This document shows positions 1 through 64,000 of a stretch of DNA of 64,000 nt, in pieces; the stretch's first letter is position 1, and each line of letters opens with the position of its first letter. This DNA comes from Patescibacteria group bacterium (lineage in GTDB: Bacteria > Patescibacteriota > Patescibacteriia > Patescibacteriales > UBA12465). The stretch lies in contig JBAZNJ010000005.1 in the NCBI GenBank assembly GCA_041649315.1, forward strand, positions 709 through 64,708, read 5' to 3'. Under the pieces are notes generated by a model that was given only the letters and a program-made list of their open reading frames with translations, had not been told where the DNA came from and searched no databases. The translations under genes were made by a program, and so were the position numbers.

Positions 1-470
1 AACCACGGAGAGTTAATTCTTTTCGCTTACCGGGCTATCACCGTCTCTGGCCGAGCTTTCCAGCTCGTTCAACTAAGAAAAAACTTTTTTGACTCCGCCC
101 TGTTAATCTGGCAACAGGCGTTCGGTCTTGCAACACCGGAAAAACATATGGCTCCAGCGCCTTCTGGCACCGACTCGGCGAACCGAGCCAATGCCGCAGT
201 TATTGCGGTTTAGACTTCTCCCCTTTCGCTCGCCACTACTTAGGGAATAATTATTATTTTCTTTTCCTCCAGCTACTAAGATGTTTCAGTTCGCCGGGTG
301 TTCTAGCCCACCTAAAAGGTCGGGCTTCCTCGATCTTCAATCGAGGGGGTTTCCCCATTCGGAGATCCGCGGGTCAAAGGTTGCTTGCCACCTTACCGCG
401 GCTTATCGCAGGCTGCTACGTCCTTCTTCGTCTTCTTATGTCTAGGCATCCACCGTATACTCTTAACGAG
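1..470 (-). rRNA. rrl: 23S rRNA, 5' ~470 nt (gene runs off the left edge of the window)
   Basis: The reverse complement contains conserved 23S domain I strings: GTTAAGAGTATACGGTGGATGCCTAG (~442-467), GGCGAACTGAAACATCTTAGTAGCTGGAGGAAAAGAAA (~258-295) and AGTAGTGGCGAGCGAAAGGGGA (219-240). The 5' end is placed by analogy to the E. coli terminus, +/-10 nt. Confidence 0.93.
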
Positions 471-608
471 ATTTTCCCACGCTTTTATTTTTAAATAAAA
501 TAAAAAACGTGTCGTATTCCGGACTACAGCCGAGAATAAATTCTCGATCCGAAATACCCTTTCTTATATTTTTACTCTGTGTTTATTGATGTCTTTACTC
601 TAACATGA

Positions 609-618
609 TTGTTAAGGG
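609..618 (-). promoter_or_regulatory. boxA-like element in the 23S leader (tentative)
   Basis: Minus-strand CCCTTAACAA matches 8/9 of the CTTTAACAA core of rrn boxA. It lies between the upstream promoter and the 23S 5' end. Confidence 0.3.
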
Positions 619-633
619 ACTTTTCATAGGGTG

Positions 634-657
634 CAAAAAAACCGCTTTGAGCGGTTC
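634..657 (-). terminator. Intrinsic-terminator-like hairpin upstream of 23S
   Basis: Minus strand reads AACCGC-TCAAA-GCGGTT followed by T7. There is no T-run in the plus orientation. Confidence 0.55.
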
Positions 658-765
658 TAAGTAATCGCAAAATAGCTGATTATCTAGAATCGCTTTTTAA
701 CATGGTTTCTTAACTCTTTTCTCATATTATTTTGGCTTCTTATAGCCCTATTAAAACTGATAGTA

Positions 766-793
766 ATTATAGCGTTTTTAAAAATTATGTCAA
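766..793 (-). promoter_or_regulatory. Sigma70-type promoter facing the 23S gene
   Basis: Minus strand reads TTGACA (793-788), a 16-nt spacer, then TATAAT (771-766). Confidence 0.6.
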
Positions 794-892
794 GGGGGAT
801 AAGATGTGTAAAAAATACCAAATATTTGAGTTATAATTTATAAATTTATTAATAATAATTTAACTAATTTAAAAGTAAATTTTAAAATACTA

Positions 893-921
893 TTGACAAA
901 TTGTTTATTGTATGATATAAT
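893..921 (+). promoter_or_regulatory. Consensus sigma70 promoter for ORF 963..1241
   Basis: TTGACA (893-898), a 17-nt spacer, then TATAAT (916-921). It is divergent from the promoter at 766-793. Confidence 0.7.
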
Positions 922-962
922 GTATTTAGTAAAAATTAGTTTCTTAACAAAAATATATAATC

Positions 963-1241
963 ATGAAAAAAATTAAAAGAATTTTAGGAAAAATAAAAAA
1001 AATATGGGCATTTATTATCACCGAACCATATACTGCCGCTATGTTTTTCTCTGCCTTACCAGCACTTTTGGCAACTATATTATTTTACTTTTTATACTTT
1101 CAAAAAGTAAATTCTAATCTAGAAACATTAGACTACATAGGAGAATCTGTAGCACAAACATTTTTCATTTTCTTTGTTGTTTGGTTCATTTGCTTCCTAT
1201 ATACGGGAGCTTTATTCGAAAAATTTAAAAAAAAATCTTAA
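963..1241 (+). CDS. Small membrane protein (92 aa, 2 predicted TM helices), unknown function
   Basis: ORF preceded by a consensus promoter and followed by a terminator. Contains hydrophobic segments (AAMFFSALPALLATILFYFLYF and FFIFFVVWFICFLYTGALF). No family recognised. Confidence 0.6.
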   Translation: MKKIKRILGKIKKIWAFIITEPYTAAMFFSALPALLATILFYFLYFQKVNSNLETLDYIGESVAQTFFIFFVVWFICFLYTGALFEKFKKKS

Positions 1242-1249
1242 CAATCAAC

Positions 1250-1285
1250 AAAAAAAAGTTTACCGCGCGGTAAACTTTTTTTATT
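1250..1285. terminator. Bidirectional intrinsic terminator
   Basis: GTTTACCG/CGGTAAAC palindrome (1258-1275) flanked by an A-run and a T-run. It sits between the convergent ORF 963..1241 (+) and pilT (-). Confidence 0.7.
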
Positions 1286-1303
1286 TTACGAATACTAATA
1301 GTT

Positions 1304-2359
1304 TTAACCATCCAACATCCTCGCATCATCCATATTTCTCTCGGCGACTTCCTGGCTGATTTCTCCGGCCGAATATAATTCTTTAATATGCTTATCCATA
1401 GTAACCATGCCGAAGCTGGCCCCGGTTTCGATTACACTCTTAATTTGCGCTATTTTCCCTTCCCGGATTAAATTAGCTACGGCCGAATTATTAATCAAAA
1501 TCTCGCGCGCCGCGACCCGACCGCCCTTAACCCGCGGCAAAAGGCGCTGGGAAATAACCGCCGTTAGAACGCCGGATAACTGGGATTTAATTTGCCCTTG
1601 CTGATGCGGCGGGAAAATATCAATAATCCGATCAATGGTCTGGGCGGCGTTATAGGTATGGAGCGTAGCGAAAACTAAATGACCGGTTTCCGCCAAGGTA
1701 ACGGCGGCGGCAATCGTTTCTAAATCGCGCATCTCGCCGAGCATAATCACGTTCGGATCCTGACGCAAAGCATGTTTTAAGCCGGCCGCAAAACTATTCA
1801 TATCTGTACCTAACTCCCTCTGGACAATCAAGCTCTTGTCGGAAGAAAAAACATATTCAATCGGATCTTCAAGCGTAATGATATTGGCGGCTTGATTCTT
1901 ATTGATATAATTTATCATCGCCGCTAAGGTCGTTGACTTTCCGCAACCGGTCGGGCCGGTTACTAAAATAAAACCCTGAGGCAAATCTAATAATCGCGTA
2001 ACAACTGGTGGCATGCCGATTTCTTCCAGAGTCGGTTTACGATTATCAACCACCCGAGCGACAATCGCAATGTTCCCTTTTTCATAAGAAAGATTGATCC
2101 GATAGCGATAGCCGTTTACCTGGTAACCCATATCTAAATCGCGCTCGGAAATAAAACGCGTTTTTTGCTCTTTAGATAATAAAGTATTGGCAAACTTTTC
2201 TAAATCAGCGGCACTAAGCGGCGAAGCAGCTTCGGGCGCAAAACGAGCGGTCGCAATTAACTCACCGTCAATCCGTAAAACCGGCGGCTGGCCGAAAACT
2301 AGATGGAGGTCGGAGGCCTTTTCTTCAGCGGCTAATTTTAAGAGAAAATTTATATCCAT
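1304..2359 (-). CDS. pilT: Type IV pilus retraction ATPase PilT (twitching motility protein)
   Basis: 351 aa. Walker A GPTGCGKSTT, followed by ITLEDPIEY and MLGEMRD...TLHT motifs typical of the PilT/PilU secretion ATPase family. Size fits PilT. Confidence 0.9.
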   Translation of the reverse strand: MDINFLLKLAAEEKASDLHLVFGQPPVLRIDGELIATARFAPEAASPLSAADLEKFANTLLSKEQKTRFISERDLDMGYQVNGYRYRINLSYEKGNIAIVARVVDNRKPTLEEIGMPPVVTRLLDLPQGFILVTGPTGCGKSTTLAAMINYINKNQAANIITLEDPIEYVFSSDKSLIVQRELGTDMNSFAAGLKHALRQDPNVIMLGEMRDLETIAAAVTLAETGHLVFATLHTYNAAQTIDRIIDIFPPHQQGQIKSQLSGVLTAVISQRLLPRVKGGRVAAREILINNSAVANLIREGKIAQIKSVIETGASFGMVTMDKHIKELYSAGEISQEVAERNMDDARMLDG

Positions 2360-2360
2360 A

Positions 2361-3059
2361 TTACCACTTCATTTTTTTTAAACCTTTAGCGGCCGCGTCA
2401 ACCTGGGCCTCCTGTTTTGACAAGCCCTGGCCGCTCGCTACTAAATCCTCATTTATATATAGACCGACTTTAAAAACCTTGGCATGATCCGGCCCGGACT
2501 CTTCCAGAACTTGATAATGCGGCGTAATACCGGTCTTTTCCTGGGCCTTTTCTTGAAAATGCGACTTCGGATCAAGATAGTCGCGATTTTTTAAAATATC
2601 ATCCAATTTAGAAATAATATTTTTCGTAACAAATTTCTTTGCCGCCGGCATCCCTTGATCAAGATAAATCGCCCCGATTATCGCTTCAACGGCGTTCGCT
2701 AAAATAAAATGACGAGACTTCTTATTTTTATCCCGTGCCTCGCCCTTAGATAGATATAAATTATCTTCAATTGCTAACTCCGCGGCGACTTCATATAATT
2801 TCTTAGAATTAACTAAAGAAGCTCGCCAATTAGTTAAATCACCCTCCGGAGTATCCGGAAAATTAAGGTATAAAAACTCCGTCACGATAATTTCTAGGAC
2901 CGCATCGCCTAAAAATTCTAAACGTTCATTATGGCCGATTTTAATCTCCGGATGTTCGTTTAAATAAGACCGATGCACCATGGCTTGTTTTAAAAGCCCT
3001 TCGTCCTTGAATTTAACCCCTAAACGTTTCTGTAATTTTAATAATCCATTTATCACCAT
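2361..3059 (-). CDS. rnc: Ribonuclease III
   Basis: 232 aa. RNase III signature ERLEFLGDAVL, with a C-terminal dsRBD (PHYQVLEESGPDHAKVFKV...GQGLSKQEAQ). Confidence 0.93.
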   Translation of the reverse strand: MVINGLLKLQKRLGVKFKDEGLLKQAMVHRSYLNEHPEIKIGHNERLEFLGDAVLEIIVTEFLYLNFPDTPEGDLTNWRASLVNSKKLYEVAAELAIEDNLYLSKGEARDKNKKSRHFILANAVEAIIGAIYLDQGMPAAKKFVTKNIISKLDDILKNRDYLDPKSHFQEKAQEKTGITPHYQVLEESGPDHAKVFKVGLYINEDLVASGQGLSKQEAQVDAAAKGLKKMKW

Positions 3060-3098
3060 AAATTAAATTTAATTACTAAAAACAAAGACGCCCGGTTT

Positions 3099-3707
3099 TC
3101 AGGCGCTTTTATTTTCCGACTCGGTCGGAATATCTTTCTCGACTGAAATACCTTTCTCGGTCGGAATATCTTTTGCTTCTTCATCGGCCAGCACTTGGGC
3201 TAAACTATCTCCAGCTGCGGCTTCGGCTGCTGCTTGCCGGTCCGCCTCTTTCTTCTTTGCCGCTTCAATTTCTTCTTTATTATCACGAACTTGGATTTCC
3301 GGCTTATCATTATATAAGGCGCCCAGGACGCCGTTGATAAACTTCCCGGAAGCATCGCCACCGAAACTTTTTGCGACTTCAATCGCTTCATTAATCGCTA
3401 CCCGGGGCGGAATCGGGGTATGTAATAATTCATAAATACCGAGCCGCAAAATATTGCGGTCAACGGTCGTAATTTGATCTAAGGGCCATTCGGTCGCATA
3501 CTTAACGATATACTGATCAATTTCGGCCAAATGCTCACCAACGCCGGCCACAAGATCTTTTACAAAACCGCCGTCATCAAAACTCGGCGCGAAATTAGCA
3601 AAATTATCCGCGATAATCCGATCTATCTCGCCGCTCTTGCGGCCGTTAAAATCCCAGGCGAATAGAGTTTGTAAAGCAAGAGTGCGCGCTAAATGACGAT
3701 TAGACAT
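3099..3707 (-). CDS. nusB: Transcription antitermination factor NusB with an acidic C-terminal extension
   Basis: The N-terminal ~140 aa match NusB ([13 protein letters not shown]..., [19 protein letters not shown]). About 60 aa of E/A/K-rich tail follow, with an internal KDIPTE repeat. Confidence 0.85.
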
Positions 3708-3710
3708 AAA

Positions 3711-3908
3711 TTATTTCTTCTTAGCCGCTTTAATTTTCACCGGACGGATTTCTTTTCCCTTATAAGATCCGCAAGACGGACAAGCTTTATGCGGTTCAAG
3801 CGCCTGGCCGCATTTCGGACACTTATTTAGGGTTTTCTTTTTTAGAGCTAAATGAGCCCGGCCCTGGCGGCTGGAGCTATGGGTCTTTCTTTTTTTAGGG
3901 TTAGCCAT
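3711..3908 (-). CDS. rpmF: 50S ribosomal protein L32
   Basis: 65 aa. MANPKKRKTHSSSRQGRAH plus a CPKCG...CPSCG zinc ribbon, typical of L32. Confidence 0.9.
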   Translation of the reverse strand: MANPKKRKTHSSSRQGRAHLALKKKTLNKCPKCGQALEPHKACPSCGSYKGKEIRPVKIKAAKKK

Positions 3909-3941
3909 ATTTATTAATTTAATTATTAATTATCTGTCTTC

Positions 3942-3969
3942 AGTATATCCCAAAATTTATATTAGTCAA
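3942..3969 (-). promoter_or_regulatory. Promoter of the rpmF-nusB-rnc-pilT cluster
   Basis: Minus strand reads TTGACT (3969-3964), a 16-nt spacer, then TATACT (3947-3942), ~35 nt upstream of the rpmF ATG. Confidence 0.55.
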
Positions 3970-3988
3970 TCGGGGTTAATCCGAGGGC

Positions 3989-5815
3989 CTAATTCTTCGG
4001 CTTCGGCCCGACGATTTCCTCAAAAGCTTCTTTCTCTATCGTTTCTTTTTCTAATAGAACCGCGACAATCTTTTCCAATTCCGCCTTATTCTTGCTAATA
4101 ATCTCCGCCGCCTTAGCTTCTCCCTGGCGGATAAAGCCGGAAATTTCTTCATCAATCCTCTCGGCAATCTTTTCGCTATAATCGCGCTGTTCATGGATTT
4201 CCCGACCCAAAAAAATCATTTCTTCTTTTTCGCCGTAAGTGCGCGGGCCAAGATTATCGCTCATGCCGAAGTCCGTCACTAAACTTCGCGCCAAAGCCGT
4301 CGCCCGCCGCAAATCCGAAGTCGCGCCAGTTGTTACTTCCCCAAAAATCGTCTTTTCTACGAGATGGCCGGCTAAAAGAACCGCGATTTCGGAAATAAAT
4401 TCGGATTTAGAATGCATGTGGCGATCTTCGGAGGGAACTTTTAGAGTATAGCCGCCAGCCGAACCGCGAGCAATGATTGAAACTTTATGAACCGGATCGG
4501 TCCCCGGCAAAAAATGAGCGACCAAGGCATGGCCGGCTTCATGATAGGCGGTAATCTTTTTCTCTTTATCAGTAATCACCCGGCTCTTCCGTTCCGGTCC
4601 GATCATAACTTTTTCAATCGCCTCAAATAAATCTTCATTCAAAATTTCTTTCCGATTAGCCCGAGCCGCCAAGATTGCGGCCTCATTCAAGATATTGGCC
4701 AAATCCGCGCCGGAAAATCCGGCGGTCCGTTCTGCAATTTTTTTAAGCTCAACGGTTTTAGCCAAAGGTTTTTTATAAGCATGGACATTTAAAATTTCTT
4801 CCCGATCTTTTAGGTCAGGCAAGTCAATCGTCACCCGCCGATCAAAACGTCCCGGCCGAAGCAGAGCGGGGTCTAAAACATCCGGACGATTAGTCGCGGC
4901 GATAACAATAATATTCTGCGTCGGTTCAAAGCCGTCCATTTCAACCAAAATTTGATTTAAAGTCTGTTCCCGCTCGTCATGACTGCCGCCTAAACCGGCG
5001 CCACGCCGTCGACCAACCGCGTCAATTTCATCGATAAAGACAATACAGGGCGCGCTTTTCTTTGCTTTCTCAAATAAAGACCGGACGCGCGAAGCCCCGA
5101 CTCCGACAAACATTTCTACGAATTCCGAACCGGACATATGAAAAAACGGCACCTGCGCTTCTCCGGCCACAGAACGAGCGAGCAAAGTTTTCCCAGTACC
5201 GGGCGCGCCTAAAAGCAGGACACCGCGCGGAATCTTTGCGCCAAGCTCATGAAATTTTTTCGGGAAACGAAGAAACTCCACAATTTCTTTTAGCTCCTCT
5301 TTCGCCTCTTTTACCCCGGCAACATCTTTAAAAGTCGTTCGTTTTTTTTCATCCGGCTTAAAATCTTTAGCCGTGGACTGGCCGAAGCTCATCGCCCGAG
5401 AATTCGCGCCTTGGAGCCCACGCATCAAGAAAAAAATAAAAAATCCGATAATCAAAAACGGCACCGCGAAAGGAATAATATTAACCAGCCAATAATTCCA
5501 ACCGCCTTCTTCCTTAACCGAAATCTTAATTCCGGTCATTTTTTCCGGCGCTACTTGGAAATTGCTTAAAAGCGTTGATAAAGATTCTCCTGATTCTTTC
5601 TTAACTTTTTCCTGGCCGCCGTCTTTTAAAGAAACTGATAATTCATTGCCGCTAATAATAATTTCTTCAACCTCAGCGGCTTCAATCCGAGCGATCAAAG
5701 TTTCTATACCGACCGTTTCGCTTTTTGGCGATTGGTTCGCAAAAGCGCTAAAAACAAGGGCGATTACAAAGAAAATAATCAGAAAAAAAGAAAAATTCCT
5801 AATAAGTTTTTTCAT
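3989..5815 (-). CDS. ftsH: ATP-dependent zinc metalloprotease FtsH
   Basis: Walker A GAPGTGKT, Walker [12 protein letters not shown] region, and the HEAGHA zinc motif. Start is set at the ATG at 5815 (MKKLIRNF...) because a TTGCCA-17-TATAAT promoter lies inside the longer ORF-track extension. Confidence 0.95.
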
Positions 5816-5840
5816 GTATTTAAGCTTAATTTGTATCTTT

Positions 5841-5869
5841 ATTATAAGTAAAAAAGCTGGTTTTGGCAA
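5841..5869 (-). promoter_or_regulatory. ftsH promoter
   Basis: Minus strand reads TTGCCA (5869-5864), a 17-nt spacer, then TATAAT (5846-5841). Confidence 0.6.
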
Positions 5870-5937
5870 CCAAAAACGATTATAAAAACATCCTATGATT
5901 TATAATATCCCCTCTTTCAATCTTTTCGCCTGCCGGC

Positions 5938-5971
5938 CAAAAAAAACAAAAACATCCGGCTTAAGGATGTT
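5938..5971 (-). terminator. Intrinsic terminator after rpsA
   Basis: Minus strand reads ACATCC-TTAAGCC-GGATGT followed by TTTTTGTTTTTTTT. Confidence 0.7.
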
Positions 5972-6001
5972 CTTGCTATTATCATTTTAAATTTTTGAAT
6001 T

Positions 6002-7234
6002 TTATTCTTTCTGCCCTTCGCCCGCTTCTTTCCCCTCTTCTTCTTCTTCTTTTTCTTTATCTTTTTTGGTTTTAGCGGTCTTTTCCGTTTTTTCAGCTTT
6101 CGGCTTTCCGGCTGACGCGCCCTCGGCCGCTAATTTCAGGCCTAAGCGATGCTCACTCGGATTAATGCTAACGATTTCAAAATTCTTGATTTCATCGGGC
6201 TGGAACAAGGAAGTAATTTTTTCTTTCTCGCCAATCGCCAGCTGGCTAACATGCGCAAGCCCATGGATTTCTTCATCAAGTTTCACAAATAAACCAAAAG
6301 GATTAACTTTCAAAATCGTACCCGGTACAACCTGGCCAATCTGATATTTCGCGCTCGCTTCTAGCCACGGATCTTTTAATAATTTCTTAGCGCTTAAAAA
6401 TACTTTAGCGCCATCAATAGAAATAATTTCCGCTTTAATTTTATCGCCAATCTTATACATCTCGTTCGGCGAATCAATTCTTTGCCAAGCCAACTCGGAA
6501 ATATGAATCAAGCCCTCAATATTATCGCCAAAAGAAACGAAAACGCCAAAATTAGTAATCGCGGTAATTTTCCCGTCAACAGTTAGGCCGATCTGATATT
6601 TATCCAAGGCCGGCTTTTGTTTTCGGTTCCAAACGTCTTTTTCACTAAAAATTATCTTATTATCTTCTTCGTTTAAAGTTATAACCGTAACTTCAAATTC
6701 CGAACCGACAAAAGATTTTAATTTTTCCAAGATCTTGCTCTTATCTCCGCCGGAAATGCGCGGATAATTATCCGGCGCCAATTGTGAAACCGGCAAAAAG
6801 CCATCAATCTGGCAATAACGGCTCAGTAATCCGCCGCGATTGGCGTCAACGATTTTAACCTTAATCGTGGTCTTATCCTTTAACGCCTGACGCAATTCTT
6901 TCCAAGCCTTTTCTTGGCCGACTAAACGGAAAGATAATTCTAATTCTCCGTTTTCATTTTCAGTATCAATCACCGCCGCCTCGATTTCATCCCCCGGCTT
7001 TAATTCGGAAAACTCCTTAACTTCATTATAAAGCTCCGGCCCCCGGACGATACCCATCAGAACGCCATCAATATCAAGTTTTACCTCGGCTTTAGAGGCC
7101 GCAACCACGGTTCCTTTGATAATATCGCCGACTTGCGGAATTCTAATTTTATCTTTTTCTAATAAGGTCTCAAATTCATCCATCGCCTCGGGCGCTGGAG
7201 ATTTTTTCTCTTCTTTATCTTTTTCGTCTTTCAT
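6002..7234 (-). CDS. rpsA: 30S ribosomal protein S1 (four S1 domains, K/E-rich termini)
   Basis: 410 aa with repeated S1/OB motifs (GDIIKGTV..., FGVFVSFGDNIEGLIHISEL, FGLFVKLDEEIHGLAHVSQL). The N- and C-termini are low-complexity and charged. Confidence 0.9.
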   Translation of the reverse strand: MKDEKDKEEKKSPAPEAMDEFETLLEKDKIRIPQVGDIIKGTVVAASKAEVKLDIDGVLMGIVRGPELYNEVKEFSELKPGDEIEAAVIDTENENGELELSFRLVGQEKAWKELRQALKDKTTIKVKIVDANRGGLLSRYCQIDGFLPVSQLAPDNYPRISGGDKSKILEKLKSFVGSEFEVTVITLNEEDNKIIFSEKDVWNRKQKPALDKYQIGLTVDGKITAITNFGVFVSFGDNIEGLIHISELAWQRIDSPNEMYKIGDKIKAEIISIDGAKVFLSAKKLLKDPWLEASAKYQIGQVVPGTILKVNPFGLFVKLDEEIHGLAHVSQLAIGEKEKITSLFQPDEIKNFEIVSINPSEHRLGLKLAAEGASAGKPKAEKTEKTAKTKKDKEKEEEEEGKEAGEGQKE

Positions 7235-7291
7235 ATTTTTAGGGTTTTTTGCCTAACAAAAAAATACCCTTAACCCGATTTAATCATCGAG

Positions 7292-7355
7292 CCCCGCGGC
7301 CACCTCCGACCGGCTTTTATTAGCCGCCTTAAAATCCGCAGGGTTTTTAGAGGTG
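7292..7355 (-). promoter_or_regulatory. Structured rpsA 5' leader (predicted H-type pseudoknot)
   Basis: In the minus-sense RNA, CACCUC (7355-7350) pairs with GAGGUG (7306-7301). CCCUGCGG (7343-7336) pairs with CCGCGGGG (7299-7292), 8 bp including one G.U. The two helices interleave and enclose a GGCU/AGCC hairpin. Confidence 0.4.
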
Positions 7356-7373
7356 ATATATTATTGTTTTTCT

Positions 7374-7402
7374 AGTATAGTCCGCTTTTTTACTTTTGTC
7401 AA
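7374..7402 (-). promoter_or_regulatory. rpsA promoter
   Basis: Minus strand reads TTGACA (7402-7397), a 17-nt spacer, then TATACT (7379-7374). Confidence 0.65.
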
Positions 7403-7431
7403 CCAAATATCATCAACAGTTATTTTGAAAA

Positions 7432-8565
7432 TCAAGCTACTTTCTTTAGTGGCGCTTGCGATTCCTTCTGGCGCTTACCTTTGTGTTCTAACTTTTGCGG
7501 TAATAATCCGGGAATGAGTTTAACAAAAACATAAGTCATCTTCGGGTCTTTTTTACTAGCGGCTATACTCTTTTTTGTTAAGTCGTAAAAATAATCTCCC
7601 GGATCATCAATATCGGCAATTATTTTTTCCATCTTTCCGTTGGGGCCCGGGACATATTTAACTAACTGCTCTTGATCCTGATCTCGACCACGGAAATGGC
7701 CGATCTTAAAAGTTCCTTTACCCCAATCACCAATCTTCACTTTATGCTCTCCATATTCATTAGCTAATTCCAAAACTCTTTCCGGCGCGACAAGCTGGCC
7801 TTTAGAATCAAGCAGGGGCTCCCGCCAATTCGTGGAGCTAACGCGTTTATAAGCCTCTTTCATCAACGCCAACTCTTCTGCTCTTTGTTCGTGTTTATCC
7901 AGGGCCTTATCCTTCTTGCCTTCTTTGGCGCGCGCTTGATTTATCTTCTTAAAAAGATTAACGATGTCGCTCGGCGGAGTCGAGGACGGAATTCTTGAAT
8001 CATTTTCTTTATCCTCCTCATTTTCATAATCTTCGCCGGCTAATAGATTTTCAAATTCTGACTGCCGCCGCTGATCTAATTCGTTCTCCTTAGATTCTAA
8101 ATAAGCAATAAACTTTTTCGCGTCCTTAGGGCTTAAGAATTTTTCAGCGTCGCGCCGCCACTCGGCCGTGATTTCTTCCTCTTCCTGTTCAGCGCGTTCC
8201 CCGTCCGATAGCGTTTTTTTATCTAAATCGGTTTCTCCGCGCCCTAAACTAGCATCAACCTGCTCATAAATTTTATCTTCATCAGAAATATCCTCGCCAT
8301 AAATCTGCTCATTTTCATAAACATCATCTTGGGTCCGAAAAGTGTCCGGTTCTTTTAAGCGCGCCTCATCTTCCCGCCATTCTTCTTGGTCGTTAAGGCC
8401 GTCAAATTTTTCTTTAATTTTCAAATTCCGGCCTTTCTCCATAATATCTTCAGATTTTTCATTGGTATTTTTCCCATATTCTTCTGCTTCTTTCCTTTCT
8501 AGGCGTTTATCCTCTTGAGGCGTTTTTATTGACTCGGTAAATGATTTGAAAAAATTAAATCCCAT
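7432..8565 (-). CDS. Hypothetical acidic protein (377 aa)
   Basis: Long ORF. The N-terminal ~230 aa are E/D/K-rich and low-complexity. The C-terminal ~140 aa look globular (…IGDWGKGTFKIGHFRG…). No family recognised. Confidence 0.6.
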   Translation of the reverse strand: MGFNFFKSFTESIKTPQEDKRLERKEAEEYGKNTNEKSEDIMEKGRNLKIKEKFDGLNDQEEWREDEARLKEPDTFRTQDDVYENEQIYGEDISDEDKIYEQVDASLGRGETDLDKKTLSDGERAEQEEEEITAEWRRDAEKFLSPKDAKKFIAYLESKENELDQRRQSEFENLLAGEDYENEEDKENDSRIPSSTPPSDIVNLFKKINQARAKEGKKDKALDKHEQRAEELALMKEAYKRVSSTNWREPLLDSKGQLVAPERVLELANEYGEHKVKIGDWGKGTFKIGHFRGRDQDQEQLVKYVPGPNGKMEKIIADIDDPGDYFYDLTKKSIAASKKDPKMTYVFVKLIPGLLPQKLEHKGKRQKESQAPLKKVA

Positions 8566-8630
8566 ATATTTTAGTATTTTAGCGAAAATTTTATTTCCGC
8601 TTTCTTAATTTAACCCTACTATTAATCCCT

Positions 8631-9686
8631 TCAAAAATCAAGGGGCTTAAAACCGAAGGGCTGGGTATAAATAATGCCGGCGACGCCGACAATTTCAGCT
8701 CGCACAAAACGGCTTCCAGCCGGAATCTCCGCTCGGGTAATCCGAGTACCGCTATAAATAATCCGGCTTTCTCCTGTAGCCGGATCAAAACTTAGCCAAT
8801 CAATCCGCTCATAATCGCCGTCAACTGAAATTTCTATAAAATCCTGACCGACTAAAATATTATTAACGGCAAAGTCCGGTTGAGTCCCCTGAGCCGTCGG
8901 GCGATAAATATAAAATTCTCCTTTTTCTATGGCCGAGCGAAGCGCGGCCGGAGTAAATTCTTCTAACAAAAAAACATTCCGATTCCAGGCAAAATCTTTT
9001 TCTAAATCATGCATATCATCATTCGCAAAGCCCCATACCGGCCGGGCCGGCATTAATTCATATAAAATATTATCCCATAATTCCCGATCGCCGGGGTAAC
9101 GATCGTTCCGATTATAAATTTCCAATCCGATTAAATTAGGAAAACGATGATAAAAATCTACGTACCAATTTATATCGTGTTCATAGCGCCCAGGATGAAA
9201 AAACATAGCCAGGCCGTCTTTCTCCTGAATCGCGACCAAGGCCTCTTCTTCCGTTAAGGCGCCGCCGCCATAATTATTAAAAAGGCTACCAATATGATCA
9301 GGATTTGATATTTCATTACCTTCAACCGCAATCATTCCTAAATCTTCCGGCGCGCGATTAAAATCAGCCCAAGACCAAGTCGTCTTACATTCGGTCCGAT
9401 TATCATGATCGGTAATCGCTAAAATTTTATAACCGCTATTTAAATAAGCATCGATTACTTCGGCCGGTTCGGCCTGGCCGTCGCTAAGCGTCGTATGCGT
9501 ATGTAAATTAGCGTCATAATACCCAATCTGCTCCCAATTCACATCAGCGTAAGGCGAAATAAAAATAGAAACATCGTTTCGCGCGCCGTTGAATTTAAAA
9601 AACAAAACAAAGGCGGCAACCAATAATATCAAAAGGCCGCCGATAAAAAATCTCCTCTGCTTATTTTTCCGAATTCTTTCTTCCAT
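8631..9686 (-). CDS. PHP-domain metal-dependent phosphoesterase, membrane-anchored
   Basis: N-terminal TM helix. The HTHTTLSDGQ motif and later ITDHD/FFHPGR/ANDDMH histidine/aspartate clusters are typical of the PHP (polymerase/histidinol phosphatase) fold. Confidence 0.75.
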   Translation of the reverse strand: MEERIRKNKQRRFFIGGLLILLVAAFVLFFKFNGARNDVSIFISPYADVNWEQIGYYDANLHTHTTLSDGQAEPAEVIDAYLNSGYKILAITDHDNRTECKTTWSWADFNRAPEDLGMIAVEGNEISNPDHIGSLFNNYGGGALTEEEALVAIQEKDGLAMFFHPGRYEHDINWYVDFYHRFPNLIGLEIYNRNDRYPGDRELWDNILYELMPARPVWGFANDDMHDLEKDFAWNRNVFLLEEFTPAALRSAIEKGEFYIYRPTAQGTQPDFAVNNILVGQDFIEISVDGDYERIDWLSFDPATGESRIIYSGTRITRAEIPAGSRFVRAEIVGVAGIIYTQPFGFKPLDF

Positions 9687-9713
9687 TTTATTACAATCCC
9701 ATCTTCTCTTTTA

Positions 9714-10007
9714 TTATAGCCCCGCCTTCTCTTCTGATTTTTCTTCTGATTCTGATTTTTCTTCCGGTTTTACTTCTAATTTTATACTGCCTTTTTCTCC
9801 TGCCTTCTTGTCTCGAGCAACTGCAAAAATATAGATGATTTCCAAAAGCGCCATAGTATTAACGACTAGAAGCGCAATAAACCAGCCCTTCTCTTTTCGG
9901 CGCGCCGCTTTCCAGAGCGCTACGCCCTTCCAGGCCAGGGACCAGGCCGCAATCAGGGCTAAAAGCCAAGGCCGACCCTGGATTGATTCAAAGGTAATTA
10001 AATTCAT
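9714..10007 (-). CDS. Small membrane protein, DUF5652-like
   Basis: 97 aa. The WKGVALWKAARRKEKGWFIALLVVNTMALLEIIYIF pattern matches my recollection of the DUF5652 family common in CPR genomes. The family assignment is from memory. Confidence 0.6.
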   Translation of the reverse strand: MNLITFESIQGRPWLLALIAAWSLAWKGVALWKAARRKEKGWFIALLVVNTMALLEIIYIFAVARDKKAGEKGSIKLEVKPEEKSESEEKSEEKAGL

Positions 10008-10046
10008 ATTTTTTAGATTATTATTTAAATTATTTTTCTTATGTAT

Positions 10047-10055
10047 ATTATACCA
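10047..10055 (-). promoter_or_regulatory. Extended -10 promoter element for ORF 9714..10007
   Basis: Minus strand reads TGGTATAAT (TGnTATAAT) ~40 nt upstream of the ATG at 10007. Confidence 0.4.
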
Positions 10056-10194
10056 TTTTATTAATCTATTGCCGAATTCTGCCTGTTATTTGGTTTCTTG
10101 TTTGGAAGATTTAAATAAAATTATGTGATGATAATTTCTGAGCTAAAATAAAAAAGGCAGTAACAAATATCACCGCCTCTTTTTGTAAATTCTA

Positions 10195-11487
10195 TCATTT
10201 ACCTCGTCGAAATTGAGAGCCATAAAACTTCCTCTTCCCTTTTTTCGGTTTATCTGACTTATTATGCGATCCTCCCCGAGAAGATCTTTTTATTTGCGAC
10301 CGGCGAGCCGGCGGCGCATGTTCTTTAGATAATTTAACAAATTCCGTCCGCCTAATATTCTTATTAATCAATCGCTCAATTTCTTTAATTTCTCGATACT
10401 GGCTAGCGGTAGCGAAAGTAATAGCCTTTCCTTTTTTATCCGCTCTTCCGGTGCGTCCGATGCGATGGACATAGTCTTCGGAGTTATCAGGCAGATTATA
10501 ATTAACGACTAATTCAATATCATTAATATCCAGCCCACGAGCGGCGACGTCAGTTGCCACTAAAATACGTTTCTTTCTAAATTTAAAAGCGTTAAGCGCT
10601 TCTCGACGACGACCTAAAGATAAATTTGAATGAATTTCTGTCGCCTGATGGCCGGTCGCCTGTAGTTTAAGGGTTAAAGTTTTTACACCGTGCTTAGTTC
10701 TAACAAACACTAAAACCGAGCCAGTATATTGAGCTAGTATTTTTTCTAAATGAGCCAAGCGTTCTTCACTATTGATGATAAATATTTCTTGATCTACTTG
10801 GGAAGCGGTTGTCCCTGACGGCGCAACCTCAATACTAACCGGCAACTTCATGTACTCCGTAGCAATTTTAACAATCGCCGCCGGCATGGTCGCAGAAAAT
10901 AGCATTGTTTGCCGCTCTTTCGGTAATTGGCTTAATATTTCTTTTATCTGAGGCGCAAATCCTAAATCCAGCATCATATCCGCTTCGTCTAAAACTAAAA
11001 TATTTATTCTATCCAATTTTATAGTTCGACGCTTTAAATGATCAATTAATCTGCCGGGAGTAGCAATAACAATATGAGGGTTTTTACGGAGACAAAAAAG
11101 CTGACGATCTAAAGACTCCCCGCCGATTAAACTCGCGGTTCTGAGACCTAAAGGTTGACCAAGTTTTTTTAAACTTTCTTCTACTTGTAGCGCGAGTTCG
11201 CGCGTCGGGGCGACAATTAGCCCTTGCCCTTTCGTTGCACCTAAACGTTGCAACATCGGAATGCCGAAGGCAAAAGTTTTTCCGGTGCCGGTTTGCGCTA
11301 CGCCAATTAAATCCTGGCCACTGAGTGCGGTCGGGATGGTTTTGGCTTGAATCGGCGTCGGCGTCTTAAGATTAAGTTTAACCAACACTTCTAAAATTGA
11401 TTTACTAATACCTAAATCCGTAAATTGCGTTAAGGGCGGAAGATCTTTTTTGTCGACAGGCGGCGCGACTTTAATAATATTTTTCAT
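10195..11487 (-). CDS. DEAD-box ATP-dependent RNA helicase
   Basis: Q-motif region, AQTGTGKT, PTRELA, VLDEADMMLD, SAT and HRIGRTGRA motifs, with a basic C-terminal tail. Confidence 0.92.
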   Translation of the reverse strand: MKNIIKVAPPVDKKDLPPLTQFTDLGISKSILEVLVKLNLKTPTPIQAKTIPTALSGQDLIGVAQTGTGKTFAFGIPMLQRLGATKGQGLIVAPTRELALQVEESLKKLGQPLGLRTASLIGGESLDRQLFCLRKNPHIVIATPGRLIDHLKRRTIKLDRINILVLDEADMMLDLGFAPQIKEILSQLPKERQTMLFSATMPAAIVKIATEYMKLPVSIEVAPSGTTASQVDQEIFIINSEERLAHLEKILAQYTGSVLVFVRTKHGVKTLTLKLQATGHQATEIHSNLSLGRRREALNAFKFRKKRILVATDVAARGLDINDIELVVNYNLPDNSEDYVHRIGRTGRADKKGKAITFATASQYREIKEIERLINKNIRRTEFVKLSKEHAPPARRSQIKRSSRGGSHNKSDKPKKGKRKFYGSQFRRGK

Positions 11488-11551
11488 AAAAAAAATAAAT
11501 GACCCGATTTTTCAAGGTCACTTATTATATGACAAAGATTCGAATCTTAAT

Positions 11552-12139
11552 TTAATAAATTAAGACTAGCACGTAATTAAAATTATCTATTCCCGCGACT
11601 GCCTCAGCACTGCAAGGAATATGAAGAAAAATGTACGGAATATTGGATGACGGCTCTAAATTAGACAAAACCCTATACATAAGGGCGTTGCAACAATAGG
11701 TTCCGGCCGATTCAGATAATTTTCTTTCGAATTTAATATTCAAATTCTTAAAATTCTTAAGCATGGCTTCTATGTCCCACTGAGCCAAATTTGTTTTTTT
11801 AGTCGCTCGAGAAGAAAATCGCGAATCCAATCTTTTCTTTTGTTCAAAGTCTAAACAATACTTTCCCTCTGACCAATTGATTGATGAAGTTTCAATTCTC
11901 AGACCTTTAACATCAGATGCCATTCCTAAGGAAATAATAGCTATTGCGTTAAGAGACCGAGCAAATTTAACAGTATTTAAACCAAAATTTTCAGCGCCGT
12001 CGCCAAAAGTGCGCGGCGGAAAAATTAAAGAGTAAAGATATAATTCACCGAGGACACTATGGCTTTTGAGAAATTGTTCGGTCGGATTAACTTTATAGTC
12101 GCCGAAAGGATAAAATCCAGTAATAAGAATATTTTTCAT
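11552..12139 (-). CDS. pcp: Pyroglutamyl-peptidase I (peptidase C15)-like
   Basis: ILITGFYPFG N-terminus. Candidate catalytic triad Glu (LRIETS), Cys (AGTYCCNALMY) and His (FLHIP) in the order expected for Pcp. Confidence 0.8.
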   Translation of the reverse strand: MKNILITGFYPFGDYKVNPTEQFLKSHSVLGELYLYSLIFPPRTFGDGAENFGLNTVKFARSLNAIAIISLGMASDVKGLRIETSSINWSEGKYCLDFEQKKRLDSRFSSRATKKTNLAQWDIEAMLKNFKNLNIKFERKLSESAGTYCCNALMYRVLSNLEPSSNIPYIFLHIPCSAEAVAGIDNFNYVLVLIY

Positions 12140-12224
12140 GTTTATAAATTTTTAAAGTTCTTAATGGATTATTATAATGAGAATCCGCTCTAAAGTCAAT
12201 GATGGATTAACAAATGTTTGGCTA

Positions 12225-12256
12225 ATAAAAAATGCCTTAATCTAAAGGCATTTTCT
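12225..12256 (-). terminator. Intrinsic terminator after the peptidase S51 gene
   Basis: AATGCCTT/AAGGCATT stem (12231-12252) with a T-run on the minus strand. Confidence 0.65.
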
Positions 12257-12294
12257 ATTCGGGGTTATTTTTGTGAGCTGGTTATAAAACCAAG

Positions 12295-12924
12295 CTAATG
12301 TTTAATTTCAACAATCCGGTACCAATCATCTTTTATTTCAATATATTGATAATCATTCAAAAGAATAAGTTTATTTTTAGTATTATAGTTATGAGCCAAT
12401 CTTTGATTAAGATAGCGTTCTTTAAAATGCCGGCTGCCCCAATGAGGCAAAACAACAAAATCTACCAAACCTAAACCTTTATATCCTTTTAACTTTGGCG
12501 CTTGCTTCGCGTTGTCTAATCTGTAAGTGGGATAAATATCCGGACCGGCCACAATAGACCCGGCGCTGGTACCGATATAAATTTTCCCGGCTTTTACCGC
12601 ATTTCGGAATATACCGATAGACCGACTGAGTTGAATTTGTTGCAAAAGATAAAAAGTATTGCCACCGCTAAAATATATAACATCCGCTTTCTTAACTTCT
12701 TTGGCTATGGACATTTTAGTTTGTCCGGTTACCGTATAATCAGATACTACAAAACCGGCTTTAACCAAGGCGTCTCTATCTTCTCTCTGCCAACGTTCAC
12801 CGAGCTTTAATTCACAAGCGGTATAAATATAAAGCAGCCGCCTATTTTTTGCTCCGCCAATTTTTTTAGCTATATCTTTAGCGACAAAATTAACGCTGGA
12901 GGTGAGAAAAATTTTTTTAGTCAT
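12295..12924 (-). CDS. Peptidase S51 (dipeptidase E-like)
   Basis: 209 aa with SGGNTFYLL and GTSAGS (nucleophile Ser) motifs of the PepE/S51 family. Confidence 0.8.
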   Translation of the reverse strand: MTKKIFLTSSVNFVAKDIAKKIGGAKNRRLLYIYTACELKLGERWQREDRDALVKAGFVVSDYTVTGQTKMSIAKEVKKADVIYFSGGNTFYLLQQIQLSRSIGIFRNAVKAGKIYIGTSAGSIVAGPDIYPTYRLDNAKQAPKLKGYKGLGLVDFVVLPHWGSRHFKERYLNQRLAHNYNTKNKLILLNDYQYIEIKDDWYRIVEIKH

Positions 12925-12956
12925 AGTAGAATTACTTATCTGAATTATATTTCAAA

Positions 12957-13400
12957 TTAATTTTCTTTATCTCTTCCCTTAATCAGCTCCTCCGCTCTGT
13001 TCAACAAACTTTTAGCATCAGTCAAGGCTTGTTTTAATTCGACTTCAGAAATACTGGCTAAATTACCATAATCAAAACGATTTCTTTTCTGGCGCATCTT
13101 TTGAATTCTTTGAAACTCATTACTCATCTCACCGCTCAACAATTCTCCAGCGGCGTTAATGGTTAAATAATGATGCCCCTCTGAACTTTTCTTAACCCGA
13201 TACCCAAATAACCATAAAATAACCTCGCAACCCATACGAATAGAATCGTAAAGATTAGTATAAATAATATCCTCATCTCCTGCGCCCGACAAATTTTTAA
13301 CGGCAAAATTAAAAATCCGACGAGCTTTTTCTTGCCTATTTTTAATATCCACCAAAGAAACGGTTATTTTTTCAATTTGGTTATTATTTAATAAATTCAT
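12957..13400 (-). CDS. HEPN-like domain protein (putative toxin partner of the upstream MNT)
   Basis: 147 aa, predicted all-helical. It overlaps the MNT gene by 17 nt, the classic MNT-HEPN order. The candidate motif is RNRFDYG (R-x4-Y) where canonical HEPN RNases have R-x4-6-H. Confidence 0.55.
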   Translation of the reverse strand: MNLLNNNQIEKITVSLVDIKNRQEKARRIFNFAVKNLSGAGDEDIIYTNLYDSIRMGCEVILWLFGYRVKKSSEGHHYLTINAAGELLSGEMSNEFQRIQKMRQKRNRFDYGNLASISEVELKQALTDAKSLLNRAEELIKGRDKEN

Positions 13401-13953
13401 CGGGATTGCCTTTTAGAGAAATTAATGGGGAGGAAAAAATATTTACAAAAAAGCTATTATTTTCCTTGATATTTTTTTCAACTTCCGCGCGACTAAAAAG
13501 ATGATAGCTTATCTCTCGATCAATCTCTTCTTCAACTTCACTTATTTCATTAATTAAAATGTCCTGATCTATTTCGCCGATCAGTAATAAGTCAACATCG
13601 CTATCTCTATTCTCTTCATTCTTTGCAATTGAACCGAAAAGAAAGGCATATTCTAAACCGACAAGCTTGCCGACCATATTCTTCAGTTTAAATTCGATTC
13701 CTATAGTTTTAGAAATAATACTTTTTAACTCTGCGAAAAGATGGTAATTTTTATTTAGTTTAAAAAAACGCATATTGCCTTTACGCTCATCTCGCAAAAC
13801 TCCCTGCGCTACAAGATCATTTAATTGTCTTTGATAGTAACTTGGCTCTTTGTTTAAAATTTTAGCGATTTCTCGCAAGTAATATTCCTTTTCCGGATTG
13901 GCGAAAAAAAGTCCTAGAATCTCCCCTTTCCCATTTTCTATAAAATTTATCAT
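13384..13953 (-). CDS. Winged-HTH + minimal nucleotidyltransferase (MNT/MntA-like antitoxin)
   Basis: The N-terminus is an ArsR-like wHTH (YLREIAKILNKEPSYYQRQLNDLVAQGVL). It is followed by the pol-beta NTase signature FLFGSIAKNEENRDSDVDLLLIG (G-S...D-x-D). Confidence 0.8.
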   Translation of the reverse strand: MINFIENGKGEILGLFFANPEKEYYLREIAKILNKEPSYYQRQLNDLVAQGVLRDERKGNMRFFKLNKNYHLFAELKSIISKTIGIEFKLKNMVGKLVGLEYAFLFGSIAKNEENRDSDVDLLLIGEIDQDILINEISEVEEEIDREISYHLFSRAEVEKNIKENNSFFVNIFSSPLISLKGNPDEFIK

Positions 13954-13984
13954 AATTTAATATTATATTATTTATATATACAAT

Positions 13985-14003
13985 CGTATACATATTGTAT
14001 ACG
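13985..14003. promoter_or_regulatory. Inverted repeat (candidate operator) upstream of the MNT gene
   Basis: CGTATAC-ATATT-GTATACG is a perfect 7-bp inverted repeat, 32 nt upstream of the MNT start codon. Confidence 0.35.
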
Positions 14004-14065
14004 TTATTATAAATAATGTCAAACCAACAAAAAATAGACTAATATCAGTCTATTTGATGTGCTTG

Positions 14066-14137
14066 AGCGGGTAACGGGAATCGAACCCGTCTCTCGACCT
14101 TGGCAAGGTCGCATAATAGCCACTATACGATACCCGC
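14066..14137 (-). tRNA. tRNA-Gly (GCC)
   Basis: The reverse complement folds as a cloverleaf: acceptor GCGGGTA/TACCCGC, anticodon arm CGACC-TTGCCAA-GGTCG, T arm ACGGG-TTCGATT-CCCGT. CCA is not encoded. Confidence 0.92.
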
Positions 14138-14149
14138 AATAATTATTCG

Positions 14150-14234
14150 TGGTGGTCCAGGTGGGAATCGAACCCACATACCTTTCGGCACAGCATTTTA
14201 AGTGCTGCGTGTATACCAGTTCCACCACTGGACC
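14150..14234 (-). tRNA. tRNA-Leu (TAA), class II with long variable arm
   Basis: Acceptor GGTCCAG/CTGGACC, anticodon arm CAGCA-CTTAAAA-TGCTG, long variable arm, T loop TTCGATT. The 3' CCA is encoded. Confidence 0.92.
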
Positions 14235-14301
14235 AATCTATGCTCTTTTGTTTTTATTAATATTCCTGCCACGCCAACATAGCGCCGGCCGGCGAATCTT
14301 G

Positions 14302-14684
14302 TGGAGATGATGGGAGTTGAACCCATGTCCAACCGGTTCCACCGAATATATTTACAAGGATAGGCCGATTTATTTTTTTAACCTCAACCATCAAAACCGG
14401 GCGAAAAGCGATTGAGGCGATCTTCCTATTTGTTTCAATATTCCCCGGAAAGAGCAAAGAATATCTATCCTCATGTTTATGACACCGGCCGTCGCTTATG
14501 AAGACTCAGCGCGACCGATGGCTATGGCTTATTTATTAGGCCATAACTGGAGCGTAACTTGGGCAAGCCCAAGTGAACGCTTTTGCCGTTTTGGCATTTG
14601 TGTTTTTTTAACCGGTTTAACGCGGCGGTTAAGCGCGCCTTGAATATCCGACAGAAGGTCCGGCTGTCGATGCCTGGCATCCCC
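14302..14684 (-). ncRNA. ssrA: tmRNA (SsrA), one-piece
   Basis: The 5' end reads GGGGATGCCAGGCATCGACAGCCGG. The 3' end has a tRNA-like T arm ATGGG-TTCAACT-CCCAT plus acceptor CATCTCCA. An internal tag ORF (14595..14539) ends in TAA TAA. The gene lies directly downstream of smpB. Confidence 0.85.
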
Positions 14685-14756
14685 GAAACTTCCCTCTTTT
14701 ATAGGGAGCGTCCGCTATAAACTTAAACGTAAGCCCCCTGCTCTATTTTCTCTTTG

Positions 14757-15215
14757 TTATTTTCTCTTTGTCAAAGACCTCAGTCGCCGGTCAACTTCCC
14801 GTCTCTTTATTGTTTCCCGCTTATCATATTTCTTCTTGCCTCGGGCGACCGCGAATTTAAGCTTGAGAAAACTATGATTAGTATATATTTTGAGCGGGAT
14901 TAGTGTCAAGCCCTCGGCCTGTTTTTTGCCTAATAAATGAGCGATTTCATTCTTCTTCAAAAGCAGTTTCCGCTCCCGGCGCTGATTATAATCCGGCATA
15001 ATTCCAGCGTTCTTATAGGGAGAAATCTGGCAATTTATCAAATATAGCTCGGCTCGTCCATTCTTGGTTCGGGGAGAAATAAAGCTCCCCTTTAGGCTTA
15101 GCTGTCCAGCTTTCGCCGCCTTAACTTCATGGCCTAACAAAACCAACCCGGCTTCATGTTCGTCCAGGATTTCATAGTCAAAATTAGCTTTCTTGTTTAT
15201 CGCCAGGTTGGGCAT
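14757..15215 (-). CDS. smpB: SsrA-binding protein SmpB
   Basis: 152 aa. Contains NKKANFDYEILDEHEAGLVLLGHEVKA and a basic C-terminal tail typical of SmpB. Confidence 0.93.
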   Translation of the reverse strand: MPNLAINKKANFDYEILDEHEAGLVLLGHEVKAAKAGQLSLKGSFISPRTKNGRAELYLINCQISPYKNAGIMPDYNQRRERKLLLKKNEIAHLLGKKQAEGLTLIPLKIYTNHSFLKLKFAVARGKKKYDKRETIKRREVDRRLRSLTKRK

Positions 15216-16494
15216 AGTTCCATTCTTTTAATTTAGCGATTACTTTTTCATTAGTTAAAATATTCTTTAAATAAGACGTATAGCCCGGTTCATCAAGCAT
15301 CTTAGAGACGTCTTTATTATCCGCATACTGCTTTTTCAGTTCCGCCAATTTATTTTTTATCTCATCTTCGGTCGGTGAAATTTTCTCGACAACCGCTAGC
15401 TCCCGGATAGCTAATGAGGATTTAACCCTTTTAACCGCGTTCGGCAGAAGCTCAAGCTTTAATTCGTCCTTGGTCTTTTTCAAATGCTGGAGATAATCAT
15501 CAAATTTTCCGCCCTGACGGATAACGCTTTGCTCTAATTCAGCTAATATATTCCGCGATTCACTTTCAAGCAATACTTCGGGCAAATCGCCGAATTTAGT
15601 ATCGTCAATAATCTTAGTTAGCATTTCCGCTTCGTTTTTTAACTCTGCCTGGCGCTTCTTTTCATTCAACAAGCTCTCGCGCAAATTCTTCTTTAACTCC
15701 GCTAAATCCTTTAGGCGGAAAAAGGTGGCAAACTCATCGTTTAATTCCGGCAAAGTCCGGCTATATACTTCCTTTACTTTGATTTCAAATTCAACCATCT
15801 TTCCGGCGATATTTTTCTGATGGTGGTCAGTCGGATAAGGCAAGGAAAATTTCCGTTCCTCGCCTTTTTTCGCCCCGATTATCTTCTTATCAAATCCGGC
15901 GACAAAATATTCCTTCCCAATCATAATCGCCATGTCCTTATGCTGGCCATCCTCCAAAGGGACTTTATCTAAAAACATCTTGATATCAACCGTTACCTTG
16001 TCGCCGTCCTCAACCGGCCGATCCGCCAAAGCTTCAGCCGCGCGCATTTCCCGCAAATCATCCAAAGATTTTTCCAGTTCCTTGTCGCTCACTTCCGGCG
16101 CATCAATTTTTATTTTCAAATCTTTATACTTTCCTAAAGCGACAGTCGGTAAAATTGATAAGATAACTTTATATTCCAAAGGATTATCCGGCGCCAATTT
16201 AGTTACATTAACATCGGGCTGGCCGACCGCCTGGGTGCTCATCGTGTTCTTTTCAATCGCTTCGTCAATCGTCTTATTGATCGCGATATGCGCCGCCTGC
16301 TCTAAAATCGTCATCTCACCAATCTTCTGTTTTAAAATTTCATAAGGAACCTTGCCCGGTCGAAAACCTTCTATCTTTACTTCTTTTGAAACTTTTTCCG
16401 CGCCTTTAGTTATATAAGGGGCGAATTCCGCCGCACTTAACTCCACAATTAATTCTATTTGTGATTTTGGTAATTCTTTTTTAGTAATTTGCAT
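15184..16494 (-). CDS. tig: Trigger factor
   Basis: 436 aa. N-terminal ribosome-binding region with the GFRPGKVP signature. Overlaps smpB by 32 nt. Confidence 0.92.
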   Translation of the reverse strand: MQITKKELPKSQIELIVELSAAEFAPYITKGAEKVSKEVKIEGFRPGKVPYEILKQKIGEMTILEQAAHIAINKTIDEAIEKNTMSTQAVGQPDVNVTKLAPDNPLEYKVILSILPTVALGKYKDLKIKIDAPEVSDKELEKSLDDLREMRAAEALADRPVEDGDKVTVDIKMFLDKVPLEDGQHKDMAIMIGKEYFVAGFDKKIIGAKKGEERKFSLPYPTDHHQKNIAGKMVEFEIKVKEVYSRTLPELNDEFATFFRLKDLAELKKNLRESLLNEKKRQAELKNEAEMLTKIIDDTKFGDLPEVLLESESRNILAELEQSVIRQGGKFDDYLQHLKKTKDELKLELLPNAVKRVKSSLAIRELAVVEKISPTEDEIKNKLAELKKQYADNKDVSKMLDEPGYTSYLKNILTNEKVIAKLKEWNYAQPGDKQES

Positions 16495-16546
16495 AATACT
16501 AATTTAGTTAAAATATCCGGCGCAAGCCCCGAATATAATAATTTAT

Positions 16547-18562
16547 TTACATCAACAACAAACCGACTATCAATAAAGCTACAATATTCAAAACCTTAAT
16601 CATCGGATTGATTGCCGGGCCGGCCGTATCTTTATAAGGATCGCCGACCGTATCACCGGTAACCGCCGCTTTATGCGCATCCGAACCCTTGCCGCCGAAA
16701 TGCCCGGACTCAATATATTTTTTCGCATTATCCCAAGCGCCGCCGCCCGAAGTCATAGACACCGCAACAAAAATTCCGGTAATAATTGAACCGACCAACA
16801 ATCCGCCTAAAGCCTCAACGCCTCTTCCGGTCCCAAACAAATTAAACCCAAAACCGACCGCAATCGGCACGACGATCGGAATTAAAGCCGGAATAATCAT
16901 TTCTTTAATCGCCGCTTTGGTCACAATATCAACCGTCCGCCCATAATCCGGTTTTTCCGTATTATTCATAATTCCCGGCTTCTCCTTAAATTGCGCCCGC
17001 ACATCCTCTACGACCGAACCGGCCGCGCGGCCGACCGCCTTCATCGCCATGGCACCGAATAAATATGGAAGTAAGCCACCGATGAATAAGCCAATTAAAA
17101 CATAGGGGTTATCTATTAAAAATTCCGCCTGGCCGCCGCCGTCTTTTATTTTGTAAGTAAAATCCGCGAACAAAACTAAAGCCGCTAAAGCCGCCGAACC
17201 GATCGCGTAACCTTTAGTTACCGCTTTAGTCGTATTTCCGACCGCGTCCAAGGGGTCGGTAATATTCCGAACATCTTCGCCAAGCTCCGCCATCTCCGCA
17301 ATCCCGCCGGCATTATCAGTAATCGGGCCATAAGCGTCAATCGTCACAATAATCCCGGCCATAGAAAGCATGGCCATGGCCGCAATCGCGATTCCATATA
17401 AACCAGCCAAAGAATAAGCGCCTAAAATCGCGGCCGCGATCACGATAATCGGCCAAGCCGTAGATTTCATAGACACTGCCAGGCCAGCAATCACATTTGT
17501 GCCGCTACCGGTCCGGGAAGCTTCAGCAATGTCCTTTACCGGCCGAAACTTGGTCGAAGTATAATACTCGGTAATGACAACTAGTAATCCGGTTACCGCT
17601 AAACCAATCAAAGCCGCCAGATAAACTTTTCCGCTTAAAGCGACATCAACGATAAAATATTTAGTAATCGGATAAAAAGCAAGGGCTGCTAAAACTCCGG
17701 CCGCAGTCAACCCTTTATACAAAGCCCGCATAATATTCTGACTTTTCCCGAGCCGAATAAAAAATATCCCGATAACCGAAGCAATTATCGAAACCGCTCC
17801 CAAGATTAACGGATACAAAATAATATTAGCGTCGCCTTTAAAAGTAAGGGAGCCAAGAACCATGGCGGCGATAGAAGTCACGGCGTAAGTTTCAAATAGA
17901 TCTGCTGCCATCCCGGCGCAGTCGCCGACATTATCACCAACATTATCGGCAATCACTGCCGGATTACGCGGATCATCTTCCGGAATATCTGACTCAACCT
18001 TGCCGACCAAATCAGCGCCAACATCGGCCGCTTTGGTATAGATACCGCCGCCCAAACGGGCAAAAATAGAAATCAAAGATCCACCGAAAGCAAAACCAAT
18101 CAAAGCATGAAGATCATGAGTTAAAAAATAAAAACCAGCCGTGCCTAAAAGAGCTAGCCCGACCACAAGCATGCCAGTAACGCTCCCTCCCTTAACCGCG
18201 ACATTCAGGGCCTTTTTTATTCCTCCACGCGCCGCTTCCGTAGTTCGAACATTCGCTCTGACGCTCACATACATTCCAATATAACCGGTTAAAGCCGAAA
18301 GGCCGGCCCCAAGAATAAAAGCAATCGCCGTTAACCAGCCCAGCGCCGGAATAAAACCAATGATTAAAAATAGGACGACTGCGACCAAGGCCACTGATTT
18401 ATACTGGCGATTCAAGAAAGCTTTGGCGCCGGCTTGGATCGCCGCCGCGATTTCTTTCATTTTTTCATTGCCGCCAGAAAGGCGCAAAATCGAAGCGATA
18501 ACAATCGTGCCATAGATCAGCGCGACTAAAGCGCTCCCAAGAATCAATAAATTGGTTAGCAT
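16547..18562 (-). CDS. hppA: Membrane-integral H+-translocating pyrophosphatase (K+-independent type signature)
   Basis: 671 aa, polytopic. Contains [27 protein letters not shown] and [20 protein letters not shown] motifs. Confidence 0.95.
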
Positions 18563-18587
18563 ATTTTTATGGTTTTAATTATAAAAT

Positions 18588-20093
18588 CTATTTTGTTTTT
18601 TTGGCTGCCGATTTTTTTTCTCCGGTCTTTTTTTCTTTTTTCGGCGCCTTGTCTTTTGTCTCATCCTTATCTCCGCCTTTTTTATTTTCTTCTTTTTCTC
18701 CGCCCTTGTTTTTTTTCTCTTTTTTGTCTTTCTTATTTTCTTGTTCTGTCTTCTCTGCCTTTTCTGCTTTTTCCTTTTTCTTTTCCTCTCCATTTACAAC
18801 TTCCGGCTCGCCGGCAACCGCTTTGGCCATCCCCGATTCCTTTTCGCCTTCTTCCTTAACTTTTTCTTCGCCTTCTATCTCTTCACTGCCGATAACTTTC
18901 TTTTCTCCATCTTCCGTTGCTTCAATAATATCAATTTTCCAACCGGTCAAACGCGCCGCCAAGCGGACGTTCTGGCCGGCCTTGCCGATCGCTAAAGATA
19001 ATTTATCGGAAGAAACCTTAACCGTCGCCTTGTGCTCGGCTTGATCAAGTTCAATCGCCATTATTTTTGCCGGCGCTAATGCGTTAGCAATAAATTTTTC
19101 CGGATCATCATCATATTCAATAATATCTATCTTTTCGCCGCCAAGTTCACTAATAATCGTCTGAACACGACTACCACGCTGGCCGACACAGGAACCGACC
19201 GGATCAACATTCTCGGCATCCGTCCAAATCGCAACTTTGGAACGCGAACCCGCTTCCCGCGCCACCGCCTTGATTTCCACCAAGCCGTTAGCAATTTCCG
19301 GAATTTCTAAATAGAAAATTTTACGTAAAATCTCTTCGCTCCGGCGCGACAAAATTATTTCCGGCCCTTTATGTCCTTCTCTAACTTCTTTAATAAAAAC
19401 CTTTACCCGATCATTCGGATTATAGCGCTCGGTATAAATCTGTTCTTCGGCCGGCAATAGGCCAATCGCCTTGCCTAAATCAACAAAAACAAAACGTCCT
19501 TCTCGGCGCTGGATAATACCGGAGACGACTTCATGCTCCTTGCCTTTGAATTCGCCAAAAATCATATCCCGTTCCATTTCCCGAAGTTTCTGGATAATCA
19601 CTTGTTTCGCAGTTTGCGCGGCCATCCGGCCATAAGTATCCGGAATCGGCAGTTCGGTCTTAATTTCGTCACCAACCTTGGCCTCATGTTTTAAAATTTT
19701 AGCTTCTTTAAGCTGAATATCCGTTTTTGGATTAAATTTTTTCTTTTCTTCCTCCCCTTCCTCTCCCTCGGCCGTGGCCTCTTCGCGCGGCAAACGCGAT
19801 TCCCGATTTTCCCTTAATTCATCCTTGTTCAATTCCTTGGGGTTAGGATTATATAAATTCTTCAACATTTCTGCTTCTTCTTCGGCCGGCAAATCTTCCA
19901 CAACCGTCTTAACGTCAAAAACCTCCGAGCTTCCGGTTTCCGGATTGAATTTAATCTGGATATTCTGGTTTCGTTCACCGTAATCCTTGCGATAAGCGGC
20001 GGCTAAAGCCAGCTCAACCGCGGCAATCACGGATTCGTAATCAAGGTTTTTTTCCTCGCATAGCTGCTTGATTGCAGCGCTTATTTCTGACAT
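18588..20093 (-). CDS. nusA: Transcription termination/antitermination factor NusA with a ~100-aa K/E-rich tail
   Basis: NusA N-terminal domain, S1 domain and two KH domains (…GSCVGQRGSRVQ…, …AIGKAGQNVRLAARLTGWKIDI…), followed by a low-complexity K/E/G tail. Confidence 0.92.
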   Translation of the reverse strand: MSEISAAIKQLCEEKNLDYESVIAAVELALAAAYRKDYGERNQNIQIKFNPETGSSEVFDVKTVVEDLPAEEEAEMLKNLYNPNPKELNKDELRENRESRLPREEATAEGEEGEEEKKKFNPKTDIQLKEAKILKHEAKVGDEIKTELPIPDTYGRMAAQTAKQVIIQKLREMERDMIFGEFKGKEHEVVSGIIQRREGRFVFVDLGKAIGLLPAEEQIYTERYNPNDRVKVFIKEVREGHKGPEIILSRRSEEILRKIFYLEIPEIANGLVEIKAVAREAGSRSKVAIWTDAENVDPVGSCVGQRGSRVQTIISELGGEKIDIIEYDDDPEKFIANALAPAKIMAIELDQAEHKATVKVSSDKLSLAIGKAGQNVRLAARLTGWKIDIIEATEDGEKKVIGSEEIEGEEKVKEEGEKESGMAKAVAGEPEVVNGEEKKKEKAEKAEKTEQENKKDKKEKKNKGGEKEENKKGGDKDETKDKAPKKEKKTGEKKSAAKKTK

Positions 20094-20130
20094 ATTTTTT
20101 CGGGCCCGCTAAAGCAGGCGTTAAATATTT

Positions 20131-20162
20131 AAATAAAAAGCTAATTGTAAGAACAACTAGCT
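20131..20162 (-). terminator. Intrinsic terminator after the pilin-like gene
   Basis: Minus strand reads AGCUAGUUG-UUCUUA-CAAUUAGCU (one G.U pair) followed by UUUUUAUUU. Confidence 0.6.
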
Positions 20163-20227
20163 TCTATATATAGAATAACATATTTAAGGTTTTTGTAAAG
20201 CCCGGCGCGATATAAAAACTAATCGGC

Positions 20228-20671
20228 TTAATTCGGGCCGTAAGGACTATAAAACGTCGGATCAACCGCATTAGTTACGGCCCGGTTTAAAATAATAATC
20301 AAATACCGCGTAATCGTCCAAGCCGCTAAAATGATAACTAATCCGATTATTCCATTTTTCAATAGCCCGACCGCTTTTTTAATCTTTTCCTCATTACCGG
20401 CTGAAGTCATGTACATAAACCCGGCGGCAATAGTCAGGCCCAAAAAAATTATGCCTAAAAATTCTAAAACAATCCTAATTATGTTGGCAATGGTAATTCT
20501 GATATCAGTCGGGGTGTTGTCGCCATAGGCCGTAGTTCCAACCTCACTTAATCCGATTTGGCTATCAAGCAAGCTTTGGTCAGCTAAAACCGGATGGAAT
20601 CCGAAAATAAAAACTAAAGAGAAAAATGACAAGAATATCCCGGCCAAAAGCTGTTTTTTGATAATAGACAT
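20228..20671 (-). CDS. Secreted two-TM protein, TrbC/VirB2-type (T4SS-like) pilin candidate
   Basis: 147 aa. Signal peptide plus two TM helices flanking YMTSAGNEEKIKKA, an architecture I recall for the T4SS-pilin family frequent in CPR. The assignment is from memory. Confidence 0.5.
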   Translation of the reverse strand: MSIIKKQLLAGIFLSFFSLVFIFGFHPVLADQSLLDSQIGLSEVGTTAYGDNTPTDIRITIANIIRIVLEFLGIIFLGLTIAAGFMYMTSAGNEEKIKKAVGLLKNGIIGLVIILAAWTITRYLIIILNRAVTNAVDPTFYSPYGPN

Positions 20672-20824
20672 ATCTTTTTACAATTATGATATAATTATAT
20701 CAGGCCTTAATATTATATAAAAATAAACCCGGAAATACAAGCCGGGAACGAGCCGGAAAAATCGTCGCGTCAAAAACCGGACTGACGAAAAATTCTGTCT
20801 TACTAAGGTCTTTGTTATAAAAAA

Positions 20825-22300
20825 ATGAATTTAGGAAAAAAAGTCGCCCATAATACCCTACTTCAAATAATCGGCAAAATAATTTCTACAATTTTGGGCC
20901 TTTTCGCTTTAGCTATAATTACCCGGCAACTCGGGCTCGGCGGTTTCGGCGAATACACGACCGTCTTAACCTTCTTAACTTTTTTCGCAGTTATCGGCGA
21001 CTTAGGTCTAACCCTGGTAACGGCCCAAATGATTAGCGGCCGCAATGAAAATGAAAATAAAATTTTAAATAATCTTTTCGGCCTGCGCCTGGTTTCCGCT
21101 ATTTTAATTTTAGCCTTAGCCCCTCTAACCGTCTCCTTCTTCCCTTATAGCCCGGCCGTAAAATTCGGCGTCCTGATTTCTTTAGGCGCTTTTTTATTCC
21201 CGGCTTTAAACCAAATAATCATCGGCCTATTCCAAAAAAAATTAAGCATGGGTCGGGATGTTTTGGCGGAAACTATTAGCCGCCTGACTTTAATCGCCGG
21301 AATCTTAGTGGTCCGTTCGTTTGGCGGCGGCCTAAACGGCATCTTAATCGCCACGCTAATTTCGGCTGGAGTAAATTTTATTTTTCATTATTTCCTTTCT
21401 CTTAAATTTGCTTTTATCCGACCGGAATTTGATTGGGTAATCTGGAAAAAAATCTTTAATAAATCCTGGCCCTTGGCGATAACTATTGTTTTAAATTTAA
21501 TCTACCTACGAGCTGACACCTTGATCCTGTCTTTATTCCGCAGTCCGGAAGAAGTCGGCCTTTACGGCGCGACTTATAAAATTATAGATGTCCTGACTGC
21601 TATCCCTTTTATGTTTGCTGGGCTGCTCCTGCCAATTTTAACCGCGGCTTGGGAAGAAAATAATCAAACTTATTTTAAAAAAGTTCTGCAAAAATCTTTC
21701 GACTTTATGGCAATTGGCGCGCTTCCCTTGATTGTCGGCGCACAATTCTTAGGCCGACCGATAATGGCTCTAGTCGCCGGTCCGGATTTCGCAGCCGCCG
21801 GGAATATCTTGCGTGTCCTAATTTTAGCGGTCGCCGCAATTTTTTTAGGCACAATTTTTTCCCATGCGGTCATCGCTTTAGACCGGCAGAAAAAAATGAT
21901 TGGCTTTTATATGTTCACTAGTTTAAGTTCTCTGGCCGCTTATTTTTTCTTAATTCCCCGTTTTTCTTATTTCGCGGCCGCCGGAGTAACTATTTATAGT
22001 GAAGTGATGATCGCCATTTTTTCCGCTTATTGCGTATTTAAATACAGCCGTTTCTGGCCAAAATTAAAAATAACCGCTATTTCTCTTCTAAGCAGCGCCC
22101 TAATGGGAGGATTTTTATACTTCTTTGGTCCGCGTTGGTCAGGAACGATTATCGGGCTTCTCGCTCTACTTATTCTATCCGGCCTAATCTATTTTGCCGG
22201 CCTGCTCTTGCTCGGCGGAATTAAAAAAACGGATTTACAGATGATTTTTAAAAACCAAAAAAAGAGTTCGGGCCCAGTTTATGGCGGAGAAAATTTATAA
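20825..22300 (+). CDS. Polysaccharide/oligosaccharide flippase (MOP superfamily, Wzx/MurJ-like)
   Basis: 491 aa with ~12-14 TM segments. The N-terminal pattern (NTLLQIIGKIISTILGLFALAIITRQLG..FG.Y) is typical of MOP flippases. Confidence 0.8.
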   Translation: MNLGKKVAHNTLLQIIGKIISTILGLFALAIITRQLGLGGFGEYTTVLTFLTFFAVIGDLGLTLVTAQMISGRNENENKILNNLFGLRLVSAILILALAPLTVSFFPYSPAVKFGVLISLGAFLFPALNQIIIGLFQKKLSMGRDVLAETISRLTLIAGILVVRSFGGGLNGILIATLISAGVNFIFHYFLSLKFAFIRPEFDWVIWKKIFNKSWPLAITIVLNLIYLRADTLILSLFRSPEEVGLYGATYKIIDVLTAIPFMFAGLLLPILTAAWEENNQTYFKKVLQKSFDFMAIGALPLIVGAQFLGRPIMALVAGPDFAAAGNILRVLILAVAAIFLGTIFSHAVIALDRQKKMIGFYMFTSLSSLAAYFFLIPRFSYFAAAGVTIYSEVMIAIFSAYCVFKYSRFWPKLKITAISLLSSALMGGFLYFFGPRWSGTIIGLLALLILSGLIYFAGLLLLGGIKKTDLQMIFKNQKKSSGPVYGGENL

Positions 22301-22365
22301 ACTTAAATTTTGATATCGCTTGAACGCGCTTGACTTTCATCTTTTAATAATGGAGTATTCTTATT

Positions 22366-23168
22366 ATGAAAAATTTAACGAAAAAAAATCTTCCCAATAT
22401 CCCAGCAATGGGCGGCGTCCCGGAAATTATCGCGGAAACCGAGGACTATTTAGTAATCAATAAGCCGGCCGGACTAGCAGTCCATGGCGGCGGAAATTTA
22501 AAAGAGGCAACTTTGGCCGACTGGCTGATTGCGCGCTATCCGAAAATAAAGGCCGTCGGCGATGATCCGGCGCGGCCGGGCATAGTCCATCGCTTAGATA
22601 AAGAGGTTAGCGGCTTAATGGTTATTGCTAAAAATCAAAAAAGTTTTTTGGGTCTTAAAAAACAATTTCAAGACCGGACAATTATTAAAGAGTATGTAGC
22701 TCTGGCGCATGGCCAAATTTCTAAAGAAGACGGGGAAATAAATTTTCCGATCAAGCGCTCCAGCGAGGGTTATAAAATGGCCGCCCTGCTTTAGGCGCCG
22801 CTGAGCTATTAACGCGCCGCCAGCCGAAAAACCGGGACCAAGGAAATATTAAGGGAGTATTCGCCGCTCGGGACGCCTTGACTGAATTCCAAGTGATAAA
22901 AAGATTTATTAACTACACGCTTATCCGGATTAAGATAAAAACCGGCCGGACCCATCAAATCCGTGTCCATTTTTTCGCTTATGGGCATCCTTTGGCCGGA
23001 GATGGACTTTATTTCACTAAAAAAAGCCAAATTGCCAACAAAAAACTAAATTTAGGCCGAATTTTCCTCTTTGCCGACCACCTTTCCTTTCTTAATCTTA
23101 AGGGAGAAAAACAGGATTTTCGGCTTGATTTTCCACCCGAGCTAAAAGCCGCTTTGCCAAAAAATTAA
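22366..23168 (+). pseudogene. RluA-family pseudouridine synthase, disrupted (frameshift plus in-frame TAA)
   Basis: The N-terminal half (22366..22794) carries the catalytic HRLDKEVSGLMVIAKN motif. The C-terminal half (frame 3, 22854..23168) carries TGRTHQIRVH. Joining them needs a frame change near 22785-22795 and read-through of the TAA at 22851-22853. Confidence 0.7.
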
Positions 23169-23283
23169 AATTAATGTTAATCATAAAAACTAAGGCCAGT
23201 TTTCTTCCCGCCAAATCCCTTTACGCCAAGTTTTTTTTCTTATATAATATAAACTACAATTAAACAAACTAATAAATAACCTT

Positions 23284-24288
23284 ATGAAAAAATTCATGAA
23301 AAAAATGCTTTCCCGTAAAAATTTTACGCGAATCATTTTGCCGATTATCTTGGTGATAATCTTAGCGATAATCGCTTTAGTATCTTTCCGTTCGCCGGAA
23401 AAAACTATTAATAAATCCGAAGCCGGCGCTCGGGCGGAAAAATTCATTAATGACTTTCTGATGGAAAGCGGTACTAAGGCCACGGTTAAAGAAATAACCG
23501 AAGAATACGGCTTATATAAAATGCAGATCGATATCGTTAGCGATGTCGTTGAATCTTATCTATCTAAAGACGGAAAACTTTTCTTTCCGCAAGCTCTAGA
23601 TATCGATGAAATAAATAAAACCCAAGCGGCAGCCGGAGAAGCAGCGGCCGGCGGCGAAGGCGCGACCGTAAGCGTTAAAAACGATAAACCGGTTGTCGAA
23701 CTCTTTATTATGAGCTATTGCCCTTATGGCACCCAGATCCAAAAAGGAATCTTGCCGGTTTTAGAAACTCTAGGAGAAAAAATTGATTTCGAGCTTAAAT
23801 TCGTTGATTACGCGATGCATAGTAAAGAAGAACTGGATGAAAACTTAACCCAATATTGTATCCAGAAAAACGAAGCAGAAAAATTAAATGATTATTTAAC
23901 TTGTTTCTTAGCTGAAGGCCAGTCCGCTTCCTGTATAAGCGAAGCCGGAATTAAAAAATCCGCGCTTGATTCCTGCATCTCCGCAACTGACAAGCAATAC
24001 AAGATTACGGAAAACTTTAATAACAAAGTTGGCTATCAAGGCAACTACCCCGGCTTTGACGTTAATAAAGCTGACAACGAAAAATACGGCGTAGCCGGTT
24101 CTCCGACTTTGATTATCAACGGTCAGGAAATTAGAAGCAACCGCGACTCGGCGAGCTTACTACTAACGATTTGCGATGCTTTCAATAACCCGCCAGCCGA
24201 ATGCGCCACGACTCTTTCCCCAGCTTCTCCGACCCCCGGCTTTGGCTTTGATACTACGACGAATACTGTCGCCGCCAGTTGTGAATAA
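23284..24288 (+). CDS. Membrane-anchored thioredoxin-fold (DsbA-like) protein with a CPYG motif
   Basis: N-terminal TM helix. FIMSYCPYG occupies the position of a CxxC site, and the C-terminal GVAGSPTLIINGQE resembles the DsbA cis-Pro loop region. A Cys-rich helical insert is present. Confidence 0.6.
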   Translation: MKKFMKKMLSRKNFTRIILPIILVIILAIIALVSFRSPEKTINKSEAGARAEKFINDFLMESGTKATVKEITEEYGLYKMQIDIVSDVVESYLSKDGKLFFPQALDIDEINKTQAAAGEAAAGGEGATVSVKNDKPVVELFIMSYCPYGTQIQKGILPVLETLGEKIDFELKFVDYAMHSKEELDENLTQYCIQKNEAEKLNDYLTCFLAEGQSASCISEAGIKKSALDSCISATDKQYKITENFNNKVGYQGNYPGFDVNKADNEKYGVAGSPTLIINGQEIRSNRDSASLLLTICDAFNNPPAECATTLSPASPTPGFGFDTTTNTVAASCE

Positions 24289-24337
24289 TTATCGGTTATC
24301 CGCAAAATTATTTAATAATCATCATTGGATTATATTT

Positions 24338-24371
24338 TAAAAACCACCGGCCTGATAGCCGGTGGTTTTTA
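24338..24371. terminator. Bidirectional intrinsic terminator
   Basis: CCACCGGC-CTGATA-GCCGGTGG (24344-24365) flanked by AAAA and TTTTT. It sits between convergent genes. Confidence 0.75.
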
Positions 24372-24429
24372 TGATCCATTAATTCCTGTTTCCTTTTCCA
24401 ATAACTGCTCAAAAAATTGTCTTTTAAAT

Positions 24430-25656
24430 TTAAATCCGGCCGCGCCATTTTTCCGCCGCCAAAATTTTCTTAATCGCGATAATATAAGCCGCCTGGCGCA
24501 ATGTAATCTTCCCGCCGCTTGCCGAATATTTTTTATAAATCCGTTGCCAATTTTCAATCATCTTCTTTTCTAAAAGCCCGCGCAAATATTCTTCGTCTAA
24601 AATCTGACCGGTTCGATTCTGCGCCCACTCAAAATAACTCACAATCACGCCGCCGGAATTAGCTAAGATATCCGGCACAATTATTTTTTTATTCGCCGCC
24701 AAAATCTTATCGGCCTCATTGCTTACCGGGCCATTCGCCAATTCTACAATATAATCCGCTTTAATCTTAGCGGCGTTATCGGCAGTAATCTGATTTTCTA
24801 AGGCCGCCAAAACCAAAATGTCCGTTTCTAGCTCTAGAAGTTCAGCATTACTTACCGGACTCCCGCCCGCATATTCGCCAACCGGCCGGCCGCTATTTTT
24901 TAAGGCAATCAGTTCTTTGATATCCAATCCGGATTCATTATAAATCCCGCCCCGGCTATCAGAAACGGCGATAATCTTGTAGCCGTCATTAAATAATTTT
25001 TCCGTCATAAATAGACCGGCGTTCCCAAACCCCTGAATAACGACTTTTATCTCTTTTTTGCCCGGCAAAAATTGCTTGGCCGCTTCCTTAACCACTAAAT
25101 AACCGCCTTGCGCGGTTGCGTCGGCGCGCAAAGTGAGCCCGCCGAGTTCAAGCGGCTTGCCGGTGATCATCCCGGGTTCATGCCGGCCATTAATCTTCTC
25201 AAATTCATCAAGCATCCAGCCCATTACCCGGCTATTAGTATAGACGTCTGGCGCCGGGATATCCTTATCAACACCTAAATGCTCATGAAAAGCAGCTATA
25301 TACTTCCGGCTCACTTCTTCAATTTCCGAATCGTCAGCCGCTTTCGGATCAAATTTAACCCCGCCTTTAGCGCCACCATAAGGAATATCGGCCAAAGAAT
25401 TTTTTAAAGCCATCCAAAAAGCCAAGGACTTCACTTCGTCTTCGCTCGCTTCCGGATGGAACCTGATTCCGCCCTTGCCCGGACCGAGCGCTTCATTAAA
25501 AACTATCCGCCAGGCCGGATATTTTTTCCCTTTAATTTCTAGTTCGGAATAATTAGTTTTTACCGGCTCCAAAAGAACGCTCATTTCTTGATCGCTGATA
25601 TTTTCTAGGGCCTGGATTTCTTTTAATCGCTCTAAATTGTCATTAAAAATACTCAT
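24430..25656 (-). CDS. gdh: Glutamate dehydrogenase (Glu/Leu/Phe/Val dehydrogenase family)
   Basis: 408 aa. Contains the GPGKGGIRFHP and PYGGAKGG catalytic-region motifs and a GFGNAG Rossmann motif. Confidence 0.92.
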   Translation of the reverse strand: MSIFNDNLERLKEIQALENISDQEMSVLLEPVKTNYSELEIKGKKYPAWRIVFNEALGPGKGGIRFHPEASEDEVKSLAFWMALKNSLADIPYGGAKGGVKFDPKAADDSEIEEVSRKYIAAFHEHLGVDKDIPAPDVYTNSRVMGWMLDEFEKINGRHEPGMITGKPLELGGLTLRADATAQGGYLVVKEAAKQFLPGKKEIKVVIQGFGNAGLFMTEKLFNDGYKIIAVSDSRGGIYNESGLDIKELIALKNSGRPVGEYAGGSPVSNAELLELETDILVLAALENQITADNAAKIKADYIVELANGPVSNEADKILAANKKIIVPDILANSGGVIVSYFEWAQNRTGQILDEEYLRGLLEKKMIENWQRIYKKYSASGGKITLRQAAYIIAIKKILAAEKWRGRI

Positions 25657-25797
25657 ATAAATACTAAATAATCTGTTTTATTAAAACCATTTACCCGATA
25701 AAAACTAAGCAACATTCCGGCCAATTAGCGCCTTTTAATCCCATAAAAAATCAGAGCTTATCATCTCTCCCGATAAAAACTCCGATTAATTATTATT

Positions 25798-26130
25798 CTA
25801 TTTAAGAAAAGCTTCAATATCCGCCCGCAAAGCTTCTTTATTCTTCATCCCGACAAATTCCGCAATCACTTTCCCATCTTTAAAAAGTTTCATGTTCGGA
25901 ATGCTTTGGATCTGATACTCCGCGGCCAATTCCTGGTTAGCCACTTCTTCCGTGTTCACTTTAACAATTTTTATTTTTCCGGCCATCTCGGCGGCTAAAT
26001 CATCTAAAATCGGGCCCATCATCTGGCAAGGCATGCACCAGGTCGCCCAAAAGTCCACCAAGACCGGTATCGCGCTCTCCAGGACTTCAGCGGCAAAATT
26101 TTCTTTATTCACTTCTAAGGCTTTAGACAT
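25798..26130 (-). CDS. trxA: Thioredoxin (WCMPC active site)
   Basis: 110 aa. VLVDFWATWCMPCQ and the SIPNMKLFKDG cis-Pro region. Confidence 0.93.
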   Translation of the reverse strand: MSKALEVNKENFAAEVLESAIPVLVDFWATWCMPCQMMGPILDDLAAEMAGKIKIVKVNTEEVANQELAAEYQIQSIPNMKLFKDGKVIAEFVGMKNKEALRADIEAFLK

Positions 26131-26206
26131 ATTTTTTCTTTTTTACTGCCGTTCTTTTTTACCCCCTTATCCAAAAGAAGGCATAAAAGAGCGATACTAG
26201 TAAATT

Positions 26207-26470
26207 TTATTTATTATTTATTATTTCTTTAAATATTTTTTCCATTTTTCCCTTATCAATCTTATCACGACCGGTTAAACAATGCCCGAGCTCGTCCGAC
26301 ACAATTTTTTCCATTAAAGAAGACAGAGCTGAACGAGCCGCTTTAAGCTGAATCAGGGGAGAAAAACAATCCCGTCTCTCATTAGCCAACATCTTTTTCA
26401 CTCCTTCTAGTTGGCCAATAATATTATTAATTCTTTGTTCGCTGGTCTTGGTTCTGGTGATTTTTTTCAT
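26207..26470 (-). CDS. CsoR/RcnR/FrmR-family (DUF156) metal/thiol-sensing repressor
   Basis: 87 aa. RINNIIGQLEGVKKML..., with a Cys in ...RRDCFSPLIQ... and a second Cys in ...SDELGHCLTG. Confidence 0.85.
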   Translation of the reverse strand: MKKITRTKTSEQRINNIIGQLEGVKKMLANERRDCFSPLIQLKAARSALSSLMEKIVSDELGHCLTGRDKIDKGKMEKIFKEIINNK

Positions 26471-26477
26471 ATTTATT

Positions 26478-26507
26478 ATTATACTATACGCCCCCTGGGG
26501 GTGTCAA
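26478..26507 (-). promoter_or_regulatory. Promoter with embedded C5-N-G5 operator for the CsoR-family gene (leaderless)
   Basis: Minus strand reads TTGACA (26507-26502), an 18-nt spacer containing CCCCCAGGGGG, then TATAAT (26483-26478). Seven nucleotides then separate the -10 from the ATG at 26470. Confidence 0.6.
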
Positions 26508-26575
26508 GGAGGCAAATAATAATTCCTAAGCTACAAGAAATCTGTAAAATTATATGATAATAATTCCTGGACTAA

Positions 26576-26608
26576 TAAAAATGAGCTATTTGAATAGCTC
26601 ATTTTTTA
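26576..26608. terminator. Bidirectional intrinsic terminator downstream of ORF 26673..27461
   Basis: ATGAGCTAT-TTGA-ATAGCTCAT (26581-26602) flanked by an A-run and a T-run. Confidence 0.7.
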
Positions 26609-26672
26609 CGCTTTTCGAAATTCATCCCGATATTAACCCCCTGACTTACCCATAGGGTTAGGTTAGGTTATT

Positions 26673-27461
26673 TTATTCTCGCTTAATCAGCGCCGGAATA
26701 ATATTTTCATGGTGCTTACCACCGTTAAATGGAACAAACCTAAATGGCTTCTTGTGCCCACCACTGTATTTCCCAATGCAAAAATATTTATTATGCCCGT
26801 CTTTACTATCAGTACGAAGATAGTGCTTAAACAATTCTCTGCCTAAAATTTCCAAGGTTAAAAGAATTTCTAATACCTGATTGGCTGGCATCCGCCAAGC
26901 ATCCGATGAAATTTCCTCTTCTTCTTTTTCCAGGGAATAATTGAACATAAAATTATTCAAACTCACCAAGAAATATCCAGCCTTCGAGCTTTTTTTATAC
27001 CATCCATACCTTTTTGGCCAACTTATTTTTACTCTTTCCGGAAATCTGTCCGACATATCTTTACCTGACAGGCCATTAATCCAGACGATAACCCAGCCAA
27101 ATTTTTTCTGATCATCGGGCGATGGCTTAACATAAACATAATCAGGAAAATCTGTGCCTGTTTCCTCTAATACCCCCTGCTTATCCCGCCAAACCCTCAG
27201 GCTGTCTTCGCGGGAAATCAAAATCGGATACTTAAGTTCTCGCGCGGCGATTTCTTTTTTAACCCGCGCTTTTTCTTTTTTAAGATGCTTATTCTCTACG
27301 CCATCCAAAAAAGATTTTAATTTTGCCGGCGCAAGAATTTTGTCCTTAATCATCCGGCCAATCCGCCAAACCGTTTCCTTCTCTAACTCAAGCGGCAATT
27401 CGATTATCCGAGAAGGTATTGTTTCTTTTTTGCTCATATTTATTATTTTTTTGTTAAACAA
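26673..27461 (-). CDS. Hypothetical protein (262 aa), last gene of the recQ-methyltransferase cluster
   Basis: Long ORF starting 27 nt after the methyltransferase stop. No recognisable motifs. The true start may be the second Met (MSKKETIP). Confidence 0.65.
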   Translation of the reverse strand: MFNKKIINMSKKETIPSRIIELPLELEKETVWRIGRMIKDKILAPAKLKSFLDGVENKHLKKEKARVKKEIAARELKYPILISREDSLRVWRDKQGVLEETGTDFPDYVYVKPSPDDQKKFGWVIVWINGLSGKDMSDRFPERVKISWPKRYGWYKKSSKAGYFLVSLNNFMFNYSLEKEEEEISSDAWRMPANQVLEILLTLEILGRELFKHYLRTDSKDGHNKYFCIGKYSGGHKKPFRFVPFNGGKHHENIIPALIKRE

Positions 27462-27488
27462 CTATAATTAGAATTGTTGGCCTTGAAT

Positions 27489-28190
27489 TTATTCCTCCCT
27501 TCTTAGAACCAACCAATAATTAAATTTATTTTTAAAAAATTCTTTAATTTTTAAATCCGCGCCAATCACGGTTTTTTTAAGTTCACGCGGGGAAAAAACA
27601 TAGTAATAACGTTGGCCGATTTCCTTGCCACGCGAATCTTTCCAAGTAAAAACCAAGTCGCGCCAGCCGAATTTATGTTTTCCTAATATCTTAAACAAAA
27701 TATTCTTAAAAATCAAGGGGCGATAACGTGGATTATTCTTAAGATTCCAAACGCTGATAATTATTTCTCCGCCTGGCTTAAGTTTTAGGGCTAATTGCCT
27801 TAAGGCCTCAACCCGCCGCGCCCGCGTAGGCAGATGGCTAAGAACCGCTAAGCAGAAAATCTGATCAAAATACCCATCCGGCAAAGCACGCAAATCTAAA
27901 ATATCCGCCTCTAAAAAATTTTGCGCCGGATAATTGCGCCGGGCCAGCGCCAATAAATTCTTGCTATTATCAATCCCGAGATATTCTATTTTTTTATCCT
28001 TAAGCGCTTCCAAGAGCCGGCCGTTGCCGCAACCGGCGTCTAAAATTTTCTCGCCGTCTTTAACCGCGACCGCAAAACGACGCATTTCCGGCCATAATTC
28101 TTTGCGCCTGGTCGCATCAAAATCTACGGCAATTTCGTTATAGCCGTCTCTAACTAAATCTAATAATTCTTTAGCCGCGGATTCTTTCAT
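27489..28190 (-). CDS. Class I SAM-dependent methyltransferase
   Basis: Motif [13 protein letters not shown] and post-I/II acidic residues. The start overlaps the recQ stop by 4 nt. Confidence 0.8.
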
Positions 28191-29962
28191 AAATATTCTT
28201 TATTACGATAATCCTCGCCGCCGCGCTCTTTGTTTCTATTTACCTTCAAACAACTATCACAGCGGCCGCAAGGCGCAGCTCGTTCGTCTCCGAAATATTT
28301 CAAAATATACTCCTGGCGGCAAGAAATCGAATAAACATAATTTTCCATCTCATCTAATTTTTCATAAGCCCGCGCCGCCTTCGCTTTCAAGGCCTTAAAA
28401 TCTAAATTCACATCCTCGCTTTCCACAATTTTTAAAACCTTTATTTCTGTTCCTCGGAAAGGCGGCCGATACTCGACTAAATCCTTTTCGGCTAATTTCT
28501 TAATCGCCCGGAGCAAAGAATCTTTTTTTATCTTTAGAACAACCGCCGCTTCTTCCGGATTAAACTCCCAGCCGGTCTTTAGCTCCACCGCGTAATTTTC
28601 TCCAAGCTTAGCCACGACTTCGGCCTGGCTTTTAGCTCTTTTCCCGACCGTTGCCGCCACTTCCATCCAATCCTTTTTTGCCTTTAAATAAGAATTTGAA
28701 TTTTTTTCGTTCGGCCGAGAAATGTATCCTTCTTTTTCTAAAATTTTTAAAGCCGTACCAATCGTCATTTCCGGTACGCTCTCCGACAAGCTCTGCGCGA
28801 TTTCCGCGTAAGTTATTAAAAGCGAGGCTGCCGGATCAATTTCCATCCCGGCCCGGCGCACCAGCCAATCATAAATTTCTATAATAATCTCCGGTTCTGG
28901 ATTATCGCCCTTGATAAAAAACTCGCGCAAATAACGATCCTGCTGGTGATAAAATAATAAACAAAAACTCGGCTGGCCGTCGCGCCCGGCCCGGCCGGCT
29001 TCCTGGTAATAGGCCTCAATCGTGCCCGGCAAATCATGATGGATAACAAAACGGATATCTTTCTTGTTAATTCCTAAGCCGAAAGCGTTGGTCGCAACCA
29101 CAACTTGAGCATCGCCTTTCATAAATTGCTCCTGAACCCAGACCCGGCTATCCGCATCCATGCCGGCATGATAAGCGACCGCTTTAATGTTATTTTCTAC
29201 CAAGGCCTCTAAAAGCTCATCGGCCTTAGCGCGCGTTCCGACATAAATTATTCCCGAGCCGATTTCCGAATTACTGGTTAACAGACCGACAATATTCTCA
29301 ACCTTTTGGCCATTGGCGGCCGGCGCGACCGCAAACTGCAAATTCGGCCGGGCAAATCCGGTGATAACCAATTCCGCTTCTTTTAAGTCAAGCTGTTTAA
29401 CGATATCGTCGCGCACTTCCGGCGTCGCCGTCGCGGTCAAAGCGACAACCGTCGGCGAGCCCGTAAACTTTAGCGCATCTTTTAAGCGAAGATAGCTCGG
29501 CCGAAAATCATGCCCCCATTGGCTAATACAATGTGCTTCATCAATCGCGAATAAAGACACTTTTATTTTTTCCAAGTCACGCAAAAAATTCTGATTATAA
29601 AAACGTTCCGGCGCGATATACACTATTTTATAAAAACCGCTCTTGACTTTATTTAACCGTCGCGCGGTTTCATCCGGCGAAATCGAAGAGTTAATGAAAG
29701 TCGCCGGAATACCGACGCGCTCTAAAGAATCAACCTGATCTTTCATTAAGGCGATTAACGGCGAAATAACAATCGTGATTCCCTCTAAAATTAAAGCGGG
29801 TAATTGGTAAATAAGGGACTTCCCGCCGCCGGTCGGCAAAACGACGACCGTATCCTTGCCGCGTAAAATATTATCAATCGCTTTTTCCTGTCCAGGCAAA
29901 AAAGATTCATAACCGAAATGAATCTTTAAAAGTTCCGCGAGTTGCTGTTTTTTCTTTTCCAT
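28187..29962 (-). CDS. recQ: RecQ-family ATP-dependent DNA helicase (atypical C-terminal layout)
   Basis: [31 protein letters not shown] and AGRAGRDG motifs. The RecQ zinc-finger-like [24 protein letters not shown] lies at the extreme C-terminus. Confidence 0.9.
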
Positions 29963-30041
29963 TATTCTTGTACATTATTACTTATCAATATAAATAGGCT
30001 TATGCCTCCGTCCTTTATTTGGCATTTGCCGTTACCGCCAA

Positions 30042-30839
30042 TCATTGGTTCTTTCGCCGTTTAAAAATCTCCAAAACATTTTTAAATAAAAAAGCAATCG
30101 TCATCGGTCCGATGCCGCCGGGCACCGGCGTAATAAAACTGGCCTTATCTTTAATATCTTTAAAATCCACGTCACCGAAAACCTGTCCATTAACTCCACT
30201 GATCCCAATATCAATAATGACCGCTTCTTTTTTAATCACCGCCGCTTTGACTTTTTGCGGTTCGCCTAAAGCGGTTACTAATAAATCCGCTTCTTCTGAT
30301 TTAGTTTTTAGATTGACTTTCATTCCTTTGGCTTCTAATAATGCCCGAATCTCCTGTCCAAAGACTTCAGAATTATATAAGACTGTGGCCATTTTCCCGA
30401 CCGGCGCGAAATTTATATTCGTTAAGCAAGCGTCAATCGCCGCCAAAACCGGCGAAATAATATAATCAGGATGCTCCGGATGAAAACCATCCACGTCCTT
30501 TTCCGGATTAAGCGCGGCAATAATCTTATCAGTATTAAATTTTTCCGGCAAAGGAAGTTGGATTAAAATACCGTCCACTGTTTCGTCCTTATTTAAAAAA
30601 TCAATCACTTCCAATAATTCTGGCTCCGGCACATCCGCGCCCAATTTATATAAATGCGTATCCACGCCCACTTTTTTCCCTTCCCGTTCTTTTAAAGATA
30701 CATAGAGTTTCGAGTCCTCTCGTTCGCCGACTAAAATAATAGCCAAGTTCGGTCTTGGTCCGTTAAAATTATGTATTTCTTTAGCGATTTTATCCTTAAT
30801 TTTTTCCGCAATCGCCTGGCCGTTTATTTTCTGTACCAT
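30042..30839 (-). CDS. folD: Bifunctional 5,10-methylene-THF dehydrogenase/cyclohydrolase FolD
   Basis: ILVGEREDSKLYV, DGILIQLPLP and TPVPGGIGPMTIA motifs. Start is set at the ATG at 30839 (MVQKINGQ...), not the longer ORF-track start. Confidence 0.92.
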   Translation of the reverse strand: MVQKINGQAIAEKIKDKIAKEIHNFNGPRPNLAIILVGEREDSKLYVSLKEREGKKVGVDTHLYKLGADVPEPELLEVIDFLNKDETVDGILIQLPLPEKFNTDKIIAALNPEKDVDGFHPEHPDYIISPVLAAIDACLTNINFAPVGKMATVLYNSEVFGQEIRALLEAKGMKVNLKTKSEEADLLVTALGEPQKVKAAVIKKEAVIIDIGISGVNGQVFGDVDFKDIKDKASFITPVPGGIGPMTIAFLFKNVLEIFKRRKNQ

Positions 30840-30920
30840 ATTAAAACCTTTTATTTTATTTAGCCGCTTTAATCGCACCCTTATTTAACTAAAACTTCAG
30901 CCTCTAGGAATTAAGCATAA

Positions 30921-32165
30921 TTATTTCGTCGGAATCGGGAACTTTTCACATAGCTCCTTAACCTGATTTTTCAAAACGCCTAATTTATTTTCATTATCTT
31001 TATTTTTCAAGGCCTCATCAATTAAACCCGTAATTATTTTCATTTCTTCCTCTTTCATCCCCCGCGTCGTAATCGCCGGTGTGCCGATTCTTATCCCCGA
31101 CGGATTCATCGGCGGATTCTGGTCATCCGGAATTGTTGAACGAGAAACTGAAATCCCGATTTTATCCAAAGCGATTTCCGCGTCCTTTCCGGCCAATCCC
31201 TTATTATATAAATTAACAACTATTAGATGATTATCCGTGCCGCCGGAAATTATTTCATAGCCGCGCGCCGTAAATTCCGCGGCCATGGTTTGCGCGTTTT
31301 TTATTATTTGTTTCGCGTATTCCGTAAATTCCGGCTTTAACGCCTCTCCAAAAGCAACCGCTTTCGCCGCCGTAATATGGTCATGCGGTCCGCCTTGCAT
31401 GCCCGGAAAAACCGCCCGATCAATCTGCTTGGCGAATTTTTCTTTGCACATTATAATTGCGCCGCGCGGCCCGCGCAAGGTCTTATGCGTCGTGGTTGAA
31501 ACAACATCAAAAATCGGCACCGGATTTCCAACCTGCTTGGCCGCGACCAATCCGGCGATATGCGCGATATCGGCAAAAGTATAAGCTCCGACCTCATCCG
31601 CGATCTCTTTAAATTTCTGCCAATCAATCTCTCTCGAATAAGCGCTAAAACCGGCCACGATCATTTTCGGCTTTTCTCGGAGTGCGGTCGCGCGCACTTC
31701 GTCCATATCAATCCGCCCGGTTTTAGCGTCGACGCCATATTGCACAAAATCATATAAACGTCCGGAAAAATTAACTTTATGCCCGTGCGACAAATGGCCG
31801 CCATGATCTAAACGCAAGCCCAAAACCTTATCACCCGGCTCTAAAAAAGCCATATAAACCGCGGCGTTAGCCGGCGATCCGGACAAAGGCTGGACATTAA
31901 CATGCTCGGCCTCAAATAATTTTTTCGCGCGACTCACCGCCAAGTCTTCTATTTCATCAATCACCGCGTTGCCGCCATAATAACGGTGGCCGGAATAACC
32001 TTCGCTGTATTTGTTGGTCAAAACCGTGGCCATCGCTTCCAAGACCGCGGGCGAAACATAATTTTCCGAAGCGATCAATTCAAGTTCTTCATTTTGTCGT
32101 TTCTCCTCCCGAGCAATGATATCCCAAGCCGCCGGATCCTGATTTTGTAAGTGGTCATATTTCAT
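30921..32165 (-). CDS. glyA: Serine hydroxymethyltransferase
   Basis: 414 aa. LIASENY…, the PLP-lysine region VVSTTTHKTLRGPRG, and GGTDNHL. Confidence 0.96.
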   Translation of the reverse strand: MKYDHLQNQDPAAWDIIAREEKRQNEELELIASENYVSPAVLEAMATVLTNKYSEGYSGHRYYGGNAVIDEIEDLAVSRAKKLFEAEHVNVQPLSGSPANAAVYMAFLEPGDKVLGLRLDHGGHLSHGHKVNFSGRLYDFVQYGVDAKTGRIDMDEVRATALREKPKMIVAGFSAYSREIDWQKFKEIADEVGAYTFADIAHIAGLVAAKQVGNPVPIFDVVSTTTHKTLRGPRGAIIMCKEKFAKQIDRAVFPGMQGGPHDHITAAKAVAFGEALKPEFTEYAKQIIKNAQTMAAEFTARGYEIISGGTDNHLIVVNLYNKGLAGKDAEIALDKIGISVSRSTIPDDQNPPMNPSGIRIGTPAITTRGMKEEEMKIITGLIDEALKNKDNENKLGVLKNQVKELCEKFPIPTK

Positions 32166-32226
32166 ATAATTTTAGCTAAATTTTAACTAATTAAATTTAA
32201 TTAAAATTCAGCCCCTTAATGCTTTA

Positions 32227-32255
32227 ATTTTAGTTTAACCAAGGGCTTTTGTCAA
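32227..32255 (-). promoter_or_regulatory. glyA-folD promoter
   Basis: Minus strand reads TTGACA (32255-32250), a 17-nt spacer, then TAAAAT (32232-32227). Confidence 0.6.
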
Positions 32256-32281
32256 AAATAAAAACGCCCTCCAAGGGGCGC
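32256..32281 (-). terminator. Intrinsic terminator of the short intergenic transcript
   Basis: Minus strand reads CGCCC-CTTGGA-GGGCG followed by TTTTTATTTTT. Confidence 0.65.
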
Positions 32282-32311
32282 GTCTTAAAATAAAAAGGGT
32301 GCTCCTTGGTT

Positions 32312-32377
32312 TTACATCGTTAAAAATAAGGATGAGATAAACCCAGACCAGGTTTTAATAAGTTTGGTGATTAACAT
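32312..32377 (-). CDS. Candidate leaderless small ORF (21 aa, MLITKLIKTWSGFISSLFLTM)
   Basis: The ATG lies 6 nt after a TATAAT -10 box and the ORF ends in TAA. A terminator follows ~30 nt downstream. There is no homology evidence, so this could instead be a non-coding sRNA. Confidence 0.25.
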   Translation of the reverse strand: MLITKLIKTWSGFISSLFLTM

Positions 32378-32383
32378 AGTATA

Positions 32384-32412
32384 ATTATAACTTAATACCT
32401 TTAAGTATTCAA
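32384..32412 (-). promoter_or_regulatory. Orphan sigma70 promoter overlapping the Elp3-like stop codon
   Basis: Minus strand reads TTGAAT (32412-32407), a 17-nt spacer, then TATAAT (32389-32384). Confidence 0.55.
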
Positions 32413-34052
32413 ATATTTTTTGTCATATAACTATTTTCTGACTTATACCCCATTTTCCGATAATACCCCCTCACCCCGACACCAGAAATCACGGCGATTT
32501 TTAATCTCCGTTTAAATTCTTTCTTGGCAACTCTTTCCGCTTCGGCCATTAACTTTCGACCCAGCCCGCTATGCTGGACTTTTTTCGCGCCGCCAACAGA
32601 AACCAACTCGCCGTAAACATGGAGCTCACGAATAATCGCCGGCGCGATCGGGCTATTTTCGTCTAAACGCAAACGGCAAAATCCGTATAAAATCGCGCCG
32701 CCTAAACTATCAGCGCTAATAAAATACTCTTGGCCGCCGGCCGCCGGATATTCAATGATATTTATCTTATGCCGGCCAATTAGGCCGTCTTTAACTTCCC
32801 GGCAACGAATACATTCACATTTAACTCCCCGATCTTTCATAATCTGCCGCAAATTAGTAATCTTATTTCCGGCCACGATAGATTCGCCCGGGATATCACG
32901 GATCAGGCGGATAATCCGGACATAACGCGGCACTACCGCCTTGCATTTAACGATTAATTCTTGTAAAACTTTGTCCGAATACGGCTTATACTTTCCTTGC
33001 CGGTACCAGCGATATAATAAACTGCCGCGCGTTACGACGGTCGGATAAAACTTAATCTGATCCGGCTGGAAGCGCTCGTCAATAAATAATTTTTCAAATA
33101 ATTTAAAATCGCGCGCCGGCGTCGCTCCCGGTAAGGCCGGCATCAAATGATAAGTAATCTTAAAGCCATATTGTTTTAATAAGCGCGTAGCATCGGCAAT
33201 GGCCGCGACATCATGCCCGCGTTTATTTAATTTTAAAATCGCGTCGTCAACCGCCTGAACACCGATTTCCACGCGCGTACAACCGAGCGCCCGCATCTCG
33301 CGCAATTCAAAGTCATTAATATAATCCGGCCGCGTTTCTAAAGTGAGCCCGATAATTTTATAAACCGCATTTTCATTTTTTTTCTGCTCAACCACTAAGA
33401 ATTTTTTTAATGTTTCTAATTTCAAATTTTTGGCATAAGGCGTCTTAAATCCGCTTTTAAATTTTTCCGCGCCGATTGGACGTTCAAACCCGATTTTTCT
33501 TATTTTTTCATAATCATTCGCCGCTCGAAAACAATTTAGGATATACCAATATTTATATTTAGGCGGTAAATAGCTCCAAGTACCGCCGATAACGATTATT
33601 TCAATCTTGGTCGGTTCATGCCCATTACTCTCTAAAGCGCGCAGGCGCGCCGCAACCTGCTGATAAGGGTCATAATCACAACGAATCGCTCGCATTACCG
33701 CCGGTTCGTTTGATAAATAACTGGTCGGCACATTTTTTTCATGCGGACAATAAGCGCACTGGCCCGGACAGGGATAGGGCTTGGTCAAAACCGCGACCGG
33801 CGCGATGCCGGATAAAGTCCGGATCGACCGTTTCCGCAATAAACCCTCAAACAATTTAAACGATTCTAATTTATTTAACGCTAACAAAGCCCGATATTCT
33901 TTTAAAATTTCCGAGTTTAAAATCTGGGTCAGGCCGTATTCTTTACATAAAAAACGCTTTATTACTTCTAAATCGGCGCGATTTTTTATTTTCACCAGAT
34001 ATTCAAGGATTAAGCGGATAATCGCTTCTTTTTTATTGCTACGCTCGGTCAT
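32409..34052 (-). CDS. Elp3-like radical SAM + GNAT acetyltransferase (tRNA U34 modification family)
   Basis: 547 aa. Radical-SAM cysteine cluster PCPGQCAYCPHE in the N-terminal half, and a C-terminal GNAT motif VQHSGLGRKLMAEAERVA. The domain order matches Elp3. Confidence 0.85.
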   Translation of the reverse strand: MTERSNKKEAIIRLILEYLVKIKNRADLEVIKRFLCKEYGLTQILNSEILKEYRALLALNKLESFKLFEGLLRKRSIRTLSGIAPVAVLTKPYPCPGQCAYCPHEKNVPTSYLSNEPAVMRAIRCDYDPYQQVAARLRALESNGHEPTKIEIIVIGGTWSYLPPKYKYWYILNCFRAANDYEKIRKIGFERPIGAEKFKSGFKTPYAKNLKLETLKKFLVVEQKKNENAVYKIIGLTLETRPDYINDFELREMRALGCTRVEIGVQAVDDAILKLNKRGHDVAAIADATRLLKQYGFKITYHLMPALPGATPARDFKLFEKLFIDERFQPDQIKFYPTVVTRGSLLYRWYRQGKYKPYSDKVLQELIVKCKAVVPRYVRIIRLIRDIPGESIVAGNKITNLRQIMKDRGVKCECIRCREVKDGLIGRHKINIIEYPAAGGQEYFISADSLGGAILYGFCRLRLDENSPIAPAIIRELHVYGELVSVGGAKKVQHSGLGRKLMAEAERVAKKEFKRRLKIAVISGVGVRGYYRKMGYKSENSYMTKNI

Positions 34053-34130
34053 TTAGGTTATAATATAAATATAATTCCCTAATAATATACCATTTTTTTA
34101 TATTTAACAACATTACTAAAAAAACAATTT

Positions 34131-35264
34131 ATGAAAAAACAAACCTTAAAAATTATAATCGCGGTTTTGGCGCTGGCTCTGCTTCTGCCTTTCGGCGTCG
34201 CTCGGGCGGCCGGACTTAAAGCCGGCGAATCTATTTATGTCGGCGAAAGCGATATCGTCACCGGAAATCTTTTTGCCGCCGGGCAGATAATTACGGTTGA
34301 TGGAATAATCGGCGGCGACCTGATTGCCACCGGACAAACAATCAATATCAATGGTCGAATTGAGGGCGATTTAATCGCCGCGGCGCAAAACATCGTAGTC
34401 AACGGCGAAATCGGCGGTAATATCCGAATCGCCGGAAACTTTTTAACCATCAACGGCCCGGTCGCCCGCAATGTCAATGCTTTCGGCTCTAATATCGTCT
34501 TCGGCGAACAGGCGCAAATCGGTTGGGATGTTTATCTTGCCGGAGCGAACGTGGAAATCCGCGGCGTAATTGCCGGAGATTTAGGCGGCCAAGCCGGGCA
34601 AGCTCTAATTGCCGGCTCCGTAGGTAAAAACATTAATCTGGGCTTCGGAGAAAAAACTAATTCTAATCTAACTATCGCGCCGACCGCAAAAATCGGCGGT
34701 AATCTAACTTATAAATCAAATCAGGCAGCCCAAATTTCCAACCAAGCGGAAATTAATGGGCAAATCAAACAAAATTTTCCGGAAACAAAAACGCCTAACT
34801 TATTCCTGGCCTGGCTCTCCGCCCGCTTATTCGCGTTAGGCGCGGCTCTAGCGACCGGCTTAACCCTGGTTTTGCTTGGGAAAAAATTTCTGCCGGAAAT
34901 TTTAAACCGTTTAGAAAAATCTCCGGCCAAAGCTCTGCTCCCCGGCTTGATTATTTTTTTCCTTCTCCCGCCGCTAGCTTTTATTTTAGCGATTACGCTA
35001 ATCGGTTTGCCGCTTGCTTTAATCGCCGGTAGTTTATGGTTAGTCGGAATTTATTTGGCTAAAATTTTAACCGCGATTCTAATCGGTCGTTTCCTTTTGA
35101 AAAAAATAAATAAACATAAACAATTCTCCCTACTTTGGGCAACTCTCTTGGGAATAATTATCTGCTGGCTATTATTCGCCATTCCGGTTATCGGTTGGCT
35201 CTTGGCCTTGGCCGCTATAGGAATAGGTCTGGGCGGATTCTATTATTATGCGCGTCAATCCTGA
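34131..35264 (+). CDS. Bactofilin-like (polymer-forming beta-helix) repeat domain fused to a polytopic membrane domain
   Basis: A signal peptide, then ~8 tandem ~18-20-aa repeats of the form I.G.I.GDLIAAGQ.I.VNG, then ~4-5 TM helices at the C-terminus. Confidence 0.6.
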   Translation: MKKQTLKIIIAVLALALLLPFGVARAAGLKAGESIYVGESDIVTGNLFAAGQIITVDGIIGGDLIATGQTININGRIEGDLIAAAQNIVVNGEIGGNIRIAGNFLTINGPVARNVNAFGSNIVFGEQAQIGWDVYLAGANVEIRGVIAGDLGGQAGQALIAGSVGKNINLGFGEKTNSNLTIAPTAKIGGNLTYKSNQAAQISNQAEINGQIKQNFPETKTPNLFLAWLSARLFALGAALATGLTLVLLGKKFLPEILNRLEKSPAKALLPGLIIFFLLPPLAFILAITLIGLPLALIAGSLWLVGIYLAKILTAILIGRFLLKKINKHKQFSLLWATLLGIIICWLLFAIPVIGWLLALAAIGIGLGGFYYYARQS

Positions 35265-36618
35265 AATTTTTAAGGCCTACGACATTCGCGGAATCTACGG
35301 CCGCGATTTCGACGATAAAACCGCCCATCTTTTAGGTCAGGCTTTTATTGAATTACGAAAAAATGATCCTGATTATTCCCCGACTAAATCGCTAAAAATC
35401 GCAGTCGGCCGAGATATGCGTTTTTCTTCACCGGCCTTAAGAGATAATTTAATCCGCGGTTTAGTCGCCGCCGGCGCCGATGTTGTTGACTTGGGCTTAG
35501 TCGCGACCCCGACTTTCTATTTCGCAGTCGGAAAATATCATTACGACGGCGGAATAATCGTCTCCGCCTCGCATAACCCGAAAGAATGGAACGGATTTAA
35601 AATCGTCCGCGCCCAAGGCATTCCGGTAAGCGGCGAAACCGGTATTAATTTCTTGAAAGAAAAAATCTTAAATGAAGATTTCTCTCCGGCCGCGCAACCG
35701 GGCACAATTACTAAAAATTCCGAAGCTTTAAACGCGGCTATTGACTACGCGCTAAGTTTTGCTGATTTGAAAAAAATAAAAAAATTAAACATTGTCATTG
35801 ATCCGGCTAATAGCATGGGCCTAACCTATCTGCGTCCTTTGTTTGAAAAACTGCCCTGTAAGGCAAGCTATATCAATTCCGAACTTGACGGCTCTTTTCC
35901 GGCGCATGAGGCTGATCCGTTAAAAGAAGAAAATTTAACACAACTCCAGGAAGAAGTACTCAAACAAAAAGCTGATTTAGGAATCGCGACTGACGGCGAC
36001 GGTGACCGTGTTTTTTTCGTTGACAACGCCGGCGAAACAATTCCACCGGCAATTATCCGCGGTCTATTGGCAAAATTATTCCTTAAAGATAAGCCCGGAG
36101 TAAAAATCGGCTATGATATCCGTCCGGGCAAAATTACGACCGACCTGATTCTCGCCAATAACGGAATCCCGATGGCTACCCGCGTCGGACATTCCTTGAT
36201 TAAAGAGCAAATGCTTAAAGAAGATATTTACTTTGCCGGCGAATCTTCAGGGCATTTTTTTCTCCAAGGCGCCGCCGGCTGTTTTGAATACCCGGAAATA
36301 ATGATTTTAAAATTATTAATGGAATTTTCCGCCGTGCCGACAGATATCGCGACTTATCTCAAGCCCTATAAAAAATATTATCATTCCGGCGAAATAAATC
36401 GCGCCGTTGCTAATAAATATCTTGTTTTCCAGAAAATAATAGAAAAATACGCTGACGGAAAAATTAGCCGCTTAGACGGCGTGACCGTTGAATTCCCCGA
36501 CTTCTGGTTTAATGTCCGCGGCTCAAATACCGAGCCAAAAATTCGACTTAATTTAGAGGCGGTTAATGAAAAGACTATGACCGAGAAAAGAGACGAGGTT
36601 TTAGAGTTGATAAAATAA
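35248..36618 (+). CDS. Phosphomannomutase/phosphoglucomutase
   Basis: FKAYDIRG N-terminus, phosphoserine loop SASHNPKEWNGFK, metal-binding DGDGDR. Overlaps the upstream gene by 17 nt. Confidence 0.9.
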   Translation: MRVNPEIFKAYDIRGIYGRDFDDKTAHLLGQAFIELRKNDPDYSPTKSLKIAVGRDMRFSSPALRDNLIRGLVAAGADVVDLGLVATPTFYFAVGKYHYDGGIIVSASHNPKEWNGFKIVRAQGIPVSGETGINFLKEKILNEDFSPAAQPGTITKNSEALNAAIDYALSFADLKKIKKLNIVIDPANSMGLTYLRPLFEKLPCKASYINSELDGSFPAHEADPLKEENLTQLQEEVLKQKADLGIATDGDGDRVFFVDNAGETIPPAIIRGLLAKLFLKDKPGVKIGYDIRPGKITTDLILANNGIPMATRVGHSLIKEQMLKEDIYFAGESSGHFFLQGAAGCFEYPEIMILKLLMEFSAVPTDIATYLKPYKKYYHSGEINRAVANKYLVFQKIIEKYADGKISRLDGVTVEFPDFWFNVRGSNTEPKIRLNLEAVNEKTMTEKRDEVLELIK

Positions 36619-36739
36619 ATTTTCGCTCCGTAATATCTCCGGCTGGGGCCGAAACAATAAAACCAAACCTTAAATTTATTTCTCCGCGGCAAAAATCGCG
36701 GGGCATAATTCGTTAATTTAACTTTATAAATTAAGCTCT

Positions 36740-36770
36740 AAAAAATCCCGGTTAGTCCGGAATTTTTTAT
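36740..36770. terminator. Bidirectional terminator-like hairpin
   Basis: AAAAAATCCCGG-TTAG-TCCGGAATTTTTT sits between the convergent PMM/PGM and DUF4342 genes. The stem is short (one mismatch). Confidence 0.5.
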
Positions 36771-36788
36771 TTTTCTTATTCCTTTAAT

Positions 36789-37070
36789 TTATTTTTTCTT
36801 CTCCACAACTAAAGTGCATTTACTAACCAAAGCCGCTAAAGCACCTACGGCCGCTAAAACCGGCGCAAAAATCGTACCGACAACGGCGATTGTTACCGGA
36901 ATTTCCATTAAAACTTTGTCTTTTTCATTCTTAATAATAATCCGGCGGACATTCCCTTCCTTAATTAATTTCTTAACTTTTTCTAAAACTTCATGACCAT
37001 AAAGTTTAAATTGTTCTTGTCTAACCTCTTGTTCTGTTTGTTTACTTTTTTTTGTGTTGTCTTTAGACAT
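36789..37070 (-). CDS. DUF4342-like small protein
   Basis: 93 aa. LIKEGNVRRIIIKNEKDKVLMEIPVTIAVVGTIFAPVLAAVGALAALVSKCTLVVEK matches my recollection of DUF4342. Confidence 0.7.
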   Translation of the reverse strand: MSKDNTKKSKQTEQEVRQEQFKLYGHEVLEKVKKLIKEGNVRRIIIKNEKDKVLMEIPVTIAVVGTIFAPVLAAVGALAALVSKCTLVVEKKK

Positions 37071-37209
37071 AAATTGTAAATTATTTTATAAACTTATTAA
37101 TATTATACTATCTTTTTAATTTTTTATCTATTCTTCAATGGCCCCGTTGCTTTTTCCAAAAACCGACCACCCTTGAAACATAAACCCTTGCCCCCTATTG
37201 TTCGCATCT

Positions 37210-38871
37210 TTAACTTTTTAATTTATAGGCCTCTTTAATATATTGCCGCAAAACTCTTTCCGTGTTAAAAAATGAAGCGTTAAGCGCGATTACTGATACC
37301 ATCAAATCCGTCCATTTAGCGGGCTTTTTATAATAAAGCGGCAAAATTTCTTTTTCTAATAAATTATATAGATCTTTCGGATTGTTTTCTTTAATTACCC
37401 AGCCGGTTTTCCCTTTAACATAGCCCTCCGGCCACCAACCATCTAGAGTACTGGCCTGCGGCACGCCGTTATGCGCCGCTTTCATGCCGCTAGTCCCTGA
37501 CGCTTCGTTTGGCGGCAAAGGAGTGTTAAGCCAAAGGTCGGACCCGGACGCCAGATTCGCCGCTTTTTTAAGGTCATAATTTTCCCAAAAAACTATTTTT
37601 ATTTTTCCAAATAACTTTTTCCCGACCGCATGAACCTGTTTGATTAACTCTTGTCCATCCAAATCTTGCGGGTGCGCTTTACCGGCAAAAATTAGTTGGA
37701 TTTTACCTGATCGCCTCTGGAGTTCAACCAGGCGGTCCAAGTCGTTTAATAAAAATTCCGGCCGCTTATACGGTGTAAAGCGACGAGCGTAGCAAATGGT
37801 AAAAACTTCTTTTTTAAAACCAGCTCGCTTTTCTTTGTTTAATTGGCGAATTAAGCGACTCTTGGCTTTTTGATGCGCCGTCCAGATTTCTTGACTGGGA
37901 ATTTTTAAAGCTCTCGTTAGCAACCCGTTATCTTTTCGCCAATCCGGCAAATATTTATCATATAATTTTTTAAATTCCGGCGCCGACCAAAAAACCGAGT
38001 TGACTCCGTTAGTCACTGTTCTAATTTTAAAGCCGGGAAACAGGCGACGGGAAACGACCCCGTGCTTTTTGGACACCGCGTTGCTGTAAGCGCAAAAATA
38101 AAGAGCGACGCGAGTCATATTAATCTCGCCCTTATCCATTAATCCTTTTAAAGACGCCGGCCAGTCAGCTTGATAGCGCTTTAAATAAGGAAGTGAAAAA
38201 ATATCCTGGCCCTTGGCCAGCGGCGTATGTGTGGTAAAGACGCATTGCTGCCGCACGGCTTCTAAGCGCGCTTCATCCGAGCCCCCGGACTGATCCAAAA
38301 ATAATTCTATGGCCGCTAAAGCACCATGCCCCTCGTTAATATGGAACTTTTCAATTTCATAATCAAGCGCTTTTAAAATCTTAATTGCACCGCGGCCTAA
38401 AATTATTTCTTGCTTCAAGCGATATTCGTTATTTCCGCCATAAAGCTCCCCGGTTAATTCCCGATTTGCCCGGCTATTACCGGGGATATTAGTGTCCAAA
38501 AGATAAATCGGCGTTACGCCACCGCCACTTCGCAGGCGATAGCGCCAAACCCCGACTTTTACCTTTTCTTTCCCGATATTAACTACGACTTGTGCCGGAA
38601 GCTTTTTTAATTTAGAAAAATCTAAAGAATCGGTCCGCTTAATTTGTTCGCCGTCGGAACTGATAACCTGTTTGAAATAACCACGGTCATTTAACAAAGT
38701 AACGCCAACCATGGGAAAAGATAAGTCCGCCGCCGATCTTAAAATATCCCCGGCTAAAACCCCCAGGCCCCCGGCGTAATTTTTTATTTCATTTTCCAGG
38801 GCGATTTCCATGCTGATATAAGCTACCGCCGCCCATTTTTTTTTGATAATTTTTTTATTGATTTTTTTCAT
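37210..38871 (-). CDS. glgP: Alpha-glucan phosphorylase (GT35, short GlgP/maltodextrin phosphorylase type)
   Basis: 553 aa. GGLGVLAGD near the N-terminus, and the PLP-lysine region EASGTSGMKAAHNG. Confidence 0.85.
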   Translation of the reverse strand: MKKINKKIIKKKWAAVAYISMEIALENEIKNYAGGLGVLAGDILRSAADLSFPMVGVTLLNDRGYFKQVISSDGEQIKRTDSLDFSKLKKLPAQVVVNIGKEKVKVGVWRYRLRSGGGVTPIYLLDTNIPGNSRANRELTGELYGGNNEYRLKQEIILGRGAIKILKALDYEIEKFHINEGHGALAAIELFLDQSGGSDEARLEAVRQQCVFTTHTPLAKGQDIFSLPYLKRYQADWPASLKGLMDKGEINMTRVALYFCAYSNAVSKKHGVVSRRLFPGFKIRTVTNGVNSVFWSAPEFKKLYDKYLPDWRKDNGLLTRALKIPSQEIWTAHQKAKSRLIRQLNKEKRAGFKKEVFTICYARRFTPYKRPEFLLNDLDRLVELQRRSGKIQLIFAGKAHPQDLDGQELIKQVHAVGKKLFGKIKIVFWENYDLKKAANLASGSDLWLNTPLPPNEASGTSGMKAAHNGVPQASTLDGWWPEGYVKGKTGWVIKENNPKDLYNLLEKEILPLYYKKPAKWTDLMVSVIALNASFFNTERVLRQYIKEAYKLKS

Positions 38872-38881
38872 GCTTTTTCTG

Positions 38882-41572
38882 TCAAACTATCTTTTTTATA
38901 AAAATATCCCTCAATCTCATGACTAATTTGCGCATTTCTTCAACTATCAATACTGACGCGGCCGCCGGAATAATCAGCGCCCAATCGCGCGCCGCTAAAG
39001 GCACGGTGCGTAAAATCCCCTGCAGGGCTGGAGCATAAACTGCTAAGACCTGAAGTCCGGAAGAGACAAAAATTGCAATCACTAAAAACCAGTTAGAAAA
39101 GGGGTTAGTTTGAAAAATTGATTTTTTTTCAAAACGGCAATTAAAAGCATTGAATACTTGAGCAATTGCCATAACGCTCATGCAAACCGTCCGGGCCTTA
39201 TCTAAATTACCGGCGTAATAATCCTTAAACAGCAGAAGTCCGACTGCCGCCATCGGCAAAGCCATAAGCGTCATCCGTCGCGCCATTAAGCCGTCAACTA
39301 AACCGCGTTTTTTCTTAACAATGTGGTCGCGCAACAAGCCCGGTTCTTTCGGCTCCATGGCCAAAGAAACATCAAGAAAACCATCGGTCACAACATTAAG
39401 CCAAATTATCTGCGCCGCTAAAATTGGTAAAGGCCACCCGAGCGCCAAAGCGACAATAATCACCAAAAGTTCACTGATGTTGGTTGAAAAAAGATAAAGA
39501 ATTACTTTTTTTATCGTCTTATAAATACTTCTCCCTTCTTCAACCGCAGAAACAATACTGCCGAAATTATCGTCCAAAAGAATTATATCCGAGGCCTCTT
39601 TGGCCACTTCCGTGCCGATCACCCCCATGGCCACGCCTAAATCAGCGGCCACAAGCGAAGGCGCATCGTTAACCCCGTCGCCGGTCATAGCAATAATTTC
39701 ACCACGCGCCTTAAAGGCCTGGATAATCTTTAATTTATGTTCCGGATTAACCCGCGCAAAAACGCTTACGCGATTAAGCTTGCTTGCTAATTTTTCGTCT
39801 GATAAACCCTCTAAATCTTTCCCGGTCAAAACTTCGTCCCCGTCTTTATATATTCCCGCCTCCCGAGCAACTGCTTTAGCGGTTATCGCATGGTCGCCGG
39901 TAATCATAATTACCCTGATCCCGGCCTCGCTCGCCTGGCGCATCGCGCCGGCGACCTCCGGACGAATCGCGTCGCGCATCCCTAAAAATCCGACAAAAGA
40001 TAAATTCTTTGTTTTTTCTGGATTAAAGATTTCCCGGTCATCCCTTTCTTCCGCTAAAGCTACAACCCGCAATCCTTGGCGCGACAGATCAAAAAAAGTT
40101 TTTTCCAATTCTTTTTTTTCTCCTTCTTTAAAATCATGCCGATGGCCGTCTCGATAAATTTTCCCGCATAGATTTAAAATCGTTTCCGGCGCGCCGGAAA
40201 GAGTAATTAATCGCTTACCTTCTTTTTCATAAGAAGCCGCCCGGTATTTTAAGCGATAATCAAAAGGAGCGGCGGCCAAAACTTTAAAATCTCGCTGTAA
40301 GTCCTCCTGCCGAAAACCAAGCTTTTGTGCCAAAACCAGCATCGCCGCTTCGGTCGGATCGCCGGCCACTCGCCATTGCTTAGTTTTTGGTTCAAAGGTT
40401 ATCCGAGCGTCCGCACTTAAAGCCGCCACTTTACCGGCAAAAATCAAATCAGAAAAATCAGCCGGATTAACCATTTTCCCGGACAAACGGACTTCGCCTT
40501 TCGGCTCATACCCGACGCCGCCGATTTCAAACAGCCGGCCGCCGACATAAGCTTTTTGAACAATTAATTCATTGCGGGTAATCGTACCAGTTTTATCCAC
40601 GGCAATAATCTTAGCCTGGCCAAGAGCCTCAACCGCCTGTAGGCGCTTAACTAAGGCCTGCCGCTTAGCCATCCGCCAAACACCAGTTGCTAAAACTAAA
40701 GTCATGACAATCGGCAATCCTTCTGGAATAACCGAAACCGCTAAGGAAACAACGACCACGAACATTCCTCGGGGAGACTCACCGCAGAAAAGACCGAGCG
40801 CAAATAAAAACGCGCTCACCGCCAAAACAATAAATATTATTAAACGAGATAATTTTTGCAAATCTGCCTTTAAGGGCACATCCGTATCAACCACCGCAAT
40901 CTGCGCAGCAATCCGACCAATAAAAGTGTTTATTCCCGTTGCTAAAACTAAGGCCTGGCCATTGCCAGCCGCAATATCAGTTCCTTTAAACACTAAATTG
41001 CTCTGTCCGATTATTTCTTCGTTTTTCTCTAATATCTTTTCCGGTTTTTTCGCCACCGGCTTTGATTCGCCGGTTAAGGAGGCCTCATTAACTTTAAGAT
41101 TATTCGCACTAATCAAACGGGCTTCCGCCGGAACTTTTTCGCCGGCTTGCAAAGAAATAATATCACCCGGGACAATCTTCGCGCTCGGGATAATTATTTC
41201 CCGGCCATCGCGCCAAACCGTCGCCCGGGTTTCCGCGAATTTTTTCAAAGCTAAAAGCGTATTTTGAGCCTTCCCCTCCTGAATCGCTCCGACTACCGCG
41301 TTAAAAATCAAAACCCCCATAATCACAAACCCGTCGGTAAATTCCTTTAAAACAAAAACGATTATTGCCGCGACTAATAAAATATAGACTAAAGGGCTCT
41401 GGAATTGGCGGAAAAAGATAAGCCAAAAACTATCCCGCTTTCCTTCGGGTAATTTATTTTCGCCATATTTTTCTAGTCGTATCGCCGCTTCAGCCGAACT
41501 TAAACCATTCTCCGCTGTTTCAAATTCTTTAAATAATTCCTCCACGTTTTTATTTGCCCATTCGCTGATCAT
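38882..41572 (-). CDS. P-type cation-transporting ATPase (P2, Ca2+/Mg2+-ATPase-like)
   Basis: 896 aa. TGES, the phosphorylation site DKTGTITRN, MITGDH, and the TGDGVNDAPSL hinge. Has the N-terminal cation-ATPase domain and 10-TM layout. Confidence 0.92.
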   Translation of the reverse strand: MISEWANKNVEELFKEFETAENGLSSAEAAIRLEKYGENKLPEGKRDSFWLIFFRQFQSPLVYILLVAAIIVFVLKEFTDGFVIMGVLIFNAVVGAIQEGKAQNTLLALKKFAETRATVWRDGREIIIPSAKIVPGDIISLQAGEKVPAEARLISANNLKVNEASLTGESKPVAKKPEKILEKNEEIIGQSNLVFKGTDIAAGNGQALVLATGINTFIGRIAAQIAVVDTDVPLKADLQKLSRLIIFIVLAVSAFLFALGLFCGESPRGMFVVVVSLAVSVIPEGLPIVMTLVLATGVWRMAKRQALVKRLQAVEALGQAKIIAVDKTGTITRNELIVQKAYVGGRLFEIGGVGYEPKGEVRLSGKMVNPADFSDLIFAGKVAALSADARITFEPKTKQWRVAGDPTEAAMLVLAQKLGFRQEDLQRDFKVLAAAPFDYRLKYRAASYEKEGKRLITLSGAPETILNLCGKIYRDGHRHDFKEGEKKELEKTFFDLSRQGLRVVALAEERDDREIFNPEKTKNLSFVGFLGMRDAIRPEVAGAMRQASEAGIRVIMITGDHAITAKAVAREAGIYKDGDEVLTGKDLEGLSDEKLASKLNRVSVFARVNPEHKLKIIQAFKARGEIIAMTGDGVNDAPSLVAADLGVAMGVIGTEVAKEASDIILLDDNFGSIVSAVEEGRSIYKTIKKVILYLFSTNISELLVIIVALALGWPLPILAAQIIWLNVVTDGFLDVSLAMEPKEPGLLRDHIVKKKRGLVDGLMARRMTLMALPMAAVGLLLFKDYYAGNLDKARTVCMSVMAIAQVFNAFNCRFEKKSIFQTNPFSNWFLVIAIFVSSGLQVLAVYAPALQGILRTVPLAARDWALIIPAAASVLIVEEMRKLVMRLRDIFIKKIV

Positions 41573-41584
41573 ATTATTTATTAA

Positions 41585-42169
41585 TTATTTTTGTCTTGAA
41601 AAAATCATTAAATTCTGCGTAAGCCACCAAACCACATTTTTATTTTTTAATTTAGCTTTAAGCCGCGCTGTTAATTCTTTTTGGAAAACAAAGTCCTTAA
41701 CCGCAAATTTGGCAATCCAATATTCCGGCCATTGTTCGTTAATATGGCCGATGCTCCGCGGACCCTGACCGGGAACGGCGGCCGTAAAAATAATCGTCTC
41801 GGACAAATTAGTTAAAGTTTCTACTAAAGTATCCGCGTCTTTTTCTTCTAAATGTTCGGCGACTTCCAGGCAGAGAGCCAAATCAAACTTTTTTTTCAAT
41901 CTAAGCGGCTTAGCTAAATCAAACATTTTTATCTTATCGCCGACTAAGGACTCTTTTAGCGCCGCCGGCGAGCCGTCATAACCGACAATCTCAACTCCCC
42001 GCTCGACAAAATGTTTTAAATAAATCCCGCAGCCGCAACCGATATCAATAACTGATTTTGGCTTAAACTGTTCATAAAAAACAGCTACCGCCGCCGAGGC
42101 CGAATCCGCTTCTAATTTCAAAGTATTTTGAAAAAATTTTTGATCGTAAATATGATATTCAACTGCCAT
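41585..42169 (-). CDS. Class I SAM-dependent methyltransferase
   Basis: Motif I IDIGCGCGIYL. Short (194 aa) and the substrate is unknown. Confidence 0.75.
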   Translation of the reverse strand: MAVEYHIYDQKFFQNTLKLEADSASAAVAVFYEQFKPKSVIDIGCGCGIYLKHFVERGVEIVGYDGSPAALKESLVGDKIKMFDLAKPLRLKKKFDLALCLEVAEHLEEKDADTLVETLTNLSETIIFTAAVPGQGPRSIGHINEQWPEYWIAKFAVKDFVFQKELTARLKAKLKNKNVVWWLTQNLMIFSRQK

Positions 42170-42348
42170 ATTTTTCTTTTATTCTACCATAAAAACAAAA
42201 ATATTCCTAAAAAATTTTTAACGCTTATTTTATTAATAAGCTATTATAAGATATAATAATTAAAGCTTTGTTTAAAAGATTATCTGCTGGCCTATTTTAT
42301 CCGAGCCGGTTTTAAACCATTAAAAATACTCTAAATCATAAAACAATC

Positions 42349-43551
42349 ATGCTTTTAAATGCCCCGTCTAAATATATGCTTAAAAAAACTTTCTTTTTCG
42401 CCTTAATGCTGTTTTTATTGTTTTTCTGCGCTTTCCCGGCGCGAGCTGAAAATATTGAAACCGAAAATATCGAGACCGAAGATTCTTCTTATATCACCTT
42501 GGGAGGCGCCGGAGAAATAACAGAAAACGCGGTTTTTGAAGCCCGAGTGCTTAAAATTCTAAACGAAGAGTCTTCCACCCGAGAAAACGGCTCTATTTTT
42601 ATACAACAAGATCTTCTTTTAAAGGGTCTGACCGGAAATTTCAAAAATCAAGAAATAGAATATAAAGGCATCTCGGAAATAGAAGTCGCAAATTCCGGAC
42701 TTTACAAGTCCGGCGACCGCGTTTTAGTCCAGGCCGAAAATTTATTTAACGGAAAAAATGTTTTTTATATCATGGATTACGTTCGTCGGCCCTATCTTTA
42801 TCTACTCGCTTTTATTTTTGCCCTACTCATTATTATTATCGGCCGAAAAAAGGGATTCCGCTCCTTAATCGGGCTCATCGCCAGTTTTTTTATTATTATA
42901 AAAATTATCCTGCCGCGCATTCTAGCCGGCGGAAACCCTCTGCTTATCGGGGTAATCGGATCTTTTTCAATCTTAGCGGTAATAATCTATTTAAGCGAAG
43001 GCTGGAAAAGAAAATCCCACTTAGCGATTGCCAGCGTTTTTTTATCTTTGCTTGCGACTATGTTTCTTGCTCTGCTCTTTACTAAACTAACCCGTCTGAC
43101 CGGATTTTCTAACGAGGAAGCTGCCTTCCTGCTCGGAGCGGATCAAATTATAAATTTCCAAGGCCTGCTTTTAGCCGGCATCCTAATCGGCGCGGTCGGC
43201 GTTTTAGATGATATCATTATCGGCCAAATCGCGGCTGTTCAACAAATAAGAGAAGCTAACCCATCTTTGCCGCCGGCTAAGCTTTTTAAAATGTCTTATA
43301 AAGTCGGCAACACGCATCTTAGCGCGGTTGTTAATACGCTTTTTCTTACCTACGCCGGCGCCTCTCTGCCGCTTCTCTTATTATTCTTAATCCAACCCGA
43401 AGGCGCAACTTCTTTTCGCCAAGTAATAAATGACGAGCTAATCGCGACCGAAATCGTTCGAACTTTAGTCGGCAGTATCGGCGTTGCCCTATCCCTTCCG
43501 ATTTCAACCTATTTAGCCGCTTACTTCGGAGTTAAAAAAAGACGAGCCTAA
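42349..43551 (+). CDS. YibE/F-family membrane protein
   Basis: A signal peptide, an extracytoplasmic domain, then ~7 TM helices with a GVLDDIIIGQIAAV motif as recalled for YibE/F. The start may be the Met at 42376 (MLKKTFFF...). Confidence 0.6.
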   Translation: MLLNAPSKYMLKKTFFFALMLFLLFFCAFPARAENIETENIETEDSSYITLGGAGEITENAVFEARVLKILNEESSTRENGSIFIQQDLLLKGLTGNFKNQEIEYKGISEIEVANSGLYKSGDRVLVQAENLFNGKNVFYIMDYVRRPYLYLLAFIFALLIIIIGRKKGFRSLIGLIASFFIIIKIILPRILAGGNPLLIGVIGSFSILAVIIYLSEGWKRKSHLAIASVFLSLLATMFLALLFTKLTRLTGFSNEEAAFLLGADQIINFQGLLLAGILIGAVGVLDDIIIGQIAAVQQIREANPSLPPAKLFKMSYKVGNTHLSAVVNTLFLTYAGASLPLLLLFLIQPEGATSFRQVINDELIATEIVRTLVGSIGVALSLPISTYLAAYFGVKKRRA

Positions 43552-43566
43552 AAGCTCGTCTTTTTC
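43534..43566 (+). terminator. Intrinsic terminator overlapping the YibE/F stop codon
   Basis: GACGAGC-CTAAAA-GCTCGTC followed by TTTTT. Confidence 0.7.
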
Positions 43567-43572
43567 AACCGG

Positions 43573-43644
43573 GGTGCCTAGAGAGAATTGAACTCTCGAT
43601 AACAGGACCACAACCTGCTGTGTTACCACTACACCATAGGCACC
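43573..43644 (-). tRNA. tRNA-His (GTG) with encoded G-1
   Basis: The reverse complement reads G-GTGCCTA...TAGGCAC-C, anticodon arm GCAGG-TTGTGGT-CCTGT, T arm GAGAG-TTCAATT-CTCTC. The extra 5' G pairs with C73. Confidence 0.92.
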
Positions 43645-43660
43645 ATTCTTATTTTAACCG

Positions 43661-43732
43661 TACGCCCGGGGGGAATCGAACCCTCATAACCAGCTTAGAA
43701 GGCTGGTGTTCTATCCATTGAACTACGGGCGC
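43661..43732 (-). tRNA. tRNA-Arg (TCT)
   Basis: Acceptor GCGCCCG/CGGGCGT, anticodon arm CCAGC-CTTCTAA-GCTGG, T loop TTCGATT. There is one A.C mismatch in the T stem. Confidence 0.88.
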
Positions 43733-43809
43733 AAATTTTTTACAAAATTCCCGGGCCTTACTTTTTAACGCTCAATCTGGTTCTATGATATTAAAAGACC
43801 CAACGATTG

Positions 43810-44598
43810 TCAACGCTCCAAAGACCTTTGTCTTTTCGCTTCAAATAAAATTACCGCCGCCGCCACGGAAACATTTAAAGAATCCATTCCGGCTCGCATC
43901 GGAATCTTAATCCGAGTATCCGCCGCTTTTAACCACTTCTGGCCCAACCCCTCCGCTTCCGAACCTAAAATAATCGCCATCGGTCCGTTCAAGTCTGCTT
44001 TCGTATATTCCTCGTTCCCGTCGGTCGCGGCCGCAAATGTTTTTATTTTATTTTTTTTAAGCCATTCAATCGTTTCTTCTCGTGAAGCCATAACTAAATT
44101 TTCTTTAAAAATATAACCCTCGCTCGCCCGGATTACGTTCGGATTATAAATATCGGTCTGGCTATCATTAATAATAATCGCGTCAACGCCCGCCGCATAA
44201 GCCGTCCGGATAATCGCCCCGAGATTGCCCGGCTTCTCAACCGCCTCTAAAACGACAATCAAAGGCTTCTGACTTAATTTTACTTTTTCTAATTCCTTAT
44301 CTTTTGCGAGTGCTACGGCCAAAAAACCATCCGGATTTTCTTTATAGGAAATTTTTTCTAAAATTTTTTTAGAAACTTCAATTATCTTATCTTCCGTCAA
44401 ACCAAAAAAATTATTAACTGCCCTTGCTAATTCCGGGCAATAAAAAAGCGTCTTAATTATCCAGTCGGCTTCAAGCGCCGCCGCGATTTCCCGCGCGCCG
44501 TCAATTAAAATAAGCCCCCGCTCTTTTCTCTCGCTCGCTTTTTTAAGCCACACAGCATCTTTTATTATTTGGTTGTCTAAGCTGCTTATTGCTTTCAT
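43810..44598 (-). CDS. TrmH/SpoU-family RNA 2'-O-methyltransferase (RlmB-like)
   Basis: 262 aa. SPOUT motifs LEAVEKPGNLGAIIRTA, IILGSEAEGL and SLNVSVAAAVILFE. Confidence 0.85.
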   Translation of the reverse strand: MKAISSLDNQIIKDAVWLKKASERKERGLILIDGAREIAAALEADWIIKTLFYCPELARAVNNFFGLTEDKIIEVSKKILEKISYKENPDGFLAVALAKDKELEKVKLSQKPLIVVLEAVEKPGNLGAIIRTAYAAGVDAIIINDSQTDIYNPNVIRASEGYIFKENLVMASREETIEWLKKNKIKTFAAATDGNEEYTKADLNGPMAIILGSEAEGLGQKWLKAADTRIKIPMRAGMDSLNVSVAAAVILFEAKRQRSLER

Positions 44599-44680
44599 GT
44601 CTTCATTTTACTACATTAACAATCTTTTATCTATCATTGTTAAAATTATATTTTTATTAATACCTTCCTCCGCTTAAAAT

Positions 44681-44708
44681 ACAAAACCCCGAAAACTCGG
44701 GGTTTTGT
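44681..44708. terminator. Bidirectional intrinsic terminator
   Basis: AAAACCCCGA-AAAC-TCGGGGTTTT. Confidence 0.75.
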
Positions 44709-44727
44709 AAATTAATATGCTAAAAAA

Positions 44728-45291
44728 TTATTTCCCCATAACTTCGTACCCAACGCTGTCAGCACTGCTATAACCTTTGCCTTTATTTTTAGGAAATTCT
44801 GACATATCTACCCCCATAGATTCAATTTCAATCCCTTTCTGTTGCCCGATTCTTTCTACTAAGGTTCGTACGGATTCTTTTGAAATCGGCTTCAAAGAAC
44901 TTTCCTCCAGGGCTTTCTCTACTAACTTTATCGCTCCGGCCATTTTTTCTTCAAAAACATGGTCCTTAACAAATTGCCGCTCCAACCAACCTCTTTTTTT
45001 ATTCTTTCTAACCAAAAGAGCTTCTTTAATTTCTTCTAGCTTAACTTTTGCCAACGCCGCTTCTTCTTTTTTCTGTCTCTCAATATCCTCTTTTATCTCT
45101 TGGCTAACCTCTTTTTCTTCTGCTTTGCTTTTTTCAGCATCAACAACTTTTTGTTGATCAAGCGCTTGACCAGAAAGAGAGTCGTCAATCTTTTCTTCCG
45201 GCTCTAAAACGTCCACATCTTCAAAATGTTCATTTTTTTTGTTTAAATCCTCAGGGTTAGTAACCATAGTTTCTTCAAAATTGTTTCCCAT
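44728..45291 (-). CDS. Hypothetical acidic coiled-coil-like protein (187 aa)
   Basis: ORF followed by a strong terminator. E/K-rich, with no recognisable family. Confidence 0.55.
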   Translation of the reverse strand: MGNNFEETMVTNPEDLNKKNEHFEDVDVLEPEEKIDDSLSGQALDQQKVVDAEKSKAEEKEVSQEIKEDIERQKKEEAALAKVKLEEIKEALLVRKNKKRGWLERQFVKDHVFEEKMAGAIKLVEKALEESSLKPISKESVRTLVERIGQQKGIEIESMGVDMSEFPKNKGKGYSSADSVGYEVMGK

Positions 45292-45471
45292 ATAGTTTAT
45301 TTTTAAATTATTTAAATCGCCGTTAAAGCGTTCTTAAGCTTTTATTATTATAACATAAAAACGAAAAATAATCAAGCCCTCAGGCGCTTTTTTTTATTTT
45401 TTGTTTAATTTTAGCTAAAATTAGTTTAATTTTTTTATCTCTTTGACGGCTCCCCGGGCGAACGGTAATTA

Positions 45472-45480
45472 TGCTATAAT
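45472..45480 (+). promoter_or_regulatory. Extended -10 element upstream of PBP1A
   Basis: TGCTATAAT (TGnTATAAT) lies 56 nt upstream of the ATG at 45536. It falls inside the ORF-track N-terminal extension, which argues for the downstream start. Confidence 0.45.
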
Positions 45481-45535
45481 ATATAATGTTGATTTAATTA
45501 GCTACTTATCCACCGCTACCAAAAACATTAACTTT

Positions 45536-48385
45536 ATGCCCATTCCCCAACTGCGCCCCAAAAGCTCCGGTTCTTGGCGCGATTATCATAAAAAGCCGGC
45601 TCAGCGTCCCACAGGAAAAAGGGGGCCTTCTTATTATCTCCCCTCCCAGAGAAAACCAAAAAAACCAAAAAACCTTAAAGGTCTTTTCCGGCGCTTTTTG
45701 CCGACTATTTTAATTTTAGGTACCCTCTTTTTGATTTTTGCTTTTATTTATACGGCCTGGGTTTCCCGTGATCTACCGAATCCAAACCACTTAATAGAAC
45801 GCGAGGTTGCTCAAAGTACTAAAATTTATGACCGTACTGGCGAACATGTCCTCTATGAAGTAAGCGGTGATGAAAAAAGAACCCTAATATCCTTAGAAGA
45901 TGTCCCCGACTATGTTAAACAAGCGACTATCGCACTTGAAGATAAAAACTTTTATAAACACGGCGCTTTCAGTGTTTGGGCGATGTTTCGGACGGCAATA
46001 ACGAATGTCCTGTTCCGACGCAGCGCCGGCGGGTCAACTTTAACGCAACAATTCATTAAAAATGCCGTGCTCACTCCGGAAAAAACTATCAGCCGGAAAG
46101 TCAAAGAATTGGTTCTCTCTTATCGCCTGGAAAAAAAATTCTCCAAGGACGAAATCCTCCAGATGTATCTGAATGAAATTCCTTATGGCTCTAACGCCTA
46201 CGGCGTTGAGGCGGCCAGCCAGAAATATTTTGGCAAAAGCGTAAAAGAAGTATCGCTGGCTGAAGCGGCTTTGCTCGCGGCAATTGTCCAACGACCAAGC
46301 TATTATTCCCCTTACGGTTCAAATAAAGATCTGCTCCTGGGCCGCAAAGATTATGTTTTAACCTTAATGGCCGAGCAGGGATATATTTCCGAGGAAGAGC
46401 GGGATTTCGCCAAAGAAGAAGAAATAAACTTCGCCAGCCCGGAAACAAACATTAAGGCCCCGCATTTTGTCATGTATATAAAAAGCTTACTCTCGGAAAA
46501 ATTTGGCGAAAAAACAATTGAGCAAGGCGGATTAAAAATCTATACTACTCTTGATTTATATAAACAAGAGATCGCGGAGGAAGTAATTAAAACTCGAACA
46601 GAAAACTACGAAGAAAACTTCGGCGCCTCTAACGCCGCCCTGGTCGCCCTTGACCCAAAAACCGGAGAAATCCTGGCTATGGTCGGGTCGCGCGATTATT
46701 TTAATGATGAAATTGACGGCCAAGTCAATGTTACCATGCGACCGCGCCAGCCCGGGTCGTCAATGAAACCAATTGTTTACGCGGCTTTATTTGAACGCGG
46801 CTATACGCCGGACACTATCCTGTACGATGTTAATACAAATTTTTCCACTAACCCGAGCGATCCCTACGCGCCAAAAAATTACGGCGGGAAAGAACATGGG
46901 CCGGTAACGATCCGCCAAGCTCTGGCCGGGTCGCTTAATCTCCCGGCGGTCAAGGCAATCTATTTAGCGGATATTAATAATGTTTTAGAGCTGACCGATA
47001 AGCTCGGCTATACAACCCTTTACGACCGCAGTCGCTTCGGCCTTTCTTTAGTTTTAGGCGGCGGCGAAGTAAAGATGGTTGAGCATGTTAATGCTTACAG
47101 CGCTTTCGCGCGCGACGGGCAGATTAATTCGATTGCCGGAATCTTAAAAATTGAAGATAAAGACGGCCGGATTATTGAAGAGTATAAACCCGAAGAAAAA
47201 AAAGTTTTAGACCCGCAAGTGGCGCGAATGATTAACAGCATCTTGTCTGACAACTCCGCGCGTGCCTTTATCTTCGGCGAAAATAACCCTTTAACGTTAG
47301 GCGACCGGGCGGTAGCCGCTAAAACCGGGACGACCAATGATTACCATGACGCCTGGACCGTCGGATATACGCCCTCGCTAGTTGCTGGAGTCTGGGTGGG
47401 GAATAATAATAACGACGCCATGAAGGGCGCGGCGGACGGCAGTATTTTAGCCGCTCCGATTTGGCGAGATTTTATGTCGCGCGTTCTCGGCGACACGCCA
47501 AAGGAAACTTTTAGAGCGCCGGATGATTACCAAACCGGCAAAGATATTTTAGACGGACGAATGCCCGTTGAAACGATTGTTTTTTCGCCCGAACTCGGGG
47601 TAATCGAAGAAAAAAACATTCCCTCTCATCACAGCATCTTATATTATATTGATCGGGCAGATCCTCGCGGCCCCGCGCCAAGCGACCCGTCCGTCGATCC
47701 GCAATTTTCTTTATGGGAAGAGGGGATAAAAGCCTGGGTAGAAAAAAATGACCCGGAAGCGATTTTGTTAGCCGCCAACCGCGACCCAGCCAATCAACCA
47801 ACAGTTAAAATTCTTTTTCCCTCAGCCAATCAAACCATTTCTTCACCATCTATAGAAATCCTGGCAGAAATTCAGGCTCCCCGCGGCCTCAGCCGAACCG
47901 AATATTATTTAAACGGAAATCTTTGGGAAACCCGCTGGGGCGAAGTTTCCTCATTAATAAAAAATGTCGATATTTTGGCTAACGGTTATCACTCGCTCAG
48001 AGTCCGGGCCTGCGACGATCAAGAAAACTGCGGCGAAGAAAGCGTCAACTTTAATCTTTTAATAAAAAATAATCCGGCAGGAACCGGAAAAAATTCTATT
48101 AGTTTAGGCGGTCTACCCTCCGGATCAGCGGTTAAAGAGATTGATTTCCCTCTTTCTTTTTATTTGTCGGTTGAACAGCCGGAAAAAACGGCGCGAATCA
48201 AACTATTGGCGGAAAATGGAGCTGAAAAAATTATTATTAAAAATCTTCTTGGCCCTTTTTCAGAAAACATAAATAGTTCTTGGACTGATTACCCGCCTAC
48301 CGGAATTTATGATGTTTCCGCCGAGCTTTACGGGTGGAATGGAGAACAAATAAAAAGTAATGAAATAAAAATAATTGCCGACTAG
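45536..48385 (+). CDS. Bifunctional penicillin-binding protein 1A (glycosyltransferase GT51 + transpeptidase) with C-terminal beta-rich extension
   Basis: TM anchor. GT51 motifs ALEDKNFYKHGAF and RKVKELVLSYRLE. Transpeptidase motifs SSMKP (SxxK) and KTGTT. About 230 extra C-terminal residues. Confidence 0.92.
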   Translation: MPIPQLRPKSSGSWRDYHKKPAQRPTGKRGPSYYLPSQRKPKKPKNLKGLFRRFLPTILILGTLFLIFAFIYTAWVSRDLPNPNHLIEREVAQSTKIYDRTGEHVLYEVSGDEKRTLISLEDVPDYVKQATIALEDKNFYKHGAFSVWAMFRTAITNVLFRRSAGGSTLTQQFIKNAVLTPEKTISRKVKELVLSYRLEKKFSKDEILQMYLNEIPYGSNAYGVEAASQKYFGKSVKEVSLAEAALLAAIVQRPSYYSPYGSNKDLLLGRKDYVLTLMAEQGYISEEERDFAKEEEINFASPETNIKAPHFVMYIKSLLSEKFGEKTIEQGGLKIYTTLDLYKQEIAEEVIKTRTENYEENFGASNAALVALDPKTGEILAMVGSRDYFNDEIDGQVNVTMRPRQPGSSMKPIVYAALFERGYTPDTILYDVNTNFSTNPSDPYAPKNYGGKEHGPVTIRQALAGSLNLPAVKAIYLADINNVLELTDKLGYTTLYDRSRFGLSLVLGGGEVKMVEHVNAYSAFARDGQINSIAGILKIEDKDGRIIEEYKPEEKKVLDPQVARMINSILSDNSARAFIFGENNPLTLGDRAVAAKTGTTNDYHDAWTVGYTPSLVAGVWVGNNNNDAMKGAADGSILAAPIWRDFMSRVLGDTPKETFRAPDDYQTGKDILDGRMPVETIVFSPELGVIEEKNIPSHHSILYYIDRADPRGPAPSDPSVDPQFSLWEEGIKAWVEKNDPEAILLAANRDPANQPTVKILFPSANQTISSPSIEILAEIQAPRGLSRTEYYLNGNLWETRWGEVSSLIKNVDILANGYHSLRVRACDDQENCGEESVNFNLLIKNNPAGTGKNSISLGGLPSGSAVKEIDFPLSFYLSVEQPEKTARIKLLAENGAEKIIIKNLLGPFSENINSSWTDYPPTGIYDVSAELYGWNGEQIKSNEIKIIAD

Positions 48386-48474
48386 CTTAGTGCGTCTCTT
48401 GTTGAAGGGTGTTTTTATTTTAATCTCCTGTGGTTTAAATAATTATCCCAAAATAAAAGCCTGGCGACAATCTT

Positions 48475-49599
48475 CTATTGCCTAATCGGCATAACAATAT
48501 AAAGATAGCCGTCTTCTTTTTCCGGCTTTAATAAGCATGGCGCGTCGGAATTTAAAATTTCTAATCTAACTACTTCGTTATTAATATTATTTAATCCTTC
48601 TACTAAGTAGCGATGATTTATAGTAATCTCGTTTTCCCCGCCGTTAATTTCGGCTGATAGCTCAATCTTACTTTCTCCGCTCGAACCAGAAAAGGCGGAA
48701 ACGACCACCTTGTTTTTAGTGATTCGCAAATTAATATCATTAACCCCGGTTTTAGAAAAAAGCGCCGCCGCTTTAACCGCCCGTATTAATTCCCCTCGTT
48801 CAATTACCAGCGTCGTCTGGCTTTTAGCCGGAATAATCTGTTTATAGTCGGGATATTGCCCGTTAATCAATCGGGAAATAAGTTCAACGGAGTCAACTGT
48901 AAATAAAATTTGATTTTCCGCTAAATAAATTTTAACTTCATTCCCATCTTCCTTCCCCTCAAAATTATTAAGAATCCTCAGCACCTCTTGGACGGTTTTG
49001 GCCGGCACTATCACTCGATGTCCCTCTTCTTCATCAACCCCATCCGTTTTTATTTCTATTTCTCTTTCAGCCAAACGATAGCTGTCAGTCGCCGCTAAAG
49101 TTAAGCGGTTTTTTTTAAAAGAAAATAAAACCCCGGTCAGCTCTGCCCGATTTTCACTATTAGAAACAGCAAAAACCACACTATTTAAGGATTCCTTAAG
49201 CTTCTCCGCCGAACAAATAATTGCGTTTTCTTTGGGGATTGTTGGGATTAAAGGAAATTCTTTGGCGGACTCTCCTTTTATTTTTGTTTTGTATCCACCA
49301 TTTTCAATCTTCATCATTCCTTCTTTTTCTTCAAAAACAACCTTATCCCCACCACTTAATAAGCTAACATAGTCAGACACTAGCTTAGCATCAACCGTAA
49401 ACTGACCATCGTGTTCAACTTTTCCGCGTAATTGATGAATAATACCGATCTCCAAATTAGTACTAATTAGCTCAATATTTCCATTTTCCGCTTTTATCAA
49501 AATATTATTTAAAATCGGAAGATTAATATTTTTAGTTGTTATGTGTCCGACAATATTTAATCCCCTTTTTAAATTTTCTAATAGGCCGATGAAGCGCAT
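48475..49599 (-). CDS. dnaN: DNA polymerase III beta sliding clamp
   Basis: 374 aa immediately downstream of dnaA. Three-domain clamp pattern (…LPILNNILIKAENG…, …ATDSYRLAE…, …YLYIVMPIR). Confidence 0.93.
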   Translation of the reverse strand: MRFIGLLENLKRGLNIVGHITTKNINLPILNNILIKAENGNIELISTNLEIGIIHQLRGKVEHDGQFTVDAKLVSDYVSLLSGGDKVVFEEKEGMMKIENGGYKTKIKGESAKEFPLIPTIPKENAIICSAEKLKESLNSVVFAVSNSENRAELTGVLFSFKKNRLTLAATDSYRLAEREIEIKTDGVDEEEGHRVIVPAKTVQEVLRILNNFEGKEDGNEVKIYLAENQILFTVDSVELISRLINGQYPDYKQIIPAKSQTTLVIERGELIRAVKAAALFSKTGVNDINLRITKNKVVVSAFSGSSGESKIELSAEINGGENEITINHRYLVEGLNNINNEVVRLEILNSDAPCLLKPEKEDGYLYIVMPIRQ

Positions 49600-49872
49600 A
49601 TATTTAATTAGTTAATATATTAATAGTAATTATAATAAGCCGGGGGATAAGTTTCTTTTTCTGGGGATTTGATTTTTTTGGTTGGTGTTTTGTTCGGGTT
49701 TTTGAAGGATTTTTAGGTGAGCGCTGTTAATAATTTTTACTTTTTCTGTTGAAAATTTTTAGAAGAAAGTTAATAAAAATTAAAAGAAGATGGTTATTAA
49801 CTTTTGTTTAAAAATTTTCCCCAAGAAGTTCGCTGTTAAATCCCAGGTTTATCCCCGCCCTTTCCCCAAAAA
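49600..49872. other. Candidate oriC (DnaA-box cluster + AT-rich unwinding region) in the dnaA-dnaN spacer
   Basis: T(T/A)TCCCC-type boxes lie at 49642-49650(-), 49662-49670(-), 49815-49823(+), 49849-49857(+) and 49860-49868(+). They flank a very AT-rich stretch at ~49730-49815. Confidence 0.55.
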
Positions 49873-51276
49873 TTAATAAACAGTGTTAAATAATTGTCGG
49901 ATAGAGCCAACCTCTTGTTTTATTTTTTCGTTTCCTCCCTCCTTTACTTCTTGGCAAATTTTATTATAAGAGTGCATAGCGGTGGTATGATCGCGACCGC
50001 CGAGCTCCGCGCCGATTGTTGGGTAAGAAGTACTTAATTCTTCACGGATTAAAAAAATAGCGATTTGTCGAGGCCAAACCAATTCTTTTTTTCGGCTTGG
50101 GCCGACCAGGTCTTTATAGTTTAGATTATAAAATTTTGCCGTTGCTTCAATAATTTCCTTTGGTGTTAAGGATTTCAACTGGATATTAGAAATATAATCA
50201 TTTAAAATTTCTCGGACGCTTTTAACAGAAGGGCTTGTGCCGCGGAACTGGTGAGAGGCGACGACTTTATTCAGGGCGCCCTCCAGCTCCCGGATATTAT
50301 TTTGTACATGTTCGGCAATGTAGGCTAAAATATCCTTTTCTAAAGGAAAATTACGTTCTAAAGATTTTTTTTCTAAAATTGCGATTTTAGTTTCTAGGTC
50401 CGGTTTGCCAACATCGGCGACCATTCCGGACTCAAATCGGGAAATTAAACGTTTTTCCAGGGCCGGGATTGATTTTGGCGGTCGGTCGGAAGTTAAAACG
50501 ATTTGCTTGTCGTTTTGCTGGAGTTCGTTGAAAGTATGGAAAAACTCTTCCTGAGTGCCGTCTTTGCCGCCCATAAATTGGACATCGTCAACTAGTAAGA
50601 GGTCGACATTACGATATAGATTTTTAAATTCTTTGGCGCGGCCGGTTTTAACGGATTGAATATAGTTGTTGGTAAATTTTTCACTAGTGACATAAAGGAT
50701 TTTATTTGTTCTTTTCGCGACGGCGTGACCGATTGCTTGGAGTAAATGGGTTTTGCCCAAACCGACGCCACCATAAATAAAAAGAGGATTATAAGATTTT
50801 CCTGGATTTTCCACGACAGCTAAACAAGCGGCGTGAGCCAGCTCATTGCCGCGGCCGACAATAAAATTATCAAAAAGATAACGCGGGTTAAGTCCGTAAC
50901 GGCTGGTTTCTTGAGTTCCTTCTGATTTTTCTATAACATTTTCTGACGGCGTTAATTTTTCTTTGTTTTGAGAGAGCTCTTTATCTTCATTTCCGTCGGT
51001 AGACGAATTGGTGTGGCCGTTGTTTTTTTTCAATTCGATTTTATAAATTATTTCTTTTATTTCTTGTTTGGAAACATTTTCTAGGGCGCTTAAAATATTT
51101 TTATGATATTTTTCTTCTAACCATTTTTTAACAAAGGCGTTTGGGACGCAGACAATCGCCCGCCCGCATTCGAAAGAGGAAATAAAAGTGTCTTTAAACC
51201 AAGTAATGAAGTTAGCGCGGGATAAATTAATTTCAATTTCTCCCAAAACCGCTTGCCAAAGTTGTTCGTTGGTCAT
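49873..51276 (-). CDS. dnaA: Chromosomal replication initiator DnaA
   Basis: AAA+ motifs GGVGLGKTHLL and LLVDDVQF, plus the C-terminal DNA-binding signature …GGRDHTTAMHSY. Start is set at the ATG at 51276 (MTNEQLWQ…); the ORF-track start is a TTG 13 codons upstream. Confidence 0.95.
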   Translation of the reverse strand: MTNEQLWQAVLGEIEINLSRANFITWFKDTFISSFECGRAIVCVPNAFVKKWLEEKYHKNILSALENVSKQEIKEIIYKIELKKNNGHTNSSTDGNEDKELSQNKEKLTPSENVIEKSEGTQETSRYGLNPRYLFDNFIVGRGNELAHAACLAVVENPGKSYNPLFIYGGVGLGKTHLLQAIGHAVAKRTNKILYVTSEKFTNNYIQSVKTGRAKEFKNLYRNVDLLLVDDVQFMGGKDGTQEEFFHTFNELQQNDKQIVLTSDRPPKSIPALEKRLISRFESGMVADVGKPDLETKIAILEKKSLERNFPLEKDILAYIAEHVQNNIRELEGALNKVVASHQFRGTSPSVKSVREILNDYISNIQLKSLTPKEIIEATAKFYNLNYKDLVGPSRKKELVWPRQIAIFLIREELSTSYPTIGAELGGRDHTTAMHSYNKICQEVKEGGNEKIKQEVGSIRQLFNTVY

Positions 51277-51340
51277 AAAAAAAGAGTTGGATGATTGGTC
51301 CAAATTAATTATCAACTGTTAAATCAAATTCTATTAGTCC

Positions 51341-51369
51341 ATTATATTAGATAACATGTTTTTCCACAA
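51341..51369 (-). promoter_or_regulatory. dnaA promoter with DnaA box overlapping the -35
   Basis: Minus strand reads TTGTGG (51369-51364), a 17-nt spacer, then TATAAT (51346-51341). The plus-strand TTTTCCACA at 51360-51368 is a one-mismatch DnaA box. Confidence 0.5.
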
Positions 51370-51436
51370 GGCATTGGGTTGTTAAAAATATGTTGATAAA
51401 AAGGGGATAAAGCAAAAAATAACAAATTCTTTTTTA

Positions 51437-51465
51437 TTGACTATTGCTAATAAAGATGATATCTT
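51437..51465 (+). promoter_or_regulatory. rpmH promoter
   Basis: TTGACT (51437-51442), a 17-nt spacer, then TATCTT (51460-51465). Confidence 0.5.
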
Positions 51466-51495
51466 GTAAAAATAATAACAAATTAACCTTATTTT

Positions 51496-51633
51496 ATGCC
51501 GAAAAGAACCTATCAACCGAATAAGCGCAAAGCTAAAAAGAAACATGGCTTTATGGAAAGAATGGAAACTAAAGACGGACGGCGCGTTTTAAAAAGTCGT
51601 CGCGAAAAAGGACGGAAAGCATTAAGTAAATAG
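51496..51633 (+). CDS. rpmH: 50S ribosomal protein L34
   Basis: 45 aa, below the ORF-track cutoff, translated by hand: [45 protein letters not shown]. Sits in the canonical position before rnpA. Confidence 0.92.
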
Positions 51634-51656
51634 TTCTCGGCCTAGTCCAAGAAAGC

Positions 51657-52004
51657 ATGTTAAAAAAAAATAATCGAATAAGTCGTGATAAAGATTTTGA
51701 CCGGGTTTTCAAAACCGGCCGATCTTTTTATAGCCCGATTTTAGGAATAAAAGCAGCTGAAAACGGGCTAAATGTTAATCGTTTAGGAATCTTAATAAAC
51801 GTGAAGGTGAGTAAAAAAGCCGTGGAAAGGAATCTTTATCGGCGTCGTTTAAGGGAAATTATTAAGCAAGAATTTCCGGGGATGAAAAAGGGGCATGATT
51901 TAGCCGTAATTGTCTTCCCGCCGATATTAGAAAAAGATTTTAAGGAAATTAAAGCGGCGGTTAAGCAGGGTTTGGCGAAATTAGGACTGTATGAGGGCGC
52001 ATAA
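51657..52004 (+). CDS. rnpA: Ribonuclease P protein component
   Basis: 115 aa, basic. Contains a KDFDRVFKTGRSF… motif and follows rpmH. Confidence 0.88.
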   Translation: MLKKNNRISRDKDFDRVFKTGRSFYSPILGIKAAENGLNVNRLGILINVKVSKKAVERNLYRRRLREIIKQEFPGMKKGHDLAVIVFPPILEKDFKEIKAAVKQGLAKLGLYEGA

Positions 52005-52037
52005 AGAAGATTGAATTAAAGAAGACTGGATTAGGAT

Positions 52038-52295
52038 ATGTTTCAATATATAAAAAAATTTTCTAGAGAAATAGTAATTGTTTTAATAAAAATTTATCAA
52101 AAAACTTTATCTTTTGATCATGGCCCCTTAAAAATGTTTTATCCGCAGGGTTTTTGTCGTTTTACGCCAACCTGTTCGGAGTATGGGATAGAGGCAATCA
52201 GAAAATACGGGTTGATAAGAGGCGGATTTATGACCGCTTGGCGAATTTTAAGATGTAATCCTTGGAATAAGGGCGGACATGACCCGGTTAAATGA
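52038..52295 (+). CDS. yidD: Membrane protein insertion efficiency factor YidD
   Basis: 85 aa. The YQKTLSF…[19 protein letters not shown] signature. Confidence 0.9.
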
Positions 52296-52347
52296 TAAGA
52301 GGGATGGCGCGCGCGGGTAATCTATAAATAGATAAACAACCAGACAC

Positions 52348-52382
52348 CAGACAGACAGACAAACAAACAAACAAACAAACAA
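52348..52382. repeat. Compound tetranucleotide microsatellite (CAGA)3(CAAA)5CAA
   Basis: Read directly: CAGACAGACAGA (52348-52359), then CAAACAAACAAACAAACAAACAA (52360-52382). It lies in the yidD-yidC spacer. Confidence 0.9.
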
Positions 52383-52422
52383 TTTAGTAATTAAGCAAAG
52401 TTTAATAATTCAAAGAAATTTT

Positions 52423-53172
52423 ATGGCTAATTTTTTCACAAGCGTTTTTTATCAACCGATTTTAAATCTTTTGGTATTTTTATATAACACAATCTCTTTC
52501 CAGGATTTAGGCGTCGCGATTATCCTTTTAACCGCGGTTATCAAGCTGGTTTTTTGGCCGCTTGGCCGCTCGTCTATAAAATCGCAGAAGGCCCTGCAGG
52601 AGCTCCAGCCGAAATTAGAGGAATTAAAGAAACAATACGGGAAAGATAAGGCTGGTTTAAGCCAGGCGACAATGGCTTTGTATAAAGAAAATAAAGTTAA
52701 CCCCTTTTCTTCCTGTTTACCGCTTTTAATCCAGCTTCCCTTTTTGATTGCGGTTTATCGGGTTTTCCGGGATGGCGTCGATAATAAACTAGAATTAGTT
52801 TATTCTTTTATCGGTCGGCCGGAAGTGCTTAATGTTATTTCTTTCGGTTTTCTTGATTTATCAAAAAGAAGCATCGTGTTGGCGGTTTTAGCCGGGTTAG
52901 CCCAGTTTTGGCAAGCGAAGATGTTAAGCCGCAAGAAACCGGCGGTCGTTTCTCCTGGCTCAAAAGATGAAAGCATGACAGCGATTATGAATAAACAGAT
53001 GCTTTATTTCATGCCGGCGATTACGATTTTTATCGGGCTTTCTTTGCCGGCCGGCCTGACTTTATATTGGTTTGTTTTAACTTTGTTTACCGCTTTACAA
53101 CAAGTCGTTACTTTTAAAAAGAAAGACGATGGCGGAGATAAAAAAATGATTGAGGGAGAAATAGTAAAATAA
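52423..53172 (+). CDS. yidC: YidC/Oxa1-family membrane insertase (short form)
   Basis: 249 aa. NPFSSCLPLLIQLPFLIAVYRV and a C-terminal basic tail. Follows rnpA-yidD. Confidence 0.88.
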   Translation: MANFFTSVFYQPILNLLVFLYNTISFQDLGVAIILLTAVIKLVFWPLGRSSIKSQKALQELQPKLEELKKQYGKDKAGLSQATMALYKENKVNPFSSCLPLLIQLPFLIAVYRVFRDGVDNKLELVYSFIGRPEVLNVISFGFLDLSKRSIVLAVLAGLAQFWQAKMLSRKKPAVVSPGSKDESMTAIMNKQMLYFMPAITIFIGLSLPAGLTLYWFVLTLFTALQQVVTFKKKDDGGDKKMIEGEIVK

Positions 53173-53229
53173 AGATAAAAATTGTTTAAAAACCGATATA
53201 AACATATTTAAGCTTGGAAAAATTAACTT

Positions 53230-53257
53230 AAAAAACAGCCCGTGAGGGCTGTTTTGT
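53230..53257. terminator. Bidirectional intrinsic terminator
   Basis: AAAAAACAGCCC-GTGA-GGGCTGTTTTGTTT between the convergent yidC and VanW-like genes. Confidence 0.75.
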
Positions 53258-53283
53258 TTGTGGCACGATAAAAAGATAAAGGG

Positions 53284-55182
53284 TTAGTTTGCAGCGGCGG
53301 GAGGATTTTCTAAATTATTATTTTCTTCTGTCTCGGCCTCCTCTTCGTTAACCGTTTCTTCAGCGGGCTCTTTCCCGATTAAACAAACCGCTTGCCAAGG
53401 GACATAATGCGAGCTGAATCTTACTTCATGGAGCGGCGTGGTAGTCGCGCCCTCCGGGTAAACCACAGTGTAATCAAAATAAGCGTCAGCGCCGTTATGC
53501 GAGCTTTCCGTGCATTTTTTTACCCCAGGCGCTAAAGAGTCGGTTTCAATTATTTTTGTCGGCGCGGGCTTAACGATATTATAAATTGTTGGGTCGGTAA
53601 TGGTAATTTCTCGTCCGTCTTTTATTCCCCAAAAATCAAAATATAAATCGTTGCCGTCTAAGCGAGCTTGGATTAAGATATAATTTCCCGTGTCATTAAC
53701 AAAACGAACATCAGGCGCGGGATCGTAAATCGTCGCATCGGTTCCGGCCGGTTCGTAATAAGAAACGCGGTAGGAATGGTTGCGGCGCTCGGTTATCGGT
53801 AAGCCGGAAGCCAGAGCCGCCCGAAAGACAGTCGTGCCGATTTGGCAAAGGCCGCCACCATATTCCGGGACGGTTTTGTCCCCCTTAATAACCAGTTCTT
53901 GCCGGTATCCGGTTTCGCCATTGATTTCTCCAAGCGCGGCGAGCAAAGAAAATTCTTCGTTCGGTTTGATTAATACGCCGTGTAAAGAAGCGGCGCCGAC
54001 GCTGATATTATGGCGGCGGTTAGCCGGTGAACCGGCGTAATTAGAGTGTCCGGTGCCGATGATTTCTTTTATTTTTAATTCCCCGTCTTTAAATAAGCTT
54101 TCCGAGGGGATGATTTCTATTTCTAAAATAATTTCGTTTTTGTTGTTTAGAAATTCATTAAGTATCAAGGAAACGTTTTTATCTAAATCAAGCTCTCGGC
54201 CGTCTTGGCCAGCTTGCCAGTTACTTGCCCGTCCGTCTTTTATTTCCAGACGAGGGACGATGGCCGCTAAATTTATTTCCGGGGCGACCGAACTCTCTAA
54301 ATATTGACAGATTTTTTCTGGGATTAAGAATAGATTCAGAGTTTCTGCGTTTCGGTCGGCGCCTAACCAGGTAATAAGCTCTTCGGGCTTGATTTCCCAG
54401 GTTTTTGAAGGAGCTTCTTTGTCCAGTTGATCTGGCAGACGTAAAAACAAAGAACCGCGATCAAGGATTTCTCGAGCCGTCGCTTCTAGGCCGGCCAGAT
54501 CGGCGGTGGCGACGGAAGGATATTTTGAATGGGTAGTAATAAAGAGGGGGGCGTTTTCGAGTTTAGACAAGTTAGCCGTGAGAGCAACGGCTAAAGCTTC
54601 ATAATTAATTTCTTTGCCGATTTTTTCCGAACCGGTTTTTAAGGTTAGTCCCCCGGTTTCAGGGTTTTCCGATGAAAGAGAAAAATGAGCATTGACCGGC
54701 TCGATTATCAGTTCGGGGAATTGATCGTTTAAAAAAGCTTTTATTTTTTCAAAATCTAAAAAATAAGAAATTACTATAGGGTTTATTTTTTTAATTTTCC
54801 AGCGCAGCAATAGATAATTGCCAAAAGAATTTTGGCCTTGCTCGGCTTGGGCGAGGTTTAAGGTTTTTTTTAAATCAAAAGAAAGAAGCGGCCCGGCTAA
54901 ATCCGAATCAAAAGAAAAAGTATTGATCGGAAGAGTCGCGGATTTTTCTTGATAATTAAAAGACAGGCCGTTCATTATTATTTCGTCCGCCTTTTCTTTT
55001 AAAATAGCTTCTGCTTCCGCCGGAGTTTTGCCGCTTAAATTAAGCCCCCCAACAACCACTCCGGGGTAAAAATGCCCAAACCAAGAACGGGACCAGATAA
55101 AGTAATTCCCGACGATAAAAACGACCGCTAAAAAAACGGCCGAAGTTATTATAATTTTAATTAAAGAATCCTTTTTGGGCAT
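53284..55182 (-). CDS. VanW-family protein (membrane-anchored, with N-terminal repeat/peptidoglycan-binding-like region)
   Basis: N-terminal TM helix. The C-terminal VanW core is GGGLCQIGTTVFRAALASGLPITERRNHSYRVSYYEP. Confidence 0.85.
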   Translation of the reverse strand: MPKKDSLIKIIITSAVFLAVVFIVGNYFIWSRSWFGHFYPGVVVGGLNLSGKTPAEAEAILKEKADEIIMNGLSFNYQEKSATLPINTFSFDSDLAGPLLSFDLKKTLNLAQAEQGQNSFGNYLLLRWKIKKINPIVISYFLDFEKIKAFLNDQFPELIIEPVNAHFSLSSENPETGGLTLKTGSEKIGKEINYEALAVALTANLSKLENAPLFITTHSKYPSVATADLAGLEATAREILDRGSLFLRLPDQLDKEAPSKTWEIKPEELITWLGADRNAETLNLFLIPEKICQYLESSVAPEINLAAIVPRLEIKDGRASNWQAGQDGRELDLDKNVSLILNEFLNNKNEIILEIEIIPSESLFKDGELKIKEIIGTGHSNYAGSPANRRHNISVGAASLHGVLIKPNEEFSLLAALGEINGETGYRQELVIKGDKTVPEYGGGLCQIGTTVFRAALASGLPITERRNHSYRVSYYEPAGTDATIYDPAPDVRFVNDTGNYILIQARLDGNDLYFDFWGIKDGREITITDPTIYNIVKPAPTKIIETDSLAPGVKKCTESSHNGADAYFDYTVVYPEGATTTPLHEVRFSSHYVPWQAVCLIGKEPAEETVNEEEAETEENNNLENPPAAAN

Positions 55183-55278
55183 AAAATTAATAAAGGGGGT
55201 TTAGGATAAAAATGGTGTTTGACGGCGGGCTTATAATAAGACCGGGGAGATGATTAAATAAACTTGGGCTAGATTAAG

Positions 55279-55698
55279 TTAATCCTTGGCTTTAACCTCA
55301 ATTAAATTAGAATCAGTTTTATAAAGAGTTACTGTCAAAACCCCGTTTTCTAGTTCGGCCTCAACGCGTTTACTATCAACTTCGGCTGGTAGGATTATTG
55401 AACGGGAAAACGAACCCCAGTAACATTCACGGTATAAATAGTCCGCCTCTTTTATTTCTTCGGCTACATCGCGAGTCCCTTTAATAGTTAAAAGATCGTG
55501 TTGAAGAGAAACTTTCAAATCTTCCGGCTTAACACCGGCGATAGTGGATTTAATAATAATTTTTTCGTCGGTTTGGAAAACATCAATCGCTAATTGGCCT
55601 TCAGTTTCTCCTTCTTCATTATTAAGCCAGTCAATATTTGTTTTTTGGTCGTTTTCTGGGCTTATTTTAGAAATTTGCGAGTGTTTATTAAAAATCAT
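55279..55698 (-). CDS. Hsp20/alpha-crystallin small heat-shock protein
   Basis: Alpha-crystallin domain (AIDVFQTDEKIIIKSTIAGVKPEDLKVSL…GSFSRSIILPAEVD…AELENGVLTVTL). Start is set at the ATG at 55698; the ORF-track start is a TTG 10 codons upstream. Confidence 0.88.
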   Translation of the reverse strand: MIFNKHSQISKISPENDQKTNIDWLNNEEGETEGQLAIDVFQTDEKIIIKSTIAGVKPEDLKVSLQHDLLTIKGTRDVAEEIKEADYLYRECYWGSFSRSIILPAEVDSKRVEAELENGVLTVTLYKTDSNLIEVKAKD

Positions 55699-55775
55699 AT
55701 TTTTATTTTTCAAAAGGATTAGCGGCAACTTACTTATAATTTACCAATAATTAGGAAAAATGTAAATGAGAATAA

Positions 55776-55827
55776 AAAAAGACCCGACATTCGTCAGATC
55801 TTTTTAATTAGTGGGTCCGACAGGATT
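55776..55827. repeat. Direct repeat copy 1: orphan tRNA-Val 3' fragment (16 nt) + terminator
   Basis: 52/52 nt identical to 55989-56040 (AAAAAGACCCGACATTCGTCAGATCTTTTTAATTAGTGGGTCCGACAGGATT). It lacks the rest of the tRNA. Confidence 0.95.
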
Positions 55828-55988
55828 TCCGCCTCGCGGCGCTTAGCCGCGCCGCTCGTTGTCGCGGCGGACCCGATAAACGCTCCCCTTGGTCGCGTTT
55901 ATCGTCGCTCATTCTCTCGTCCTCTCTCCGTTCGGACTCGAGTTTCGCTCGCCGCCTGTTCTCATCCTGTCGTTGCGAGCCGTTAATT
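55828..55988. other. 161-bp GC-rich (~62% by hand count) structured insert between the direct repeats
   Basis: Perfect hairpins at 55836-55855 (GCGGCGC/GCGCCGC) and 55874-55904 (CGATAAACGC-N11-GCGTTTATCG). A 9-bp inverted repeat, 55818-55826 versus 55964-55972, pairs the tRNA fragment with the far end of the insert. Confidence 0.8.
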
Positions 55989-56024
55989 AAAAAGACCCGA
56001 CATTCGTCAGATCTTTTTAATTAG

Positions 56025-56040
<16 letters not shown>
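55989..56040. repeat. Direct repeat copy 2 (3' end of intact tRNA-Val + terminator)
   Basis: Identical to 55776-55827. Minus-sense AGAUCUGAC-GAAU-GUCGGGUCU plus U5 forms the tRNA terminator. Confidence 0.95.
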
Positions 56041-56098
<58 letters not shown>

Positions 56099-56125
56099 AT
56101 AATTTTTAATCTTTAATTTTTAGGG

Positions 56126-56199
56126 TGGGCATAGATGGACTTGAACCATCGACCCCCGCTTTATAAGAGCGGTGCTCTAACCACCTGAGCTATATGCCC
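56126..56199 (-). tRNA. tRNA-Ile (TAT anticodon)
   Basis: Acceptor GGGCATA/TATGCCC, D arm GCTC-AGGTGGTTA-GAGC, anticodon arm CCGCT-CTTATAA-AGCGG, T arm GATGG-TTCAAGT-CCATC. The body resembles bacterial tRNA-Ile. Confidence 0.9.
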
Positions 56200-56345
56200 A
56201 ATTATAATAATTAGCTTAAAAGATTGCAAGAAATTCGGATACTAAATTATTATATCGGTTGTCGGGGAGCCGAAAAACCACACTCAATAGAGCATTTAAT
56301 ATAATCCTGATAAAGCTGGCACGACAAGGCAATTATTTTATACCA

Positions 56346-57497
56346 TTATAAATTTGATTTATCAAGCTTTCGGCGCAAAGTGGCGATTATTTCCAGGGCG
56401 GCCGTATCCAAATCCTGGGCAAGGTCGACGGTAGCAATTTTAATCGTGCCGCGCGGGTCATATTCTTTTATAAACTCGAGGGCGCTGATATTTTTAAGAG
56501 AATAAACGCTTAGCTTTGTTTTCCCTGGCGCAAGAGAGCGGAAAATAGCAACGAGTTTTGCGCTCGGGACATTAGTGATCAATTCACTGACGATGTCGTT
56601 AAGATCTTCATCAATTTCTTTGTTGCCGCCGGAATCGTCCGGAGATAATTTTACCCAAAGTAGTTCGTTATTTTTTTCCGCCTGCAAGCCGCTCAAAACT
56701 TTCCCCCATAATTTTAAAGAAGTTAAATTGCGGGAACGGTAAAGATGGCTGACTATCTCCTCGCGTCGGGCGCCGAGAGCAATCAATTGGGAAGTCGTTA
56801 ATAGTGTGCGCGGCGTAAGATTCGCGGTCTTAAAATTTCTTGTTTCCTGAATTATTCCGGCTAAAAGGCAAGTAGCAATATCTTCGTCAATCATTTCTTC
56901 CTTATAATTTTTTAAAAGATAAAATAAAATTTCTGCCGTGGCTACCGCGTTTAAATCAACAAAGTTTATTTGTCCGAAATCTTCATTGGCCGAATCATGA
57001 TCGATGTTTATAATCGGGGTTTTATAGAAGAATTCAATATTGTCATCATAAATTTTATTTAAAGATTCTAAATCGTTGGCGCCTAAAGTTATTACTAAAT
57101 CATATTTGAATTCGCCGGCGCGGGCGCTCACGTCTTCCGGCTTAAACCAACCGTCGCTCGGAGAAATTATAAAATTAAGGCGATTGCCGTCAACCGTGTA
57201 TTTTATCTGGCTTACCTTTGCTTCACTGATATCGACGGAAACGATAAAGCGGCGGAGATTGCTTAGATTATTTTGGATATCGGAATAAGCTGGTAAAAAA
57301 GATAGAGGTTGCCGCGTTTCCGCTGCCTTGAAGCCGGCGATCTCCACATTTTTTTTAAGTTTTTTTAAAAATAAAAAAAGCGCCAGCGCTGAGGAGACGG
57401 CGTCACCGCTCCAATCAGCCGGAAAGACGATAAGAATATTTTTGGCCTTTTCCCATTGGCGGAAAATTTGTCGTTCTAGATCAAGCATTTTTTTCAA
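56346..57497 (-). CDS. DHH-family phosphoesterase (NrnA-like), divergent motifs
   Basis: 383 aa. DHH-type layout with …SGDAVSSALAL…, …NIDHDSAN… (DHD instead of DHH) and a DHHA1-like C-terminal domain. Assignment is moderate. Confidence 0.65.
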   Translation of the reverse strand: MKKMLDLERQIFRQWEKAKNILIVFPADWSGDAVSSALALFLFLKKLKKNVEIAGFKAAETRQPLSFLPAYSDIQNNLSNLRRFIVSVDISEAKVSQIKYTVDGNRLNFIISPSDGWFKPEDVSARAGEFKYDLVITLGANDLESLNKIYDDNIEFFYKTPIINIDHDSANEDFGQINFVDLNAVATAEILFYLLKNYKEEMIDEDIATCLLAGIIQETRNFKTANLTPRTLLTTSQLIALGARREEIVSHLYRSRNLTSLKLWGKVLSGLQAEKNNELLWVKLSPDDSGGNKEIDEDLNDIVSELITNVPSAKLVAIFRSLAPGKTKLSVYSLKNISALEFIKEYDPRGTIKIATVDLAQDLDTAALEIIATLRRKLDKSNL

Positions 57498-57574
57498 CTT
57501 AAAGCGGACGGATTTCTTCCAGTCCGACCATTAAATATATAACTATTATTAATGATAGTCAAGGGTAAATTTTG

Positions 57575-57603
57575 TTGACTTTAGGCCGTTTTTTTGGTAA
57601 TTT
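57575..57603 (+). promoter_or_regulatory. valS promoter (predicts a leaderless or near-leaderless mRNA)
   Basis: TTGACT (57575-57580), a 17-nt spacer, then TAATTT (57598-57603). Six nucleotides then separate the -10 from the ATG at 57610. Confidence 0.45.
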
Positions 57604-57609
57604 TAGAGT

Positions 57610-60279
57610 ATGAAAAAAGAATTAGACAAGGTCTATAGTCCTCAGGAAAATGAGGATGAAATTTATAAAAAATGGGAAAAATCGGGTTATTTCAACCCCG
57701 ATAATTTAAATTTGTCAAGCGAAGCGCCAAGCTATACGATTGTTTTGCCGCCGCCGAACATTACGGCGAAATTACACATCGGTCATAGCGCCATGCTGGC
57801 GATTGAGGACCTATTAATTCGTTACCATCGGCTTAAAGGGGAAAGAACTCTTTGGGTGCCGGGGACTGATCATGCCGCGATTGCAACGCAAAACGCGGTT
57901 GAGAAAAAGCTTTTAAAAGAAACCGGGAAAACCCGGCATGATTTTGGCCGGGAAAAATTTTTAAATGAAGTTTGGAAATTTGTTGAAGAGACCCAGGCGC
58001 TTATTTTGCGGCAAACCAAGAAAATGGGCGCGTCGTTGGATTGGGATCGCTTGGCTTTTACGCTTGACGCTCCCCGGCAAGAAGCGGTTAAGAAAATGTT
58101 TATTGATATGTATGAAGCCGGGGCGATTTATCGCGGCGAGCGGATCGTTAATTGGTGTCCGCGCTGCCAATCAACCTTAGCCGATGATGAAGTTGAATAT
58201 CAGGAACAGCCGGCTAAATTATATACTTTTAAATACGATAAGAATTTTCCGATTACTATTTCAACTACTCGGCCGGAAACGAAACTCGGCGATACGGCCG
58301 TGGCGGTTAATCAGAAAGACGAGAGATATAAACAATATATCGGGAAAGAATACCAGGTAAGTTTTTGCGGGCAAGCGTTAAAGATTAAAATTATTTCTGA
58401 TCGAAACGTGGAGCCGGAATTTGGGACAGGTGCTTTAGGCGTTACGCCGGCGCATTCAATAATTGATTGGCAGATGGCGGAGAAAAACGATTTGGAAATC
58501 GTTAAAGTAATTGATGAACAAGGAAAGATTAGAGATGGGTTTGGAAAATATTCCGGATTGAGCGTTATGGCCGCGCGGGAAAAAATTGTGGATGAGTTAC
58601 GAAAAAGTGGCCTTTTAGAAAAAGAAGAAGATATCGTTAATAATTTATCGCTTTGCTATCGTTGTGAATCCCCGATCGAACCCCTGCCCTCTAAACAATG
58701 GTTTGTAGCGGTTGATAAGAAGTTAGAATGTTTGAATAATAAATCTTTAAAAGAAAAGGCGATTGAAGCGGCGCAAAAAACCGGAGAGACGTCGGCCGAG
58801 ATAGAATTTATTCCTAACCGTTTTACTAAGCGGTATTTAGATTGGATGGAAAATTTGCATGATTGGTGTGTTTCGCGGCAAATTTGGTTCGGGCATCAGA
58901 TTCCGGCCTGGTATCGGATGGTTGGCGAGAAGGAAGAAATTTTTGTCGGAGAAAATACGCCAGACGGAGAAGGATGGACGCAAGACACTGATACTTTAGA
59001 CACTTGGTTTTCTTCCGGCATGTGGACCTTTTCGACTTTGGGCTGGCCGGACAATTTTAAAGACGGAAAGAAAAGCGGAGATTTAACCAGGTTCCATCCG
59101 ACCCAGGTTTTAGAAACTGGTTACGAAATTTTAACCCTTTGGGTCTCCCGGATGATTATGATGTCATTTTTTGCGATAGGAGAGATTCCTTTTCAGAAAG
59201 TTTATCTGCATGGAACGATTTTAGATAAACACGGAAAGAAAATGTCAAAATCTAAAGGTAATGGCGTTGATCCTTTAGAAATTATTGAAAGTTATGGCGC
59301 TGATGCCCTACGCCTATCCTTGCTTATGGGAGCGACACCGGGCAATGATTCGCGCTTCAGCGAAGAAAAAGTTGAGGCCAAGCGAAATTTTATTAATAAA
59401 CTATGGAATATTTCCCGTTTTATTTTAAGCAGTACTGATGAAAAATTTTATGTGACGGCAAATAATAAATTGCCAAAGCTTAAAACCGCAAGCGATAAAT
59501 GGATTGTTTGGATGATGAATAATTTAATTGAACAGGTGTCGGTAAATTTGGAAAATTTTGATTTTTCTTTAGCCGCGGAAACTCTAACCAGTTTCACCTG
59601 GGACGCTTTGGCGGATTGGTATTTGGAAATTGCTAAAGTAGAAAAAGATAAAGAAGAAATTTTAATTTATTTGTTAAAGAATTTATTAATTCTTTGGCAT
59701 CCTTTTATTCCTTTTGTGACTGAGAAAATTTGGTCCGGTTTTGGTGATGACGCGGGCAAGTTATTAATAATTGAACCTTGGCCGGAAAGTAGTAAAGATA
59801 AAAAAATAGAAAATAAAGAGGTTTTAGAATTTAGTAAAATTATTAAGATTATTCAGAAAATAAGAGAATTGCGGGCTGAAAATAAAATTGAGCCAAAAAA
59901 TAAGATTAAAGCACTTATTTACGCGCATGATAATTTAGCCATAGTCAAAAGCCAAGCGCTTTTAATCCAGAGTTTAAGGACTAATTTAAGCGAATTAGAA
60001 ATCAAAGAAAGCGGCGATCAAATTTCTGAAGCAATCGGCGGCGTAGTTGAAGGGATGGAAATATTCTTATTTGGCGGGGTCGATAAAGAAAAAGAACGGG
60101 CGCGTTTAACTAAAGAAAAAGCTAATTTAGAAAAAGTTATCGCTCTCCAGGAACAGAAATTAGCTAATTCTGATTTTGTGTCGCGTGCTCCGGCCACAAT
60201 CGTTGAAGCAGAAAAGAATAAGCTAGCTAATTATAAAGATGAGCTAGAAAAAATAGTTAAGATAAATAACGCCTTATGA
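57610..60279 (+). CDS. valS: Valyl-tRNA synthetase
   Basis: 889 aa. HIGH (LHIGHS) and KMSKS motifs, a CP1 editing domain, and a C-terminal coiled coil. Confidence 0.96.
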   Translation: MKKELDKVYSPQENEDEIYKKWEKSGYFNPDNLNLSSEAPSYTIVLPPPNITAKLHIGHSAMLAIEDLLIRYHRLKGERTLWVPGTDHAAIATQNAVEKKLLKETGKTRHDFGREKFLNEVWKFVEETQALILRQTKKMGASLDWDRLAFTLDAPRQEAVKKMFIDMYEAGAIYRGERIVNWCPRCQSTLADDEVEYQEQPAKLYTFKYDKNFPITISTTRPETKLGDTAVAVNQKDERYKQYIGKEYQVSFCGQALKIKIISDRNVEPEFGTGALGVTPAHSIIDWQMAEKNDLEIVKVIDEQGKIRDGFGKYSGLSVMAAREKIVDELRKSGLLEKEEDIVNNLSLCYRCESPIEPLPSKQWFVAVDKKLECLNNKSLKEKAIEAAQKTGETSAEIEFIPNRFTKRYLDWMENLHDWCVSRQIWFGHQIPAWYRMVGEKEEIFVGENTPDGEGWTQDTDTLDTWFSSGMWTFSTLGWPDNFKDGKKSGDLTRFHPTQVLETGYEILTLWVSRMIMMSFFAIGEIPFQKVYLHGTILDKHGKKMSKSKGNGVDPLEIIESYGADALRLSLLMGATPGNDSRFSEEKVEAKRNFINKLWNISRFILSSTDEKFYVTANNKLPKLKTASDKWIVWMMNNLIEQVSVNLENFDFSLAAETLTSFTWDALADWYLEIAKVEKDKEEILIYLLKNLLILWHPFIPFVTEKIWSGFGDDAGKLLIIEPWPESSKDKKIENKEVLEFSKIIKIIQKIRELRAENKIEPKNKIKALIYAHDNLAIVKSQALLIQSLRTNLSELEIKESGDQISEAIGGVVEGMEIFLFGGVDKEKERARLTKEKANLEKVIALQEQKLANSDFVSRAPATIVEAEKNKLANYKDELEKIVKINNAL

Positions 60280-60668
60280 CTTTAAAAAGCTATTTAGCGG
60301 TTATGGGGACGCTCACCGTAGTTTGCTGGGGGATTTTTTTATTTGTTGCCGGCTTGGTTGATCCAATGAGCACTAATTGGCTCGGTTTCCTCTTGTTTTA
60401 TGCGGCGCTTTTTGCTTCTTTAAGCGGGACGATCGCCCTAATCGGCTTTATTATTCGTTTTGCTTTTAATAAGAAGGGCGAGCCGGTTTTTAATTTAGTT
60501 AAGATTGCTTTTCGCCAATCATTTTTATTTTCTTTATTTATAGTCTTCCTGTTGTTTTTAAAAGCGCAAGACCTTTTTAATTGGCTGAACCTTTTTTTGC
60601 TTTTAATAATTTTTACGATCATTGAATTGTTTTTGATCAGTTATAAAAAGGCCGGCAAAAGAGTATAA
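60276..60668 (+). CDS. Small membrane protein (130 aa, 4 TM), unknown function
   Basis: The start overlaps the valS stop by 4 nt (ATGA). Four hydrophobic helices. No family recognised. Confidence 0.55.
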   Translation: MTLKSYLAVMGTLTVVCWGIFLFVAGLVDPMSTNWLGFLLFYAALFASLSGTIALIGFIIRFAFNKKGEPVFNLVKIAFRQSFLFSLFIVFLLFLKAQDLFNWLNLFLLLIIFTIIELFLISYKKAGKRV

Positions 60669-60741
60669 ATAGTGGGGCGAGAGAACATAAGCAAACAATA
60701 ATAAATAAGCCAGGGTAAATAATTTAGGTTAGTTTAATAAT

Positions 60742-61770
60742 ATGAAAAATAAATTAATAAAGTTGCGCGAAGAATTCCTGGCTCGTTTAGCCGAGGTAAA
60801 AAATAGCGAGCATTTGCGCGAATTAGAGTTGAAATATTTATCCCGTAAAGGCGAATTAAGCGAAGTTTTGCATGGCTTAAAAGAATTAAGCATTGAGGCG
60901 CGTCGTGAAGCCGGAGAATTAGCCAACAAAATAAAAGGAGAATTACAGGAAAAATTTTTAGCTATCAGCGAATCCTTAGGGCAAGGAGTGGAAAAAATTG
61001 GCGCGAGCGACCCGACTTTGCCGGGAGAAAAATTTCCGCGCGGGCATCTGAATCCAATCACTTTAGTCCAGAATGAGTTAGAAGACCTGTTTATTTCCAT
61101 GGGCTTTATGATTTTAGACGGGCCGGAGCTAGAAAGTGATTATTATAATTTTACGGCCTTGAATGTTCCTCCGTCTCATCCGGCGCGGGATATGCAGGAC
61201 ACTTTTTATATTGACCATAAAAATAAAGATGGCGAATATGATTTATTAATGCGGACGCAAACTTCCCCGGTCCAGATTCGAGCAATGCAGAAATACGGCG
61301 CGCCGCTTCGAGCCTTGATGCCGGGGCGCTGTTTCCGGAACGAGGCGACTGACGCTCGCCATGAGCATACATTTTATCAAGTAGAAGGCCTTTTGATTGA
61401 TAAGAAAATAAATTTCGCGAATTTAAAAAGTTTATTGGAAATCGTTGGCCAAAAATTATTCGGGCCGGATACTAAACTGCGCATGCGGCCAAAATTCTTC
61501 CCTTTTGTCGAGCCGGGCAATAATGGTGAATATACTTGTTTTTTGTGCGGCGGGAAAGGCTGTCGGGTTTGTAAGAATACCGGCTGGTTAGAAATCGTCG
61601 GTGCCGGCTTAGTTCATCCTTCAGTTTTGCGCGCCGGCGGGATCGATCCGGAAATTTATTCCGGCCTCGCTTTCGGCTTCGGCTTAAACCGCCTGGCCAT
61701 GTTGAAATATAATATTAACGACGTTCGTTTGTTTAATAGCGGCGATTTAAAATTTTTAGAGCAATTTTAG
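60742..61770 (+). CDS. pheS: Phenylalanyl-tRNA synthetase alpha subunit
   Basis: 342 aa. Class II motifs …HPARDMQDTFY…, …LMRTQTSPVQIR…, …GRCFRNE… and …GFGLNRLAM…. Confidence 0.95.
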   Translation: MKNKLIKLREEFLARLAEVKNSEHLRELELKYLSRKGELSEVLHGLKELSIEARREAGELANKIKGELQEKFLAISESLGQGVEKIGASDPTLPGEKFPRGHLNPITLVQNELEDLFISMGFMILDGPELESDYYNFTALNVPPSHPARDMQDTFYIDHKNKDGEYDLLMRTQTSPVQIRAMQKYGAPLRALMPGRCFRNEATDARHEHTFYQVEGLLIDKKINFANLKSLLEIVGQKLFGPDTKLRMRPKFFPFVEPGNNGEYTCFLCGGKGCRVCKNTGWLEIVGAGLVHPSVLRAGGIDPEIYSGLAFGFGLNRLAMLKYNINDVRLFNSGDLKFLEQF

Positions 61771-61858
61771 TTTAAGGATTGCCACTTGAGTCCTTAAAAG
61801 AGTTTTCGGCAATAATCCTTGTGAGCAACAGTTTATTATAATTTTTAGTCATAACTTT

Positions 61859-64000
61859 ATGTATATTTCTCTTAATTGGTTGAAAGATTTCGTAAAAATA
61901 CCGGGGAAGACAAGCGCGGAAGAAGTCGCCGCGGCGTTAACTAGCCATACGGTTGAAGTTGAAGGATTGCTTAGCCAGGCGGAAAAATTTTCCCAGGTTG
62001 TTGTTGGGAAAGTTTTGGAAGCAGAAAAGCATCCGAACGCCGATCGTTTGCGCGTTACGGTCGTTGATGTCGGCACGGCCAAGCTCCAGATTGTTTGCGG
62101 CGCTCCGAATGTGGCCGCCGGGCAGATGGTCGCGGTCGCTTTAGTCGGCGCGGTTTTGCCTAACGGATTAGAAATAAAAGAAGCGGAAATCCGGGGAGAA
62201 AAATCTTATGGAATGATTTGCGCTGAAGATGAGCTGGGCCTAGGAAAAAACCATGAAGGAATTATGGTTTTAAATAATAAAGCCAAGATTGGCCAATCTT
62301 TTGCCGCTTATTTAAAAACAGAAGACATTGTTTTGGAAATAGACAATAAATCCTTATCCAATCGCCCGGATCTACTTAACCATTACGGCCTGGCGCGGGA
62401 ATTGTCGGCGATTTTTAATTTACCACTTAAAGATTATGATAAATTTTTCAATAGCGACCAGCAGAAAATTTTAATGGGCTTGGATGAAAAAAAATCCGGG
62501 CGAAAGAAATCATTAGTCGAAGAAGGGGCTAAATCGGAGCTGGAAGTAAAAGTTGAAGAAAAAGAACTTTGTCCGCGCTATCTAGCACTTCGGGTCGATA
62601 ATGTTAAAGTAGAAGAATCACCGGCTTGGCTCAAGGAACGCTTAATCGCGGTCGGCCAGCGGCCGATTAATAATATCGTGGATCTCACTAATTACGTGAT
62701 GTTTGACTGCGGCCAGCCGCTCCATGCCTTTGACGCGGATAAAGTTAAAAAAATCGTAGTGCGCCGGGCGCATCCGGACGAAATAATCGAGACCTTGGAC
62801 GAAAAAGAAAGATCTTTAAATGAAGATAACTTATTGATTACCGACGGACAAAAAGCTTTGGCCATCGCCGGAGTGATGGGCGGACGGGAGAGCGAAATCA
62901 GCCCGGAAACTAAAGCAATAATTTTAGAAGCGGCTAACTTTGAGGCGGCAACAGTGCGGAAAACTTCTCAGAGGTTAGGTTTGCGCACCGAATCCTCGGT
63001 CCGTTTTGAAAAATCTTTAGATCCGCAGCTCCCGTCCCTGGCAGTTTCCCGCTTTTTAGCTTTATTAAAGAAAGTTTGTCCGGAAATGAAAATCAGCGGC
63101 CACTTAATAGATATTAATAATACTAAGAATGAAATAAAAAATGTTGAATTAGATTTAAATTGGTTAGAAGAAAAAATCGGTCAGGAAATTCCGCGCGAAC
63201 GAGCGAGTGCAATTTTAGAACGGCTTGGGTTTGCCGTGGTTAGAGGAGAGGGAGATTTTTTAAAGATAAATATTCCTTCCTGGCGAGCGACGAAGGATGT
63301 TTCCGGCAAAGAAGATATTGCCGAAGAAATTTTACGGCTTTACGGTTATGATAATATTCCTTCTTGTTTGCCGGCGCTTACGATTGCGCCGCCGGAAATA
63401 AATGAAGAAAGACGGTTGGAAAGAAAAATTAAAAATATTTTAGCCCTAAAGCACTCTTTAAACGAAAGCTATAATTATTCTTTTGTGAACGAGGATTGGC
63501 TTGGCAAATTAGGCATTGATTTCTTAAAGCATTTGCGTTTAGCCAATCCGCTTTCCGAAGAACAGACGCTGCTTCGCCAATCTTTAGTTCCGGGCTTAGT
63601 CGGAAATGTTAAAAGCAATCAGGCGAAAAGCGATAATTTTGGTTTTTTTGAATTCGGCAGCGTGTTTTTTAATGCTTTAGGAAATTTAAGGAAGGACATT
63701 GATCCGGGTAGTCGGATTCTTTATCAAGAAAAAAGATTGGGCCTGGTTTTGGCTGATGACAAAGACGAACCCTTCGGGCGCTTGAAAGGAATGATTAGTG
63801 GCTTATTTCAAGAATTGATTGCTTATGATTTTGAAACTGAATTTTTGATTCCGGATATTTTTCCGGCTTGGGCCGAGCAATCTGCGGCAGTAAAAATAAT
63901 TATTTCTGGCGAAGAAATCGGCGTGGTCGCTAAATTATCCGACCAGGCGAAGACAAATTTGAATTTAAAGAAAAAAGTCGCCTTGGCCGAACTTAACTTT
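61859..64000 (+). CDS. pheT: Phenylalanyl-tRNA synthetase beta subunit (3'-truncated by window end)
   Basis: Translated by hand from the ATG at 61859: MYISLNWLKDFVKIPGKTSAEEVAAALTSHTVEVEG… The frame stays open to 64000 and includes tRNA-binding, B3/4 and B5 region motifs (…EKHPNADRLRV…). It is absent from the ORF track because no stop falls in the window. Confidence 0.93.
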   Translation, partial: MYISLNWLKDFVKIPGKTSAEEVAAALTSHTVEVEGLLSQAEKFSQVVVGKVLEAEKHPNADRLRVTVVDVGTAKLQIVCGAPNVAAGQMVAVALVGAVLPNGLEIKEAEIRGEKSYGMICAEDELGLGKNHEGIMVLNNKAKIGQSFAAYLKTEDIVLEIDNKSLSNRPDLLNHYGLARELSAIFNLPLKDYDKFFNSDQQKILMGLDEKKSGRKKSLVEEGAKSELEVKVEEKELCPRYLALRVDNVKVEESPAWLKERLIAVGQRPINNIVDLTNYVMFDCGQPLHAFDADKVKKIVVRRAHPDEIIETLDEKERSLNEDNLLITDGQKALAIAGVMGGRESEISPETKAIILEAANFEAATVRKTSQRLGLRTESSVRFEKSLDPQLPSLAVSRFLALLKKVCPEMKISGHLIDINNTKNEIKNVELDLNWLEEKIGQEIPRERASAILERLGFAVVRGEGDFLKINIPSWRATKDVSGKEDIAEEILRLYGYDNIPSCLPALTIAPPEINEERRLERKIKNILALKHSLNESYNYSFVNEDWLGKLGIDFLKHLRLANPLSEEQTLLRQSLVPGLVGNVKSNQAKSDNFGFFEFGSVFFNALGNLRKDIDPGSRILYQEKRLGLVLADDKDEPFGRLKGMISGLFQELIAYDFETEFLIPDIFPAWAEQSAAVKIIISGEEIGVVAKLSDQAKTNLNLKKKVALAELNF

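Follow-up and report, generated by a model that had tools for sequence, protein, structure and literature searches.

Two tRNA genes, tRNA-Ile(UAU) followed by tRNA-Val(GAC), lie on the minus strand of the window (the whole 64-kb stretch of DNA that was analyzed), with a promoter-like site (TTGCAA-17-TATAAT, 56229-56201) by the Ile gene; the pair is conserved in the relatives checked (Table 1). The 3′ end of the Val gene is present twice. As the initial annotation reported, 55776-55827 and 55989-56040 are 100% identical over 52 nt, with a start-to-start distance of 213 nt, and, an (ACAA)n microsatellite at 52359 aside, no other exact direct repeat of at least 20 nt occurs in the window. Each copy runs from A58 in the tRNA-Val T loop through the discriminator and then through a 35/36-nt trailer composed of an A-run, a hairpin and a T-run. 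ARAGORN and Rfam bear out the earlier observation that only the right-hand (proximal) copy is joined to a whole tRNA, whose last 17 nt (56024-56040) form its start; the left-hand (distal) copy begins with an orphan tRNA tail. The proximal hairpin is trailed by AATTAACG, which has no T-run and should make it a weak terminator, and of the two copies only the distal one passes the terminator rule. The distal hairpin is homologous to the native tRNA-Val terminator of locus L016, and it runs on into native sequence and an Hsp20 promoter-like site (55766-55738). The repeat appears, on indirect evidence, to be real in the reads: a Logan contig from SRR8542065 begins with exactly its last 30 nt, which is the k-1 overlap expected at a branch of a k=31 graph and is thus consistent with a true repeat. 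The repeat plus insert architecture also recurs in independent assemblies.

The 161 nt between the two copies (55828-55988) have a GC content of 62.1%, compared with 41.5% for the window, and are the GC-richest stretch of that length in it (99.96th percentile). The plus strand is 66% pyrimidine, a skew equaled in only 2.3% of windows, so that the GC-rich and strand-asymmetric character noticed earlier holds in both respects. Three internal symmetries from the initial annotation are exact, namely the perfect hairpin GCGGCGC/GCGCCGC at 55836-55855, a second perfect hairpin CGATAAACGC/GCGTTTATCG (P4 in Table 1), and a 9-bp inverted repeat, ATCCTGTCG/CGACAGGAT, whose arms are the two strands of helix P1. 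The P1 5′ strand starts 52 nt past the tRNA discriminator (offset +51 from the ARAGORN tRNA end, as in the homologous locus L088), and the bases that follow it, GAGAACAGG, are the conserved joint J1/2; the reverse complement of J1/2 and the P1 5′ region resembles a T loop plus the 3′ half of a T stem. The 34-codon Arg-rich ORF that had been pointed out here does exist, but its coding potential was rejected since neither start codon nor frame is conserved: its ATG is ACG in four close homologs (L087a, L090, L088 and L089a), and indels alter the reading frame, with stop codons at different positions. Protein searches (word-indexed and full HMMER) with ORFs of the module returned only the ORF of homologous contig L087, on the other strand, and one chance match.

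Table 1. Features of the tRNA-Val locus
Feature	Position	Strand	Basis
tRNA-Ile(UAU), first gene of the tRNA pair	56123..56200	-	ARAGORN; Rfam
tRNA-Val(GAC), intact	56024/56025-56098	-	ARAGORN; Rfam tRNA 74.1 bits
Proximal 52-nt copy: A58 to discriminator+1, then long palindromic hairpin (55989-56023)	55989..56040	-	sequence comparison
16-nt spacer AATTAACGGCTCGCAA, proximal hairpin to module	55973..55988	-	sequence comparison
P1 5′ strand, CGACAGGAT, complementary to tail start	55964..55972	-	fold and alignment
GC-rich module body	55828..55963	-	alignment, consensus fold, pair counts
P2	55952-55956 with 55867-55870	-	consensus fold
P3	55934-55948 with 55907-55922	-	consensus fold
34-codon ORF, judged spurious	55808..55912	-	homolog comparison
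P4 hairpin	55874-55904	-	consensus fold
P5 hairpin	55835-55855	-	consensus fold
P1 3′ strand, inside orphan tail	55818-55826	-	sequence comparison
Orphan tail, tRNA-Val copy from A58 to discriminator+1 (AATCCTGTCGGACCCAC)	55811..55827	-	sequence comparison
Distal hairpin with T-run, functional-looking terminator	55776..55810	-	terminator rule

A family of modules behind tRNA genes

The locus is one copy of an undescribed family of ∼213-bp, gene-less, GC-rich folded elements that lie after tRNA genes in Falkowbacteria-like Patescibacteria (CPR). A 26-mer metagenome scan yielded four JGI contigs (L087-L090) with unrelated flanks, and the ∼145-nt modules on them are 86-90% identical to that of the window (79-90% by BLAST on matched stretches); a divergent eighth copy lies after tRNA-Val in a GTDB genome (L021), where P1 is a perfect 10-bp helix and the tail is reduced to its P1 part. 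The extra copies envisaged in the initial annotation thus exist, and the eight now known come from one metagenome set and two genomes. The module follows tRNA-Ser(GCU) in L087 and L090 and tRNA-Ala(UGC) in L088, and L087 and L089 carry tandem pairs. Every copy on the four contigs terminates in a tRNA 3′ end that begins at T-loop A58; this tail is the end of the upstream tRNA in L087, L088 and L090, and the L089 contig is without an upstream tRNA. In copy L089a, the P1 5′ strand GGAAGGGAT exactly complements the Ser(GCU) core and the tail is from another tRNA-Ser. Whatever their nature, these elements interrupt metagenome assemblies at tRNA genes and are liable to be miscalled as ORFs.

These copies share a fixed geometry: at the Val, Ala and Ser genes alike, successive cores are 213 nt apart, the tRNA is followed 51-52 nt later by the start of the P1 5′ strand, and the tail copy begins at +197. 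The identity block after A58 varies (52, 21 and 17 nt), and element length plus repeat length nevertheless stays at 213 nt, as expected of a circular unit whose attP/attB identity block varies; a target-site-duplication model was rejected because of this constant sum. The distal side of the element is chromosomal, judging from the native Hsp20 promoter-like site in the window and from L088, where the hairpin after the tail is a terminator shared with ddl and orthologous to that of the module-less locus L093. L087 and L090 are the same up to the last tail base and then diverge, and comparison of L087 with L089 gives one homology break just past a hairpin T-run. The proximal hairpins of the Ser and Ala copies score 13-19 against those of the window and its closest relative, whereas their median score is 6-7 when set against 21 native trailers (one trailer reaches 14), and this is only suggestive of a proximal hairpin carried by the element.

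The insert has no BLAST match in 86 syntenic loci, none of which has a duplicated tRNA end, and the element is absent from about 80 related genomes; these relatives are distant, with DHH protein identities of 48-78%. The closest relative, L002 (DHH protein 92% identical), keeps the proximal hairpin, the spacer with its TCGCAA and the CGACA of P1, after which native sequence follows, and is a deletion derivative of the element. Profile and covariance-model searches of the collected loci found only the seven modules, and BLAST, nhmmer and the covariance model found no further copy within the window. Viral contigs contained no match to three patterns, one of them a generic end-to-end pattern, phage and plasmid records contained no match to the element, and full-text searches of the literature turned up no description of such elements. 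The initial annotation saw no integrase in the window, and Pfam searches of 45 window ORFs agree, finding no integrase, transposase or reverse transcriptase there; Phage_integrase, rve and recombinase domains are absent from these ORFs and from L087 as well. No recombinase lies in or near any copy, and the sole mobile gene near the copies is an unrelated IS3 beside L089.

The single-strand fold of the module

The fold of the module is supported by covariation. Its consensus has 38 pairs, in which 91.3% of alignment cells are paired compared with 32-46% in slid controls; 14 pairs show compensatory changes, and none of 500 shuffles reaches the observed values. The conserved single-stranded joints include GAGAACA, (G)GACAA and GCGGAA. 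The closing helix P1, in which the first 9 nt of the module pair with the tRNA-derived tail, changes along with the tRNA, from GGGAT/ATCCC to CAGGAT/ATCCTG at Val and to GGACT/AGTCC in L021. Fold energy has a z-score of -6.3 to -6.6 on the minus strand and -4.1 on the plus strand. Wobble counts (six G·U vs. seven A·C) favor neither strand, nor RNA over single-stranded DNA, and assignment of the fold to the tRNA-sense strand was rejected for this reason.

The cmscan comparison suggested earlier gave no family match to the insert in Rfam 15 (which includes tmRNA, YrlA, HEARO/omega-RNA, group II intron and ribozyme models); at the E-value threshold the sole match overlapping the insert is a chance-level one to tmRNA_permuted (16 bits vs. 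a gathering score of 47, E = 1.9). Nor do the L021 and L088-L090 modules match any Rfam family. Inspection by eye found no fit to a hammerhead, an HDV-like, a group II domain V or an RNase P-like motif, and Rfam reports none of them either. A tRNA-like cloverleaf in the last 63 nt (GGGTCCG/CGGACCC, with an anticodon-arm-like CGCGG-CTAAGCG-CCGCG) was also rejected, because copies that end in Ser or Ala tails still conserve GGGTCCGCC, although it has no pairing partner there, and because neither ARAGORN nor Rfam finds a tRNA there.

A candidate miniature integrative element and its alternatives

We tentatively favor, as somewhat short of probable, a non-autonomous miniature integrative element. 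It would recombine within the T loop, restore the tRNA and act as a folded single strand. Read in the tRNA direction, such a unit would consist of a core (A58 to the 3′ end, ∼17 nt), a palindromic hairpin/terminator (∼35 nt), a spacer (∼16 nt) and the folded body (∼145 nt). Its insertion would be a site-specific recombination in the T loop of the tRNA gene, between positions 57 and 58, after which the element's own core and hairpin would complete and terminate the tRNA gene and the displaced chromosomal 3′ end would stay behind the body as the orphan tail. An excision circle would join GAGGCGGA to AATCC...hairpin...spacer, and the chromosome would be left with tRNA-Val and its hairpin joined to TTATTCTC. 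The body folds as a single strand, closed by P1 between its opening 9 nt and the beginning of the core or tail, and P1 together with the adjacent inverted T-loop-like bases may rebuild a duplex copy of the tRNA T-arm. This would be a folded attachment site operating in the manner of integron attC or the CTX-phage attP hairpin. Because no recombinase is encoded in any unit or contig region examined, we infer that the enzyme would have to act in trans, presumably on a single-stranded DNA substrate.

This trans-mobilized miniature element was among the possibilities raised in the initial annotation, and it is the best supported of them, given copies at Val, Ser and Ala genes, absence from about 80 relatives, the partial deletion in L002 and one swapped tail. 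The analogy with attL and attR sites drawn at the same time fits in its geometry. A scar or remnant of an integrative element, also suggested then, is not supported as a random scar, given the same body, A58 junction and 213-nt period at three tRNAs and in tandem arrays, a recurrence that independent deletions would not yield. Several observations nonetheless count against the miniature element. The T-loop bases to the left of A58 are CGGA in the element and TTCG in the tRNA, so any crossover must lie to the right of A58, and 213 bp would be a very short circle to hold a double-stranded attP. The two hairpins in the window are identical although the orthologous L002 hairpin has diverged, which a recombinase acting on the core only cannot explain, so that the model needs gene conversion or a recent re-insertion in addition. 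The point at which homology between L087 and L089 breaks off fits a unit of spacer, body, tail and hairpin better than one of core, hairpin, spacer and body. Retargeting to a new tRNA needs a change of both the core and the P1 5′ strand, for which the model gives no route, and neither an excised circle nor, in a close relative, a precise empty site is seen, the L002 remnant being an imprecise deletion.

The covarying fold with its conserved unpaired joints, and its greater stability on the minus strand, would also be expected of a family of non-mobile structured small RNAs, which we regard as unlikely. Such an RNA would be made by read-through from the tRNA operon and ended at the distal terminator, which is plausible in view of the proximal hairpin without a T-run and the good distal terminator; its tail and P1 would form a T-arm-like end for processing or stability, or its 5′ end would be antisense to the cognate T arm and masked in cis by the tail, and the copies would have spread via ordinary duplication and recombination. 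Agreeing with this, the reverse-complemented 5′ end of the module shares 11-13 nt with the T loop and T stem in both L087b and L021, and L021 retains just that part of the tail that pairs in P1. The initial annotation had likewise considered a structured RNA with a tRNA-like 3′ end, of which the fold has stood up. However, no promoter of its own is predicted, the wobble counts lend no strand preference, Rfam is without a match, and the module is absent from about 80 related genomes and decayed in the closest, which makes it dispensable; ordinary duplication, moreover, does not account for a body that has gained fitting tails and P1 strands at three tRNAs while keeping the same 213-nt period. 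Rather improbable, in our judgment, is a programmable, tRNA-matched mobile RNA or single-stranded DNA, whose tail, P1 strand and inverted T-loop copy would be recopied from the target tRNA or its primary transcript at each move.

The boundaries of the repeat bring to mind a retro origin, since in the window its limits coincide exactly with A58 and with the last base of the terminator T-run, the 3′ end of the primary transcript, and A58 is the classical stop for retroviral reverse transcriptases copying a primer tRNA. A reverse transcriptase would prime at the terminator U-run of the primary tRNA transcript, be halted at A58 by structure or a modified base and switch to the module RNA, and the cDNA would insert by the terminator; the L087/L089 homology break just past a hairpin T-run agrees with this. 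No tail has CCA, however, the sequence after the Ser and Ala tails is unlike the tRNA's own trailer (and is native chromosomal DNA in L088), and no reverse transcriptase is found in the window or the other contigs examined, so that this origin is quite improbable. An orphan guide RNA (a TnpB/IscB omega-RNA, an IS110 bridge RNA or a CAST homing guide), with the body as scaffold and the 17-nt tail as guide for the tRNA gene, is in our estimation very improbable. A conserved scaffold is indeed followed by a variable 16-17-nt 3′ segment identical to nearby DNA, the distance from target to insertion is constant, and guide length and 3′ placement resemble those of TnpB right-end RNAs, in which the guide is of such a length and lies at the 3′ end. 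Against it, none of the copies has a TnpB, IscB, DEDD or Cas gene nearby, Rfam gives no match to an omega-RNA or HEARO family, half of the putative guide is locked in P1, and all eight tails are tRNA ends, unlike IS200/IS605 guides, which are arbitrary flanking DNA. Finally, the single copy in the window, its lack of associated genes and the perfection of the 52-nt repeat might be taken for a neutral local duplication, a random prophage scar or an assembly artefact; with seven further copies in independent assemblies sharing the architecture and the covarying fold, and the Logan graph break consistent with a true repeat, we consider this extremely unlikely.

Relation to known systems and significance

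Blocks of identity from the T loop to the 3′ end of a tRNA gene are reportedly a standard class of tyrosine-integrase attachment site. The tRNA-borne elements of these integrases (prophages, ICEs, IMEs and integrase-less CIMEs) resemble the present family in the direct repeat of the tRNA 3′ part, which is found here at Val as well as at Ser and Ala, in a proximal copy that restores the tRNA and a distal one that enters native DNA, and in tandem accretion with presence/absence variation among relatives. Unlike them, the unit here is only ∼213 bp, 20 to 500 times smaller, and gene-less, with no conserved ORF, no integrase inside it and no known integrase to serve it. Its att-like repeats without recombination genes are CIME-like, but its GC-rich body has a covarying single-strand fold that is closed by an inverted copy of the core, and one body family serves at least three tRNA species.

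Integron attC sites and the CTX-phage attP(+) hairpin used by XerCD are similar in that structure outlasts sequence and that short units can form tandem arrays; in the favored model an inverted-repeat stem would likewise recreate a duplex recombination site, and the enzyme would act in trans. The family differs from them in its target, the tRNA T arm rather than attI or dif, and in having no known link to IntI or Xer. It also lacks R/L boxes and a GTTRRRY core: reading the alignment by eye revealed no R″/R′ (RYYYAAC/GTTRRRY) or dif-like boxes, and there is no integron integrase in the window. The resemblance is one of working principle only.

Like MITEs, the PATEs of IS200/IS605 and REP/BIME sequences, the elements are 150-220 bp long, gene-less and intergenic beside terminators, with 9-10-bp terminal inverted repeats and strong secondary structure. 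Their inverted repeats are instead tRNA-derived and vary from copy to copy, they have no linked transposase family, and their copy number is very low (one in 64 kb). They also have no short target-site duplication: the P1 flanks, TCGCAA and GACCCA, are not duplicated, and the tRNA repeat is 17, 21 or 52 nt long. TnpB right-end or omega-RNAs share with them a scaffold of ∼130-150 nt and a ∼16-nt 3′ segment identical to adjacent target DNA, but here there is no nuclease gene (neither TnpA nor TnpB lies near any of the eight copies) and no Rfam match, and the segment is partly base-paired and always a tRNA end.

If the elements are RNA genes, they would be a new class of structured RNA tied to tRNA 3′ ends. 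If they are mobile, they would be among the smallest integrative elements described, each a gene-less folded site with a spare tRNA end and a terminator, and would show one scaffold re-addressed to different tRNA genes, which bears on how the specificity of attachment sites evolves and on the recombination machinery of reduced CPR genomes, and may bear on compact retargetable insertion sites. Should the programmable reading be true, CPR bacteria would harbor a new class of mobile element, templated and tRNA-directed, in which a single folded scaffold could be re-addressed to any tRNA gene although it encodes no protein.

The tRNA-Val locus and its relatives

On the minus strand between 55700 and 56230, a promoter-like site is followed by tRNA-Ile(UAU), tRNA-Val(GAC) and a long A-run/hairpin/T-run palindrome, and then by a 16-nt spacer, a GC-rich stretch, a second tRNA-Val 3′ end with its palindrome, and the Hsp20 promoter and gene. 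The perfect 52-nt direct repeat of the initial annotation is confirmed and, an (ACAA)n microsatellite upstream of yidC excepted, is the only exact direct repeat of at least 20 nt in the window. The 161-nt insert between its copies has the highest GC content (62%) of all stretches of equal size in the 64 kb, and its plus strand is 66% pyrimidine; these values agree with the ~62% GC and pyrimidine-rich plus strand first described, and the two perfect hairpins and the 9-bp inverted repeat are also present as described. So is the 34-codon Arg-rich ORF, but it is judged unsupported. Gene content is housekeeping (dnaA, dnaN, rnpA, yidC, ValRS, PheRS, ftsH, nusA and others), and Pfam scans of 45 ORFs in the window found no recombinase, transposase or reverse transcriptase domains, in keeping with the earlier statement that it holds no integrase. 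The anticodon of tRNA-Ile is UAU where CAU with lysidine would be usual, and the gene lies directly upstream of tRNA-Val(GAC); nearly all Falkowbacteria loci checked are the same in both respects.

Coordinates of the features (L-numbers are comparison loci or contigs from related genomes or metagenomes)
Feature	Sequence	Position	Strand
tRNA-Ile(UAU)	window	56200-56123	minus
tRNA-Val(GAC)	window	56098-56024	minus
52-nt repeat copies (identical)	window	55776-55827 and 55989-56040	
(ACAA)n microsatellite	window	52355-52385	plus
AT-rich insertion	L010	4289-4855	
AT-rich insertion	L037	4342-5222	
AT-rich insertion	L061	4297-4781	
GC-rich hairpin	L019	4345-4400	plus
Divergent module	L021	4434-4589	plus
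IS3-family transposase pair	L089	550-1618	plus
5′-side repeat and insert	L090	770-880	plus
Unannotated RNA	L096	2430-2525	minus
Unannotated RNA	L097	1690-1775	minus

Homologues of the flanking DHH phosphoesterase number in the hundreds across Candidatus Falkowbacteria and Patescibacteria. The order ValRS, DHH, tRNA-Ile(UAU), tRNA-Val(GAC), Hsp20, VanW, YidC is conserved where the relatives' flanks were read, and DHH followed by the tRNA pair is also found in nearly all remaining relatives. None of the 86 syntenic loci has a BLAST match to the insert or a second copy of a tRNA 3′ end; most have a single A-run/hairpin/T-run terminator after tRNA-Val and then the hsp20 TTTACA promoter. In three relatives tRNA-Ile and tRNA-Val are separated by AT-rich insertions (0.5-0.9 kb) that bear no relation to the GC-rich module, and a perfect GC-rich hairpin without similarity to the module (GGGCGGCACGCAGTGCCGCCC) follows tRNA-Val in the AT-rich DNA of L019.

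The closest relative, L002 (GCA_964573035.1; DHH protein 92% identical), has after tRNA-Val a homologous but diverged hairpin, GTTTATGAATCGCAACGACA, an AT-rich stretch similar to what follows the terminator in L016, and the hsp20 promoter. In offset, its TCGCAACGACA corresponds to the end of the window's spacer together with the first five closing-helix bases. This 11-nt in-register match suggests, short of proof, that L002 is a deletion derivative, in which case the common ancestor would have carried the element and ~190 nt (body, distal tRNA end and distal hairpin) would later have been lost.

A family of modules behind tRNA genes

An exact 26-mer from the insert's 3′ portion matched four JGI contigs, whose BLAST similarity to the insert spans ~145 nt, with dissimilar flanks except for tRNA-like sequence in L088. 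Read in the tRNA direction, L087 and L090 carry tRNA-Ser(GCU), 51 nt with a hairpin, the module and AATCCCTTCCTCTCCGC, the 3′ end of tRNA-Ser(GCU); L088 carries tRNA-Ala(UGC), 52 nt with a hairpin, the module and AATCCCTTGGGGTCCA(CTAAC). A second, divergent module lies 50 nt beyond the first in L087 and terminates in the 3′ end of a different tRNA-Ser, and L089 has a tandem pair spaced by 51 nt beside an IS3. Identity is 86-99% among the five main-type modules and 42-54% between the two divergent ones and the others. In the GTDB Patescibacteria genome L021, tRNA-Val is followed by a module that diverges further still, closed by a perfect 10-bp helix and with its tail shortened to the 9-nt helix strand; a covariance model based on the remaining seven did not detect it. 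These contigs and L021 supply the further copies whose search had been proposed, and their recurrence leaves the proposed scar of an integrative element unsupported.

Rfam, also proposed as a check, gave no match for any copy. Because no additional copies came from nhmmer and the covariance model (644 kb of Falkowbacteria DNA), IMG/VR, phage and plasmid records, or protein-space searches for mis-called ORFs, the family looks rare, in DNA scans that required exact matches.

Several neighboring features deserve record. L021 has an additional 136-aa membrane-protein ORF between module and hsp20. Directly upstream of the L089 tandem modules is an IS3-family transposase pair (recognized by eye as an HTH OrfA and an OrfB of 262 aa), which probably separates them from their tRNA. 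In L096 and L097, at the position downstream of ddl that tRNA-Ala occupies in L088 and L093, an unannotated 85-94-nt RNA directly follows a TTGACA-17-TATAAT promoter-like match (by eye) and precedes two terminator-like hairpins; its acceptor-like stem is 8 bp long and its T arm perfect (AGAGG TTCGAAT CCTCT), but the arms in between are not those of a tRNA. ARAGORN made no call here, and there was no Rfam match at E <= 0.01.

Geometry, fold and the closing helix

In the independent Val, Ala and Ser contexts the complement of the core (the ~17-nt tRNA 3′ segment from T-loop A58) begins 51-52 nt past the tRNA end and the tail, its orphan copy, starts at +197, so the core-to-core period is 213 nt in all three; the L021 period is 221 nt. 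The block of identity starts at A58 in every case and is 52, 21 or 17 nt long, and to its left the bases differ (TTCG in the tRNA, CGGA in the module). A target-site duplication of a fixed-length insert was rejected, since repeat plus insert is constant; a 213-nt unit with a variable extent of identity to its target fits.

The consensus fold consists of a closing helix (P1), a helix P2 around two hairpins (P3, P4), a conserved joint and a further hairpin (P5). Standard pairs occupy 91.3% of cells across its 38 pairs (32-46% in controls with partners shifted by 1-3 columns), changes on both sides are found in 14 pairs, and none of 500 column shuffles reached the observed values. The covariation that the initial annotation had proposed to test, in seven related sequences, gives the fold good support, though not proof. 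Wobble cells (six G.U, seven A.C) do not distinguish the folding strand; fold energy is more extreme on the tRNA-sense strand (z = -6.6, versus -4.1 for the other).

The P1 sequence changes along with tRNA identity: its 5′ and tail strands are CGACAGGAT and ATCCTGTCG for Val (window), CCAAGGGAT and ATCCCTTGG for Ala (L088), and TGACAGGACT and AGTCCTGTCA in L021, whose tRNA T loop ends in GU. The bases following the P1 5′ strand resemble the T loop when read on the opposite strand (GTTCTCATCC in the main type; GTTCGAATCCC in the second L087 module; TTCGAGTCCTGTC in L021, an exact 13-nt match to its tRNA), so that an inverted repeat of the T arm's 3′ half brackets the body.

Signs of recombination at the core and their possible meaning

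L087 and L090 are 98.6% identical from the tRNA through hairpin, spacer and module to the tail, and diverge from the base after it. The P1 5′ strand of the first L089 module perfectly complements the Ser(GCU) core, but the tail of this module is that of a different tRNA-Ser. The window's two hairpins are identical though the orthologous L002 hairpin has diverged at roughly a third of positions, which requires concerted evolution or recent re-insertion. Many related-genome contigs end in, or within a few bases of, tRNA-Ile, tRNA-Val or tRNA-Ser (L003, L010, L020, L027, L041, L087/L091 and L092), suggesting that repeats or strain variants at these genes commonly break assemblies. Upstream of tRNA-Ser(GCU) in L090, the 23-nt AAAATTTTTTGGAGAGGT[A/G]GCTG, which combines the end of the promoter with the tRNA's first 13 nt, occurs twice around a GC-rich folded ~75-nt insert, a mirror of the 3′-side module at the same gene; this insert terminates in GGCAGGGAAT, resembling a P1 5′ strand for the tail of the second L089 module.

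The L088 post-tail hairpin is a bidirectional terminator that also serves the convergent ddl gene and is recognizably the same as in L093 (Ddl 76% identical; tRNA-Ala without a module), and the window's distal copy runs on into the native hsp20 promoter; the distal side is thus chromosomal, which is the expectation for integration at the T loop. In the Ser and Ala copies the proximal hairpins are closer, by a small margin, to each other, the window and L002 than to most native tRNA-Val trailers, and the window hairpin's nearest match is the native tRNA-Val terminator of L016, a weak hint that the element's hairpin may once have been acquired from a tRNA-Val locus.

The geometry is that of tRNA integration sites of the T-loop class, which bears out the attL/attR analogy drawn at the outset, but the element's size, absence of genes and covarying fold are unusual for that class. 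Together these features favor a non-autonomous element that would recombine in trans, its site presented as a folded single strand, as in integron attC and CTX-phage attP. The element would provide the tRNA with a new 3′ end and terminator and displace the old 3′ end, and its closing helix would rebuild the target's T-arm duplex. The suggested miniature element mobilized in trans is partly right: it stands as to geometry, family and lack of genes, with recombination in trans a supposition.

The chief competing reading is an RNA gene that read-through of the tRNA operon would transcribe, consistent with the window's proximal hairpin being a poor terminator and its distal hairpin a good one. The fold supports the structured small RNA proposed initially, which is likewise partly right, with the strand left undistinguished by its wobble pairs; the two readings are compatible, since the att core could lie within an RNA gene. 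A retro-copy origin or a guide-RNA role would between them explain the A58 boundary, the repeat ending at the transcript 3′ end and the 16-17-nt 3′ match, but each lacks its enzyme and failed other tests. The element is a new, small and apparently rare family that belongs to no family tested here; in its working principle it comes closest to the tRNA-targeting integrative elements.

Follow-up and report, generated by a model that had tools for sequence, protein, structure and literature searches.

A 74-nt tRNA gene with the anticodon UAU lies on the minus strand at positions 56126-56199 of the window, by which we mean the whole 64,000-nucleotide stretch of Patescibacteria DNA analysed here. 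It is a real, functional-looking gene, vertically inherited and selectively maintained, and it occupies a constant chromosomal position in a clade of Patescibacteria related to Falkowbacteria, where AUA is a routinely used isoleucine codon. On balance, we consider it probable that this Ile-type tRNA, paired with tRNA-Val(GAC), reads most AUA codons, and probably all of them, and has taken over from tRNA-Ile2(CAU) and the lysidine enzyme TilS.

One of the classic weaknesses of the genetic code is the discrimination between AUA (isoleucine) and AUG (methionine). Bacteria are regarded as using lysidine almost universally for this purpose, TilS is treated as an essential, bacteria-specific target, and the natural exceptions to lysidine known so far comprise a handful of genera. 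The initial annotation of this locus described genomic tRNA-Ile(UAU) as confined to a minority of lineages, with Mycoplasma mobile as the studied case. This agrees with the literature, where the bacterial gene is reported in only 17-19 genomes (PMC3575796, PMC4013482, PMC8450103); the description 'rare' still appears in a 2026 preprint (10.64898/2026.02.03.703510).

The tRNA-Ile(UAU) gene and its surroundings

The features of the locus are as follows:

56126-56199, minus strand: tRNA-Ile(UAU) gene ('tRNA-Ile3'), 74 nt, CCA not encoded (Rfam, ARAGORN and cloverleaf fold)
56025-56098, minus strand: tRNA-Val(GAC) gene (Rfam, 74.1 bits, and ARAGORN)
56201-56229, minus strand: TTGCAA-17 nt-TATAAT, a promoter-like site immediately before tRNA-Ile (10 of 12 positions matched in a consensus scan; a consensus match only)
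56327-56298, minus strand: second promoter candidate (consensus scan)
55989-56018, minus strand: hairpin AAAAAGAUCUGAC-GAAU-GUCGGGUCUUUUU directly after tRNA-Val (read from sequence)
55776-55805, minus strand: identical second copy of the hairpin with a better T-tail (terminator-like by scan)

The UAU-anticodon tRNA proposed in the initial annotation was recovered at exactly the same coordinates by three approaches. Rfam model RF00005 matched the minus strand with 73.1 bits (gathering score 29, E 4.5e-14), and the full model was covered. ARAGORN, a check which the initial annotation had suggested, called tRNA-Ile with anticodon tat at 56123-56200 on the minus strand, an isotype name derived from the anticodon only. 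The minimum free energy fold of the minus strand was a cloverleaf. The sequence quoted previously was the reverse complement of the plus strand, and the gene is a minus-strand gene.

The tRNA reads GGGCAUAUAGCUCAGGUGGUUAGAGCACCGCUCUUAUAAAGCGGGGGUCGAUGGUUCAAGUCCAUCUAUGCCCA. It comprises a 7-bp acceptor stem (GGGCAUA/UAUGCCC), a 4-bp D stem, a 5-bp anticodon stem (CCGCU/AGCGG), a 5-nt variable loop and a 5-bp T stem. The 7-nt anticodon loop consists of C32 U33 U34 A35 U36 A37 A38, which gives the anticodon UAU; the loop CTTATAA with anticodon TAT had thus been read correctly, as CUUAUAA on the minus strand. The discriminator is A73, and since the next genomic letters are CCC, the CCA end is not encoded.

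The tRNA-Val(GAC) gene has the same orientation and follows after a further 27 nt. The same tandem was present in 14 of 16 related GTDB loci and in 8 of 9 loci selected by protein homology, the ninth ending before the tRNA-Val position. The two genes are probably co-transcribed as a two-gene unit. The promoter-like match at 56201-56229 is doubtful, because its −10 hexamer ends 1 nt ahead of G1 of tRNA-Ile and the site therefore abuts the tRNA, too near for transcription to start in the usual way. In relatives, a conserved TTGATA-17-TATAAA element is found 25-45 nt upstream of tRNA-Ile, a form which the window lacks. At the other end of the unit, the hairpin after tRNA-Val is likely the operon terminator, judging from its sequence.

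A perfect 52-nt direct repeat was observed at 55776-55827 and 55989-56040. Each copy contains the last 16 nt of tRNA-Val(GAC) and the terminator hairpin. The unique 161-nt segment between the copies (55828-55988) has a GC-content of 62%, compared to 41% for the window, and folds at −66 kcal/mol (z = −4.7). The segment matched no Rfam family and did not recur in the window or in related loci, and a 29-nt probe from it found no exact match in IMG/VR. The insertion is missing from the closest relative (L275). Together with the 52-nt target duplication, the segment has the appearance of a recent insertion into the 3' end of tRNA-Val.

A gene for a DHH-family phosphoesterase lies upstream of tRNA-Ile(UAU) on the same strand (56346-57497), and valS (57610-60279) and pheS are divergent from it. 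Downstream of the tRNA pair, hsp20, a VanW-domain gene, yidC, rnpA, dnaA (49873-51315) and dnaN were found. The sign of the GC skew switches at ~48-50 kb; together with the position of dnaA, this places the tRNA pair ~5 kb from the likely replication origin. A scan for DnaA boxes gave a result not above chance.

The GC-content of the window is 37-45% per 4-kb bin and ~41% overall, so the 'AT-rich genome' of the initial annotation was an overstatement for DNA that is only mildly AT-rich. The remaining genes are compact, keep to one strand per replichore and include those for a T4SS-type pilin and an H+-pyrophosphatase; this content looks like that of a small-genome organism of the Patescibacteria/CPR.

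Several other RNA features of the window were recorded. The 5' end of a 23S rRNA gene at 1-476 (minus strand) takes 476 nt for 404 model positions, i.e., ~70 extra nt. Neither tRNA-Ile(GAU) nor tRNA-Ala was found upstream of it, and the usual spacer tRNAs are missing on that side. The tmRNA gene (14301-14684, minus strand) encodes a predicted tag peptide AKTAKAFTWACPSYAPVMA, which ends in VMA rather than in the common LAA, and it adjoins smpB (14757-15215).

Conservation across the clade

The distribution of the gene was examined by a GTDB scan with a pattern of the 40-nt tRNA core, in which any wobble base was allowed, in one genome per species (185,579 species genomes). The pattern was present in 16 species representatives, all with T34. 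No C34 or G34 version of the core was found among the 185,579 genomes. The titles of the 16 species name Candidatus Falkowbacteria (including GW2011_GWF2_43_32), 'Patescibacteria group', Saccharibacteria/Saccharimonadales and several 'Gammaproteobacteria' MAGs. The gene order of the window was kept in 15 of the 16 loci, with protein identity of 45-80%: divergent valS, followed by DHH, tRNA-Ile(UAU), tRNA-Val(GAC), hsp20, vanW, yidC, rnpA and dnaA.

Because a search with the 40-nt core is biased by the tRNA sequence itself, relatives were also sampled through the neighbouring DHH protein. Relatives were chosen only by this protein (62-92% identity) and their contigs were fetched, which provided nine loci, including OW818634.1 (895,742-bp genome), FLOH01000015.1 (831-kb contig) and a 911-kb ENA contig. 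tRNA-Ile(UAU) occupied the same slot in all nine. In the closest relative, CAZNIE010000073.1, the gene was identical to that of the window at 74 of 74 positions.

Across the 25 homologous loci (16 from GTDB and 9 selected by DHH), the anticodon loop with T34 was identical without exception, and C34, the lysidine-type substrate of TilS, was absent from these loci and from the window gene. The core-gene neighbourhood near dnaA was kept in 24 of the 25. Seven distinct tRNA sequences were represented, in which 147 of 147 stem cells were paired, and compensatory double changes affected seven base pairs of the acceptor, anticodon and T stems. No variation was seen in the whole anticodon loop, the D stem (with U12-A23), G29-C41, G1-C72 or C4-G69, the last of which stayed constant while adjacent pairs covaried. 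This combination of conservation and a fold preserved by compensatory changes indicates a functional tRNA under purifying selection rather than a recent mutant or a pseudogene.

A recent anticodon mutant confined to this genome (C34>T of tRNA-Ile2 or G34>T of tRNA-Ile1), or a decaying pseudogene, would have a precedent in the one-step origin of a Bacillus subtilis suppressor (PMC3919564). With T34 at every homologous locus, compensatory stem changes and no C34 or G34 core in GTDB, the probability of such an origin is negligible. The initial annotation had also named a recent mutant as a possible outcome; it is excluded by conservation of the gene in at least 17 species-level genomes (the window and 16 from GTDB) and in further assemblies.

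The only locus without conserved synteny was L125, positions 3084-7545 (CAYMJM010000015.1, Candidatus Saccharibacteria). Its tRNA-Ile(UAU) has the same 40-nt core and a different acceptor stem, which is shared with IMG/VR tRNAs in loci L002 and L058, and the genes on either side of it encode a tyrosine recombinase and a VirD4/TraG-like coupling protein. This context suggests a possible horizontal route into Saccharimonadia.

Such a context might also speak for a phage or mobile-element tRNA, imported for AUA-rich foreign genes, as might the small insertion with its target duplication at the neighbouring tRNA-Val and the presence of tRNA(UAU) genes with an Ile-like D-arm on at least 120 IMG/VR contigs. 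However, the viral tRNAs share the anticodon and a similar D-arm with the window gene and are at most 59/74 identical to it among those listed; they stand in a viral context without shared neighbours, and none of those loci encodes window-like proteins. The window gene is placed among core genes (valS, pheS, dnaA, yidC, rnpA), in an order that only L125 departs from. An imported tRNA is thus very unlikely as a general explanation, and for this clade the core-gene synteny excludes it. Phages themselves seem to carry both solutions to AUA decoding, since 41 IMG/VR contigs encode TilS-like PP-loop proteins in addition to the contigs with tRNA(UAU); none of these 41 TilS-like loci was Patescibacteria-like.

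Some database labels were at odds with the gene content of the loci. Six loci, L121, L122, L130, L133, L134 and L135 (CAZZBQ01, CAYSJT01, CAZAAD01, CAZMJW01, CAZTUJ01 and CAZFUP01), are titled 'uncultured Gammaproteobacteria bacterium'. Since the MAGs with Gammaproteobacteria titles have the Patescibacteria gene order of the window with 50-80% protein identity, these titles look wrong. One DHH homologue (P0129) was similarly labelled Candidatus Cloacimonetes.

Amino-acid identity and use of the AUA codon

The initial annotation held that the tRNA body resembles bacterial tRNA-Ile. In each of 5,426 E. coli genomes, the best match to the window tRNA was indeed an annotated tRNA-Ile, namely the GAU species of the rrn spacer. 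However, the comparison is weakly discriminating: identity outside the anticodon was 76% to ileV(GAU) and 69% to ileX(CAU), compared to 68% for elongator metT and 52% for fMet. Body similarity therefore favours isoleucine only modestly.

Individual positions were also compared. The determinants of isoleucine identity in E. coli, reportedly described by Nureki et al. in 1994, are said to be A35, U36, A37, A38, A73, C4-G69, U12-A23 and C29-G41. All of these are present in the window tRNA except the last, as the 29-41 pair is G-C and not C-G. Where the window tRNA has C4-G69, E. coli metT has U4-A69. By these sequence features, the tRNA appears to carry an Ile-type identity.

Codon usage was tabulated for 47 ORFs of the window (17,437 codons), with the following frequencies per 1000 codons:

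AUA: 14.7
AUU: 49.0
AUC: 21.1
AUG: 14.9

AUA accounts for 256 codons and 17% of isoleucine codons, and at least one AUA is present in each of the 47 ORFs, which bears out the earlier expectation that AUA codons are frequent. The frequency falls into the 'high' class of more than 10 per 1000 defined in PMC12514573. Window codons were then mapped onto orthologues in related loci, with subject AUA codons left out. Positions of AUA aligned with isoleucine in 52% of cases and with methionine in 3%. The profiles of AUU and AUC were indistinguishable from that of AUA; AUG differed, with 74% methionine.

These data bear on the possibility that the tRNA is not charged with isoleucine, either because AUA is reassigned or because the tRNA has another identity. 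The failure of body similarity to separate Ile cleanly from elongator Met would allow for it. On the other side, AUA positions align like those of AUU and AUC, the Ile-type C4-G69 and A73 are invariant, and MetRS requires C34. We regard a non-isoleucine tRNA as improbable in the extreme.

Decoding of AUA and the lysidine system

The same-spot conservation of an isoleucine-type tRNA(UAU) means that the clade may do without TilS. A TilS N-domain HMM built from the E. coli, Geobacillus and Aquifex proteins gave no match at E ≤ 10 in the window, in the 16 genome loci, in 0.90 Mb of metagenome sequence (80 loci around FtsH relatives with 68-87% identity) or in 10 further loci. As a positive control, the same model recovered E. 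coli TilS, with an E-value of 1e-120. In Bacillus subtilis and many other bacteria, tilS adjoins hpt and ftsH. Near ftsH in the 80 FtsH-centred loci there was no tilS and one unrelated PP-loop protein only; ftsH is preceded here by an S1-domain gene. No TilS or PP-loop protein of this kind (HMM and PP-loop motif) and no tRNA with a CAU anticodon was detected in the window and related loci, ~1.26 Mb of heavily overlapping regions that represent a small part of a ~0.9-Mb genome. IleRS was likewise not found in the window or related loci, where a phmmer search with E. coli IleS matched only ValRS.

TilS and tRNA-Ile2(CAU) might nevertheless be encoded elsewhere in the genome, with tRNA-Ile(UAU) as an auxiliary AUA reader that raises decoding capacity for a frequent codon, a role proposed for the gene in Lactobacillus casei and Cyanothece. 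TilS occurs in ~98% of bacteria and is described as evolutionarily stable (PMC6063277; prevalence also in PMC12514573), the sampled loci cover the limited share of the genome given above, and tilS together with a TAT tRNA gene is documented in Lactobacillus casei, Cyanothece PCC 7424 and Ferrimonas balearica (PMC3575796). Those bacteria carry the same kind of gene, but there it occurs sporadically, in individual strains or species, whereas the window gene is fixed, syntenic and nearly invariant in a deep clade; the searches in the sampled loci, including those beside ftsH, also count against redundancy. A redundant decoder is a real possibility, though one that we tend to doubt.

Where tRNA(UAU) is fixed in M. 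mobile, hemoplasmas, Bifidobacterium and Neorickettsia, it accompanies loss of tilS (PMC3575796, PMC8450103). Because of this precedent and of the clade-wide fixation of the UAU gene, we infer that tilS has somewhat better than an even chance of being lost in the clade.

The closest studied parallel is tRNA-Ile2(UAU) of M. mobile, likewise a genomic UAU tRNA-Ile in a small genome with frequent AUA codons and a proposed direct reader of AUA (Taniguchi et al. 2013, PMC3575796). The absence of tilS, an unmodified U34, adaptation of IleRS at Arg865 (Trp-to-Arg) and ribosomal rejection of AUG were demonstrated there (PMC3575796). The residue of E. coli IleRS that aligns with Arg865 is Trp905. Unlike the M. 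mobile gene, the window gene has been conserved in an uncultured clade of much greater depth, and its tRNA body resembles E. coli Ile1(GAU) more closely than Ile2(CAU). Bifidobacterium and Neorickettsia resemble the clade in the genus-level fixation of a tRNA-Ile3(UAU), which replaces tRNA-Ile2(CAU) there and probably does so here (PMC8450103, PMC3575796). They lack tilS and have a eukaryote-type IleRS; the comparison with the window clade concerns the tRNA gene, IleRS being outside the sampled loci.

The archaea Nanoarchaeum equitans and Korarchaeum cryptofilum also possess an unusual UAU decoder (PMC8450103, PMC3895270), and N. equitans, a reduced, host-dependent organism of uncultured type, parallels the CPR/Patescibacteria. 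However, the system replaced in these archaea is agmatidine/TiaS and not lysidine/TilS. In the tilS-deletion suppressor of B. subtilis, G34U in tRNA-Ile1 combined U34 with an Ile1-like body and allowed AUA to be read without lysidine (PMC3919564), but this is a laboratory mutant with some misreading of AUG and not a natural conserved gene.

If tRNA-Ile(UAU) is the main AUA decoder of the clade, decoding could proceed in several steps. The tRNA-Ile and tRNA-Val genes would be transcribed together and the transcript processed (rnpA is present in the window). CCA would be added to tRNA-Ile(UAU), and IleRS would charge it with isoleucine. U34 would then form a Watson-Crick pair with the A of AUA, and the tRNA-Ile2(CAU)/TilS lysidine system would be replaced, as in M. 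mobile, Bifidobacterium and Neorickettsia. Candidate means of avoiding AUG are an unmodified U34 with tuning of the ribosome and tRNA body, as in M. mobile, or a modification of U34. Positions 8-65 of the tRNA show near-total invariance, which is compatible, as a matter of speculation, with a finely tuned body.

The window also encodes a homologue of Elp3 at 32409-34052 (minus strand, 547 aa) with radical-SAM, Radical_SAM_C and GNAT domains, which matched Elp3 of D. mccartyi (5L7J) with E 1.5e-115. Homologues numbered 7,815 at E < 1e-10; the best 120 of the 7,815 were 69-92% identical, and many of them are named Elp3 and come from Patescibacteria. NCBI names the homologues of the clade, where they are widespread, tRNA U34 modification enzyme. 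Bacterial Elp3 is described as rare (PMC6367351), yet members of this clade appear to have it as a rule. The enzyme may take the place of MnmE/MnmG in U34 modification and could act on U34 tRNAs, perhaps including tRNA-Ile(UAU), which we note as a lead only.

An Elp3-type modification that restricts U34 to A was considered and rejected: haloarchaeal tRNA-Ile(UAU) with cnm5U34, a modification of an Elp3-like pathway, reads AUA > AUG > AUU (PMC3895270). Hence such a modification alone would not give fidelity. That U34 is handled by Elp3 of the clade (cm5U pathway) rather than left unmodified is the less likely alternative; if true, this would be a mode of decoding so far undescribed for bacteria.

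Our literature search found no paper linking Patescibacteria or CPR with lysidine, TilS or tRNA-Ile(UAU). In genome annotations of the clade, these genes are presumably already labelled tRNA-Ile(TAT). The gene is of a type known from M. mobile, Bifidobacterium and Neorickettsia, now observed in a lineage for which the searched literature makes no mention of it. Should tilS turn out to be present, the finding would amount to a conserved auxiliary tRNA of modest interest. The broader proposal, that a deep clade of Patescibacteria with many species (relatives of Falkowbacteria, and possibly some Saccharimonadia) has permanently dropped TilS and lysidine and reads frequent AUA codons with tRNA-Ile(UAU), has close to an even prospect, perhaps slightly less. 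If true, the clade would far exceed in size every other natural group of bacteria that lives without lysidine.

A clade-wide, fixed tRNA-Ile(UAU) would considerably enlarge the set of lysidine-independent bacteria. It would be relevant for annotation and for the completeness and essential-gene markers applied to CPR genomes, and the clade would supply many natural variants of tRNA, IleRS and ribosome for studying how U34 avoids AUG.
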